In this document: positions 1 to 64,000 of the stretch, piece by piece | How positions within the stretch are numbered: position 1 is the stretch's first letter | Layout: every line of letters starts with the position of its first letter | DNA from: Neophaeotheca triangularis | Lineage: Eukaryota | Assembly: GCA_054600435.1 (NCBI GenBank) | Contig: BAAIJX010000025.1 | Location: forward strand, 62,001 to 126,000 | Direction of reading: 5' to 3' | Length of the DNA stretch: 64,000 bases | Notes under the pieces: generated by a model | Told to the model about the DNA's origin: nothing | The model's input: the letters and a program-made list of their open reading frames with translations, nothing else | Database searches by the model: none | Translations under genes and position numbers: made by a program

Positions 1-778
1 GGTGTACTCAAGCTTCACTGGCAGACCCTTCTCGAATGAGATGGTGAAGTCCTGAGGCTGGTTGGGGGCTTGGGTGATGGGGTCCGCGGTGAGCTTCCAC
101 ATGTCCTCTGGGGCAGCAGTGTTGGGGTCCTCGAGGATTCCGGCCTCGTAGGAGCAGTGTGCCAGGTTTTCGTCCATGCTCCAGGGCTTACTCTTGGTGC
201 TTGAGACTGGAATGCCCGTCTGCGCGGCGTAGTCAAGCAGAGCGTCGCGGCCCGGGAAACGGTTGTAGAAGACAGGGTCGCGCCATGGTGCAATGACTGT
301 GATGCTGGGCTGCAGCGCGTAGAATGCGAGCTCGAAGCGCACTTGGTCGTTGCCCTTGCCCGTGCAACCGTGGGAGACGGCGAAGCAGCCCTCCTTTTGA
401 GCGACGGCGATCTGAGCGCGAGCAATGACGGGACGGGCGAGGGAGGTGCCGAGGAGGTAGACGTTCTCGTAGATGGCGTTGCAGGCAATGGCAGGGTAGC
501 AGAGCTCCTCGATGAACTCGCGGCGAAGGTCCTCAATGTAGCATTGGCTGGCACCAATCTTCAATGCCTTCTCTTTGGCTGCTTTGAAGTCCTCCTCCTG
601 ACCAACATCGGCCATGAAACAGACGACCTCATAGCCTTGGTCCTGGTTGACTAGTCAGAATGGCAACCTTCACCGCTACCTTGACTTTTTTGATGTTTCG
701 ACTCACCAGCAGGTACCGCAGGATGCAGCTCGTGTCAAGACCGCCGGAATAGGCGAGGCAGACTTTTCCTTGGGCCAT
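1..778 (-). CDS. ARG1: Argininosuccinate synthase, 5' part (continues beyond window start); exons 778-707 and 642-<1
   Basis: Spliced translation MAQGKVCLAYSGGLDTSCILRYLL|DQGYEVVCFMADVGQEEDF contains the ASS LAYSGGLDTS P-loop; downstream HGCTGKGNDQVRFE motif; intron 706-643 is GTGAGT..CTGAC..CAG. Confidence 0.96.
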
Positions 779-1934
779 ATTGTTTTGTTGTTTTTGCTGT
801 AGCTTCGGTGCTTTCGAGGGATATGTTGGAGCGGCGTCTAAAGGTCAATGGCTGATGGTATTGTCGCAAACGGCAGCGTTGTTGAGAAAAATAAGACGCG
901 ACTCACACCAAGCAGCGTTATCTTATCTCGTACCTTGCGCATGCGACCGCCGATATCGCTTCGCCTGGACGGACATAAATTTTCGACCTGTCTATCATGG
1001 TGCACTACCTACCTTTAGGTACCTATAGGTATTTTTGTTGAAGTCGAGATATGCATCGTTGTTGTGACAGCCGCAGGACAAATGTTGAAGATGTATGTCT
1101 CTTGATTGTTGGCAGGTAACAAAAAGGCTCTCAAAAGCCGTGATAGAGGATTAAAAGCAAGTATCCGATCTAGATCTGACCAAACCCAGGTGTTCAGAGA
1201 CCAGTACGACTTGACGCCCCCCCCCAGTCCAGCAAGACCCCAGAGATGTGAGGTTCAGCATGGAACAGCAGACAGCCGTTAAAGTGAAGCTGCCCGCCCT
1301 CCCTCCTTATGTAGCGGTATCCCTCCCAACCTTTTGCCTTTTTGGTATGAAAACGCCATTTCCGCAGCCCGTTGAAAATGATCCCCTCGTAACGCCTTGC
1401 TAGAAGTATCGCATCAAAAAAGGCAAGCAGTCAAGATTTTTTTTGGCCATCCCCCCAAGTTCTGCCGAACGCGACAAATGAGTAAGCAAAACATAGCAAT
1501 TTAAAGAAGCACAACCAAAGCAACCACGCTTGGTGATCACGGGTTCCCGTTTTGCTACGAATCAACGCGCGCTAAAAGCAAACAAGCAAACAGTTAAAAT
1601 AAACGCATCCAGGAATAGTCTATCGGTAGGTCGAGAATGCCCGCGCCAAATTCGCGTAAGTGTTGGTCGATAACAGATTTCCTCTGTGATGCGTCCAGCA
1701 ATGTCGTGAAGGCGCAGGTCGTAATAGTCGTAGAAAGTGTGTGCAGTGAATGCAACATCAGGGGCAATGTCCCTCGAAGTGCCAAGAGCAAAATGCTCGT
1801 AAGAACGGATTGCAAGCTTTTGGTGCTTCCAGAATCCCAAATGGAAATGCAGGTTGTGGAGGCGTAAGAACGCTCAGATGAGACGTAGTTCCAATGGGGC
1901 CAACCATGTTGGTGCGCCAGTGAATTGAGCCCAT

Positions 1935-3340
1935 TCAGCCCATCACAGTCTGTGCCGAATAGCTTGGCGCCATTGGGTAAGGACGGTAGTGCTGCTGGTA
2001 CACGCAAGCAGAGCAGCCGCAGTCGTAGCGATGTGTTCCATTCCAGGCGGAATCCCAGCTGGGGGTGTAAGGAGCGGGCTGATAGTACGACTGGGGGACA
2101 GCACTCTGCGCGTAGTAAGCGGAGTGGTGTGCGCGCTCCTCGGCAACCCGGCGGTTGGCTTCATCAATCTCGCTGAGGGTGGGGTAGCGCTGTTGACGTT
2201 CTCCCTGGTACCAAGGACCAACATTCGCGTAAGAAGTGTTGATGTATCCAGGCGGGCGGGACGACAGAGGCGTGTCTTGCGAGCGGGCAGAGCTGTACGG
2301 CGACGGGTAAGGAGACCACCTGTCGTTCCTGCTTGGTTGGCGACCAATCGAAGTGTCAAGAGGCGACAGCCTGGCGGTGCTCATGTACTGTTGCTTGGCA
2401 GCCTTCTCGTTGTCGTAAGACTTCCACGTATCAAGCCAAGCCTGAAGCCCATGGGGAGTGTTTGGATCAACGTGAAGCTGGTACCCGATGAGGTCGAGCC
2501 ACTTCATCTCCAACATGTTGAGCTCCGAAACCTTGATAGCAGTCACGTCAGACCAGGAGCGGTTGATGAACGTGTTGTCGTCAAGGAATTTGCTGCCCAA
2601 GATAAGAGCGACGGCCAGAAGTCGGTAGACTTGGTTCTCGCCAGGAGTCACGGTGCTTGGGAAAACCTTCAGACGGTCACTTAGGTAGTGCAAGCTGAGC
2701 AGTATCGTGGCGGATGGAAGCCTGGTTGCGGACAACACCTGGTGAACCCACTTGCGGAACGAAGTGGGACTGTGCATAGTCTGCTGGAAGCTTTATATTG
2801 CGTCAGTAAGACCGCCAATATCCTCAAGGTGCGGTGCTGTACTCACATTGACTGAGTGGCTTCCGTAACGAAGTCGGTCATGCGATCCATCTCGTAGTCT
2901 AACTTCGCTGAAACACCGCCTGTGGGCTTCTCCTCTTTCGCAACCTGCCTCGGCTGCTGCTGAGCAACCCGGTCGTCCTGCTCTTGCTGCAGCCTGCGCT
3001 GATAGTCATCGCCAAAAGACAAGCGATCTTGAATCCTCAGCGGCGGAAGCACAGGCGCACCCATCGGCTCGTAGTAGCTGGAGATCGAAGGCAGAGTCGT
3101 GGTTGGCTGGTAAGCGGGCTGGTGGTAGGAGTAGGTTGGCGGTGCTGGTGCGACTGCTGGGTGCATGTAGCCTTGAGGGTAGTCATATGCACTCTCGTGA
3201 TGACCCTGACTGAGGTTCGCGTGCGGCACATATGGGTCTCGCGGGTAGTGCATGTTGCCGTAAGAGTAGCCTGAACCGGAGTCTGGAGGCGTGATAGGCG
3301 CTTGACTGCCCGCCATGGAGCGGTTGTAGAAGGCTGGCAT
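1935..3340 (-). CDS. Pcl/Clg1-type (Pho85-family) cyclin, 449 aa; exons 3340-2847 and 2790-1935
   Basis: Cyclin box FRKWVHQVLSATRLPSATILLSLHYL...ALILGSKFLDDNTFINRSWSDV; GGVSAKLDYEMD precedes it; intron 2846-2791 (GTGAGT..CTGAC..AAG) restores the frame. Confidence 0.88.
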
Positions 3341-3385
3341 GCTTGAAGCAGGGGATGAAGTGAAGAAACGGTGCCGGCTCGCAAC

Positions 3386-3443
3386 CTGGAGATCTGTTAG
3401 GTATGCGGCCGATAGCAAGGAGTGCCACTGATCCGATACGAAC
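3386..3443 (-). other. Predicted 58-nt intron in the cyclin 5' leader
   Basis: GTTCGT donor, CTAAC branch, CAG acceptor 45 nt before the ATG. Confidence 0.65.
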
Positions 3444-3508
3444 CGTTTCTTGCTCTTCAGCGCACCGACACAGGCTGAGCGCCTGCTCTGTAGGAAGAGG
3501 TGCAAGCT

Positions 3509-3526
3509 CTACTGTGTGCTACTCAT
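3509..3526 (-). promoter_or_regulatory. Short uORF (MSSTQ*) in the cyclin leader
   Basis: ATG AGT AGC ACA CAG TAG; the only minus-strand ATG I found between about 4260 and the cyclin start. Confidence 0.55.
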
Positions 3527-4765
3527 GCGACAAATCGTTGGCAAGTGAGTTTGAGTGAGTTTAAGTAGATCTTGGGTATCGATCTGGAACCCCTCGGGCT
3601 GTGCGCGTTGTTGATGGATCCTTCCTTTCGATGAAGTCGGTCGGTGAGGGCAAGTGTGAGGCTTGCGTAAGTTGGGTTGCCTGGTAGAGGGTGCAGTTCT
3701 CGTTTCGGCGTATTATGGGATCGCTAAGGACTTTGGCAGTGCAAGTGAATGACTACCAAATGAGAAGAGGAGTGGCCCGTTGGAAGTGTAATGGGTCGGA
3801 GAGATGACACCTAGGCCGGTGACGCGAAGAAACAAGGAGAACGCTTCTCAACAACAACAAGTGTCTGCTGGTGAGAGGGTTCAAGACTTGTTTGTACCGA
3901 GCGAACAGACCGGTGCCTGGATTAGGGGACGAGGCGCAGGTGTGTCGTAGGTGAGAGAAGTGAGGTGATAGGGTGTGTGTGGTAAGGTATTATTGCGCAG
4001 CCGCGTTTGCGGGCGGAGATGCAAGGTTTTCCTGTCCCGTCGCTCACGAGTCGAAGCGGCGCGCAAAGCAACAATACCCGGGCGAGGATTTTCGCGATCA
4101 CTGGTGCCTGCCGTGACGAGAAAATGGAGAGAGAGACAGTGAGTGGCTTGACTGGGTCGAGGTCGCCGGGAGAGATGGCGGAAGAGGGGGGGAGAGATTA
4201 TTATTCGGCGTGGAAGAGGAGAGAGAAGAACGGGAGCAAGCGGGTGTGGTATGGAGTGGTGTGGTGAGATAACTACTGTACATTATTAGTGTACTATTAC
4301 CTAGTATGTAGAACTCTATGTATGAGCAACAAGACTCCGCCTGTGCTGGTCGTGCCTGCTCGCTGGCTGGCCCGGTGGCCGCGCTGCTCGCTCTTTCGGG
4401 GGACCAGTTGTGACCAGTCCTGTGTCTTGGCACGCTTTGGCGCGACTCAATCATAATTTCGGCAACGTTTTTAGCCACCCACGGCTACCTAAGTAATAAT
4501 AATAAGGTACCCTCCCTAACACACTCTCTCACAAAATGGTGACACTTTGATTAAACAACCCCTAGATGAGTTTTGAGCACCGGTGTAGTTGGAACAGACG
4601 AAACGGGCAATGTTAGCCCATACAACAATTGCCCTCCCTGAACAGAAACACGCGCCGTGCGTTTTCTCCATCGGCAGCAGCAGCTCCGTCGGCTTCCAGG
4701 TTATTACTTGACCTCGTTCCCGCGGACTCGAGCTGCACCCTGCCCCCCCGGTGGCTACGGCGGGC

Positions 4766-4785
4766 GATGATGATGATGATGATGA
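4766..4785. repeat. (GAT)6 microsatellite
   Basis: gatgatgatgatgatgatga. Confidence 0.9.
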
Positions 4786-4858
4786 CCACCTGCACACAGC
4801 CGGCAGACGGGAAACGCGAGACGACCGGGGCCAGCCCCAACTCGCCAAAGTCTCCAGC

Positions 4859-4890
4859 ATTATTATTATTATTATTATTGTTGTTATTAT
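4859..4890. repeat. (ATT)n imperfect microsatellite
   Basis: attattattattattattattgttgttattat. Confidence 0.9.
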
Positions 4891-5756
4891 CTCGGCCGTT
4901 TGGTGAACACCTTATTAATTAGCTTCATGAAGTCACTTTTGCACATGTATCTTCTCACAGAGACTTCAAGCTGCCGTGCTTGAAAGCCGGCCTGCTCCGT
5001 ATGGTACTGTATTAGTATACTGTACCGCACCCTTCGCCCCATCGTAACCGGATGGAGCAAATGGAGGCGTGGAGGGACGGGTGGGAGAGGGCGTGCTGAG
5101 CAAAAACATTATTGGTGGAGTACTACTAGGTGGTGATGTGAAGAAACCGCATATCGTCGCATTAATCGCTTGCACACCTCCAAACTCCGCATAAATCCGC
5201 CTCGTCTTTTCACGCTTACTACCTTGTAGTCAGTCCCTGCTGGACCGAGCACGGCTCGAGCTGCACGCACTTGATGCTGCACTACAACAACGACACCCAC
5301 GCCGACTCGCGTGGCCATCTCGCGTTGGCGAGCGTTGGCAGATCGTTGATGAGATTGTGCGTGCCTCCATGATCTCAAAGGTCCCACGGTCAACATGATA
5401 GGAGGTGTGTACCTAGTCCTCCGGTCACCGACTCCAAGCATATCAGTGAGGCTGGTCACCCTCAGATATCGATCACAGCCCGGAGCATGTAAGACGGTTC
5501 TGTGTCTTCTGACCTTCCATCGGTCACGTAACTTTGGTGTAAGCGATGTTCCTCACATCGCATATTTGGTGTTCCACATAACGAAACGACGTCAAGCTCA
5601 GAACATAAACAAATTCGTAGTATACATAATAATAGCTTTATTAAGTCGCACACTGCAAAAAAAAGTTCGGGCCATGTTAATTCATTCATCGTACCCCGTG
5701 TATATTCCTTGCGCCGACTCCCCCACCCGGTTTCAAGCTCTACCTTGGCGCGACAT

Positions 5757-6699
5757 CTAAGCGTATTGCTGATATTGCTGCCCCCTGCTTTGTTCTTTGT
5801 AGTATTCCCCGACACCCTGCGGCGCTCCAGGTTGTGTCGCCTCATCACTCACCTCGCCATCCCTCTCCTTGTAAGCGGGTGGAGATGCGTAGCTTCTTTG
5901 GCGTCTTCTCTTGATCTCTCCAAAGACTGCACTCGCAACGTAAGCGAGCCACATAACGCCTGCGACCACGCCGTAGGCAATAATCTGCCCATCGGTTGGT
6001 GCGCCCATCCCCGTCATCCTCGCCAACCTGAGTCCCAGCCCTCCATTGATGATACCGAGCGTGATGCCAATTCTGCCGAGCCAGATGTGGCCGTACGACC
6101 AAATCACGCGTCGAGAGTGTTTCTTAAACATTATGTGATGCAGCACGCCGAGAAAAGGTTGGAAGAAAAGGAGGACAAGCAACACGATACCGATGATCGG
6201 ATGGCTGTTGCTCAGTAGATCACCAGGCATGTTGATAGCGAGCCAGACGCCAATGCCAAATGCGGCGATGTAGATGAGGTAGGCGAGGGTTTGGAAGAGA
6301 CCGTGGACGAGCCAAAGACCGCGGAAGGAGCCAAGTCGAATCAAGATCGCGCCGATAGGGAAAAACAGGACAAAGGCTAGAGAGGCCATTACACCGTGCG
6401 CGATGAGAACATTTGGTGAGTGACCAAAGTTGCCTCCGCCACCGAAGAAGCCGGATTGGCCATTCGCGGAAGGGTTGTTGCTGCTGCTGCTACCACCTCC
6501 AGAATTATCGTCGCCGCCACCGTTGGCAAATGGGTTGTTGCTGGAGTCGTAGCCATTAGAATCGTCGCCGCCATAGTTGCCGAACTGTGCTTGGCTTGAG
6601 ACGGCTGGGTGACGAACGTGTTAGAGACGTAGTTCCCCGATAAGTTGGGTGAAGCTACTTACCCAAAGCCAATGTGAGGAGAGTCTGCCTGAAAGCCAT
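5757..6699 (-). CDS. Cytochrome b561 (FRRS1/CYBDOM-like) membrane protein with signal peptide, 294 aa; exons 6699-6663 and 6604-5757
   Basis: MAFRQTLLTLALAVSSQA signal, then a G/N/S-rich segment, then IAHGVMASLAF..WLVHG..SHPIIG..LHH..GHIWLGR heme-ligand His pattern with 5 TM segments; intron 6662-6605 is GTAAGT..CTAAC..CAG. Confidence 0.82.
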
Positions 6700-7424
6700 G
6701 GCGCAGAAAAGGGGATGCAGACGCAGAAAAAGTTGGGAGTCGGAAAGCGTGAGAGCGAACCACAGACCTTATATTATTATTATCATCTGCGTAGTAACCT
6801 ACCAAGTACCCTACCAACGTGCCCGAGATGGAAGAAGTCCGCCGGACAATTGCTCAGCGATCTGCAACGATGTTACGCCAGAGATGCGCCCTTCCTGCGT
6901 CCAAAGCATGACGTCGGACCTTACGGTTTCTCCAACGCTCCGGCTATCCAAACAACTGCTTGCGAGACCCATGATTACGCGTAGGACTGACTCTGCTAGG
7001 ACAAATACCTCCCAGCAGTAAAAGGACGGTGATGGCGGGCTTTCGTATGAACTCGGCATTCGGAGGGGAGCCGCTCGGTAGGGCTGCACCGCTGGATCTT
7101 GTCATGGCTGCCGACGTGTCTGGAGTAGCTTCAATCGTCACGTGCCTGGCATCTTGAAGTTACTGGATTATTTTTTTGGTCAAGTGGAAAAGAAAGGGTG
7201 CTAGGTGTTGTCTCCAGGGATTTGATACAAGATAGGTGTGGGAATGTTTCGTTTTTGGCCTGCACAGGGCGTTGTAGCTGCTGTCCAAGACGGAAGGTTC
7301 GACCCGAAACTTAGCCGATCTCGCTGCCTTTTGTCAGCAGTGACGATGGGGTTGGCTACCTCAAGCAAACCTAAGACCACGATCATTATTTGACAAACCT
7401 CTTCACCATACTAGTGATCGCACC

Positions 7425-8090
7425 ATGGCCACGCCTCTCAACCCAAGGATGTATCACCAATTAGCGATACGTGCGATGCGCGCAACCCCTCGCTATCGCC
7501 CGGCTTCACTGAGTGTAGCAGCTTCCCGTCTGCATACTACTGCGCCACCGAGGACTCGAGCCGTACCCTCTGAACTTACTAGCGCGACGAGACTATCAGG
7601 CTGGAGTTTTAAAACCGGTTCCATCTTCAAGCAAACTTCCCAGCGACGCAACATCTCTGCGACCCCTACGAGAAAGGCTCGAGCCATCGCCAATCCACGC
7701 AAGAACGACGAAGGCGAAGACATGGTCATCAACATCACACCTCGTGCAGCCAACAGACTACAGAGCATTTCGGAGAATGACAACAACCCCGATCTGGCGC
7801 TTCGAGTAGCTGTTGAAAGTGGCGGCTGTCACGGTTTTCAATACCTTATGAGCTTAGTAAACATCTCCGACATCGATACATCAGAGGATACGCTGTTCGA
7901 AAATGAAGATGTTGCGAAAAAGACGGGTACCTACAAGGCGAAGGTTGTCATGGATGAGCCGAGTCTGGAGCTGCTGAGTGGTAGCAGTATCGACTATACG
8001 ATGGAGCTTATTGGCAGTCAATTCAAGGTTACTGGGATACCCGGAGCCAAGAGCAGCTGTGGTTGTGGGACCAGCTTCGACGTGGCTTGA
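7425..8090 (+). CDS. ISA2: Mitochondrial A-type iron-sulfur assembly protein (Isa2-like)
   Basis: LRVAVESGGCHGFQY and C-terminal SSCGCGTSF motifs; Arg/Ser-rich N-terminal presequence. Confidence 0.88.
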   Translation: MATPLNPRMYHQLAIRAMRATPRYRPASLSVAASRLHTTAPPRTRAVPSELTSATRLSGWSFKTGSIFKQTSQRRNISATPTRKARAIANPRKNDEGEDMVINITPRAANRLQSISENDNNPDLALRVAVESGGCHGFQYLMSLVNISDIDTSEDTLFENEDVAKKTGTYKAKVVMDEPSLELLSGSSIDYTMELIGSQFKVTGIPGAKSSCGCGTSFDVA

Positions 8091-8619
8091 GGAGGCGAGA
8101 TCGTGGATACGGAAGATGCAGTAAAAACCATACGATGATATGCTATGGGCAAGGACACGATGGGAGGGCAGGGACAGTGTGCTGTGTTCTTTAGCGAGGC
8201 GTTGGTGTAATGAGCAAATTTGGGTGCTTTCCAGGGCGTTCGAGCATCAAAAAAGATCTTTAGATGATCACACCTGTGTATCGATTTCTACCTAGGCGGC
8301 AATGAGCATCCTCAGCAACCTTGACACCTCCCACGGTTCCCGTGCACTACCCAAAGGATCTTGATCTTATCTTATCGGTAGAGGTCTCAGGTGGGGTGGA
8401 GCTCTTGTTGAGCTCGGGACCCTGCCTGATCGTTTGGCGGGGAAGTAGTAGTGAAGAAACACCAACTACGGGCAAAGTCCACCAGGGCAGGGCACCTCTC
8501 AACTTGCATCACGCTAGGCCAACCGTTTCTCGTTGACTTGCTACAATTTCCCTATCCAATTCGAACCTCTGTTGCTCTCTCCCTTCAGTTCAGACTCTCC
8601 CATACCATCACGAATAACC

Positions 8620-10354
8620 ATGAGCGTCAAGACAGTGTCCACCAAGCCTTACCAGGACCAGAAGCCGGGAACGTACGTCAATCCACTGGTTGCACCAAAC
8701 ATTATGTCAAGAAACACTCATTGACTTTCCTTCCCTCGACAGCTCCGGTCTTCGTAAGAAGGTCAAGGTCTTCCAGCAGGAAAACTACACCGAGAACTTC
8801 GTCACCGCCATCCTTCAGTCCATCCCAGAAGGCGCTGATGGCTCGTTCCTGGTCATCGGCGGTGATGGCCGCTACTACAACCCCGAGGCCATGCAAGTCA
8901 TCGCGAAGATTGGCGCAGCTTACGGTGTCAAGAAGCTCCTGATCGGTCAAAATGGCATCATGTCCACACCTCATGCCTCTCACATGATCCGCATCAAGAA
9001 GGCTACTGGTGGCATCTTGCTCACGGCCAGCCACAACCCTGGCGGGCCTACCGAAGACTTTGGCATCAAGTACAACCTCGCCAATGGCGCCCCAGCTCCC
9101 GAGAGCGTCACAAACGCCATGTTCGACAAGTCCAAGTCTCTCACTGAATACAAGATCGCCGACATCCCCGATATCGACCTCTCGACGATTGGCACTCAGA
9201 CCTACGGCCCACTTGAGGTCGAGATTGTCCACAGCACTAAGGACTACGTCTACATGCTCAAGGACATCTTTGACTTCGACTTGATCAAATCTTTCCTCAA
9301 GGAACACCCAGATTTCAAGATTCTCTTCGATGGCCTCAGCGGTGTGACTGGTAGCTACGGAGTGGACATCTTCGAGAAGGAGCTTGGCCAAAAGGGCAGC
9401 ACTCAAAACTGCGAGCCCAAGCCCGACTTTGGCGGACATCACCCGGACCCCAACCTTGTCTACGCCAAGTCGCTTGTTGACGCCGTCGACAAGAACGGCG
9501 TGCACTTCGGCGCCGCTTCTGACGGCGACGGTGACCGCAACATGATCTACGGCGCCAACTCGTTCGTCTCCCCCGGCGACTCTCTTGCCATTATCGCTCA
9601 CCACGCCGATCTCATCCCCTACTTCAAGAAGCAAGGTGTCTACGGCCTCGCGCGGTCTATGCCGACCTCTGGCGCCGTCGACCTTGTCGCCAAGAAGAAG
9701 GGTATCAAGTCGTACGAAGTGCCAACTGGCTGGAAGTTCTTCTGCGGTCTCTTCGACTCGAACAAGATGAACATTTGCGGCGAGGAGTCTTTCGGCACTG
9801 GTTCCAACCACATTCGCGAGAAGGACGGTCTTTGGGCTGTTGTGGCTTGGCTCAACATTATTGCTGGCGTCGGACAACAGACTGGCAGCACCCCCAGCAT
9901 CAAGAGCATTCAGCAGGACTTCTGGAAGGTCTACGGCCGCACATTCTTCACCCGCTACGACTATGAGGGGTGTGAGACCGAGGGCGCCAACAAGATGACG
10001 GCACACATGAAGGAGCTCATCACCACTAAGAAGAGCGAGTTTGTCGGCTCGGACGTTGCTGGACGCAAAGTGGTTGAGGCGGACGACTTCAGCTACACCG
10101 ATCTCGACGGCAGCGTCAGCAAGAACCAGGGTATTTACGTCAAGTTCGACGATGGCAGCCGTATCGTTGTGAGGTTGTCTGGTACTGGCTCGAGTGGCGC
10201 GACGATCCGTCTGTACGTGGAAAAGCATGAGACGGACCCCAGCAAGTACGAGATGGACGCGCAGGAGTACCTCAAGGAGCCGGTGCAGATGGCCGTCAAA
10301 CTGTTGAGGCTTGCGGAGTACATTGGCAGGACCGAGCCTGACGTCAAGACGTAA
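8620..10354 (+). CDS. PGM2: Phosphoglucomutase, 554 aa; exons 8620-8672 and 8743-10354
   Basis: YQDQKPGT|SGLRKK, active-site TASHNPGG, metal loop DGDGDRN, CGEESFG; intron GTACGT..CAG. Confidence 0.97.
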
Positions 10355-11062
10355 AAGGGAGGGTAGACTGTGATGAAGACGATGAGCGTAGCAACGACAC
10401 CGTACGATGAATCAAAAGCGAGCCGCAAGCTTTAGCATCGATTTAGATTGATAGTAACGAGCCAACATGCATTCAGGACAGGTCAGTGAGCATGTCATTG
10501 ACCATGTGTGATCCGCCGACTTCGACGCTATGCGACCTTCGAGCGTTCTGCAACAACAGTAACACCGACGGCCGGTTGACGACCTGCTGAACGCCGCAAG
10601 AAAAGAGACCAGAGTAAAGTGGGAAGACTACTAGCTTATGCTGTAACAGTCGTCGAGGAATCGGTCTTCAACGAAAATAGATAAAGTGATAGATTCAGCT
10701 GTGTGACTGTCAGACCAGCAAAAACAGCCGGTGACTAGCGTGTAGATGTTCTGGCCAATAATTGAGCGGAATCTCCGCCCCTCTGTGCATGACGTCTCCC
10801 CTTTGCCCCACGCTCCAGCTCCTCCCTACCTTCCAGCTGATGAGACGGTTTGGACGTACCCCTCCCTTGTCTTTTATTACTTTGGACGGCGCTACTATTT
10901 TGCTGCCAGTTGATCTATCTTACCTCCCACGCCCTTACACATTCCGGCTCCTCACTTCTTCGGTCCCTCAACCCTATACACGCCGCCACACAGACCTGAT
11001 CTCACGACTCGAACAACGCCCCGGCCATCACCCTACACGCCCCCAACAGTACCTTTGCCGCC

Positions 11063-12262
11063 ATGTCTTCCAAAGAAGAGGGCGCTGCCGTGCCACCGGC
11101 TGCCAAAGGATCATGGTCATCGTTCCTCAAGTCGATAGCCTCGTTCAACGGCGACCTGTCCTCCATGACGGCGCCGGCCTTTATCCTTTCCACGACCTCC
11201 CTGACAGAATTCTCCGCCTACTGGGCCGAAATGCCCCGCCTCCTATGCGCACCAGCTCAAGAGAAAGACCCCAAAAAAAGATCGATGCTCGTGCTCAAAT
11301 GGTTTCTCAGTACGCTCAAGCAACAATACGCCAGCCGCAACGAGAAGCTCGGCAGCGAAAAGAAGCCCCTGAACCCCTTCCTCGGTGAACTGTTCCTCGG
11401 CCAGTGGGACGACGAGTGCGGCACCACGCAGCTTGTGAGCGAGCAAGTCTCGCACCACCCGCCCGTCACCGGCTACAGCATCTGGAACAGCAAACACGGC
11501 GTGGCCTTGCAAGGTTACAACGCCCAAAAGGCAAGCTTTAAGAGCACCATCAACGTCAAGCAAGTGGGCCACGCAATCCTGCACCTGGACGCCTACGACG
11601 AGGACTACGTCATTACCCTCCCATCGCTGCACATTGAGGGTCTGATTACGGGCTCACCCTACGTCGAATTGAACCGCAGCAGCTACATTGTTTCCTCGTC
11701 CGGCTACACAAGCCGCATAGACTACAGCGGCAGGGGCTGGGTGTCTGGAACCAAAAACAGCTTAAGCGCCGTCATGTACCCGCACGGCAAGGAAAAGAGC
11801 AAATCTGACATTCTCTACACCGCCGAGGGCTCCTGGAGCGATAGTTTCGAGATTAAGGATGCGCAAACCAAGAAAGTCGTGGAGAAATACAACTCCAAAG
11901 CAGAGCCGAAGACCCCTCTGACAGTCGCGCCCGTGGAGGAGCAGGATGAGATGGAGAGCAGACGCGCATGGAGCAAGGTTGCCAAGGCCATTGAGAAGGG
12001 CGACATGAACACCACGAGCGCCGAGAAAACGGTCATTGAGGAGCGTCAGCGGGAGATGCGGCGGAAGGAGGCGGCCGAGGGTAAGGAATGGCAACGACGC
12101 TTCTTTACACGAGCAAACTCCTTGCCGGTTTTCGAGAAGTTGATCAAGGAGGTGCCGGGCGGGGGCTTGGAGCAGGATCAAACCGGAGGCATTTGGGTCT
12201 TTGACCAGGAGAAGGCGAAGAATTCGCAGCCGCCTTTCCAAACTGGCAAGTCGGCTGCATGA
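11063..12262 (+). CDS. KES1: Oxysterol-binding protein, Osh4/Kes1 subfamily
   Basis: WSSFLKSIASFNGDLSSMTAPAFILS, EKKPLNPFLGELF and the OSBP signature EQVSHHPP. Confidence 0.93.
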   Translation: MSSKEEGAAVPPAAKGSWSSFLKSIASFNGDLSSMTAPAFILSTTSLTEFSAYWAEMPRLLCAPAQEKDPKKRSMLVLKWFLSTLKQQYASRNEKLGSEKKPLNPFLGELFLGQWDDECGTTQLVSEQVSHHPPVTGYSIWNSKHGVALQGYNAQKASFKSTINVKQVGHAILHLDAYDEDYVITLPSLHIEGLITGSPYVELNRSSYIVSSSGYTSRIDYSGRGWVSGTKNSLSAVMYPHGKEKSKSDILYTAEGSWSDSFEIKDAQTKKVVEKYNSKAEPKTPLTVAPVEEQDEMESRRAWSKVAKAIEKGDMNTTSAEKTVIEERQREMRRKEAAEGKEWQRRFFTRANSLPVFEKLIKEVPGGGLEQDQTGGIWVFDQEKAKNSQPPFQTGKSAA

Positions 12263-12621
12263 TTGAGGCTAGGTTTGATCGGTATGCGTGCAGTTGTGTT
12301 TAGCGCCTAGTTTGGAGCACGAGGCGTTGGCTTGGGAGCGGGTTGCCGTGCCTTTTACATCGATTGAGGAGATGCGCAAGGACAGGACTGAATGCATTGG
12401 GATGAGTTGTATGATAAAACAAAACAAATACCTACGACATGGAAGTTTCAACACACACCGCTACCTTGGTAGTTTTCACAGGATTATCGTTACGAAACTA
12501 TGGACTTGGGCATGTTGCCTTAGGCAGGCGTGCGCATTATACTGGGTATCTCGTTGTGGTACATCGCCGCATCTTCTCCCCAACTCGGTAAGGCCGATTC
12601 AACCACGCTCTCGGCCAGCCA

Positions 12622-15600
12622 TCACGCCGACCCACCATTACCACTCCCACTCGCAGCACCAGGCTTAGGCTTGTACTCCTCCTTCAACGACCACGTAGCC
12701 CTGGCGCCGCTCCTCCCCCTCTCCATGACCGCAATCGTCTTCAACATCTCCGTAAACTCGGCCTGCCGCGCCTTATCCGTACCAACAATGTGATTGAAGT
12801 GATCGATCAGCATTTGCGTAAACACCTTGCCATTATGAGCAAGCAAGTAGTCGCGGATCAGAGCCAGGAAATCTTTGCCACGCGGTTGGTTCTGTTGGTT
12901 CTGTTGCTGCTGTCGGGAGGGCGTGCCAGTGCGGCTGCTACCTCTGGGCGTGTTGGTACCAGAACTACCGCGTCCGCTATGCCTGGCTTGCAGATTGGCG
13001 AGCACGGCGGTTGAAGAGGGGCCGGCGGCGTTACCACGGCCGCGCATGCTGCTGCCGCCACGCACGCCACCGAGGCCGCCGCGTCTGGGTGGTGGTGAGG
13101 CGGGACGACCTGCCGTGCCCCTTTCGCCTGTCCAGGTGGGAACACCGGGCTCGATGGTTCTGGCCACTTCGCCGGCGCGCTTGAGTTCGCGAGCGGCTTC
13201 GGCTGCTACGCGTTTGGCTTCACGTTGGATGGCGGCGGGATCAGCTTGGTAGCGCTTCTTACCGTTGTTGACGGTAGGGTCAAAGATGGCGTCGTGCTCT
13301 ACTGCGCTTGAGACGCCGGAGCGTGCGAAGATGGATGACAACATCCGGCTGTCGTTTACAGCTGACTCTTTGGCCTTCTCTTGCTGTTCCTCTTCATCTG
13401 TGCCTTGATAGTGCTCCTGGCGGGCAATGCCTACCATGTTACCGATAGCGCCAGACTCCCTCTCGGTCTCGTTATCCCCAGGTGGTGTCGGGAGACTCTC
13501 CTGGCGCTGTTTGCTGTCAGGCTGATTGGCCTTGCCAGTGAGCTCGACACGAGAATTCTGGAAGATGCTGCTTGTTTCAGTTTCGCCATCATCTCTTTCA
13601 CCACCTAGAGTGAAGAGATCGTGCAGATCTTTGAGCTGGAAGGTCTGGCGTTGCTTCGGGTCCTTGAGTACTTTGTTGGAAAGGAATTGTTTGAAGATTT
13701 GACGATGAAATATTTTCTCCTCAATAGTACCCGCAGTCATGAGTCTGTAGATGTTGACCTCACGCTTCTGCCCAAGACGCCAAGCTCGCTCACGTGCTTG
13801 AGCATCAGTGGATGGGTTCCAGTCTGGGTCGTAGATGATGACACGATCCGCACCAGTCAAGTTGACGCCCAGACCACCTACTTTTGTTGTGAGCAAGAAG
13901 ATATGCATGTCGGGATCGTTATTGAACTGGTCCACAAGGTCTTGACGGTTCTTGATCGACGTGTTACCGTCCATACGGAGATAGTTGATGCCTTTGAGTC
14001 CTTGGATGAACTTCTCCAATATGTCAAGCATGATGCGATGTTGGGCGAAGAGCAGCGTTTTATGACCCTGCTGCTTCCACATGCCAAGAAGCTCCTTAAC
14101 GACCTGCATCTTGCCGGACTTGACACCACTGCCATAGTTGTAGCCCTCTTTGCCGGACAACAGCTTGTGCTCTGCCAAATCTGGATGATTGCAGATCTTG
14201 CGAAGAATGTCGATACCGAACAGCGAATTACGCTTGCCATCGAGAATGGCTTTCATGTCATCTGATCCAAGGAAGGTCTGGTATGCGTCTCTTTGAGGCT
14301 TCGTGAGGTTGCAAAACAGTACCTGTTCGGTCTTCTTCGGCAAGTCAGAAGCGACGTCGACCTTGAAGCGCTGCAACAAGTACGGGCTGATGGCTTCCTT
14401 GAGAGTCTCTGCAGTATGCGCTGCGCTCTCTATTTGCAGGTTCGAAGCGTTTCCGTATCCACCTTGCTTGATCGGAATCTCAAATTGCGTCTTGAAACTG
14501 GTCAGCGTTCCAAGGCGCATGGGATAGACAAAGTCGAAAAGGGACCAAAGCTCGGTCAGGTTGTTCTGCATCGGCGTGCCCGAAAGAATGATGCGGTTAT
14601 GAGTCTTAAGCTCCTTGCAGAACTGAGTGAGATCAGTATGTGGGTTACGTATCTTGTGGCCCTCGTCAAGCACCGCATACTCCCATTTGGCAGGTATCAG
14701 GAGCTCGGCATACGTTTGGAGACCGGAGTACGTGGTGACGAGGATGTGACCGTCTTTGATTACCTTGTTGACAATGCGCGATGCCGACTTGTGGCTTTTG
14801 CCTAGCCTTTGGGTGCTGCGGTGAGACGTCTCATCCAAATCATCTTCAATCGCCGCCTCTCGCGATACGTTCAGCATGCCGCTCCCCGAGGTGTGCAGAA
14901 TTGACACCCGAAGTGGTGGCCACCAACGATGGAACTCATTGACCCACTGCTTCATCACCGTAGCAGGCGTGACAACGATGATTGGCTTGGTAAGCTTCTT
15001 GGAGTAGTGCAGACCCGCGAGGAAAGCAATAATTTGAATTGTTTTACCCAGGCCCATCTCGTCACCGATGATACCGCCGACTTGTTGCGCGTATAGCTCA
15101 CCCAGCCATTGGACACCGGTCTTCTGGTAGTCGAAGAGTGATGGGTATATGTCACCGGGCACTCGAAGCCCATTCTCGAGCACTGCGTCTGGCCTGTTCG
15201 GATGAGGCATCTGCCATTCCTCATTCGGGATTTCTTCGAAGCCGTTAGCATCGAGAACTGGTTGGATGGTGTTGCTTTCCTCTTCTTCTTCTTCTTCATT
15301 GGCAGACTGTTGACGCTCAAGCTGACGCTTTCTCGCAGCACTCCTTCTCTCCACCCAGCTCTGTAATCTGTTTTGATATACGCGCTCATTGCCATCATCT
15401 ATACCAGCAAGGTCTTCTTCCTTCGCAGCCTTCGCAACTGCTTTGGCCTTCTTGCTATGCGCTTTACCCTGCCGCTTGGGTGGGGGGGCAGTGTCCAGCG
15501 AGAAATCGCCTTCTTCCGCGTCCGCATCGCTATCCTCCAACTCGTCCGCAGAATGACCGATAGCAGTGAGACCGTCCTCGTCAACCTCTGGCGTGTAAGC

Positions 15601-16626
15601 TGCGTCGGTGCTGTCTGCGGGAGTCCCTACATCGGAGGAAGCGGCTTCTGCTTGCTGTCGTGTGCGCAGTCGGCGTCGCTTCGCGGGTCTCGCCGAAGCA
15701 TTTTCCTCGTCTTGAAGCTGTCGCGCAATCCTCGCATCAGCGTCGCTCTCATCTGTCTCCGTTACTGTTTCACCGATATTCGTGGACGCTCTCTGCGCCT
15801 CCTCGCGACCGGTAGCTCTGCGTCTTTTTGCGGGCCTCTCCTGCTCTTGTAGCTTTCGCGCGAGCCTTGCGTCGGCGTCGGTGCCGGCTTCTTCTTCGCT
15901 TTCCTCTTGTTCGAAGCCGGGCGCGAGTAAATTCCTGTGCGACATCGGGCCAGCTGTGCTTGCGTCCTTATCAACCTGGTCTTCCGTATTCTCCTCAAGT
16001 TCCGCATCCATAAGCGCATTTCCCAAGCTGGACTCCGAATTTAGGAGATGTTGTCCGAACTTCGAGAACGGTGTGATCTTGCCCGTTCTAATCAAGAAAT
16101 CCCTCTGGCTTTCTCCCGGCTGGCGCTTATTGGCAGATTCGTCCAAGAGGGTATCGCCGTTCTGCGCCTCCGCGGTTTGAGCCCTTTCCTCCATGCGCGC
16201 AGTGATCTGAGATATGTCGGTATCGAATGTCTCGATCTGCGCCTTGTAGTGCTGAATCTCGTTTCTATATCCATTCTTGGTCGCATGATTCCCGAACTCA
16301 GTAAGCTTCTTCTCGAGTTGACGTATCATGCCTTGCAGTCGAGCCTTGTCCTTCTGCGCCTTGTCCAGGCGCTTTTGATCCCGCTCGTCCGCCTGCTGGA
16401 GAAGCATCGCATCTGCCTGGCGACCTATGTCCCGCTCGAGGTCATCTTGGTCGCGCACCCCAGCAAGCGCGGCGACTGTGGCTTCTTCACTCTGGTTGGG
16501 TGTGTTGACTTTCTCCTCGCTCGCGGCAGGTCTCGAATCCTCCATAACAGTGACCATGCTTCCTTCGGCAGGGTCATTACCCTTTTGCATCTCTTCAACA
16601 TGCTTTGAGTTTGCAGTGTCGGCCAT
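12622..16626 (-). CDS. RAD26: Snf2-family transcription-coupled repair ATPase Rad26/CSB, 1334 aa, single exon
   Basis: RDFLIRTGKITPF, GGIIGDEMGLGKT, LDEGHKIRN, KVGGLGVNLTGADRV, QARERAWRLGQ, PTWTG motifs. Confidence 0.95.
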   Translation of the reverse strand: MADTANSKHVEEMQKGNDPAEGSMVTVMEDSRPAASEEKVNTPNQSEEATVAALAGVRDQDDLERDIGRQADAMLLQQADERDQKRLDKAQKDKARLQGMIRQLEKKLTEFGNHATKNGYRNEIQHYKAQIETFDTDISQITARMEERAQTAEAQNGDTLLDESANKRQPGESQRDFLIRTGKITPFSKFGQHLLNSESSLGNALMDAELEENTEDQVDKDASTAGPMSHRNLLAPGFEQEESEEEAGTDADARLARKLQEQERPAKRRRATGREEAQRASTNIGETVTETDESDADARIARQLQDEENASARPAKRRRLRTRQQAEAASSDVGTPADSTDAAYTPEVDEDGLTAIGHSADELEDSDADAEEGDFSLDTAPPPKRQGKAHSKKAKAVAKAAKEEDLAGIDDGNERVYQNRLQSWVERRSAARKRQLERQQSANEEEEEEESNTIQPVLDANGFEEIPNEEWQMPHPNRPDAVLENGLRVPGDIYPSLFDYQKTGVQWLGELYAQQVGGIIGDEMGLGKTIQIIAFLAGLHYSKKLTKPIIVVTPATVMKQWVNEFHRWWPPLRVSILHTSGSGMLNVSREAAIEDDLDETSHRSTQRLGKSHKSASRIVNKVIKDGHILVTTYSGLQTYAELLIPAKWEYAVLDEGHKIRNPHTDLTQFCKELKTHNRIILSGTPMQNNLTELWSLFDFVYPMRLGTLTSFKTQFEIPIKQGGYGNASNLQIESAAHTAETLKEAISPYLLQRFKVDVASDLPKKTEQVLFCNLTKPQRDAYQTFLGSDDMKAILDGKRNSLFGIDILRKICNHPDLAEHKLLSGKEGYNYGSGVKSGKMQVVKELLGMWKQQGHKTLLFAQHRIMLDILEKFIQGLKGINYLRMDGNTSIKNRQDLVDQFNNDPDMHIFLLTTKVGGLGVNLTGADRVIIYDPDWNPSTDAQARERAWRLGQKREVNIYRLMTAGTIEEKIFHRQIFKQFLSNKVLKDPKQRQTFQLKDLHDLFTLGGERDDGETETSSIFQNSRVELTGKANQPDSKQRQESLPTPPGDNETERESGAIGNMVGIARQEHYQGTDEEEQQEKAKESAVNDSRMLSSIFARSGVSSAVEHDAIFDPTVNNGKKRYQADPAAIQREAKRVAAEAARELKRAGEVARTIEPGVPTWTGERGTAGRPASPPPRRGGLGGVRGGSSMRGRGNAAGPSSTAVLANLQARHSGRGSSGTNTPRGSSRTGTPSRQQQQNQQNQPRGKDFLALIRDYLLAHNGKVFTQMLIDHFNHIVGTDKARQAEFTEMLKTIAVMERGRSGARATWSLKEEYKPKPGAASGSGNGGSA

Positions 16627-16931
16627 GGCGCAGGCTGCGTGGTTCAGCGCGAGGACAAAGGCGGCTGCCTATCTAATGTCGAGGTGATCTACGCTTATCA
16701 GGAGAGCGTAAAGTGGAGAGGCGAGAGCTGCTGTCACTGAACAGGATAATGCACAAGATTGGCGCCGCTCGTACCGAAACATAACAGCAAGAAGTGAATG
16801 AAAGTTTATTGTAGGGGAGGTAATGCGAAGTGAGAACGGGCGACAGTTGAGGAAGGCACCAGTCCCGAAAGCGCGTCATCACTACCTACCGCTAGGTACC
16901 GGTACCTTCATACCAGATCGGTGTTAAATTC

Positions 16932-16984
16932 ATCTTATCGGACTCATCTTATCTTATCTTATCTTATCTTATCTTATCTTATCT
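16932..16984. repeat. (ATCTT)7 pentamer array plus one upstream copy; reads as tandem GATAA on the minus strand
   Basis: Perfect units 16946-16980 followed by ATCT; extra ATCTTATC at 16932. Confidence 0.9.
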
Positions 16985-17711
16985 CATGTTTTCTTTCGAC
17001 CTCCCCGAGCACATATATAGGTAGACAGTAGTGACGGAATGTTGGCTCATTGATAATAATAAAACATAAGGTACTTTACCTCGGTAGTTAGCTGCTAGCT
17101 AGGCCATAGCCAGGAAATCGAGCTTTGTTAACGGAGCAAATAGCATTCTTGATAGCGTTGATTATCCATGATACTTTGACCAACGCACTCGGCGATTGTG
17201 TGTCTGTTGGATTGAACGAGGGAATCACTGGAATCGTTTCATCAATCCTCACATGGTCGTTTGCCTACTCTATCCACAAAGGCCGTCACCCCACGGCTCT
17301 AAACGAGATTGTCCTGACCTGGGTTCTGTGACGACGCCACTGCCTGCTCTGACACAATAGATACGGCTCGGGATAAAACGACAAGACCAGGAAGACTTAA
17401 CCCGCGATTGTACCCAACGATCTGACGTCTGCGCAAAAAAGGTCGTCTATCGTCTAGACAGCACGTAGCTTCGCCGCCCAAGAAATTAGACATCATGCCC
17501 TTGTAATGAGGTTACTTCCTTAGGTTCGTTCAGCGCACGAGTTTGTCGTTGCATCACCTGTCTTCGTAATGCCAGGTGTGCTCTCCCAAAGGTAGAGGCC
17601 TGAGTGATTGATCCACAGGGTCCAGGTCGCAGCTGCAGAGAGGCTTCCCGTCGATGCAACGTGCCGGGATATATTCCTTTCGAGTAGTCTTTCGCTACTG
17701 TGGTCGCCCGT

Positions 17712-18410
17712 TCATCCAAGCCCTCTCCCTCTGCCTCTCGTACCGACACTTGTCCCTCTTCCTATTCCTGAGCCTCTCGCACTGCTTGTAGGAGTGCTCC
17801 TCCCTCTCATCGTGCCCGACGCCCCAAGCCTTCCAGCGGTTGAGCCAGCCCTCGTACCTCTTCCTCTCGCTCTTGTTCCGGTCTTGGGCCCCTCCACCGC
17901 TTTCCGCCTCTCCTCCTCGTCCGCCCTCCTAGCCGCTTCTTCCCGTCGTCGCTCCTCCTCTCTGGTCCTTCTCTCACTCTCCTGTTGCTTTCTTAGCTCC
18001 TCATTCTCCACATCCTCCACATCCTGGGTCGCGCCCTGCCAGTTCGGGTTCAAGATCAAGCGCTGGTTGTGCTCTGTTTGACTGAGGATTCGGGTCCAGG
18101 TTGCCAGGAGAGTCGAGGCATTGTCCACGGCCTGATGCACTGTGCCCATGTTGTCTTTTGCTTTCGTGAGAGAGGCTGTAACACCTTCGATGGTTTTGTT
18201 GACTTCTTTCACTCGCTCGAGCTCGGCGCGCAAACGTGCTTCACGGGTTGTAGTGTCGTTCTGCTGGCTTTGAACTTTATGGTTCGGGTTGGAAGTTGAC
18301 GTGGTTTGTGGGGTGTGTTTCTGCGTAGTTGCAGGACTGGAGAAGAGGTCTTCCGTATCGTCTTCCAGACTTAGCTTGCCCAAGTCAGGCGCGTCGGTTT
18401 GTTTCGACAT
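17712..18410 (-). CDS. DUO1: DASH/Dam1 kinetochore complex subunit Duo1
   Basis: LRAELERVKEVNKTIEGV..ASTLLATWTRILSQTEHNQRLILNPNWQGA, followed by an E/R coiled coil and RG-rich tail. Confidence 0.9.
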   Translation of the reverse strand: MSKQTDAPDLGKLSLEDDTEDLFSSPATTQKHTPQTTSTSNPNHKVQSQQNDTTTREARLRAELERVKEVNKTIEGVTASLTKAKDNMGTVHQAVDNASTLLATWTRILSQTEHNQRLILNPNWQGATQDVEDVENEELRKQQESERRTREEERRREEAARRADEEERRKAVEGPKTGTRARGRGTRAGSTAGRLGASGTMRGRSTPTSSARGSGIGRGTSVGTRGRGRGLG

Positions 18411-19184
18411 GGTTGGCGCAAAATATCGTCGCTTGTCCGTAGTCCACGCGACTGGCAGGAAATGGTCACAGTCGGGTGGCCTTATTTGTTGATAGTAGTC
18501 CAGTGGTAGACGCGCCTTGTCGTTTGTCGCGCGTCAAAGTGAATTGGTCTCAGGGTCCAGAAAAGTGGAACCAGAAAGTGCCCAAACAAGGCCTACCAGC
18601 CACTTTGATGCGCCCCGGGCTTCGGGACGACAGCATCCACCGTCCTTATCCCAACCTCCTCCTAACTTTACTTCGTCCATGCATCATACTGCCACTGTCG
18701 CAACGGTCAAACATCATTGACCCTGTTGCTACTATTGCTGCCTTTGCCATTCGATCCTTTCCTCGCTCTTCTGCCGCTGTCGCGCAAGACTATACGACTC
18801 CCCCATCGAGCGCGCCGAGCACACCGCTTCTGTTTGGCAACAACAACATCAACATCAACAGAGCCAAACACCGCATACCTCCTTGCTTCGCGCAATACTT
18901 TCCAAAGAAAGCTCCATAAGTCTATCCAGGGGCTTGATACCGCCAGACTGCATCGTCCGGTGCATTGGATCTCATCTTATCCTGCGCCAGGAATATCGCA
19001 ACGGAACGGTGGGAAGCCTGGCAAAAGGCATTGTTGCAAAGGCAGTCGAGTGAGGAGTGAACGTGGCGCATAGCCTACGTATTTACAAGATCGATTGAAG
19101 CTTCACATCGCACGCAGTGAAGTTGGATAGTGAACTCCAAGCCATCGCAACCTCACTACACCAACAAAGATAGCTAGAGCCAAG

Positions 19185-20721
19185 ATGCCCGCAACACCAG
19201 AGCCAACTCGCCTTCGCACACCTCCACCTCCGCTGCATGGTGCACAACACGATACCTTTGAGCCCTACTCCCCTCGACGCTCGACAAGAAGTACCGCGCA
19301 AAGGAACCCGTACAGTTCCAAGAACGCTGATCGTTCGCCTCGAAAAGCTCACTTGGACCGAGCTACCACCCCTCCACCTACGTCCAAGCGCCCACGCTTC
19401 GCCAGCTTCTCTACTCACCTCTCTTCTCCACCGATCTCACCACCTTCTGCCAACGAACACCGCGCTGCCGCAGAGTCTCCGCCTCTTCCCGCGAAGACAC
19501 CGAGGAAGGCGCTATTCACGTCCGCGAAATCCAAAGATCACGGCGCTTTAGGCGACATTGATAGCGGATCGGCTTCACTCGCAACGCCTGCCTCAGCAGT
19601 GCGAAACATGTTTCCAACCCCTGTCAAAACACCCAACAAACGCCAGCGCACGGCTATCAATCCAACTGCGCGCATTTTGAACTTCCAACCAGGTCATCAT
19701 CGCGCGAACGATTTGATGCCAACTCCACGCAAGATCAAGAAGACTTCACGCACTCAGACCGAGGGTTTCGAGCTGTACGACGACGACCAGGAGTTGAAGG
19801 GCCAGGACAAGATTGAAATCTTCACCGATACCAAGGATAGAATCCCTACGATGGACGGAGCTGACGACAACCCTTTCGTCGGCGCCCGACCCGCTACGCC
19901 ACCACCAGCACCCAGGAAGGTGAAGAAGAAGTCGCGAGACCAGATTCAAGAAGAGGAAGCAATGGACGAATCAGTGCGCAAGGAGGAAGGCATCACGTAT
20001 ATTTTGTAAGTGAAGTCCACCAATTCTCCCACCTCACAGATCAAGTCGACTGACATTCTCTTCTTACAGCCGAGGCCGCAAAATATTCCGCCGCTTTACC
20101 GACCCCGATGAAGACGCAGACACGGAAGTCGACTCCAACCCAGGCCAGCAATCCCTGAAACACCAAGCCGGCAGCGTCGCGCAGCGCCCCCTCACTCGCA
20201 GCGCCGTGAGACCTCGTCTTCTTTTCCCAACCGAAGAGCAACTGCGCGCTCGCGCCGAAGCGGACATGGTGGACGAGGAAGCCACTACTGATATCGAGAT
20301 GACGGATTCGGAGCAGGTCCAAAGCAGCACTGTCAACAAGAAGACGAGGGTGGAGATGACACCGATGAAGTATGCTCGTGGCGGCGACACAAAGCTCGTC
20401 ACGCCGCCTCCCACCAAGACTCCCAACAAGCGCGCGACGAGGTCCACGAGGAAGGGCGTTAGCGCTGAGCCGACTTCGCCGCTCCCGGGTAAGCTGCCGG
20501 CTGTGGAGGAGGACGAGGAGGAAACCGGGGGAGAAGACTGTGATGTTGGTGGTGGCGATGAGACGCCTGTGCCTGCTGGTGAGGAGAAAAAGATCTCCCC
20601 CTTTGCTGGATGGCAGCGCACCAAAGGAAGCAGTGCGGGGGGCAAGAAGCGTCCGGCGGCGGGGGATGAATCGACCCGGGCTAAAAAGAGCCGCTCGGCT
20701 GTCGTTGGCGGTCTTTTGTAA
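19185..20721 (+). CDS. Probable Rum1/Sic1-like CDK inhibitor, 490 aa; exons 19185-20005 and 20070-20721
   Basis: Intron GTAAGT..CTGAC..CAG joins GITYIF|RGRKIFRRF; also FPTPVKTPNK, DNPF and VRPRLLF motifs and many S/T-P sites. CDS confidence is high, function is moderate. Confidence 0.75.
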
Positions 20722-21267
20722 GAGAAGGGCTTTGTAGACGGGTGCCAGAGGGGGAGACGAGATTCTGACGACTTACTATTGTGTTCTTCATCTGTGAATT
20801 GCGAGAATGCTGCCGAGAGAGACTGGGTACTATTGAGCGGGAGGCATTAGCGAATCGGAGTACTTGCGTATTTCTGCATGGCGTGTTTCATTAGTAGACG
20901 AACGGCTAGATATCACGACAATTATTGCAAAACAGTAAGGACACTTTTCCCGTCATCTTACGCTCAATCAAATTTCGCTTATTTCTGCCGGGAGCTTCAA
21001 CGTGGGTTCTTCAACCAATTGCGCATTGTTGCGGGTATTCACATGAAAAATGTCGAATATGGTCAGAGGTGGTTTGAAAACATTGAATCCATACTAAGCT
21101 TGTCGTCATAGAATACCGCATCATGCCGAAAGGCTGGCAGTAAGCAGTATCTGCGTCGAACATGCTAATGTACGCCAGTAGCGCCTCGCTAATCTCGGGT
21201 ATTGAACAACACCGTCCTCTCCACCACTTGCTCCACTGGCCGTTGTGCTCGACAACCTGGGCCCCTT

Positions 21268-22201
21268 TCAAGTAGTCACGCCCTTGGCCATCTGGCTCCA
21301 TTCGACATCCGCAACCCAGTAGCCGTAGCCTTCCGCAGCGAGAATGTCCTTGAGGAACTTCCAGTCGTACTTCCACGACCAAAGCGTGTCTACGTCGATG
21401 CAGGCGCAGAACGTGCCGCCGGTGCAGTAGGTCGGCGACGCCCTCATGCTGATGACGTGGGGATGGACGACGCCGACGGGAGGCGCCATGCCCTCGCTGT
21501 AGCCCCACTCATCGATGCGCTCCTCACCGTCGCGGCCTGCGAGGTAGCGGTCGATGGCCACTTGGGTCGCGGGCTTGACTGGGGGCATGGGCGTGGCGAC
21601 GTAGGCCTGTTTGGTAAATGGGCTATCGTCGGTGCTGTTAGTCATCGTTGCTTCGGAGTCTACGGCGGGTTTCGCATTGTTCGCGGACTTGAAGACGGGT
21701 TTCTTCTTCACGCCGCCTGCGGCTTTGGGCTCGAGCGACATGGGTTTCATCTGCCCGTCGTTGTCGTCGCGGCGGTTGGCGCTTTGCATCTGGGTGCGGA
21801 ACTTCCGGCTGTCTTGCTCGCGCTGCGGGTGGGTGTTGTTAGAGAAGTTTTCGTTTGCAACGTTTGAGATCGATTGTGTCAACTTACCACGTTGTGCGTG
21901 TGCTCGTAGCCTGAGAGGTGGGCATCGTATTCGACGACGCGAGCGTAGCCCTTGTTGCAGACGTCGCCTGTATAGACAGATGTTGTTAGCATGTTCATTT
22001 GAGCCAAGCGTCGTTGAGAGCAGATTAGGAGGGATTCGAGGCAGCGGTCCTGAGAAAGATGGGTTCAACTTACAATGGAAAGCTTGACGGGCTTGACGGG
22101 CGCTTTCGGTGGTGGCATCGGGGAGCTTGCCTGGGCGCTGAGAGGAGACTTAGTATGGTGTCGAATCGGTTGGAGGGGAGGCAGGAACTTACGGGAGGCA
22201 T
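21268..22201 (-). CDS. Single C2H2 zinc-finger protein (GPATCH8/ZNF804-type finger), 235 aa; exons 22201-22193, 22137-22074, 21967-21888, 21822-21268
   Basis: Spliced MPP|RPGKLPDATTESARQARQAFH|CDVCNKGYARVVEYDAHLSGYEHTHNV|REQDSRK; three GTAAGT..CAG introns keep the frame. Confidence 0.8.
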
Positions 22202-22371
22202 GTTGACTTCCTCGTCGTTGATGGACTCTTGAGCTTGGCAGTAGGATGTTCAAGTATGCATGAGTTGGCAATGTTCGATAGCAATGACGCCAACAAGGTG
22301 AGGAAAGAGGCTGGTGACTTCAAGTTGTCTGCGCCAGAAATCCTCACTTGTACATGTCGGGGTGTAGTAAG

Positions 22372-22374
<3 letters not shown>

Positions 22375-22418
<44 letters not shown>
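22375..22418. repeat. (AG)22 microsatellite in a divergent promoter
   Basis: Perfect dinucleotide run. Confidence 0.97.
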
Positions 22419-22421
<3 letters not shown>

Positions 22422-22630
22422 TCCAAGGTATGTACATGTGAATGTAAATGTGAATGTAAATGTCCACGGGCATGACAGCGTTTGAGATCGGCGCTAGCAT
22501 AGCTAGCGCGCACATATACAGCCAATCAGCACGTCGGCTTACTTTGTTTGTCATCCACCCAGTCGACGTTGATACTCACACTGTGTGTCTACTAGAGGTA
22601 GGAGGCAACGTCAAGTATCGATCTTCTGGA

Positions 22631-22651
22631 GACGACGACGACGACGACGAC
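22631..22651. repeat. (GAC)7 microsatellite just upstream of the MCP1-like ATG
   Basis: gacgacgacgacgacgacgac. Confidence 0.9.
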
Positions 22652-22681
22652 AAGAGAGACTACAGCATACCTTATTAGATC

Positions 22682-23614
22682 ATGGCGACCGACCACTCAT
22701 CCTCGTTCCGTCTGGAAGAGCTGGAACCCTCGCCCGTCGAGGAAACACCCCCGAACTCATACCAAAAGGAATACTTTCCATCATCCCACGGCGCCGCCTC
22801 GACCCCCGGGCCCTCTCGCCCAAACCAACCAGGCCTCTCCTCCCACAGTCCCATCTGGTACCTCACACGCATCCAGAAATACAGCAGCTACGTCTTCACC
22901 GCCTTCGGTGTCGCTCACATGACCAACACCTCGCTCCTCCCACTCATAACCCAATCCGTCCCGACCTCCGAACCCTACCTCCTCCTGACCCGACCCTACT
23001 ACCAAGGAATCCCCGCTGAACCGCTCTTGATCATCGCCCCGCTTGCAGCACACATAGCGTCCGGGCTCGCGCTACACATCTACCGGCGGAATTTGAACGC
23101 CAAACGCTACGGCGCGGAGACAAGGGCGGACAAGAAACGCTTCTCAGCAAAGTTCTGGCCAAACGTCAGTGGGATCAGCAAGCTGGGCTTCTTGTTCACG
23201 CCGCTCTTGTTGGGACACACGTTCATCAACCGCGGTATCCCGAAGCAGTTCCCCGGTGGGAGTTCGAATATCAATCTCAGCTATGTGAGCCATGCTTTTG
23301 CTAGGCATCCTGCTGTTTCTTGGGTGGGGTTTACCGCGTTGATTGGGGTGGGTGTGTGGCATATGACTTGGGGCTGGGCGAAGTGGTTGGGATGGACACC
23401 TGAGCAGGCTACCAGCGGGCATGGCAGTGTGGATAGGGGCTTGGCCATGAAGAGGCGGTGGTATGTTATCAACGGGATTGCCGCGGCGGTTGCTGGGCTG
23501 TGGATGGCGGGTGGTTTAGGTGTCATTGGGAGAGGTGGGCCCGCGAGTGGTTTCACGGGTAGGGAGTATGACGAGATGTATAGGCGTATTCCTTTGGTCG
23601 GTCGGTGGATGTAA
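22682..23614 (+). CDS. Mcp1/DUF1691-like mitochondrial outer-membrane protein, 310 aa
   Basis: RIQKYSSYVFTAFGVAHMTNT..LLTRPYYQ..AHIASG and further His-bearing TM helices. Confidence 0.78.
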   Translation: MATDHSSSFRLEELEPSPVEETPPNSYQKEYFPSSHGAASTPGPSRPNQPGLSSHSPIWYLTRIQKYSSYVFTAFGVAHMTNTSLLPLITQSVPTSEPYLLLTRPYYQGIPAEPLLIIAPLAAHIASGLALHIYRRNLNAKRYGAETRADKKRFSAKFWPNVSGISKLGFLFTPLLLGHTFINRGIPKQFPGGSSNINLSYVSHAFARHPAVSWVGFTALIGVGVWHMTWGWAKWLGWTPEQATSGHGSVDRGLAMKRRWYVINGIAAAVAGLWMAGGLGVIGRGGPASGFTGREYDEMYRRIPLVGRWM

Positions 23615-23795
23615 GATTATAGAAATCGGCTGGCGTCGGGAAGGTTGCATTTGATTCGAAGAATGATACCCTACTCTGTACAGAACGATAGACGGCTCGG
23701 ATGAAGTTCTATTCCCCTTCTCAAAGCGACCGTCTCCCTTGCCGTCCCATCACAAATCCCCTCACACCAAACCTCTCGCAAGTACACTGCGCAGC

Positions 23796-24665
23796 CTACA
23801 CCCGCCCTTTCCGACCGCCACGACGCTCACTAGTCCACTTCTCCCCCCTCCCCATCTCCTCATCCACAGCCTGACCGGGACGCGGGTACCTCCCATACCT
23901 CCTATACCTAGCCACAGTGCTGCTCACAGCGGCCACTCTCTCATCAAACTCATCCCTAAGCTGCTCAAGAAAATCCCCCGCGTCGAAGCCATGCCAGAGA
24001 TACGTCCTCAATCGCCCAGCGAGACTCGGTCTCTCGTTGACCAAACAGCCTTGGTTCTCGGGCGAAGCTCTCCCCGGCGTGCCGTCGTATATGAGCTCTC
24101 GAGGCCCGCTCGCGAGGCGCGGGTTGTTGTAGAGCAGAGGTGAGATGATTTTTGATTCTTCTTCTTCGCCGTCTTCTTCTTCTTCTTGAGGGCCGGCACA
24201 GAGATCGCGGGTGTTTGGTTCTCTCTGCTGGTTCCTCGCCGACGAGAGCGAGGTGTCCGCAATCCCGAGGGGTTCTGCGGACGCTTTTGGTTTGGCGAGG
24301 GTATTGGTAGCGGCGCCTGTCTAGGACGCACTCGTCGAGCGGCCGGATCTTGGCGAGCTTGCAGTCTCGTTTGTGTCTGCAATGAGGCCTGGCACTTTGT
24401 TGTGGTCGTACTTTTCCGCTTTGACGCGGTCGATGCTGTTTCTCAAACGGCTTGGAGAAAGGCGGTCAGGATCCCCGGCGATGTCACCGAGAGCTTGCCG
24501 GATCAGAGCTTGCCGGATCAGAGCTTCCTCGAGCAGAGCTTCCTCCAGCTTGTGTGCTTCCGTGAAATGGGATTCGGAGGGAGAGGGCGGTGCTGAAGAT
24601 CTTGGCCGGTACGCGGCGGCCATGCGGGCGATGTAGGCATCTAGTGAGGTGTCTTTGCTGTCCAT
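23796..24665 (-). pseudogene. Orphan reading frame of 290 codons interrupted by a single in-frame TAG (24323-24321)
   Basis: Track ORFs 24321..24665 and 23796..24044 share one frame, and I read 24320-24045 as stop-free in that frame; internal 15-nt repeat encodes EEALLEEALIRQALIRQAL. Confidence 0.5.
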
Positions 24666-25183
24666 GGTGAATAGCGTGGATGCTTTCGCGGAAGGGAGTG
24701 GTTTCTTGGTTAAGTCTTAAAGAGCGATGATGAGATTGGTCTTATCGTGGACCGGATGAGAGAACACAGCAGTGACGCGTTGATTGATAGAAAGGGGTTC
24801 GTGTAGAAAACTTGCTATGTAGATACTTGATCGAGTAAGCGACGGCGGCGAATTGTAAGATGTTATGGTGATGCTGGACAGAATACTCTGCGCTCAAAAC
24901 AATGCCAGGGCGGCTTTGATGCCGGTCTTGCCAGACGAATCCCACGTAAACGAGACAATCAATGTCAAGAGCTTCTTACAGAGCCGTACCTTCTATCAGA
25001 CGGGAAGGTGAGCCCTTCTTTCCATGTCGTTCGGACCTATGTAGTATTTCGATTGAGCCTTCACATACAGTGATCTTATGTAAAGAATGATAAGTCACCG
25101 ACGTTCACTTTCTCCAAAGGTACTTGCAGAACGCAGACCCCTGGCCATCAACATTATGTTGACCGATGTCGCAAAGCCGACGC

Positions 25184-26884
25184 CTACTTGTTGATCCTCA
25201 ACATTCTTTCAGGATCGCGCCAAAACAAACACTCCTCGCGCCTCACGTCATCAAGCTCAAGCCGAGTCGAACTGCCATTGCCTCCCGGCCCGGGCTGAAC
25301 GACCAACTGCTGCCCCGGTGCTGAATCCAAACCATAGCCTGCGGGCTCGTAATTCGCCCACTCGGGACTACCTGGGTAGCGGTGCGTGTTCGGGTCGCCG
25401 GTGAGCACGAAACTTGCGAGGTAGCTGTGGTACACTTTGCCGATTTCCGGGTATTGGACATCAGGCTCGTTCCAGGTGTATCTCGTGTCGGCCGTGTGGG
25501 GAACACCCTGCTCCGGAGGGAAGGTATTGTTGGTGTTGAAGCGGAGCTTCCAGGTGGGGACGCCAGCGGAGGACACGCGGTAGGAAGTCTCCTGGCTCGG
25601 GCAAATGTAGGCGTAGTCGCTGACTGCAGCTTGGAAGCGGCTGTACTGCGTGTTGACCTCCGAGTTGGCGTAGGGCGAGTCAGGGTATTGCTGAGGGTCA
25701 GGGTAGAGCTCTTGGAACAGCTTTAGATCCGCTTCGTTGAGACCCGGGGCAAGGTCAGCCCAGAAGTCGAGCACTTTTAGGTTGGTTCCAAAGTCGCCGG
25801 TCTCCCAGTACCGTGCCTCATTCGTCACAGTCGAGGAAATTGTTGGAACGTGGAAGAACGTGCCGTCAATACCAGATACAGAGCCGGGCTTCTCGAACAG
25901 CTCGCCGCCCTGCACTGGCTGGAAGGGCCAGGCCCAATCAAGTTCGTAGTCTCTGTACATGGCAGTGCTGATGTTGCGGATAGTGTTGACATCTGCAGTG
26001 CGTAGACACTCGAGAGCTTCTGCGTTGGTCCCATCCATTGGGCAGCCTACAACGGTCATGAAGTCTCTGTATTGAGCCTGGTACAATGGGAAGTCCGAAG
26101 GGGGGAACATGCGAGCGGTAACGGCGCCGGGCTGGTGAATTGCTCGGGCGAATAGAGGCTTGGAACCAGCATCCTCACCGTAGTTGTGGAAGTAGTGAAT
26201 ACCTACGGAGTGGGCTCCAGCAGAACGGCCGCCAAGGGTTACAGAGTCTGCGTCGCCGCCGAAGGCATGAATGTATTTCTGCACGAACTCGAGGAACAGC
26301 CTTTGATCTCTGATGTTGAGGTTGCTGAGGCCTTCTTCATCCATCAGCCGCGATGGCAGCGAACCAAGGGAGTTCACGCGATAGTGGAAGGTAACCACAA
26401 CCATTGGCTCAGGTGAAGATGCCGCGAAAGAAGCTCCGTCGAAGCTCCTCCAATTTCCTGCGTACATGCTACCTCCATGAATCCAAACCAACACCGGGAG
26501 CTTCTGATCAAGGGGAACGCCGGGAGTCCGATAGACATTGAAGTTCAAACAGGCCTCGCTCTGCAGTTCGATGTCGGCAACAGATAGTTCTTGAATACAG
26601 GACATGCCGTAAGAATCTGCGTCTCTGACTCCGTCGAAAGGAGAGGGCCAGGTGCTCGGGGTGAATCGAAGGTCTCCCACCGGCTGGCGAGCATAGTCCA
26701 TTCCGAGCCAAGCATCTACGGGGTGTGGCAGAGGGTAGCCGGAGTATGTCTCGTTGACTGTAGTGCCGGAGAAAGTTCCATAGTCGTCGAGGCTGACCAG
26801 GTTGTTGTGGTGGCGGCCTGCGTACGACGTACTGGCAAGGCATGCCAGGGATAAAGTGGCCCATGTGCTAAAATTAAGCGGCAT
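25184..26884 (-). CDS. Secreted type-B carboxylesterase/lipase, single exon, about 566 aa
   Basis: Signal MPLNFSTWATLSLACLASTSYAG; SEACLNFNVY, WIHGGS, GRSAG nucleophile elbow, NEARY Glu, GVPHTAD His. Confidence 0.9.
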   Translation of the reverse strand: MPLNFSTWATLSLACLASTSYAGRHHNNLVSLDDYGTFSGTTVNETYSGYPLPHPVDAWLGMDYARQPVGDLRFTPSTWPSPFDGVRDADSYGMSCIQELSVADIELQSEACLNFNVYRTPGVPLDQKLPVLVWIHGGSMYAGNWRSFDGASFAASSPEPMVVVTFHYRVNSLGSLPSRLMDEEGLSNLNIRDQRLFLEFVQKYIHAFGGDADSVTLGGRSAGAHSVGIHYFHNYGEDAGSKPLFARAIHQPGAVTARMFPPSDFPLYQAQYRDFMTVVGCPMDGTNAEALECLRTADVNTIRNISTAMYRDYELDWAWPFQPVQGGELFEKPGSVSGIDGTFFHVPTISSTVTNEARYWETGDFGTNLKVLDFWADLAPGLNEADLKLFQELYPDPQQYPDSPYANSEVNTQYSRFQAAVSDYAYICPSQETSYRVSSAGVPTWKLRFNTNNTFPPEQGVPHTADTRYTWNEPDVQYPEIGKVYHSYLASFVLTGDPNTHRYPGSPEWANYEPAGYGLDSAPGQQLVVQPGPGGNGSSTRLELDDVRREECLFWRDPERMLRINK

Positions 26885-27751
26885 TGTGAGGAGTTGGAGA
26901 GTGGTGGTGCTCTTTCTGTACAGACGGGTGCTCCCAGCAGTCTTATTATACTCAGCGGACATTGACCTTCTGCGCCTTTCTACATACCCGGCGCCGCAAT
27001 CGGGCAAAAACGTACAGCCATTGCCATTTCCATTGCCGTGGCCTGCAGGCCGCTGGTGTAGTAGACCGGCTCTTATCACCTACCTGACCCACTGGCAGTT
27101 AGCGATCTACCGATTTGCCGACAATTGCGCTGGAGCAGAGTGGGAATGGCATTAAGTTGTTAACATGCAGTCAAACCTGAAAGATAGGGGCGGGGTGTCC
27201 ATGTCTTGGCGCTCTCGCCCAGGCTGAGGTGTGGATGCGTATCTCCACATGAGCGGGGACTGACGGGGTCCACGAGCGCGCATGGTACAAAGATAAAGGG
27301 ATATCGGAACCGGATGAAGAGAGGCGGATGCAGCGGCCGGCCAGGGCTGACCGAACAAATACTGTACCGTACTGCTTGTCTCCGAAAAGCCTTCTATCTC
27401 CGATATTCCGACGTCTTCCTATCTCTGGAGGGAGGTATACACTATACAGATCTCCATCGAGCGAGCGTGCAGAAACTTCGTTATTCAGTTGCAAGAAGGG
27501 TGGGCTACCTATGCTGAGAGGGGAGAGCCAATACACAAGACCAGCTATGGGTCGACGACAAGACAAGGTGAATAAGACTTGTTTGGCGTATTCACGAGGA
27601 TACCCAAAGGAGCAATATCACGGGGTCATTGTCACGCTCTCACGAAATCTTATCGCCAGGGATTGTTTGTAAGATGGGATACTATCAATAGTCAAGTGCG
27701 ACATTGCTTGATTACTGTCGACAACTCTTCCATAATTCAGCCTCTCAAACC

Positions 27752-30700
27752 CTACAAGCTGAGCTCAAACTCGCCATCGAAAGCCTGATCAACCTCGATA
27801 ACAACATCCTCATCGTTGACCGAGACCTTCTCAGCAGCAAATTCCGTCCAGCCATCCTCCTCACGCTTGCCGTGGCCCTTGCCCTTGCCCCATCCTCCAT
27901 GACCGCCCTTGCGCCAAGAGGGTCTTCCATGCCCGCGTCCATGGCCCTTGCCATGGCCCTTGCCATGGCCCTTGCCATAACCCTTACCATGACCCTCTTG
28001 GCCTTGACCAAGAATAGTTACGGACCTGATAGTCGTCGACGTGGTCTCAGAGCTGTAATCGAAAGTACCCGTGAAAGACAGCTTGCCGTTCTCGTAGTGC
28101 ATGTAGATCTCCGACGTCGCTTCTTGCTCGATGCTGTCGCCGTCGTCGAGGTACAGGGAGCCGCTGGCTCTGCCGTCACGGCCAGGTGCCACGACGATTT
28201 CGAACGGCTGCTGGCGCACTTCTGTTGTCGTGTAGGCGGACTTGCAGCGCATGGGGATGATGCTGCCGCCGCGGATATGCATTGGGATTTCGGTGAAGTC
28301 CACGTCGTTGATTGTGATGGCCGAGCCTTGCCCTTCGACGATCGCGTGAGTGTGGAAGTCGTAGAAGCGGTCGTTTGGCAGGTAGGCTGTGACGCTGGTC
28401 TCGTTCTCTTCAGTCACTGGTGAAATGAGAATGGATTCTCCGTAGAAGAATTGGAGGTCGATGCCAAAGGTGTTAGGGTCGTGAGGGTACATGAAGAAGA
28501 CCGGGTTCAGCATCGGTGTGCCGTCGACGTTCTGCTTGTGGAGACCAGTGTAGATGTAGTCCAGCAGCCTGTAGCGAATGTCGATGGTCTTGCGCGCCGA
28601 CTCGGCCACGTTCTCCCACAAGTAGAACTCCTGGGGGATGGACGTGTCGCCGTTGTGGTTTCGGAAGAACGGGTTGAAGGCGCCAAGAGAGGCCCAGCGA
28701 GCGCAGAGCGTCGATGTTACGTTGCCTCCGAACCCACATACATCGCTTCCTACAAAGGGCATCTGGAAAAATGCGGCAAAATCGAGCATGCCTTGGATCG
28801 ACCGCCTGTACATGTCCCACGTCGACAGGTTGTCGCCAAGCCATTTAGATATTTTTGTACCATCGCCAGCAAAGGATGAACGTGTGACTACAAGTGGTCG
28901 GCGTCCGGGTCGACGAGCCTCCATGGCGTTGTAAGAGTAGTCACTCATCATACTTCCATAGAGGTTGTGAACGTCGAGCTCAACGTGACCATCGTAGTGT
29001 ACAATGTCAGTGTCGAGTGTACTGTTGCTCATACCTCCAAAGGCCTCGACCGTGTTTGCGTTGTCGATCTGGTAAGGGGGTGCCAAGAAATTACGATCAG
29101 GATATCCTCTGACTTCCTGGGCTTGGCGTTTGCTGATACGCTCCCCAGCAACACTGCGTTTGTTGTTGTCCTGGGGATTGCTGGGTGGAGCAAGCCATGG
29201 TGGGGAGTAGACATACTGGTCTGGAGGGTAGGGCGAGTTGGGATCAGGTTGGAATTCGCTGGGAAAGCCTGGAATAGGACGGGGTTGGGATCGCAAATCC
29301 GCTCTTGTCGGTGGGAAACCTCTCTCTTCTGCGCCCTCTTCGACGTCTTCTCCAAAGTTAGCGAAGTTGGCTGCTTCATTCATATCGATCCAGAGAGCGT
29401 CGATGTCAAGGCCTGTTTCTGGGTCGAAGAATTCGAGGAACTCGTTTGTCCAGTATTCTTGCGTGTCTGGATGGAACCAATCAGGGAATGCTGTAACTCC
29501 AGGCCACACAATTCCACGATAGATAGAGTCGTTCTTGTAGAGAAGTATGCCCTGGTCGCGAGCTCGTAAGAAAGTCTCGTACGGAAGGCCATCGTAGGTT
29601 TCCTCTTGATAGGCCATTGCTGGATCTACCATGACGCTGAATGATGGCGATTAGCATGATGTCGCGTTCGAATGCTCAATGCGTATTAATACATACATAA
29701 AGTGCTGGTCGTGCTCATGCAAATAATCCACGATATCCCGCATACGAGGCATCGGGAACCGGTCCGGGTCAACGGTCATGATGTAACCTGTCGTTATGTC
29801 AGTATGATATTCGACCTGGCGATACTCATCGGGTTATGCACTAACGCTGATACATGTAATCGATATCTGTCCACATGGTCTCAAGAGGAATTCCCGCAGC
29901 ACTGTAGTTAGTAATGACTTCGGCCACGGCGTAGTAGTCTCTGTATCCGTATCTGCACTGGTGCAAACCGAAACCCCAGTACGGCATCATGGTCGCCTTA
30001 CCGGCAACCTCTGAGTACTGTTGGGACACCTCGGTGGGTGTCTCACCCGCCATGAAGTACATGTCAATCACGCCGCCGACCATGTTGAACTCTAGGTACT
30101 GGCCTTCGCTCTCGGTGCGGTCGATCTTGACGTCCATGCCGGAAGAGGACAGCATGAAAACACCGTGGGTGCCCTGCTCTCCTCGGTGGTCGAAGTAGAC
30201 GGGGTGGTTCCCGTAGAGGTTGGTGCCGGGAGGAATACCATAGGAGTCACGAGACCACAAAGTTCGAACGTAGTCCGTGGTGTTCAGCCGCATGGAGTCG
30301 GAATGCTCTCCAAGGCCGTACAGGTTGGGGTCTTCTGGCAGGGCCGTGCGAATCCGCACATACTGGTCCTCGAAGACTAGGGCAGCAGCAGAGCTGTCGA
30401 ACAAGACCTCTTGGTTGGATTTCCTCACGACTCTGAAGCTGAAAGGAGAGGCTTCCCAGGTGAACTCGAGGTCGGATTCATCGGAGCTAACCGAGGCAGA
30501 GTTATCCGGCGCAGGGAAGACGCTGGTAGGGACTTGGTACGCAATCTGCGCAGCGTCCTCGATTTTGACATTGAGGCGTTGGGCTGCACTAGGATTAGCT
30601 GTGTTTCTTTCGATCCCAATTGCTAGACTCCCATACCAGAGTCATAGTTGACCTTGAGTGTCAAGGACTCAATGTCAGTTCCGTAACTGTTGCAGGCCTC

Positions 30701-30877
30701 CCCGGCAAGGGCAAGGTCTGCCGTTAGTCCAGTCCCGGTCTGGACGACATTGCTAGCGGTATAGCCAGGGCAGCTATCAGGCGGGGACGAGGGTGTTTCG
30801 ATGACTTGTCTGGGAGCGATGGCTGCGCCAGAGACCGCCGTGGCGGAAACAAAACTGTGAACGAGAGCTCGCAGCAT
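27752..30877 (-). CDS. Secreted GH31 alpha-glucosidase, 984 aa; exons 30877-30637, 30583-29846, 29787-29697, 29636-27752
   Basis: Signal peptide, [19 protein letters not shown], catalytic WIDMNE and WLGDN, GSDVCGF, PFFRNH; three canonical introns. Confidence 0.94.
27863..27994 (-). repeat. Coding 12-nt tandem repeat giving a GKGH-rich insert near the GH31 C-terminus
   Basis: ccatggcccttg units on the plus strand; translates [23 protein letters not shown]... Confidence 0.85.
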
Positions 30878-32941
30878 ACTGAACTGTGAGGGATACGAGA
30901 CGAAGAGACTGCCCCTGTCTTGCTATCTACCTGCGGACCTTTATACTTGCTGACATCTGCATAAACGAGAGCTCCGTCAGCGTCCCATGGCCCCACGACG
31001 GTCCTTGCTGTGGTGCTTTTCTCGGAGCCGTTGCAAGAGCCAAGGCGAGTTTAACGCAGCATCGAGCAAATCGCCTTTGCTTGATGTCGTTGAGTCCCCG
31101 GAAAATGGGGACTTTACGAGGGGTTGCTCCAGACGATGAGGGCAAACGGTAAGCCACTGGGTGGAATGCATGTGGGTTGACGTTGTCAAACAGTCGTCGA
31201 CGAGTGCCCAGGCTTGGGGGGAGAGGGGCTACCCGGCGCTATGCAGTGCATCAAGTCAGGCTTGAAGATAGCTCGTTAGTAACATTACGTGCCACAAGTG
31301 GATTATTGACAACCTGGAGTTCTTGATATGCGGGCGATACTGTGGAGTTGAAGTAGAAGTGGGGAGCTGCATGGAGTAGTGTGACGAGTGTTACCAGCCA
31401 TGTCCGCCATGCGGTGATGTTCGATAGATGCCAAGAAAAGTATCGCGCGCCAATTATCGGCGTTATCACTATACCCCCGTACCGTAGACTTTCGGACTTC
31501 ATGCGTCGATCGCGATGTTGGCAAGACAACTTGAGTAGGTAGTAGCTCGCAGCCTCAACATGCCAGATTATCACCTGCTTGAACACAGCCTTGAATCCTT
31601 GATAAAGACAAACGGCGCGTCAATACTACCTAGGTACTGTAGGGAAGGTATGTACTCCGGAGCTAGGTATGATGCACTTGGCTGCACCTGCAGAGTGGTG
31701 GACCTGCAGCTTCAATAGGTAGTTAGACGGCAAGCTGAAGTAAGAGCTATTTTATGCAGAAGTCAGGTAGGAGCTCATCAATCACGGACGGTGGGAGGAA
31801 CCAGCGAGCGGCCTGAAAAGCTCCCGACACCAACTATAGGTACCTATGTGTCTCGTCGCTATAGAGTTTGCAAGCTTAGTAGCTGGTCCAGCGCAATTGA
31901 CTCTCTACACGCGCAAGTGAGTCTTCAGACGCAATCGATGGCATCCCGCCAGAGAGACACCTCTTATTCCCCTCATTTCCTCTGCTCAAGCCGCCCGAGC
32001 GAGCTCTCAGCAGTAGCTAGCGAGTGATTTCTTAAATACCGCTGCTGCATGGTAAGAGGGGCAAGGCGTCTGTCTCTTCACTTAGTTAGCCTCGCAGACA
32101 GAACTGAGAGCAACCACAGCCCAGTGTAGGCCGGGAGCGATGGAGCTTTCCAAGGCTCGTTCGCACGCTAATGCTGCTCGTCATGCTTCTCGGTCAAGCT
32201 GACACGTTTTCGCTTTCTGATCGCTGCATAGTTGGTCAAATGTGCCATTCTCAACCGCCAGGCTGCACCCCGCCCGTGTACGCTCAACACTAGGTAGGAA
32301 GCTATTCAGGAACCAGCTCCATTCTGCGGCAACGGAAGTGAATCTGGCGCACCGTGAGACGGCCTGAAAGTGCTACGAGCCGAGGCGACTTATTAACTTG
32401 CAGATGCTGTACTTGAGCTGGCGCAGCCAACAACGAAGGGAAGGAAGCGACATTCTGCGAGTCTCGAGCGCAACGACTCATGGGAGATGTCTCGCGAGAA
32501 AAGGTAAGAGTTTGTGGAAAGCTAATTTGTTGGCTTTTTGATTGATATGATACAGCTAAGACACCAACCATTGCCGCTCGGGCGTGCTGAGTAGATAGCT
32601 GCGGGAGAAGTGTCCGTCTCCAAACCTGGCCGGCCCTCGCCAACGCCCTTCTATCACGACTCATCTCATATCGACTGAGTATCAACAGCATGCCTAGGTC
32701 AGCTATGGCCGCTTCGAAGTGACGTTAGCAGGGCCGAGACTCAGGGGTTGCATAGAGTTGACTTGCCAAGAAAGAACGACAATCTCAGTCGCTAGGCACC
32801 ATAGATAGATCGAGCTATCGTCTTCGTGTTATCATGCTTCCTTCCAAAGCCGTACATCCTTGACCATCGAGTTTTGCCATCCTCGAGGCGAGAATTGCAG
32901 AGACGAGACCTTAATTCGCGTTCAATGTTTTCCTTCCCCCA

Positions 32942-33936
32942 TCAGGCCATCGCATCCTTCGCCTCGGTAGTAGTCGGCAACGCAGGCGATGGCAGCGGCG
33001 AAGTCTGAGCACCAGCACCGACACTCTGAGCAAGCGCATTGCTGCCCGCCGAAGGCGCAATATGCACAGGTAGAATTTCAGTCTTGAGCTCGCGATTCTT
33101 CTTCGGCTTCGGCTCCGGAGCTATAAAAGTCACACGCATCAGCGAAAATCACCAACACAAGCACCACAAATCCCAAAGGCACCGTCAATCAAACACCACG
33201 CAATCTGAAAAAAGTAAAACCCACCTTTCTCATTCTCCTGCACATAAAACCTCCGCAGCAGCATGATGGCTTCCTCGCGGAACAGACCGCCGTAGACAGG
33301 GTACGCAGGCTCGATGCTAGGGTCCGAGTGGCAGCTCATGACACCTCCGCAGCCGCCAAAGCGGTCGTTGAGGCAGCCGAAGTAGACGGCGCGGATCCGG
33401 TACTGGCGCAGCGCCGAGGCACACATGATACATGGCTCGACGGTGACGTAGAGGTCGGTGGAGTGCAGGATCGACTGCGGGTGCTTGGCCATGATCTCCG
33501 CGAGGGCGACGAATTCGGCGTGGCGGGTTCCCTGTGGTGGTCGGTGGTTGTGTGAGTCGGAGGTCTTGCTCGCCCAAAGAGCGGGTACCTTGTGTATTGG
33601 GGGCTCGTTGCCACTTACGTTGAGCGAGGCGTTTGTGCCGTTGATGCCTCTGCCGATGATCTCGCCATCTTTGACAAAGACACAACCGACGGGCGTCTCG
33701 TCAGAGGTCAAAGCCAACTGGGCCATGTTGATGGCCTCGCGCATGAAGCCTTCGTGGTATTCGCGGTCTGGGACGGGACCAAAGACTGCGGGAACAATGG
33801 GTCTGTTCTTCTGCATTTCGTCTGTGGCGTCGTGGTATTTGGGGTTGTCCGTGCCAGCGGTGGAGTGTTGGATGTTTTGGTTTTGATATGATTGGTGGGA
33901 ATCTGATTTGTGCCTGAGATGCTGGATGTTGTCCAT
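32942..33936 (-). CDS. TAD2: tRNA-specific adenosine-34 deaminase catalytic subunit, 267 aa; exons 33936-33619, 33531-33225, 33120-32942
   Basis: ETPVGCVFV, GTRHAE, TVEPCIMCASAL, NDRFGGCG, LLRRFYVQENEK|APEPK. Confidence 0.92.
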
Positions 33937-34587
33937 TTTGGCTGGTGATTGATCGATCCTTGGGGGAAGTGACGGGTGGGTCTTTGTTGATGCTGAGCTT
34001 CAAGGAAAGTGCGACATCAAATTGAGACGGGGGTGTGAGGGTGTAGCGTGGGAAAGGAAGAACGCTGGACAACGCAAGAACACGGTGGAAATAGGGTCAC
34101 CTAAGAATACATGTCGCAAGTGAGATTACAATAACACCTGAAAATACGATGTTGGCCGAAGTGTCGGCAGTAAAGTGAAGTGAATATTCCGATTTTGAGG
34201 TCTGAGATTGAAGCTTTACGCTCATTGGTTGGCCAACTTTGACGCTAGCACACAGACTCTTTTGGGCCCCCCTAACCCCTGGTTCTAATCGGCTGGCTTC
34301 AATCGCCCGTGATGGTAAGCAGGACTCGCCACTGCAAGAATCTCAGCTCACCGAGGTATTGGAATTTCATTCACTTCAGATACTCGCTGCGCGTTTGGCA
34401 CGTACGTAGCACGCATGCCTGCGCATGTTTTAAGGTCTATGGGGCTGTTTAATATGAGATGAATGTTGCCGAGTGGCTACCGGTACAATCATCATGGGAT
34501 GCTTTTAATTGCTTAAATGCCACGTCCCAAGTACAGACAACGATTTTCCCCCGCTTCCTCGGTAACCTTCAGGATTTCTCGGTCCTC

Positions 34588-36564
34588 CTACTCTCCCCAC
34601 CAACCACCATGATGCCCCTTCCTACCTCCACGGTGACGTCCCTTACCACCCTTAGGATGCCACCGGTAACCTCCAAGATCCGCACCCGCTAGCTTCACCA
34701 ATTCAGGAAAGTTTGGCGTCCCAAATCCAGTCACCGGATCCCAGCCCTCGGTCGCAGGGAAACCGTCAGTATCACAGCCGTGGCTGCTGCCATTGGTGAT
34801 ATCGTTTAGACCTTTGTAACCCTTGCGGTACAACCATGGGTTCAAGAAGCCCAAAGGCGGCTTTCCAGAAGCGAGGAGAGCGTCATTGACGAGACTTATG
34901 ATGCCGCCAGTTAACGGACACGAGGCCGAGGTGCCGCTGATGGTGCCCTCGGTGCCGTTCCAGACGTAAGCGAAATAGAGGCCTTGGGCGGAGAGGTCGG
35001 GGTACGCGCGACCCACTTTGTTGTAGAGACCATCGTAGCGGCCATTGAGGTTGGTAACATAGCTGTCAACGACGTCGCGTTGATAGGCCGGGGCTTCGAA
35101 GTAGTTGCTGAAGCCCGAGCCGCTGGCGTAGAGTCCGTGGAAATTACCTTCGGAATCGTTACGAGGAGGCCTGTAAGCGACGACTTCGGGAGAAAACTCC
35201 TGGGTAGCGCCTATCGTCGTAACATACCCACAACTTGCGGGGAATGACGGCACGAACATGGTAGTGTTCTTACCATCATTGCTCAAGCATGTACCTGGGA
35301 AGCCGACGCCCCTATCGCCGCTGGAGAAGAGTAAGGACGTACCCTGGGCGCCAACACGAGCAAATTGCTGGCAAACACGTTCAGCGTAAGCTCTGGGCAC
35401 CGTTTGCTCGTCGTCGCCGTAAGAAGTGGTGATGACCTGCGGAAAGCTGCCCTGGCTGAGGAGATAATTGACCCACGTCAAGTACACCTCATTCGTGTTC
35501 GTGGGCGTGTTCAGATCGGGGGTGAATGGTGGCTCGCCGCCGGTGGACCACGCCGTGATGGGTGTGGGGTAGCTGATTCCGGCAATAGCTTGCAGGTCGA
35601 GGTTCGCCTCCCTAGAGATCCCCTCTTCCGCCTGGCTGTAGTTCAGAGCTCCGTCTTGGACTGGACCACCATTCACGGAAATCAAGTCAAAGTCGTAGGC
35701 AGTCGAGACCGCCTCTGGTCTGTACTTCGCGAGGAATTGCTCCGCGTCTGGACGGATTGGTATCTCACCCAAGTAGTTGGTGAAGCCAATCCTGTTCTTA
35801 TCTGCAGCCTTGGGCACGTATCCCTTGGTGTTGTAGAGCGCCATGAAACATTCGGGGGTCACTGAGCTGATGTTGCAGACACTATCGATGTAAGCGTCGT
35901 TCGCATGCTTGTAGTGTCCTTCCGGGAACCAGGGAGGCGAATCGATGAAGGTGGCCTTCTCGGCACCCGTGCGGAAAAATGAGGTAGTCGGCTGAATAGT
36001 ATCAATGTGCGAATGTAAGTGCTGAGGAAGTGACCACGCTGTCGTTCGCACCAGGCGGCTGCCATCCTCGTGCTCATAGTTGTGGTATTCGGTGTCAAGG
36101 AGGCGTTCGGCGTGCTCCATAGGGAGTACAAGGTGGATCCAGTCTTTGGCCGGGGTGTAATCGAAATCCTCGATCCCAGCGGCTGCAAGCCATTCGTGCA
36201 CTTTGCTCATGGTCTCGGCTGAGGGCTTGACGAGCTCGTTGACCTCTTCATTGGTGAGGTGCTGCCCATAGCGAGCATGGTCCGGGTCAGATACTGTCGA
36301 GCGTCAGTATAGGGCTTCTTCCTCGTCTTGCCTGGCGACAGCTCTACCTTCCCACAGATGGCGATCGAGCTCAGCGAAATTGCCCTGCTTGAGTGCGATC
36401 TGTAGATTGATCATGCCGGTGCCATCGGCACGGTCTTGTTTGGTCCATTGACGAGGCGGGAAGTGTGTTTCCTTGATTGAATATGGGCTCCCGGCGATGA
36501 TAGGAGAGGCGAACGTTGCCTCAAGGCCGACGGCCAGGAAGAGTAGAAGCGTGGAGAAAGCCAT
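34588..36564 (-). CDS. Secreted sedolisin-family (S53) tripeptidyl-peptidase, 640 aa; exons 36564-36348 and 36293-34588
   Basis: Signal peptide, pro-domain (VSDPDHARYGQHL), EANLD, SSGDRG, GTSAS, Ca site GWDPVTGFGTP. Confidence 0.94.
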
Positions 36565-37237
36565 GTTGCATTATCCCTGCTGGAAAGTTGGGAAAGAAAG
36601 GTCTCCACGGCGCAGAAAGGAACAAGAAGTATTTATTAAATGCTAATGTGCGCTACTCTCACAACCTACCACCTTGGGCTCGGCATTGCTCGAAGTGTTC
36701 ATGTGTTCTCGTTGTTGCTTCCGGGTCCTTTCCTCGAGACTTTGAAGCAAACCCAATACTCCATGGCACCCACGATGCCGCATGTGGAAGGTGAGGGAAA
36801 CCAACCCCGCTTTCAAGCTTCAGATCAAGACATGGCCCGGAGCTTGACCTGAGCAAGCGGCGTTGAGGAAGGAGCTTGTCATGTGTAAGGTTACAAGGTA
36901 GGTAGGTACATACCTTAGCCGGCAGATCTCTTCAAAGTCGCAATGAAGCTCAGGCTACACTCGGCTTAAGCGAGAGATAAGGTAAGCGATGCTCGGTCGC
37001 TTTTTGTCAATGGTCTGAGATCACTCACCTACAGTACCTACGGTACCTTGTTGGGTCAACGACATCACTCTATTACCTATTATCTGCAAAGAGGCAGGCA
37101 TGTCGTGGGACATTGCGATCAAGCAGCATGTACGATTGTACTTTTCCTTGTCTTCGACGGTCGTCTGATTCATATTATCGTAGCCGCCGCTCATGTCTCG
37201 AGCATCTCGCCTTCAGATTACCGACCACTGGGCGACT

Positions 37238-38286
37238 TCATTTGTGGACCTCATCGTCGTCGCCATGAAAGAACCTCAGGATCGCCTCCGCAACCAACTG
37301 TCCGTCGTGCTCCATATCCGCCGTCTCCTTAGCCTTTTCCGCATGGTCCAAATCCTTAACACCACCACTGTCAACCCTCGCCTGAATCTGCGTCTTAACC
37401 ATGCCCTCGTCGAAACCCAAGTGTCCCTGGCTCGTGAACAGTCTCTTTGGAATGTAGATACCCTGCACCTCAGTGTGTTCCGAGCTGCCCCAGATGTGCA
37501 CCTCTTGGTCCTCGTTGATGAGATCCGAAGTGCCCGAAGTGGGTGCGTGAACGACGTAGTCTTGGTGCATTTGATGCAAGTAGATGTTGTTGTTTTGCGT
37601 GTTGAATAGTTGCTTGCCGAGAGGCGTGAGCCACATCTTGGTGTGTGCGATTTCCCATTTACCGCTAGGGTGCGGGCTGACCTGAGAACCGAGCAGACGA
37701 CAGAGGATTTGGTGACCAAAGCAGACGCCGCTGAAACGCATGTCCGGACGCTTCGTCCAGAGTTCTTGAGGTGCAATGTTAGCCTTGGATTCGCTGTGCG
37801 TGCCTCAATGTCCGCCATGTGCTTACCTCTGAGCAGCTTCAACAACTTTTCAATCCACTCGTCATCGCCGTGGGCATCATACATGGAGCCAGTAATGAGA
37901 ATGGCATCGATGCCGTCGAATTCGTGGTACTCTGGGATCCTTCCACCATCCGGCTCGACGACATGGCGCATCAGAGTCTCCACGCCCAAGGGAGGGTCGT
38001 GGTTGTCGCCGGCCTTCTTGAACAAATCATCAAAGACATCGCCAAAGGTTCCTCTACGCTTCTGTGTCGCGGGCTCGGGCTCGTCGGTCTCGCAAACGAA
38101 CATGCGCACGCTGTCGTTCAGCGACGAGCGCTGGACGCGCGCATCTTGAACCATTGGGGGCTTTTGTTTCGAAGCGCGGTAATGTCGGAGGGAGTGGAAG
38201 GTTGGTAAGGTCGGTGGAAGTGGTCTGGGTCTTGTGGTCTGGCGTTGTAATAGTGTTCTGCAAAGTGTTCTGCTAGTTGCCTGCAT
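37238..38286 (-). CDS. Class I glutamine amidotransferase-like protein; exons 38286 (or 38154)-37827 and 37764-37238
   Basis: ILITGSMYDAHGD, nucleophile GVCFGHQ, HQMHQD, SQGHLGF; intron GTAAGC..CTAAC..AAG. Confidence 0.88.
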
Positions 38287-38778
38287 TTGAATCGCCTAAG
38301 GGTGGTATTCGCCTAGACAAAGACGCGCCATGGCCGTCTCGTGCAGGCGCAAGAGCAAGTGCCCTGCTTTTTGTCTTTTGACGATGTCATGCCAAGTCTC
38401 TCCCAAGGTAGCTCTCACTGAGGTCCATAGGTACCTGACCTTTACCTTTCGTAGCCACGCGTTGCTGGCACGCTGCTAACTAAGGTAATAGTGGACATTT
38501 ACATAATGGAATGTTTGTAAAGGTCGATTGAACCTGAAGTCTGGGAATGACGTTTTGTGGGCAAGTTGTGGGCCCCCGAAGTCGCTCCCCCAGCTTGGCA
38601 GTTGGGGTAGTTGACGCGGGAGCAACCCGGACATCTTGGAGATGACCTCGGGATGGTGAAGATATGGACCTAATAATTTAACCCCCCAAAGTACAGTGCA
38701 CAGTCGAAATCTAAAGTCTAACACGGCTATGGCATATCATATCGAATACACAGACGGCGCCGATTGCGGCCAATGCCC

Positions 38779-40146
38779 TTATTTCCAGCCCTTGACGGCC
38801 TTCTCCACGATTGGCCTGATCACCTTTCTACCTGCATCGGACTCGTGTGTCCAAACCATCTGTCGATGTCCCAACTTGTCGACGCCATGCCACGGCTTGA
38901 CCTCGAACTGGCCATTGTTCTCGATGGCATTGACAACGACATGGAAGAGCTCGTCCGCCTGGTCTTCGTCGATGCGGACGTCTGCCCGGGTGGTCAAAAC
39001 GATCTCGCGGATCTTTCTCTTCTTGCCCTTGTCGTCCTTGATCTTGTATTTCGTCAGGGTGACGCTGATATCGGAGTGAACTTCTGCGGTCCACGCCGCG
39101 TGCACGGCGAACCAGTCGAAGAGCTCTTGAAACTCGGTCTTGTGGATTTGGTCGTCCATAGAGTACGGTACGACAGCGAATCCAAGATTCACGGTGGGTG
39201 TGCGAGGGGATGGTGTATACACAAGGCTGCCCTTCCAGTCTCTGCGTAGTAGATCGCGAAGGGGAAGGTCGTCAATGTCCTCCTGCGCTTCGCTGAGCTC
39301 ATCGTCCAAGTCGTCCATGACGTCGCCCAGCTTTCTGTCCGCCCACGCGCTGCGCTTGAGTACCCTCTTAGCCGTCTTCTTGTCTGTCTTTGTCGTCTTC
39401 TTCGGCTTCAGGCCGCCTGAATCGATGGCAATGGCGCTCAACATCAGTTCGAGGATCTCGTGCGGCATGTGGTACTCGTTTGCCATCTTCTCAAGCTCGT
39501 CAAGCATCTGACGGGCGACGAGTGTCGTACAACTGGCAACACGCTCGCAAACTCTCGGCTTGGCATCTGGAGCTGCGCCGTGGTCTTCATGGTGATCGAA
39601 CAAGCTGAGAACTTTGGCATCATCCCATCGTCGAAGGGGCTCCTCGTGGTCCACTACAACAATGCCCTGGACTTTGCGCGACAAGGTTTCAGGATCTTCG
39701 GGCAGCTCATCGAGTGTCAGCAAGTCAGTGTGACCACTGCTCATCTTGGCCTTGCGCAACGCGAGCTTGTTTTCCGGTCGGAGATCGAGTGCGTCTGACG
39801 GCGTCTGCAGCAGAGCGATGGCCTTGATCGGGTTGGTCCTATTCTCGGTGGAATGGTGAAGGTGGTACGCCCAAGCCAGCGCAGCTGTCATGGAGTCTAG
39901 GTCGCCGCCCTCATTGCCTTGGACTAATATCCAATCTGAGGCGCGACCGAGCTGCCAATCGACTAGAAATTCTTTCTTGGTCTCACGGCACCACTCGCTG
40001 AAGTGACCGACGCCCTCTCTGTACTCGGGCATAACGTCCTTGGCGGTGTTGTCGAATACAGCTTGGTCTTGGATATTCCCGGATGTTGCAGCTTGCGATG
40101 CTGCAGCGCCCATGAGCAAGGCTGCGATTGACGTGGAGAATCGCAT
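38779..40146 (-). CDS. DHH-family exopolyphosphatase (Ppx1/Prune-like) with N-terminal signal peptide, 455 aa
   Basis: GNEGGDLDS, VVDH, FDHHED, ASCTTLV, AIAIDS, LLRRDWK motifs; hydrophobic MRFSTSIAALLMGAAASQA leader. Confidence 0.87.
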   Translation of the reverse strand: MRFSTSIAALLMGAAASQAATSGNIQDQAVFDNTAKDVMPEYREGVGHFSEWCRETKKEFLVDWQLGRASDWILVQGNEGGDLDSMTAALAWAYHLHHSTENRTNPIKAIALLQTPSDALDLRPENKLALRKAKMSSGHTDLLTLDELPEDPETLSRKVQGIVVVDHEEPLRRWDDAKVLSLFDHHEDHGAAPDAKPRVCERVASCTTLVARQMLDELEKMANEYHMPHEILELMLSAIAIDSGGLKPKKTTKTDKKTAKRVLKRSAWADRKLGDVMDDLDDELSEAQEDIDDLPLRDLLRRDWKGSLVYTPSPRTPTVNLGFAVVPYSMDDQIHKTEFQELFDWFAVHAAWTAEVHSDISVTLTKYKIKDDKGKKRKIREIVLTTRADVRIDEDQADELFHVVVNAIENNGQFEVKPWHGVDKLGHRQMVWTHESDAGRKVIRPIVEKAVKGWK

Positions 40147-40340
40147 CTTGCGAAGAGTTTGCGACCTTTGCGTCGAATTGAGGGCGACGCTTGCGCAAAT
40201 GTGAAGGAAGAAGGAGACTGTCTACTACAGGACACTACCGCACCCACCGAGGTATATGTAGTAATATGTTCAGCACTACGTAACTCGTCAGAGTGAGGCA
40301 CCTCACCCAAGGTTGGACCAAGTGGGAGGGTGCCGGTCAG

Positions 40341-40346
40341 CACGTG
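40341..40346. promoter_or_regulatory. CACGTG E-box (candidate Pho4/NUC-1/PalcA site) about 195 bp upstream of the PPX-like gene
   Basis: gCACGTGc; position and gene function fit, but a hexamer can occur by chance. Confidence 0.45.
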
Positions 40347-40662
40347 CTCTACGCGGTGACGACACATAAGCCCAGGCTTTGGTCGGCGCGCGATTCGCCC
40401 CGTTGCTAGACCCGGTCATAACATTGACGAATGAGATGGATAGGAATGTTAAACGGTTCACTTTCAAGGATTATTGGATGCTGGTAGTAGACAGTGAAAA
40501 GTATCGCGGCCAACAATAATAATGTCACTGGCATGCGCGTGCGACCGTGGCGCGGCGCGAAGTCGTGTCATTTTTTATCAACGGGCGTGGGCAGCGGCAC
40601 TTCCATCTGCATGGAAGTTCCTGCATGAGGTGGCTAGTGCACCGACAGGGATTGAAAAAGCG

Positions 40663-40680
40663 GTGGTACGATGGTACGAT
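40663..40680. promoter_or_regulatory. Tandem SRE-like elements upstream of ERG13
   Basis: GTGGTACGAT and ATGGTACGAT overlapping (reverse strand ATCGTACCAC and ATCGTACCAT), about 270-285 bp upstream of the ATG. Confidence 0.5.
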
Positions 40681-40948
40681 AACAGCAGAATTGTTGAACC
40701 AACAACATACGACAAAAACTTTTGGCTTGACCAACAACTCACGGTTTATATACTCTTACCGATACCATTCTCCCATCCTCCAACTCCCTCATCAATCTCT
40801 CCAACCTCCCCCACTTGTACGCACCCCTCAAACAAAGAATCACGAAACAATACCGTAATCCCGCAGGCATTGTTCTTCACCGCAAAAAGTTGGCATACCT
40901 CCCCTCCGATCAGCGGCACTCGAATACACCCAGCAACCTCAGCACAAC

Positions 40949-42394
40949 ATGGACGCCCGTCCTCAAAACATCGGCATCAAGGCCATTGAGCTTTACTTCC
41001 CCAGCCAAGTGAGCAAACCCTGAACTTAACCGTGGCCGTCCTCGTGGAGTGAAACGCTAACCTAAAGCCTCCAGTGCGTCGACCAAGCAGAACTCGAGAA
41101 GTTCGATGGGGTCAGCCAGGGCAAGTACACCATTGGTCTCGGCCAAACCAAAATGAGCTTCTGCGACGACCGCGAAGACATCTACTCTCTCGCCCTCACC
41201 ACAGTCTCCTCGCTGCTCAAGAAATACAATGTTGACCCCAAGAGCATTGGAAGGCTGGAAGTCGGTACTGAGACTCTGCTCGACAAGTCAAAGTCTGTCA
41301 AGTCGGTGCTGATGCAACTGTTCGCACCTTCCGGCAACACCAACGTGGAGGGTGTGGACACGGTCAATGCTTGCTACGGTGGCACGAACGCGCTGTTCAA
41401 CAGTGTCAACTGGATTGAGTCCTCCGCCTGGGATGGTCGCAACGCAATCGTGGTTGCGGGAGACATTGCACTGTACAAGAAGGGTAACGCCAGACCCACT
41501 GGCGGTGCCGGTTGCGTTGCGATGCTAGTTGGCCCTGACGCGCCGATTGCTTTCGACGCTGGCTTGAGGGGTAGCTACATCACCCATGCTTACGACTTCT
41601 ACAAGCCTGACTTGACGAGCGAATACCCCCTCGTGGACGGCCAATTCTCCATTAGGTGCTACACCGAGGCTGTGGACGCGTGCTACAAGGCCTACAACGA
41701 GCGCGAGAAGACCCTTAAGAGCAAGACAAATGGACAAGCAAACGGCACAGATGAGGGCAAGGAGACGGCGCTCGACCGCTTCGACCACATGTGTTTCCAC
41801 GCACCCACCTGCAAGCTCGTCTCCAAGAGCTACGCAAGACTACTCTACAACGACTTCCTCGCCGACCCTCAGAACCCCATGTTCAGCGAGGTCTCTGCTG
41901 AACTCAAGGACATGCCCTACGAGCAATCCGTCACCGACAAGAACGTCGAGAAGGTCTTCATGGGTCTTGCGAAGAAGCGCTTCGCCGCTCGCGTGCAGCC
42001 TTCCGTCGAGGTCCCTACCATGTGCGGCAACATGTACTGTGCTTCGGTTTACGCATCGCTTGTCTCGCTCATCGCCAACGTCTCATCCGATGACATGCAG
42101 GGCAAGCGCATTGGTATGTTCTCGTACGGTTCCGGGCTGGCTAGCTCTATGTTCTCGCTCAAGGTGCGCGGGAGCACCGAGGAGATGAGGAAGAAGGTGG
42201 ACCTGCACACGAGGCTCGATGCCAGGAGGACTGTGGCGCCCGAGGTCTACGATGAGATGTGCAACCTGAGGGAGAAGGCACATTTGAAGAAGGACTACAA
42301 GCCTCAGGGAGCAGTCGACACCATCGTGGCCGGTACTTACTACCTGACGAACGTCGACGACATGTTTAGGCGCGAGTACGAAGTCAAGCAGTAG
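40949..42394 (+). CDS. ERG13: HMG-CoA synthase, 459 aa; exons 40949-41008 and 41075-42394
   Basis: [38 protein letters not shown], catalytic NACYGGT, GNMYCAS, FSYGSG. Confidence 0.97.
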
Positions 42395-43287
42395 AGTACT
42401 TGTTACTGTTTGGGGGAGCTGGGGAGGTTAATTTTCCATTCTCCGCGACCTTCTAGTTATTTTGGCACTGGTGGACGTGGTAGCAAATCCTCCAAACCTT
42501 ATGCAATCAATGCAATCATGGGTAGATGATCACGTGAAGGGTCCGAGAAGTTGGCGCATCCGGCACAAGGGCATCGAGGGTTCGGGTCAAGAAGTTTGAG
42601 TCTGCCAGGCTTTTCTAGAATGAGAGGAGAAGCTTTCGGCGACGGCAAGAATGGTTCGACATCTTCGCAGGTGTTTTGTTAGGCGGTGTGATGTACACTG
42701 CCGTCCAAAGCATTCTTTCGCGAGCACATAGCATTGAATGGGATACCCCTCGTATTTACGATATAACAACATGTCTTTGCACTCTCTTCCTGAAAAACAT
42801 GATCAAAACTCACGCGATTTTAGGACGGCAGCCAGCAGTCTCCTGCTCGTCTATCGGGGTTGCGAGGAGAGGTTGAGTTGATGGGGACCGAAGTTAATAA
42901 TGACGGTTGCCCGAGGCACTAAATTTTCTCTGGAAACAACACGAGGCGAGGAGGAGTAGTGTGCTACCTCCTACTGCTACGGTGCTACCTCCTAGTAGAA
43001 GTACTGTGTACTTTCAGGGTCAGTCACGTTAGGCGACCTGAGGTGCCTGGGCGCCGCTCGTCCAATGACGGCATGCTTCGGGTGTTGCAGAGAATAATGG
43101 AACGTGAACCTTCTTTGATTAATTTGTGCTGTGAGTTTGTGCAAATAATGATATTAATGGAAGATGAATAACGAGGTGCAGTACAAGCAAGTATGGAACA
43201 ACATCGAGAACTACCTTACCTTACGAATTGGCTTGTAGGAAAGGGGTGGTAACTAGCAAGCAAGATGCAGTAATTTGATGGTTGAAT

Positions 43288-43337
43288 TAAATAACAATAA
43301 TAATGATAATAATGATAATAATGATAATAATAATGAT
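43288..43337. repeat. Imperfect (AAT/GAT)n microsatellite
   Basis: taaataacaataataatgataataatgataataatgataataataatgat. Confidence 0.88.
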
Positions 43338-43750
43338 ATCAGACGTGCCGGGCGCGCACTGGTGCATGCAAAAAAGTCCCGTCTTGGGCGAATCGTCGTC
43401 GGTCGAAGCTGCGCTGCTTTTGCCGGTTTAGCGCTTGCGCCAAGCGTCTTCCCGTGTTCGATCGACCAGTCGCCTGGTTCTTCCCTTTCCCCATCATCTC
43501 ACATCACAACACCCACCACCTTACGCCCTCCACGCTCTTTCTACTCACACGCCCGTTACCTCGCCTGCTACGCTCGCTATTCGCTACCTGCCTTGCCCGC
43601 CGACTCCGACCGACGTCGACCCTCTCTGGACCTGGCCTCCGCGCTGTTTTGGAGTGCATCGGGAGGCTGTGAGGCAGTTTGCTGCAGGGGGGGCTGTGTC
43701 TGGCCATTTCTCAGGCCTGCATATCGTGAACGTCTTGGTACGACACAGCA

Positions 43751-46232
43751 ATGGACGGCAGACGTACCAGCCATAGCGGCCGCGGTACGCCGACAAGGGA
43801 AAACCCCAATGTATTCGACGACGAGTTCGAGGAGGATGATTTTGATGGCTTTGGCATTGCGGACGGGTTCCGGCCCGGAGATGATGAGAGGGACGGAGCC
43901 ATGGGGGGGCAGCATCCGCCAGTGACATCGGTTTTGGCCCGCTACGCAAATACACCACTCTCGGCCATGGATGCACAACCGCCGTCGCGAGACTCCACGC
44001 GAAAGGTCAGGCCGGAAGAGGAGAATAACCCATTCGCGAGTCCCGAAGATGGGCCACTCGACCGTTCCGCGAGCATGACCAGTCACGGAACATCACAATT
44101 TGCCCCTGGAATCACCCATAGACTATCTTCAGCATCTTCACATGACTACGCACGGGGTGGAAGCCCATTTGGGGCTGTCGATGGGCCGAGCCATCCTTAT
44201 GGCATGTATGCGCAAGGCACGATACCCCGATCGCCGAGTGTGGCAACTACCGTGCAGCAAACTTCTAGCGAAAGACATTCACGAGATGGACCGACGCACC
44301 CCTACGCCTTGTATCCGCAAGGAGTAGACGCCGATGCTGATCACGAGGTGTCGCCACAGAACCCAGTTCCTGTGGGTTTCCCCGGACTTGGTCAGTCGTA
44401 CCAGAGACGGCTTGGGCCAGATGGGGAGGAACAGGACATCATCGGCGCAGACGGCCACATGGAACAGCTACCACCTTATAGCAGATACCCGGAAGATGGA
44501 CCATCAAAACCTCTGCTCGCCAGCTTGGATGTACCACCACCCGTGGCACATAGTAGAGGTCCTGTGGCTGGCAACGACCCTGGCATGCCCTTGATGCATG
44601 AGGTGCAGCAAGCGCCTGTACCGCAATCTATGACTGATGACTCTAGGTTGAACGCGCGGCGAAACCTCGACAGATCACCTTCAATGCCGAACTTGGAGCG
44701 CATGAATTCTGACACCAGCTCGGGAAACAGTGCAAGCACTAAGAAGAGCTGGAGCGAAAAGTCTTGGAAAGAGAAACGGAACACGAGGGTTGTTGGCGTC
44801 CCCTTGTGGTGGATCCTCCTCGCCGGTGGAGTCTTGGCCTTTGTTACCGTTGCAATAGGGAGTGCCATCGGGGGCTTTCTGGGCACCCAAAAGGGCGAAG
44901 ATGAAGAGTTCGTTCTCCCAAATATTTCGGAATTTCATCACATGCTAACTTCTATCTAGCGACACGCCAGCTGTCAATGTCACTGTCGTCAGCACATCGT
45001 TGTACGATGCTAGTATTATCGCAACGCCGGCTTCCTCGCTACCGCCGACAGGCACCTATGCTCTAACGCTGAGCACCCCACAAGAAACACAGGCAGGGTG
45101 CCTCGCAAACCAGGACTACGCAGCAGCATGGTCTTGCGATCTTGCGGGCGTACCGGCGGCGGCTGTCAAAGTCGGCACCGCCGAAGACGAGGACGACTCT
45201 CCTGTCGGCGCCTCACTTTACTATGCTTCTGAGAGCACCGAGGTCGAGTATGGCACGCAACGGCAGGTCCTCATGAGTGATTTTGCACCCTTCCTGGCCG
45301 TTTCCGACAATGACAATCCCGAGAATGGACCAGCATTTTACTTCCAGGCACAATACAACAAAGTGGTTGTACTGCCTGAGAATGCCTTCGACCAAAGCTC
45401 CAAATCAAAGAGACAGGCGTGGTCACTCCCTGACACGTTTTCTCAGAAGCAGGTCATTGACCCTGGTGAGAAACCTTGGTTCTGCTACTGGAACAATACA
45501 TTGCTGGAAGGATACATTTACGTCCAACAACCCGTGGCCGGTAGCTTTAGCATCAGCAGTAGTGTCGGCGGCAGCAGTTCAAGCCCTACTGTAGCCGCCT
45601 CTGCCATATCTGCCGCGATATACTCCGCTACAGCCGGGGCTTCGATAACGGCGTCGCCAACCGCCGTTGTGTCGGGAGCTCGGCCTTCGACTTCGACGTC
45701 GTCTTCGAGCATGGACGCTCTGGCGGAAGCTTTGGCAGCAACTAGTGCGACTCTTCCTGTACATGCGCCGCTGTCTACCTCCCCGGAGTCGACTCAACTC
45801 GCCCGCTTCGACTTTGAGGATCATCTGAAGAGCAAATTTGCAGAGAAAGACCACCAAGATGTCGATGATGACGACCACAACCATGACGAGGACGATGACT
45901 CCGACGAGAGTGATATTCCCCGCAAACGCTCCAATAGCGACGAAGATGGCACAGACAAGCTTCCTATCTACCCACTTCTTGTCAAGCTCGAAGAGCGTAG
46001 ATTGCCTAACAACCCCGACAAACCCTTTTGCCAGCAGTTTCAAATTCTGGACAACGGCAAACCCGGCGAGCCCCTCACGTACTCGGATGGCTCGCTCATC
46101 AAGATCGAGCTTGAGGAGAATGACCCAGAATACGGTGCCTTCGCGAGCGCTCCGGACGATAAGCTCAAGCCAAGAGTCAAGCGCGCCATGGTCCCAGGTG
46201 GTTGCCACTGCCAGTGGATGAGCGGTCAATAG
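43751..46232 (+). CDS. Hypothetical single-pass (type II) membrane protein, 809 aa; exons 43751-44907 and 44960-46232
   Basis: Disordered N-terminus, one TM (LWWILLAGGVLAFVTVAIGSAIGGFL), Cys-containing C-terminal domain (WFCYWNNT, VKLEERR, CHCQW); intron GTTCGT..CTAAC..TAG joins the two long ORFs in frame. Confidence 0.85.
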
Positions 46233-47201
46233 GAGCGACCCCTCAGTATACAGGCTAACACGTTGAAGTAGTCGGTCAATTTGGAGCAGTGCAGGGTTTT
46301 CAAAGCGTCAGCATACAAAGCGGAGCAATACTTTCGCCACCAGCCAGAGAGCGGGGCATGGGGCATACGGGCGTTTATTAGGAACAACATCAAGACGACC
46401 GTCGGGCCCCATCTAGCGAGTTTTACATTTCAGGAAGCGACGGGGTTGGATTGGATGGATGGAAGACTTTACATTTTCAACACGCTTTTGGGAGGACAAT
46501 TGCAGGCAAGTTGATGGCGTTTTATCTCGTTCGGGGTTGGGTATGGTTGGCGCGGCGTGGCGGCTCGTTTTTGAGAAGTAACTGGCTACGGCCTACGGCA
46601 TGGAAGAAACTCTTCCCGGCGAAATGAATACTTTGCTTTCCCGACTTTTGCCTTGATCACTCCACTGCTGGTGTCTGTTGCATTTCTTTCCCTTTCGGTT
46701 ATGCGCAGTCAGTCTTTTGTTACGGTTGGGGTTCTGACTCAGTTCCTATAATGCGGATCCGCGCCGGGCTGTCAAGAGGCGATTTGGATACAGGATGCCT
46801 TCTTCTCGGCGCGCGTAGGCTATTGTCATCGGTAAGGGATAAGAACGGAAAGCCGTAAGGCAGTGAACTTCCTGTGAGCTTTTACCAGGACACGCGAAGG
46901 GCGAGTATCCCGACCGTGCCCTGGGCCAGGTTCGATCGAAGTAAGAATACTAAGAATACTACAAGGAACAGTACATGGTACGTGTACCGTGCAGGTAGGT
47001 AGTGCAGCGAAGCCGCCTTCCCCTCCCTCGCTTGCCCAAGAGTTCAGCCTATATCCAGCCTTCCGTGCCTCCTCGGTTGCATTCGTTTGCCAGACTCGTG
47101 TTGTGCTACTGGAAGCGCCGTTGCAAATTACAAGGCCGCGTGCTCTCGAACACAAATCCCATACTGAAACATACTTCACTGTTCGTGAATTGATCACTGC
47201 C

Positions 47202-47636
47202 ATGTCCCTGCAAGATCTTCCCCCAGAACTCACAGAGAGGATCGTTGTTCTACTACCGCCCTCCGACATAAGTTCCTTTCGACTGACAAACAAACTCCTG
47301 GCTTGGAACTCTTCCCAAAAGAATTTCAAAACCAGCTTTCGCTCCAAAACGATTCAGCTTACTGAAAAGAAACTTGGCTCGTTCGTTGCTGTAACGGCAT
47401 TCGGTAGCCTTTGGTGTCTGCTCCAGGAATTGACGCTTGTCGCGCGAGTGTTTGATACCTTGGAATTCACCTCTCGACTCGAAGAGAAAAAGGCACAGGT
47501 CGTATTGGAGCAACCAAAGAGTCAGACGTCGAAAGTATTCGGTCCTTCTAGGGAAGCGGTAGGATTCACCACCAAGCAGGTAGCCTCGCCTTTTGATCTC
47601 TTCTGTACTCTAGCCTTGTATTGGCGAGCGGCGTAG
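47202..47636 (+). pseudogene. Short, probably truncated F-box protein gene (144 codons)
   Basis: N-terminal MSLQDLPPELTERIVVLLPPSDISSFRLTNKLL fits the F-box LxxLPxE pattern; no substrate-binding domain follows. Confidence 0.55.
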
Positions 47637-48729
47637 GAAACTGCCGCCATCTCAGTGTTCTGTTCCTGCGTGGAGGAATCAATCAATGAAGCTAGCCCGC
47701 CTTTGCTGGCCTCGTTTGGCATGTGGAGGCCTTGGTTGAGGAGCAGATTTCTTTCCCTTGTACTTTGCAATGCCGTGTAGCTGCACGAATGAGAGGAGAG
47801 GCGTGTCCGGAACCCTTGAATTGGCGAATACAATGCCGCGTGGTCCCTATAGTGTCATCGTTTTACCCCTGCTCCTCGGCCGTTGTACCTTTCTGAACCC
47901 CGGCGACAAGGCAATCGACTGAGAGGGGGCGATGTTGTGTTTTCGTACTCCTCAAGCACCGTGTACCAGGGACCAACGCCGAGAAGTAGCTAACTGGAGG
48001 TATCAGGACCAGGCAGTTGGAGCATGTCTGTCCTGGGTGATATTGTGTTGGTACCTGCGTACTACTCGTCCTCCAGGTGGGACCATGTTGACTTACGGGA
48101 TCCCAAACTCTGACCCTGAATCAGGACGACTTTCGCAGCCCTAGGAGGCCCCTACTTGCCTCTGGTCTCCTCCCACATGTCTCTCAGTACATACCGTTCT
48201 AAGCCTACGCAAGGATATGGCTGGCCAGAGTACATCCACAGACTGAGGCCGCCTACGGAGCAAAGGGAGAAGCCAGGTGGGCAAAACAAAAGATATAACA
48301 GGCGAAACTCCCACGCAGTCGCCTACGGTCACCCGCTTCAGTGCTTGATTAGGCAGAGGGAAAGAAGGAAGGCCGGATAGTAATGGGATGCAGGAGGTAG
48401 GAGGCAAGGCCAAGGAAGTAGCAGTAACGTCGTTCTCCCCCCTTTCCCCCCTAAATCCTTCTCAGCAAGTAGGCAAAGACGGAAAAGAGAACTCGGCAAT
48501 CAGCAACGAGTTGCGCGTGTAACGTGAGGAGTCCTTATCCATCACGTCACCTACAATCGGATGTGAAGTGCTACCCGGAGGGAACCAAGGTAGCTGTAAA
48601 ATTCACTTTCAAGTCATTCCAGATGGTCCAAATCATGTGCGATTGCGCAGTTGTACACGTGTGGCACACATATCTTCCCTACCTACTTATACTACACTCG
48701 GGTATCTTTTTGTCGGCGGCGGCCAACAC

Positions 48730-51700
48730 TCAAGCCAAGCCGCCATCAGCTTCTTCCACATCCATAGCTTCTGCAAGCCCCTCGTCGTCTTCGCCTGCCT
48801 CTTCCATCTCTTCATCAATGTCCTCATCCTCAATCCTACCGGCAACACCTGCTCCGGAACCACTGACTTCCAAACTTTCTTTCCCTTCTTTCAGCGCCTG
48901 GACCTTCGCCCTGGTTATCTCAACCACATACTGCCCCAGATGCTCGACCCCCTCCATGACAGTGCCCTGCACTTCGTCGCTCACCCCTCTCTCCCCCTCA
49001 ACAGCCTCGGAACTGAACATCTCACCCGTGACCAGCTCCAATGAGTTGCTCCTCTCGAACAACAACCGGAAGGGCTCTCTCAGCTCCAAGCTAGTCTCGA
49101 AAACCTCCCGTCTTCCTAGGACATACAACCCCAACCGCGCACGCGACAGCATGACAGTCAGCCGCCGCAGATCACGCATATACCCTGGCGTCTTAGTGCG
49201 CACGAGTGAAAGGATCACGTAATCGTTTTGCTCGCCCTGGTACTTGTCCACTGTCCCGACCCAGCCGGGCATACCGAAGAGAGGGTTGTTCTTGCACCTC
49301 GTTGTCAAGACGTCGCGGATCAAGGCCCGCTGGCCTGCGTAAGTGGTCAAGAGCGTGATGCGATGGGCTGGGTAGCCGAGCAAGCGCATGTACATGTACA
49401 GTGCCACGGCATATTCGGCTTCGCCTAGGTTTTGAATGAAGTGTGGCGAGGGCTCGGTCTCGCCCTGGCCACGGTAGTCGGGAACGTCGATGAACTGATA
49501 TTCATGCTTGAAGCCGGCATTGGCGCGGACGAACTCGAGCGCTGTGAGGGTGGAGGGTAGGTTGGAAAGTTTAGGGTAGCGCCATTGGTAAAGTTGGGCG
49601 AGAGAGGGGCGGGCGCGACCCTGGACGTCAAGTACGGTGTGAGGGACACCCAGACGGATGAGGCGGCGGAAGAGGGATTGTTCGAGGTTGGCGTAGGAGC
49701 GGAAGGCGGCGTTTGGAATGACGGGGGAATTCTGAAGGTGATCGCCAACGAGCACGATCCGCTGAAGTCGGTTGGTGGGTGCGGTGTGTTGTTTGTCGCT
49801 TGGGGTAGGGTTTTGCAAGGCGAGCGGGATGAAGTTTTCAATTTCGGTGGTTTGCGCCGCTTCTTCCATGATGACGGTGTCGTAGTGGAAGCCAAGTGTG
49901 GCAATTTCCTGTCTGCGCATGGCTGCATGTGTGGAGGTCATCGCGACGATGCGCGCCTCCTTTGTGAGAAGGTAGTTTGCCTTGTCGCGTGCCGTGCGGA
50001 GGATTTCAAAGGGTCGGATCTCAGCCAATTCCGAGAAGATGCGGCGAATGTGGTTTTCGCACCCTTTAGCGATGTCTGCGCATTCTTCGCGGCTAGCTTC
50101 ATCCGGAAAGAGCGGTCGAGGGGTATCTGAGAAGAAGTAATGGAAAGGGAACAGCGTGATGATCTGGTCCTTGGAGGCGCCAGCGTTGATCTCGTCCCAG
50201 TAGCGGGTCCATCGAGGTTGGATCCATACTTGGTTGAAGTAGTCTGCTGTCTCACAACTGTTGTGGTGAGACCCGACCGCGCCTATGCTTGCTGCCAAGC
50301 GATACACCTCTTGAAGATACGCTGCCCCTCGTTCGAGGAAGGATTCAACCCGCCCGGCCTTGCTGAAGCTGGCCTCTGTTTGTAGTTCTTCCTCACCGTG
50401 ACCGAGCCTAAGAAGATGGGTCTGATCGATGTCCAAGGCAACAATCTTCTGGAATAGCTGATTGAGAGCTTGATTCGAGTGAGCAATGAGAAGAGTGCGC
50501 TGCTGCGGGAAGTTGTGGTAGATGTTGCTGATGATCTGGGTCGCAACATCCGTCTTTCCAGTGCCAGGTGGCCCGACGACGACGGTCAGACCAGGCTGGG
50601 TACCAGATGTGATGGCTTCAACCTGTGCCGGAGTAAAGCGAATTGTGTTCAGTTTGGGTGCGTCTGCGGGGTATGGGCCGCTGTTCTCAGGCTTGTACGT
50701 GGACACTCGGAAGGTTTCTGGAGCCTGTTGCGCAGCTTCTTTGCCATCTATTTGGTCTCGCCGCCTCTTCTTTGCTGGACGCTGAGCCGGCTCCTGTTCG
50801 GCGACGGTTTGCTCGAGAACATACGGCGGTGGAAAAACGGCATCGGCGTTCGGGTCTGGTTCCACAGTCTTGCCAGGCAAAGATGCTATCAAGTGCTGCC
50901 AGTCAAGGAATGTGTCACGATAGTCTGTCTTGGTGAGACGGTTGGGCAAACGCTTGTAAGACGCCGAGGCCGGGTCACCGAAACCCAGGAAGACGTCCTT
51001 TAGCCACTCTGGAGCAGGCACGTCGCTTGTAGTAAGCTGTCGGATGCTCTCGAGAACGGATTTGAAGTTGTTCTCTCTCGCCCGCCGACGAACGATTAGG
51101 TTGACGTTGTCGTAGATGTCACCCTGACCCTTGTCTGCACGCTCCTTGTCTTGTCTGTAGGATGCAGCGTCCAATCGTAGCAAGAGTCGCCGTTGGCGGG
51201 GTCTTGCGAAGCCCTCACCATCCCCTTGCGCGCCTTGATTGTAACGCAGAACTCTGCCCTGCTCATCGAGCACGCTGATAACTTCAGCACAACGCAGCGC
51301 TTGCAAGCCCAACTTCTCTGCCTCACCCTGCGGTCCATTGTGACCGTTCGTGAACTTGCGGCTAGTCTCGCTAGGCTGCACAGCAAGCAAGTAGACAACA
51401 TCGTCAGGCTTTAGACTTTCCCATTCCCTCCGGAGGCCAGGCTGTAATTTGCTGACATCTAGAATTACCTCCACCTTAACCTCTGCAAGACTTTGTTCGC
51501 CGATACGCGGCGGCACAGTATCAATAATGGCGGGCTTGGAAATTGGGATAGCCATGCGAGAGAAGCCGTCCCATTGAATGTGCGCACCGCCTCTTCGAGG
51601 TCGAAGTCGTTTGATAGTGTCTTCGACGTGCTGACGGATCTCGTAGAATGCTTCAGACCTGTAAAGGACAAAGCTCCGCCAGAGAAAGTCGCTAATGGTC

Positions 51701-53124
51701 AGGTAGTAAAGGTTGAGTTTCGGCAGCGCAAGAGGCCTGGCTCCGTCGTATGAATCCGTTCGTAGCAGGGTCTGCTCGTAGATGGTACGCTCTGTAGGTA
51801 GGACCGAGACGCTTTGCATGGCGTTGGTGAAGAGAGGTTTACGCTCGAGCAGGGACATCATTGTCTCGTTTAGGAATGCTCGATCTCTAACCACAAGAGA
51901 TCCCTCCGGATAGTCCGTCCGCAAGTTGAGATGCTGGCAAATTTCCGTAACCTCAGCATCCGTCAGCTCTGCAAGATGTCCCTCAAGTTCGTCGCGTTGA
52001 CCCAGGCTACCATTGTTCGCAAGTACCAGAATCTTCAGTTTCTCCGGGTGAAGTTTCAAAGCGATCTTCTGAAGTCGACCAATGGCAGCGTTGTGCTCCT
52101 CGTCATAAGCCTGTTCAGACAGTTGATTCATGCTTTGATCGTCAACTGGAAAAGACACGTAGTGGCCCAGAAGTTGGTACATGTCCCTCAAAAGCCCACT
52201 GTCTTCGTCGATGTACAGAGGTGCGAGGCGGCCGGCAGGCATAATGTTCAGATCCCGCAACAGAGTATTCACGTATCGCCTGGTCGGCATCTGAGATTCC
52301 ATATCGCATAAAAGCTCTAGGAACCGTTCGCAGTATAGCATGTTCTCTGCTTTCTCTTTTGACGGTGGGTCAGCAAAGACTTTTCTCGGATACTGACTGT
52401 ATATCAAAAGCTTACGAGTAGCATCAGAGTCAACGTTGTACAGCTTATTCAAAAATCCGAGCACGAGCGTATACAGCCAACTCCTCTCAAACCGCAGGCG
52501 CGCCAATGCAGACGCATCTGCACCGTCGTATCTCCTCTGCGCCGCACGCCATGCCTTTTGAAGCTGCATGGATTTTGCCAGCTGCTGCTCCCTCGCCCTC
52601 TCGCTATGCATGTGTTCCCAAATGCCGATAGATACGAGGGGTGCACACTCCTTGCGCACCAGGCCATTCTCCAGACTCTGGAATGCACCGACGATAAAGG
52701 TCAATATGTGAGACTGGAGAGCGGTGCTGAGCGACTGATCGATGCTTATGTGCAACACCCTCCGGAAAAAGCTTGAAAAAGCGTCTGGCCTCTCCCCAAA
52801 AGCGTTCCATACCGGTAGGCCTTCTCTTTTCTTCACGTTGGTCAGAAGAACAAGCAGCAGAACATGGTGATCTGAAGACTCGTCCGTGTATCCTGGCCAC
52901 AAGTATCGCTCCAGTGTTTGCAATTGCTCGAGCAAAAGTAGGGTGGAGTATGAAAAGGCCTCATTTTCTAGAGGGTCCCAGATGTCTCCCTTAACCGTGG
53001 ATGCTACGACTTTGCCGGGCTTGGACTTGGTCAGCCATGTCGTCTTTGCGAGCTGAGCAAAGTGATTGTCGCCAGTGAGGTCCGCGACTGTTGGCCGAAA
53101 GGACGGGGTGGTTGCGCCGTCCAT
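48730..53124 (-). CDS. AQR: Spliceosomal RNA helicase Aquarius/Cwf11; probable 60-nt in-frame intron 52415-52356
   Basis: YCERFLE, PTRRYVN, LALPKLNL, GPPGTGKTD, LIAHSNQALN, MEEAAQ, QGRARPS, TVDKYQG. Confidence 0.95.
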   Translation of the reverse strand: MDGATTPSFRPTVADLTGDNHFAQLAKTTWLTKSKPGKVVASTVKGDIWDPLENEAFSYSTLLLLEQLQTLERYLWPGYTDESSDHHVLLLVLLTNVKKREGLPVWNAFGERPDAFSSFFRRVLHISIDQSLSTALQSHILTFIVGAFQSLENGLVRKECAPLVSIGIWEHMHSERAREQQLAKSMQLQKAWRAAQRRYDGADASALARLRFERSWLYTLVLGFLNKLYNVDSDATRKLLIYSQYPRKVFADPPSKEKAENMLYCERFLELLCDMESQMPTRRYVNTLLRDLNIMPAGRLAPLYIDEDSGLLRDMYQLLGHYVSFPVDDQSMNQLSEQAYDEEHNAAIGRLQKIALKLHPEKLKILVLANNGSLGQRDELEGHLAELTDAEVTEICQHLNLRTDYPEGSLVVRDRAFLNETMMSLLERKPLFTNAMQSVSVLPTERTIYEQTLLRTDSYDGARPLALPKLNLYYLTISDFLWRSFVLYRSEAFYEIRQHVEDTIKRLRPRRGGAHIQWDGFSRMAIPISKPAIIDTVPPRIGEQSLAEVKVEVILDVSKLQPGLRREWESLKPDDVVYLLAVQPSETSRKFTNGHNGPQGEAEKLGLQALRCAEVISVLDEQGRVLRYNQGAQGDGEGFARPRQRRLLLRLDAASYRQDKERADKGQGDIYDNVNLIVRRRARENNFKSVLESIRQLTTSDVPAPEWLKDVFLGFGDPASASYKRLPNRLTKTDYRDTFLDWQHLIASLPGKTVEPDPNADAVFPPPYVLEQTVAEQEPAQRPAKKRRRDQIDGKEAAQQAPETFRVSTYKPENSGPYPADAPKLNTIRFTPAQVEAITSGTQPGLTVVVGPPGTGKTDVATQIISNIYHNFPQQRTLLIAHSNQALNQLFQKIVALDIDQTHLLRLGHGEEELQTEASFSKAGRVESFLERGAAYLQEVYRLAASIGAVGSHHNSCETADYFNQVWIQPRWTRYWDEINAGASKDQIITLFPFHYFFSDTPRPLFPDEASREECADIAKGCENHIRRIFSELAEIRPFEILRTARDKANYLLTKEARIVAMTSTHAAMRRQEIATLGFHYDTVIMEEAAQTTEIENFIPLALQNPTPSDKQHTAPTNRLQRIVLVGDHLQNSPVIPNAAFRSYANLEQSLFRRLIRLGVPHTVLDVQGRARPSLAQLYQWRYPKLSNLPSTLTALEFVRANAGFKHEYQFIDVPDYRGQGETEPSPHFIQNLGEAEYAVALYMYMRLLGYPAHRITLLTTYAGQRALIRDVLTTRCKNNPLFGMPGWVGTVDKYQGEQNDYVILSLVRTKTPGYMRDLRRLTVMLSRARLGLYVLGRREVFETSLELREPFRLLFERSNSLELVTGEMFSSEAVEGERGVSDEVQGTVMEGVEHLGQYVVEITRAKVQALKEGKESLEVSGSGAGVAGRIEDEDIDEEMEEAGEDDEGLAEAMDVEEADGGLA

Positions 53125-53492
53125 GCTGGCGGGTGTGTGCGTTTTTTAAAGCCGGCTACTGTTCAATAAATCATGCTGGGATCAATGTAGTCGTCTTTTC
53201 AACTCGTCTCTGGGTGTCTTTTCTTCGAATTTCGCTTCAATAATGTTTCTTGCAACACAAATCAAGCTTAACGTCTGCCGTTGCGCGCAAAAGATTCAAA
53301 GTCGCGAAAGCTCGAAACGCTCGGGCGTTGGTTACTTGTGGCTGAGGCGCTTGTGGCTCTGCCGAAGCTTCTCCGAACGTCAGCAGCATTGGCCGCAGCA
53401 CCAGCACCAGCACCACCACCAGCTACTGCAGACCTCCGACCTCCCCCCTCCCCCCTCGCTCCGCCCTTTGACGCCGACAAGCAACCGCAATA

Positions 53493-54293
53493 ATGTCGAC
53501 GACCACGCAACCCCCGAACACTTCAAAGACTGACTCGATCGAGACCGAACAATACCACCGCCCTCACGTCCCCTCGAAAAAGCTCAACACAGACTACCCG
53601 GTACGGCCACCAACCCGCTGTGTTCAGGTCTAAGGAAAAGAGGCATACTAACGCCACGCCCAGCTTATCGACAATGACCCTCACTTCAAACGAGTCATCG
53701 GCTATGCGCGCCGCTCCGACTACCTGACTGGTGCCGCCGCGACGGCCTTTGGGCCGGCGTTGATGTACTGGTGGGAGCGCATAAGCCCTTCGGAGGTCGG
53801 TAGGGGCGGTTTTGCAAGCGCGATGAGGCTATCTGGAGCGATCTCATTGACGGGAGGGTTCTTAATCTTGTACAGCCGGTCGATTCGTATGTCCATGCAC
53901 TCCCCGAAAGGCAGACGGTGAAAAGAGGGGTAGAGGCGAGCGGAACTTCACAACATGACTCTACAAATGGCATAGAAATGGGGAAAAGGAGGGACAGGTG
54001 CTAACTGGCAGTTTACAGACCGATTCTACGGCTTCAGCGAAAACCGCCGCGAGATCGAGATGGATATGCGCGAAATGACCGACAAGGTCAAGCAGGGCAA
54101 GCCCCTCTACGGCTACTCGACTATGACCGAGTACATGCAAGGCGCCGCACACAGGCAGAGCAGATACACAGGCGTCTGGACGCATGTCATTCCTTGGTTC
54201 AACTTTGTCAACCACAACCACCACGGCGTTGATACTGCCAAGTACTACAGGAACGCTGAGAGGGAGTTGGAGGCCGAGAGGACAGGCGCTTAG
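53493..54293 (+). CDS. Complex I accessory subunit NUXM (20.9/21 kDa), 201 aa; exons 53493-53600, 53664-53886, 54019-54293
   Basis: TDYP|LIDNDPHFKRVIGYARRSDY..RFYGFSEN..IPWFNFVNHNHHGVDTAKYY. Confidence 0.92.
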
Positions 54294-54735
54294 AGGAGAG
54301 TGAGGAAGTTGTGTTCACAAAGCACAAATGGCGGGGTGGAGGCTTTTCATGTCTTTTAACTTTTTTTGAGGCGCTGGGGTGGCTATAGCAAAGCATCTTG
54401 CTAGTCTGTACAAAGCAGAAAATCTTCAGATGAATGGGCCAAAATGTTGCATATTTTCTGTCTCCCGTTCCTCCGCATGGCAGCAAAACGCGAAACATGT
54501 TTGGCGTGAAGCGTACTGTCGTATTCCGGGCGGATATCTAATGCGCCGCTACCCTTCGTAGCGTATGCGAAGCGGTTAAGAAAGAGACCTTTTGCTTACC
54601 TACTACGTAGAAAGTCTTGAACGTAAGTTCAATAGCTACCGCCGGGAGAACGAAGTATACTAAAGGTTGAGGTCACTTATACGTGTCTCCAGCAGATTTA
54701 AACCACTCTTTCCTCGAGACTTTCCTATAGCCGCA

Positions 54736-54753
54736 GGGGGGGGGGGGGGGGGG
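54736..54753. repeat. Poly-G tract (G18) in the convergent NUXM/BTA1 intergenic region
   Basis: 18 consecutive G followed by GA-rich sequence. Confidence 0.93.
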
Positions 54754-54993
54754 AGAGGAGGGGAGCGGCTGTAGACCTTATTACAGGTGCTTTAGAATGG
54801 TTAATAAGGGACAAAAAAGTATCATTGAGGCCGAAAGGCTGGAATAGCACGGATGTCCAGGAGATAACATAGTCCTCCGGTCGTCACCATCCACGTTCTG
54901 CTGTCACCACCTAACCTACTGCCGCCCTGCAGTTGCACTATTGCTTTTAAGCGATACGCTCGCAGCGATATACCGCCACAGCCCAACACGCGC

Positions 54994-57620
54994 CTACGCG
55001 AGAGAAGCAGTCTTGGTACAGATCCAAGTCGAGGCATACATATTGACCCTGCCCACAGAGTTAGCACAGTTCCTTTAGTAGCACCTCAGAAACATAAGAA
55101 GGGGGACAAAACTCACCGATCCGTACAAGTGCCTTCGGGAACCCTAGCAGCGACCCTCTTACCCTTGAACCCAGTCTCGGCAAAGACATCAATATACCAA
55201 GGCATCAACCCCGCACTCCTAATGAGCACGCGCCCACCGATCTTCAGCGCCCTGTTGACCGCTTGCACTTGCTGCCGTGCTTCCGGTCCTCCTGGCGGGA
55301 ACCAGTCCATGCTGTCCATGAGGACTGCGATGGTGAGTGAGCCTGGTTGCATGTGCGCGAACACGTGTTCTAGCTCGTCGGTGTGGATGCGGAGGTTATC
55401 GAGGGGGTTTGGGGTGGAGGCCGCGGAGAGGGTGGCGTGGGAGCGTGGGGAGAGGTAGGTTGGGTGATTTTGCATGGTGTAGTGTCCTGGAGAGTGGAGT
55501 TAGCCAACCGTCCAGGGGAATGTCAGAATGCGCGGGGGCGTAGACTTACCGAGCAGGCAGAGGAGGTAGTAGTGGTTGTCTTGTGACACAAGCGTGTTGT
55601 TGACAACAGGGTCGAGAGTCTGTACACCGTAGTTCCAGATGGATTGACCGCTTCTCATGGGGCTCACACTCGAGGTGGGAGAGTCTTTCTCGGCTTTCGT
55701 AGCATAGGCTTGCTCGAGTCTTGTGGAATAGTCTTGTTCGATCATGGCCCTCTGTTCAGAAGGCACACCCAAGGCTTTCCACAAGAAGCGTTCGGACCCA
55801 ACGACGAAGTATGCCAACAGCTGGCTCAGCAAGACCCTTCTCACACGCTTGGTCCAGATCTCACGTTGCTCGTTTAGTGTCTGCGCCTGACATAGCTTGA
55901 GCATATCTTGCTTGATGCCGAGGAGAGCACCCAACCATTGTACGAGTTGCAAGGCGTGCCTCGACCCGCCTGTGAAATAGAGGCCTTTCCCTTTTGGGTC
56001 GAAGGTGGAGGGGCCTTTATGTAGCCAGTAATCGAAGGCTTGAGAGCTCAAGTGAGGCGAGAGGTTTTCGAGCAGCAACTTCTGGAAACCTTCATGCTTG
56101 CCTTCACCGAAAAGCTTCCAAGTATCTTTGTAGTTCAGCCCGCGGAATGCTGCGACCTTCAGTTCGAGCAAGTGGTTTTGATTCGGGTTCAGGTCGACAG
56201 CGTGGATGCGTTTCGGTCGCTCAAGTGCGTAGGAGAGAATATTATCGCCTGCGCTTGTGATGGCGAGTATGACATCTTCGCTGTTTATCTTCAGGATCCG
56301 CGAGTCGATGCGCGAATCTTCCCAAGTGAAGGCGTAGATGTACTCGTCGTTGAACTGCTTGTGCTTCTGTAGGGAGTCGTCGTAGTAGATGCGAGTACGG
56401 TTGTTCTGATAGTAAGCCGCTGGAAGTGGGAGAGACGCTGCGAGGTTGATGATAGCTGTGTCGTATGCTTTGCTATGCCTTTCCGGACTCGAGCCTCGGC
56501 GGGCGTGTTGTTGGTTCTTGGAGTAGTGATCCAACGCAGTTATAAATGGGCTCTCTGTGACGGCGGCGTCTAGTTGCGCTAATTGTTGCATGCTCGAGCT
56601 CGTGTCCCTCGCACAACCGATGAAGATGTAGTATGGTATGCGGAAGCCCACCAGCTGACATCTACAGTTTGTGCTCAGGATCGTGCCGAATTTGTATTCA
56701 ATGTAGTCTCTTCTGGCTGACTCGAGGTTCACTCGGTCAAGTTCGAACCATGTCCGCCAGAATACCCGAGAGATCCACATGCAATGTCTGTTGATGATGC
56801 CGCCTGTGTAGTTGCGCCCTTGGAATTCGATTTGATTTTGAACGTAGAAGTCGACGATTCCCACTATACCATCAGGCGCCAGTAGTTCGGCTGCGCAGTC
56901 CACTGCCGGGTGGAACTCGGGTATCATCGAAAGGCTGTACGACATTGTCAAGAGATCCGCGCGCACTGTGTCGCCCTCGTCTTCATGGTACACCGACTGG
57001 CCGATGCTAAACTGGGCTTTGGAATCCTCGACACCGGTTTCGTAGTCGCCGAGGCGGAAGGTACGGGCGTCCTGGCAGATAACATGCACATTGTGCCAAC
57101 CAAGTCTCCGAAAGCGCTCGCGAGCAATGTCGCACAGGGAAGTGCTGAGGTCGACCAGGTATACGGCGTGGAAACATGTCGGAACGTCCAGCTGTTGCTG
57201 CATCTGCTCAATATTCCAACCCGTGCCACCTCCAATATCCACCCATATCGGTTTACGAGCATTTCGCCAGCTACTTCGGCGATGGTTCAACTGTGCTGCA
57301 GCTATCGCGAGCATGTTCTCCCGTCCTTGAAGCAGCCTCACTCTCGTGGCGTCGTACACACTTGCTTGAGCCTTGTAGAAACTCTCAAGAGCATCTTGCT
57401 GGCTCCCGGAGTCATCGCCATTGTGCGGTTTCAGGAAGCAGGCGTAAATGAATCGACCGTAGGGGGCGAAGGCGTTGTAGGCTTTAACAAAAAGCGAGAG
57501 CTCCGTGAAAGACAAGATGAAGTAGGACAAGACGATAAGGACCATACAGAGAGTGCCCACACTGATCTGATTTATAGGGTTGGTGAGAGCTGGCCAACCA
57601 GAGTCGGAAAGAGAAGCCAT
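54994..57620 (-). CDS. BTA1: Betaine lipid (DGTS) synthase, BtaB-BtaA fusion, 831 aa; exons 57620-55550, 55486-55117, 55048-54994
   Basis: QQDALESFYKAQASVYDATR, WVDIGGGTG methyltransferase motif, YIYAFTWED, AITSAGDN, AVDLNPNQ, MDSMDWF, DRVNMYAS. Confidence 0.93.
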
Positions 57621-58558
57621 GGTCGAGGCTGGCCGCCGCTTAGCTTGTTGAGAGGAGGAAGCGTAGGAACTTGCGAGCAGATAGGAATGCAGTGGCCGGG
57701 GGGCAAGCAAGGGATGAGACGTAACATTTTGAAGGAGAGCAAACTCGTGAAAATGTTGAATTGACTTACAGAAAACTTACTGGCATGTGCGCATACCGCG
57801 ATGACTGCACTGGTGACCCCACGTTGCCCCTCAACGCGAACATTGCCAGTAGTCGGGGCAGTTTACGGGATTTTGACGCATTTCAGCCTATCAGCAAGGC
57901 ACATGGTAGCATACCAGTCAGCCATGGAGGTCAGAACGTGGTGGCCATGCTACGCTGTGCGTCGAATCGGCTCGCTGCAGGGATTTTGAAGAGGGATCGA
58001 CTCGAGCCATAGCCGGCGCAGGGAAAGTGATCTTATGTTCTAGCCAATTTCAGTGGTCGAGAGGGACCACGGGGGACATGGTCGGAAGGGTGTGCAGGTG
58101 GCATTATTATTGAGGTGAGGTCGAAGTCGACTTCACTCTTGGCGGCGACTCGGACCAATCAAAAGCGAGCTGTTCGCACGCGCTCCGTTTAACAGGCTCA
58201 GGATGCTGCCGTACACCTCACCTAACCCGTTCCAACCTTTCCTCATCGCATCTGACTGCAGAACAGCAATCTTCTTGGGCCAACCCGAGTCTCGCCCGCC
58301 GAATTCGCTATCCAACGCCCGACGTGTGGCATATCTTCGGGATCCATTCTTCCGCGCATCATGCTATCATGGCTTCCTCCTGCCCCTTTCGCCAAGACGC
58401 CCTTACTGGGTAGTTTTCACGCAGTGGAGCTTGGGAAGCTTTTGGCCGAAGACTCATGATTGAAACGTGGAATGTGACAAGTTCAAGCTTTGGCTGGTCG
58501 TACAACGAACATTATACACGCTCTATGAATCTCAACTTTCACGTCCAAATGCTGACAT

Positions 58559-59351
58559 TCATCTCGAAGCGCCCGAGTATTTGGTCTTGCCGAAATCCCA
58601 TGGTACGTATCTGTGTTCTATTGTCAGCCTACATTTTCTCATCAACCAGATCCGTGTCAAGTCTTACCGGTACTTGATCATGCTCTGGATCTGCCTCCTC
58701 ATGGTCAGGAACACCAGGATCAACCAGTAAACCACCAGAACTGGCCAGAAGACCGGGAGGTTGAAGATCTGGCTCCAGCAACACGCGAATCCCAAACAGA
58801 TAGCCTTCGTCGCGGAGTACCAGAACTTGAACTCGGGCAGTCTGCGCACGAAGGGCTTGAATTCCTGGTCGTTCTTTGTAGGCAAGGTAGATGGTTGTCC
58901 GTCCTCCATGTCCTGATCGGCTTCGAGCGAGGGGTCAAACTTGGGCGAAATGAATGCCAGGAAGAGGTTCAGGAGGTAGATTCCGAGGGAGTAGGCGACT
59001 GGTGTGCGCGTACAAATCAGCTTCAGTTCCTATACCAGCCTCCAGCAGCCACCTTCTGTATTTACGCACCGATGTACCATCCTTGCGCGAGTACTATGCG
59101 AAGAGCGAAGGCAACGAAGATGAGTCCCGTTGCTATCCACCGATAAGCTGTGTATGGAACGGACTTGTCGAGGTAGGCCTGGTAGATCTATTCGGATCAT
59201 CATCAGTGACTGCACACGTCGGCAACACACTGCTCTATCTTTTCCAGCGGTGGGATCGCAGTCCAGGTCCTGGTGCATCACTCACCCGCCCGTATTTGGA
59301 TGTTTGAGCGCTCACTGCCGCGAACGGCGTCTCTGGCTCCGGCGCATCCAT
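58559..59351 (-). CDS. RER1: Golgi-to-ER retrieval receptor Rer1, 188 aa; exons 59351-59286, 59187-59070, 58998-58668, 58610-58559
   Basis: [55 protein letters not shown]. Confidence 0.94.
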
Positions 59352-59790
59352 GCTTGATAACCCTCTGGTTGCTTTTTGTCAAGTTTCAAGTCGCTGTGGA
59401 TGAAGGTAGGTATGTTATGGGGTTCGTAACGAGAGCCGCTGTTTCAGGGAGGGTGTGAGTGCCTTCTCTTCTGGAAGCCACGTTGGACTTTTTGTTTGCG
59501 TATGCGACGCTAGCGGTGGCTGATGTCGGTAGGGGTTACGCCCGAACTCAGCCACAATTGCGCCCTAATCATACACAAGGGACAGCGTCTGCACGTGACC
59601 TTTGGCGTACTACTGAATACCTACCTACTTGCCTACCTACCTAAGGCAAGGTTAGTGCGGCTGCCCGCGGCTTTAACCCGGCTTTAGCAATCGTATGCCT
59701 CGGCTACCTGTAGCTGAGCTCCAATGCTGAACAACCTCAAGAGCCCTTTAGTTGTAGTCGATCAATTTCACAATATCGTGATCAGCAATC

Positions 59791-60721
59791 ATGCTTGCAA
59801 ACAGAGTAAGGCCCTGCGCTTCGCAGTTCAACAAGTTCATTGTTCCCTTGCGCGTCAGATACTCCACTCCGGCAGAGACCAGCTATGAGCACATTCAGGT
59901 TTCATCGCCCAAGCCTGGAGTTGGGATGAGTAAGTTGCGATCTTCCGCCTGGATTGCCTCAAGCATGCAACTTACAACCGACCCCAGTTCAACTCCACCG
60001 GCCCAAAGCGCTCAACGCCCTCTTCACCCCGCTTATCAAGGAGCTGAACTCCGCCCTCAAGGCCTTCGACAAGGATGCCTCCATCGGGGCAACAGTGCTT
60101 ACAGGCGGACCCAAGGTCTTTGCAGCTGGCGCAGACATCAAGGAAATGTCCAGCAAGAACTTCAGCGAAGCTTATGGCGACGATTTCATAGAAGAGTGGT
60201 CCGACCTACCCAATACCATCAAGAAGCCTGTCATCGCTGCCGTCAACGGCCATGCGCTTGGTGGAGGGTGTGAGCTGGCTATGATGACTGATATACTGTA
60301 TGCTTCGGAGGGCGCCAATTTCGGACAGCCCGAGATCAAGCTGGGCGTCATTCCCGGCGCAGGTGGAAGCCAGCGACTCAGCAGAGCCATTGGAAAGAGC
60401 CGTGCCATGGAGCTTGTCCTGACTGGCAAGTTCTTCTCCGGTAGAGAGGCGTATGAGTGGGGTGTTGCGGCTAGGGTGTGGGAGACTCCTGAGGAATGCT
60501 TGGAGCAGGCTATCAAGACTGCTGAGAAGATTGCTGGGTTCAGCAGAATCGCTGTCAAGGCGGGAAAGGAGGTTGTCAACAAGAGCCAGGATCTGGGCAT
60601 CAGGGAGGGCGTGGAGTATGAGAGGAGGGTGTTCCATGGGCTGTTCGGCAGCAAGGATCAGAAGGTTGGAATGAAGGCTTTCATGGAGAAGAACCAGAAG
60701 CCCGACTGGACGCATCGATGA
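59791..60721 (+). CDS. Mitochondrial short-chain enoyl-CoA hydratase, 290 aa; exons 59791-59929 and 59988-60721
   Basis: RPKALNAL, FAAGADIKEM, ALGGGCELAM, FGQPEIKLG, PGAGGSQRL; N-terminal presequence. Confidence 0.93.
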
Positions 60722-61497
60722 ATGCTGTAATTTACACAGGGCACCTCAAGTCTTAGGCATTTTAGGCATTGCCGTTGGTGTACTTGGGCGTGTACACAGA
60801 CTTGCATTCAAGCATTGGTTAAGGAATACATTGTAGGGAACGTCAAATGTCCGCTGAACGTTTTGAACGACTTTTGTTGTATGGCCAAGTCCGCCGATTC
60901 GTTTCGTTTCGTTCCTCGTTCCTCGTTCCTAATACTCCATCCAGGGTGAAATGTAGACGAACTTGCCTCAGTGAATCACTGTTCTAATCGTGTCTTCCAA
61001 TCACAATTCTACCTACTACTATGCGAAGGATCATTAAATACATAAGGTACAGCCAACAAGGTCGTGAGCACAGCCACAGCCATGGCACAGGACGCTGGCG
61101 CGTTGGGCAACGTGGCTGGCAGGGCTGAAGGCTTGTCGATCTTGGGGAACAACGACGGCGGAAACAGCAAGCCCAACCGCAAGAGACGCGATACCTCATC
61201 CTTCCACCTGGTATCATCGTAGTAATACGACTGCCTGACTCAAGGCATCCGCCCACGACCTGCTCATAACTACTAGTACACTCCTGCTTCTCATTTTGCA
61301 CCCCAAAACCCCAGTTGCCTGTGGAACCTACCCCAACCCAGCACGGCCATCCCTGAACCCTGAAACCAAACGAAGTCGCGAGCTGTCAACAAACGTCAGG
61401 CGTCTCTACAAACAACAATAACCCACTCCTTGCGCCTGAGCACTCTCCAGCCCTCCATCACCTTCCACAGCAGCCAAGCGGCCGCACAACCGTCACT

Positions 61498-62138
61498 ATG
61501 ACCCTCGCGGAAGAGTTCAAGTCGCGGAATTTCAGTACGCATTCCCCAAAGCAAAACCCGCGAAACCGATCGCAATAGCTAACAGCGCCGTCACAGGCAT
61601 CTACGGCCAATGGTAAGAGGAAGCAGCGTTAAGTACGGCGCGCGAACAGCATACTAACCACCCATCCGCAGGACCGGCGTGCTATGCATAGTCCTCTGCT
61701 TCGCACTGGGCATCGCGAACATCTTCCACTTCCACTGGGTCATTCTCTTCAGCGTGATATGCCTGTAAGCAGCCAGCACTTTACCCCCAGACCCAGACAC
61801 ACGGAACTGCTCCAGCTAACCAAACGCCCCACCTCAGCGTCTGCTCCTTCATCCTCCTCTTCATCGAAGTGCCCCTGCTGCTCCGCATCTGCCCGACCTC
61901 GCAAGGCTTTGACGGCTTCATCCGCCGTTTCGAGACAAACTACATGCGCGCCTCCATCTACCTCGTCATGAGCATTATCCAATGGCTCTCGCTTATTGCC
62001 TCGGCGACTAGTTTGCTGGCCGCGGCGATTTTCCTGCTCATCGCTGCTTGTTTCTATGCTCTGGCTGGTGTCAAGGGGCAGGGCTTCGTGGGCAGCAAGA
62101 CGCTGGGCGGGCAGGGTGTTGCGCAAATGATCGTTTGA
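61498..62138 (+). CDS. TVP18: Golgi membrane protein Tvp18, 148 aa; exons 61498-61534, 61597-61612, 61672-61764, 61838-62138
   Basis: MTLAEEFKSRNFSIYGQWTG..LGIANIF..FIEVPLLLRICPTS..SKTLGGQGVAQMIV. Confidence 0.92.
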
Positions 62139-62743
62139 GGGATGGACAGGGTCTAGGATCGGAGATGATGTGCTTAGGAGAGGGAACTTTGGAAGCTAAG
62201 CTGGTGTAGCTTGCGAGGCTCGAAGAGGTTGTGAAGTACTGTGGTTAGAAGAGCGCGAGTTGGCTGTCAGAGCGGGGATTGTGGGAAAACTACATGGGCG
62301 TTGAAAAGGCAAAGGGCTTGTGTGTGACGGCTGTACGAATGGACCAAGAGCGAGTTGTCTCTGCGTAGTACCCTCTTACTGGATACTTGTACTCAACATG
62401 GCTGCTGACAAACTAGTAACTCAGAAATCTTTGGCTTCAAAGGAAAGTCTCTTGCAGCGGATTCTGCTAGAAACGCTTGCTTCATGGGTTTCGAGACCAC
62501 TGACCGTGATTACCGTATGACTATGTCTTCACTGCAAACGTTTTGTGACTTCCCCAGCGCATTCCCGAACGGTTCCTTTCTCTCCCCTTGTTCCTCATGA
62601 ATGTTCACCTTGCCCTCAACATTCCCAAGCCACCCTCATATCTCGTTCTCGCTCGCGTTCAACGACACCTTTGGCCGCGCGGTCAAATTGAGCTTCAAGA
62701 TTCTAGCCGTATTCCATCTCGGGGGCGCTCTCACGGGCGCTCT

Positions 62744-63420
62744 CTAAGCAGCAGGGTATACGAGCCTGAAGATGTCATTGAAAACAAAGTAGCCGCCGCT
62801 GCCGTCGGACAGGAGCTGGAAAGTTTGGGTGTAGCTCATGGGTCGCTGCTCAGCCTCGACGAGAAGGGCGCCGCTGACCATGATGAGAATACCCCCGCTG
62901 TCGTTGCTGGGCTCGGCGTCGAGAGTTGAGACTTCGTGCTTGACTTGTGAGAAGGGCAGGTCCTGAGAGGTGGGTGTGTTAGTCTTCGGACTTTTCTCCA
63001 CTGCACGGTTGAGTGGTGGGCGTGGGGATAAGGGCTGTAGAGATGAGGACGTACGACGATCTTTTGGACGATGTTGGCTGAGCCTAGGATTGGGTCGCCC
63101 TCAAAGGTGAGCATGGAGTTGTCGCGCTGTGACGCAGGGTGATTAGCATAGTTCTTGCAAGTCTTGTGGAGGAGGGGGGGTTGGCTTACGTAGAGGGGAG
63201 CAAGGCCCGGGCGGTTGGCGTCGAAGGTCTCATAGTAGTATTTCACGAATTCCTCTGTTGATTGACTGTTAGCGTTCAGCATCCAAGTGCGCCCATACTG
63301 GAGAATAACTTATGCCATCCTCTAGATGTACAACGTACTCGCGATTCCCTGGAAGTCTGTGAAGCTATTAGCGGATTGTTGGCAGCGTTTCTTGTATTTC
63401 TCGAGCAACGTACCGGCCAT
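62744..63420 (-). CDS. NTF2: Nuclear transport factor 2, 126 aa; exons 63420-63414, 63356-63339, 63254-63190, 63126-63055, 62962-62744
   Basis: MADFQGIAKEFVKYYYETFD..LYRDNSMLTFEG..TLDAEP..VFNDIFRL. Confidence 0.94.
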
Positions 63421-63889
63421 GTTTGTGCTGAGAGTGTGTATTCAGTGTTCGTCTCTGTGCGGGTGCTGCCGGGTAGGGTGGGTATGGCTAGTGGGCAAGA
63501 TATGTGTGAAGAGTGCAGAGAGAGGTAGTAGTAAGTACTAGCAGGAGGTACAGAGAGTAGTGACACAAGGTGGGATGAGTCGGCAGGACGTTGTTTAAAG
63601 TCCCGACGGTTTCCTTGGCAGTGGCATGCAGCCGCATCAATCATCTCCAAGGCACTGGGCTGGCTACCTAAGTTGGTTATCGACGACAGCCAGCCGTCTC
63701 TCTCTCCTCGTTCCCTCCAGTCTCCCGTCTCTTCAGCCCCTCGCATTGTGAATCGGGGAGTGCACGAATCAGCGACATATCTAGCTGGTTATTTACAACC
63801 TCATCACCTCATCAACACGACTCTTACTAGACTCGCCGAATACCAGATACCCCTCCTCCTCCATAGCGACACACAGCAGCCTTGGAACG

Positions 63890-64000
63890 ATGGTTGGGAA
63901 GAAGTCAGGCCGCGCCCTTTTGCGGGAAGAAGGTGAGTTTCCCCCTCGTGTCATTTTATCGCGTCTTACTACTTGTACTATCAACCTGCGCAATCGCATC
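63890..64000 (+). CDS. First exon (63890-63932) and start of intron 1 of a probable INO80 subunit Arp8
   Basis: MVGKKSGRALLREE then a GTGAGT donor; resembles the Pezizomycotina Arp8 N-terminus as I recall it; only 14 codons are visible. Confidence 0.55.
   Translation, partial: MVGKKSGRALLREEGEFPPRVILSRLTTCTINLRNRI

What the first reader, a model, noticed from the sequence alone, without database searches (positions are those of the whole stretch)
19185..20721. Rum1/Sic1-like CDK inhibitor whose diagnostic motif is split by an intron
Seen: splicing 20006-20069 fuses two low-complexity ORFs into a 490-aa disordered protein. It carries, in order, FPTPVKTPNK, DDNPFV, GITYIF|RGRKIFRRF and VRPRLLFP, plus many S/T-P-x-K/R CDK sites. 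Established, from memory: the same ordered motifs mark the inhibitory region of S. pombe Rum1 (PTPAKTPKK, NPF, YVFRGKRIKK, KPKLLF), and NPF / ITY / KPKALF occur in the Sic1 C-terminus. Inference: this is the filamentous-fungal G1 CDK inhibitor, a type of gene likely to be left as 'hypothetical protein'.
Basis: partly seen in the sequence, partly recalled or inferred. Interest (0 to 1): 0.72.

Follow-up and report, generated by a model that had tools for sequence, protein, structure and literature searches.

The report
Mould orthologue of CDK inhibitor Rum1
This unannotated fungal gene is very probably the mould counterpart of Rum1, the protein that holds fission yeast cells in G1 by blocking their cell-division kinase, and it offers a named candidate for that brake in filamentous fungi.

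Summary
The gene is real. Exons 19185-20005 and 20070-20721 give 490 aa, identical to an NCBI model called 'hypothetical protein'. It belongs to a Pezizomycotina family with no Pfam match (860 representatives); the same intron sits in the same codon in 42 of 64 related loci. No Rum1 or Sic1 sequence was retrieved, so the motif match remains recall. Two other tests support it. (1) Synteny: the upstream neighbour is DUO1, head-to-head, as in 31 of 38 related loci with enough flank; S. pombe duo1 and rum1 are the consecutive genes SPBC32F12.08c and .09. (2) A model of residues 205-352 with the genome's own cyclin B scored ipSAE 0.63 against 0.00 for the best control, with RLLF in the cyclin hydrophobic patch. 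A conserved TPxKTP matches the spacing of Rum1 T58/T62. Inhibition, Cdk1 contact and splicing in this organism are not shown. The intron does not explain the missing annotation. Verdict: Rum1 orthologue about 0.9, working CDK inhibitor about 0.78. No paper naming it in 10 searches; one relevant review was unreadable. The scan's index held no earlier finding on it.

The parts
19185..20005 (+). Exon 1 (aa 1-273 and two bases of the Phe274 codon): Pro/Thr/Ser-rich disordered region with 6 of the 8 full CDK sites
20006..20069 (+). 64-nt phase-2 GT-AG intron inside the Phe274 codon; branch site CTGAC at 20050-20054
   Evidence: same codon and phase in 42 of 64 related loci
20070..20721 (+). Exon 2 (last base of Phe274 to the stop)
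19608..19640 (+). aa 142-152, T145-P-x-K-T149-P: paired CDK sites four residues apart, candidate phosphodegron; most conserved block (mean top-residue share 0.86)
   Evidence: (85 of 89); Rum1 T58/T62 spacing from PMC7195536; degron role inferred
19662..19685 (+). aa 160-167, conserved R-x-L-(x)-F: candidate substrate-type cyclin docking site beside the degron
   Evidence: R163 96%, L165 95%, F167 95% of 105 rows; role inferred
19812..19877 (+). aa 210-231, IFTD...RxP...NPF block; aa 228-233 touch cyclin B in the model
   Evidence: (N[PV]F in 89 of 89)
19965..20097 (+). aa 261-283, end of the helix and beta-hairpin G-x-x-Y-x-F-R-G-K/R (spans the intron); aa 270-274 and 278-281 touch cyclin B in the model
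20185..20229 (+). aa 313-327, RPLTRSxxxPRLLFP: RxLF docked in the cyclin hydrophobic patch in the model
   Evidence: (81 of 89)
20272..20298 (+). aa 342-350, conserved acidic DEEAxTDIE block, role unknown
   Evidence: (77 of 89)
20596..20718 (+). aa 450-490, conserved SPFxxWxRTK block and basic KR...KR tail (candidate bipartite nuclear localisation signal)
   Evidence: (70 and 84 of 89); NLS inferred
17712..18410 (-). DUO1, DASH/Dam1 kinetochore complex subunit, head-to-head neighbour
   Evidence: PF08651 E 1.1e-29
18411..19184 (.). 774-nt shared upstream region of the divergent pair (candidate bidirectional promoter)
   Evidence: arrangement; promoter motifs inconclusive

Best explanation
The gene is the single-copy Pezizomycotina orthologue of S. 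pombe rum1 and encodes a disordered, stoichiometric inhibitor of B-cyclin-Cdk1. Shown: the gene model, the family, the conserved blocks, the DUO1 synteny. Predicted: residues 228-328 wrap the cyclin, with R323-L325-F326 in the hydrophobic patch and the NPF and hairpin on the neighbouring surface, which would block substrate docking. Inferred from Rum1 and Sic1: the complex also blocks the kinase and keeps CDK low in G1; CDK phosphorylation of the N-terminal T-P sites, above all T145 and T149, marks the protein for SCF (Cdc4/Pop1-type) ubiquitylation and release at G1/S; the basic tail takes it to the nucleus.
For: Synteny: Duo1 lies divergently upstream in the window and in 31 of 38 related loci with at least 2 kb of upstream DNA, 18 of 21 groups at 85% DNA identity, all 33 Duo1 matches on the opposite strand. 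S. pombe duo1 is SPBC32F12.08c (PMC2193660, PMC4700965) and rum1 is SPBC32F12.09 (supplement of PMC1157095). The Rum1 idea came before this check; a named gene being the neighbour by chance is of the order of 1 in several thousand (my estimate). Complex model: ipSAE 0.63, 0.63, 0.61; best of 3 controls 0.00; the mark was reached by 51 of 78 solved and 2 of 108 mismatched microbial pairs, 71 of 105 solved and 2 of 126 unrelated eukaryotic pairs; runs agree in at least 80% of contacts; partner pLDDT at least 52. Best contacts join R323-F326 to cyclin M48, I51, L52, W55, L88, L91, Q92, A120, D121, which I recall as the RxL groove. TPx[KER]TP in 85 of 89 members has the spacing of Rum1 T58/T62. 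CDK sites enriched: median 5 against 1.5 expected in 70 full-length members. Disorder with a short folded patch fits the CDK-inhibitor class (PMC7139818, PMC3504315 passages). One copy in the genome, beside one Cdk1 and two B-type cyclins.
Against: No Rum1, Sic1 or other yeast-named sequence appeared in three word searches, the best 150 of 860 profile hits (710 not shown, and only 27 of the 150 were looked up by name), Pfam, NCBIfam, PDB sequences, Foldseek or the ESM Atlas. The motif match therefore rests on recall. The S. pombe adjacency and orientation are read from systematic names, not from sequence. RxLF docking is shared by many CDK substrates; RxL-cyclin complexes are solved, so the pass may come from memory; disordered partners were not in the calibration; my alignments were not used; Cdk1 was not in the model. 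The protein is about twice the recalled length of Rum1 and has two conserved C-terminal blocks with no counterpart that I could test. 7 of 38 loci (3 of 21 groups) lack Duo1 upstream.
Confidence: 0.78

Rival explanations
1. True Rum1 orthologue whose role has drifted: it docks on cyclin B as a substrate, adaptor or nuclear-import factor and inhibits weakly or not at all, as multinucleate hyphae may control G1 differently.
For: Only cyclin docking was modelled. Long added regions and two extra conserved blocks. No functional paper found in 10 searches.
Against: NPF, hairpin and RxLF are all kept across at least four classes, and all three contact the cyclin in the model: more surface than a substrate needs. 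The paired CDK sites are kept too.
Confidence: 0.14
2. An unrelated disordered CDK substrate (Sld2-, Whi5-, securin- or APC-inhibitor-like) whose short motifs resemble Rum1 by convergence.
For: No sequence link was retrieved. The only named Atlas feature hit was Sld2, score 0.76, rank 9, below the level that shuffled proteins often reach.
Against: The genome has its own Sld2 (C11, E 5.5e-53) and three Whi5-motif loci elsewhere. No KEN box in 89 members; D-box-like pattern in 20 of 89. Convergence does not explain the shared DUO1 neighbour. Securin and Acm1 were not searched for.
Confidence: 0.06
3. Two chance low-complexity ORFs joined by an invented intron.
For: No RNA across the junction.
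Against: Identical public gene model; same intron in 42 of 64 loci; 11 loci read straight through the junction, 5 of them on contigs that also carry Duo1 and so are genomic; 30 of 149 profile hits stop at the intron, as unspliced gene calls would.
Confidence: 0.01

Closest known systems
Rum1 (p25rum1), Schizosaccharomyces pombe, SPBC32F12.09
   Different: 490 aa against about 230 (recalled); extra N-terminal T-P cluster and C-terminal DEEAxTDIE and SPFxxW blocks; a PP2A-B56 LxxIxE pattern in only 31 of 89 members, where Rum1 has two putative sites; inhibition untested.
Sic1 (p40), Saccharomyces cerevisiae, YLR079W
   Same: Disordered, N-terminal multisite CDK region followed by a short inhibitory region with a helix (aa 215-284; PMC3504315); RXLF docking site near the degrons (PMC7160111); listed as functional orthologue of rum1 with low similarity.
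   Different: Sic1's inhibitory domain ends the protein; here about 160 residues follow. No sequence or synteny test against Sic1 was possible.
p27Kip1 / Cip-Kip inhibitors
   Same: Disordered chain that folds on cyclin-CDK and uses an RxLF in the cyclin groove (recalled; class description in PMC7139818).
   Different: No sequence match (no Pfam or PDB hit). In p27 the RxL opens the inhibitory domain (recalled); here it closes the conserved run.

Membership tests
Rum1/Sic1 fungal CDK inhibitors | Significant sequence or profile match to Rum1 or Sic1 | tested here: inconclusive
   Neither protein was retrieved; the word searches are insensitive and 710 of 860 profile hits were not shown. No pairwise test could be run.
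Rum1/Sic1 fungal CDK inhibitors | Orthologous genomic position | tested here: met
   Head-to-head with DUO1 in the window and 31 of 38 loci; S. pombe duo1/rum1 = SPBC32F12.08c/.09, read from names. Met for Rum1 only.
Rum1/Sic1 fungal CDK inhibitors | Intrinsically disordered, with a short region that folds on binding | tested here: met
   AlphaFold2: 271 of 490 residues under pLDDT 50; helix plus hairpin at about 90.
Rum1/Sic1 fungal CDK inhibitors | Clustered CDK sites N-terminal to the inhibitory region, with a paired-site degron | tested here: met
   8 full sites against 1.6; TPx[KER]TP in 85 of 89. Sequence feature only; phosphorylation and SCF binding not shown.
Rum1/Sic1 fungal CDK inhibitors | Binds a B-type cyclin | tested here: met
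   Prediction only: ipSAE 0.63 against best control 0.00; mark reached by 51 of 78 solved and 2 of 108 mismatched pairs. Supports, does not show; may reflect memory of RxL complexes.
Rum1/Sic1 fungal CDK inhibitors | Contacts Cdk1 in a ternary complex | not tested
   The genome's Cdk1 lies in three exons and no whole Cdk1 protein was held.
Rum1/Sic1 fungal CDK inhibitors | Inhibits CDK activity; needed for G1 arrest; degraded through SCF | not testable with these tools
   Needs kinase assays and genetics.
Rum1/Sic1 fungal CDK inhibitors | Periodic M/G1 transcription (Ace2/Swi5 or forkhead) | tested here: inconclusive
   CCAGC 4.2 per kb in 17 upstream regions against 3.0 in 43 control upstream regions; MCB and forkhead near control level.
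Sld2/Drc1 | PF11719 match | tested here: not met
   No match in 89 members; the genome's Sld2 is on C11.
Whi5/Nrm1 | PF08528 motif | tested here: not met
   No match in 89 members; three other loci carry it.
Cip/Kip (p21/p27) | Pfam or PDB sequence match to the Cip/Kip inhibitory domain | tested here: not met

The most novel reading that the evidence does not exclude
Filamentous ascomycetes as a group carry an unrecognised Rum1-type CDK inhibitor, held head-to-head with the kinetochore gene DUO1 since their split from fission yeast. It clamps cyclin B with three motifs (NPF, beta-hairpin, C-terminal RxLF) in an order unlike p27, and has added lineage-specific C-terminal modules. Its hundreds of divergent members would give the deep alignment needed to define how Rum1/Sic1-type inhibitors bind, and a candidate G1 brake for spore dormancy and hyphal compartments.
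Probability: 0.55. Interest if true: 0.68.

Novelty: new member of a known kind. Interest (0 to 1): 0.55.

Why it matters
G1 CDK inhibitors are well studied in two yeasts, but in the open papers I could search no gene is named for this role in moulds; one Fusarium preprint discusses Sic1 by analogy without naming a gene in the passages seen. This family fills that slot with specific genes, so G1 control in multinucleate hyphae, resting spores and germination becomes testable by ordinary genetics. The family profile found no solved structure, so the predicted three-motif grip on cyclin B is a testable model for the inhibitor class. The DUO1 pairing gives a sequence-independent way to trace a disordered protein across fungi. 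It is not a new kind of system: it is the expected orthologue of a known regulator.

Tried and rejected
Pfam on both exons and on 89 members: nothing meaningful (three single weak hits, E 0.013-0.087). NCBIfam on 4 members: none. PDB by profile: 0 and 5 chance hits at E 0.13. Foldseek on the low-confidence model: none at E <= 0.001. ESM Atlas: hypothetical ascomycete clusters at 0.80-0.86, Sld2 at 0.76: leads only. A word search aimed at 77-247 aa relatives gave 74 hits among 87 candidates, none named Rum1; the four weakest, read in full, are family exon-1 fragments. RNA: two metatranscriptome runs with shares 0.13 and 0.05 of the words; three 151-nt contigs at 99% or more lie on or just after the gene, none across the intron: no evidence either way. 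Promoter: MCB, CCAGC and forkhead words exceeded dinucleotide shuffles in 20 intergenic regions, but 43 control upstream regions gave similar rates (ACGCG 3.1 per kb against 3.9), so I draw nothing from them. Regulated intron retention: the stop right after the donor follows from the GTRAG consensus itself, and relatives without the intron exist, so I reject a special role. 'The intron hides the gene from annotation': rejected, the public model is spliced correctly. Of 64 loci, 11 were left unresolved by my junction patterns; they are counted in the denominator. A check of other introns in the intron-less loci returned no output. Cross, Buchler and Skotheim 2011 and a 2024 phosphoproteome paper were not held. 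The scan's own index gave nothing by sequence or place and one unrelated viral note by words.

Full report
Observation. The frame opens at 19185, an intron of 64 nt (20006-20069; GTAAGT donor, CTGAC branch site 20 nt before the end, TACAG acceptor) interrupts the codon of Phe274, and the frame closes at 20721: 490 aa. The product is identical to NCBI GAB7363050.1, 'hypothetical protein', labelled Neophaeotheca triangularis by the source. It has 8 full CDK sites against 1.6 in 5000 shuffles. It is single-copy by an exon-1 search of the genome. AlphaFold2 calls it mostly disordered, with one confident helix-hairpin at aa 251-282; the intron lies at the hairpin turn. RNA across the junction was not found.

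Family. A profile of four sequences found 860 representatives at E <= 0.001 among 1.84 billion, 223 at 1e-30. Named members come from Dothideomycetes, Sordariomycetes, Eurotiomycetes, Leotiomycetes and smaller classes (class labels are my recall from genus names); all names are 'hypothetical', 'uncharacterized' or 'unnamed'. No Pfam, NCBIfam or PDB match was found. Conservation is confined to short blocks: TPxKTP (aa 142-152), RxLxF (160-167), IFTD...NPF (210-231), helix-hairpin (261-283), RPLTRS...PRLLFP (313-327), DEEAxTDIE (342-350), SPFxxWxRTK (450-459), with mean top-residue shares of 0.62-0.86 against 0.21-0.38 in the linkers (89 sequences that I chose from the hits as mostly complete).

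The intron. Among 64 metagenome loci, 42 have a GT-AG intron of 46-70 nt in the same codon and phase, 11 read straight through, and 11 were not resolved by my patterns. Five of the read-through loci carry Duo1 on the same contig and are genomic. Thirty of 149 profile hits end exactly where an unspliced reading hits the donor. So the joined reading is the real protein. The intron is old, but nothing suggests a special role, and it is not why the gene is unnamed.

Link to Rum1. The surroundings supplied an independent test. The upstream neighbour on the opposite strand is DUO1 (PF08651, E 1.1e-29). The same divergent pair is present in 31 of 38 loci with at least 2 kb upstream, 18 of 21 groups after collapsing at 85% identity. 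In S. pombe, duo1 is SPBC32F12.08c (PMC2193660 and PMC4700965, passages) and rum1 is SPBC32F12.09 (PMC1157095, supplement rows). Consecutive numbers with the 'c' on the first mean neighbours pointing apart under the naming convention as I recall it; I did not see the S. pombe DNA. Further, Rum1's two main CDK sites are T58 and T62, and phosphorylation sends it to SCF-Pop1/Pop2 (PMC7195536, passages and section 13); the family's most conserved block is a pair of T-P sites with the same spacing (85 of 89).

Binding model. Residues 205-352 were folded with the genome's own B-type cyclin (L002, cyclin domain). ipSAE was 0.63, 0.63 and 0.61; the three controls scored 0.00. The mark was reached by 51 of 78 solved and 2 of 108 mismatched microbial pairs, and by 71 of 105 solved and 2 of 126 unrelated eukaryotic pairs; disordered partners were not calibrated. 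Runs agree in at least 80% of contacts; partner pLDDT is at least 52; the alignments I supplied were not used. The tightest contacts put R323-L324-L325-F326 against cyclin M48, I51, L52, W55, L88, L91, Q92 and A120-D121, the hydrophobic patch by my recall. The NPF (228-233) and hairpin (270-274, 278-281) also touch the cyclin; Y272 packs on cyclin 109-111. RxL-cyclin complexes are solved, so the pass may be from memory; it supports docking and says nothing on inhibition. Cdk1 (three exons) was not in the model.

Mechanism. Most likely a stoichiometric inhibitor of B-cyclin-Cdk1. Predicted: a three-motif grip that fills the substrate-docking groove. Inferred: block of the kinase in G1; multisite CDK phosphorylation of the N-terminal half, helped by the RxLxF at 163-167 as the RXL sites do in Sic1 (PMC7160111, passages); SCF-dependent removal at G1/S; nuclear import by the basic tail. 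I put orthology with Rum1 at about 0.9 and the inhibitor function at about 0.78. Rivals: a drifted orthologue that docks but does not inhibit (0.14); an unrelated CDK substrate (0.06; the genome has separate Sld2 and Whi5-motif genes); artefact (0.01).

What is in print. Ten searches of the open library listed no paper that names a Pezizomycotina Rum1/Sic1 gene; I judged most from listings and abstracts, and two searches were too broad to read through (7,189 and 851 papers, 30 listed each). No paper holds both 'rum1' and 'duo1'. Medina et al. 2016 (PMC4862756; passages and a search of 10 supplements) mentions Sic1 once and Rum1 never. Passages of PMC2895642, PMC6593044, PMC7139818, PMC3504315, PMC13294386, PMC9332457 and bioRxiv 2025.05.01.651613, and supplement passages of PMC3737731, name no such gene. 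Gaps: Cross, Buchler and Skotheim 2011, which I recall discussing the evolution of these inhibitors, was not held; the Sic1 alignment in the supplementary note of PMC7160111 did not turn up in the one file held; bioRxiv supplements are closed; subscription journals and orthology databases were not searched. The link may be recorded there.

Verdict. Observation confirmed; interpretation supported. New member, in fact an unannotated family, of a known kind. A specialist would expect such an orthologue to exist, but naming it, with a synteny anchor and a testable interface, opens G1 control in moulds to direct test. Interest 0.55.

Noticed in passing
window 17712-18410 (-) and L071-L134: DUO1 is head-to-head with the gene in 31 of 38 related loci with enough flank; none of the four other window neighbours tested (SNF2 helicase, MCP1, two unnamed ORFs) matched any of the 64 loci.
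   Followed up: yes
L090, L092, L099, L101, L105: Genomic loci (Duo1 on the same contig) in which the hairpin is encoded without the intron: the intron is absent in some lineage(s).
   Followed up: partly
L094, L108, L124-L126, L129, L130: Family members with no Duo1 match upstream; L123-L132 form one group of close, more divergent sequences that could be second copies or a rearranged lineage.
   Followed up: no
protein P0151: The Pyricularia oryzae member of the family is annotated as uncharacterized protein MGG_02485.
   Followed up: no
window 12622-16626 (-): 1334-aa single-exon SNF2 helicase (PF00176, PF00271); Rad26/CSB-like by my recall.
   Followed up: no
window 22682-23614 (+): MDM10-complementing protein 1 family (PF07950, E 6.2e-41).
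   Followed up: no
window 21268-22149 (-): 293-codon open frame with no Pfam match and a Cys/aromatic-rich end; converges on the gene's 3' end.
   Followed up: no
G000 C21:270314-271270, C33:150238-150618, C1:896597-896974, C2:107608-107991, C26:200018-200968: Cell-cycle core of this genome: three-exon Cdk1, two B-type cyclins, one G1-type cyclin and Pho85; subtype labels are my reading.
   Followed up: partly
G000 C13:337452, C4:570714, C1:767202: Three loci carry the Whi5 motif PF08528.
   Followed up: no
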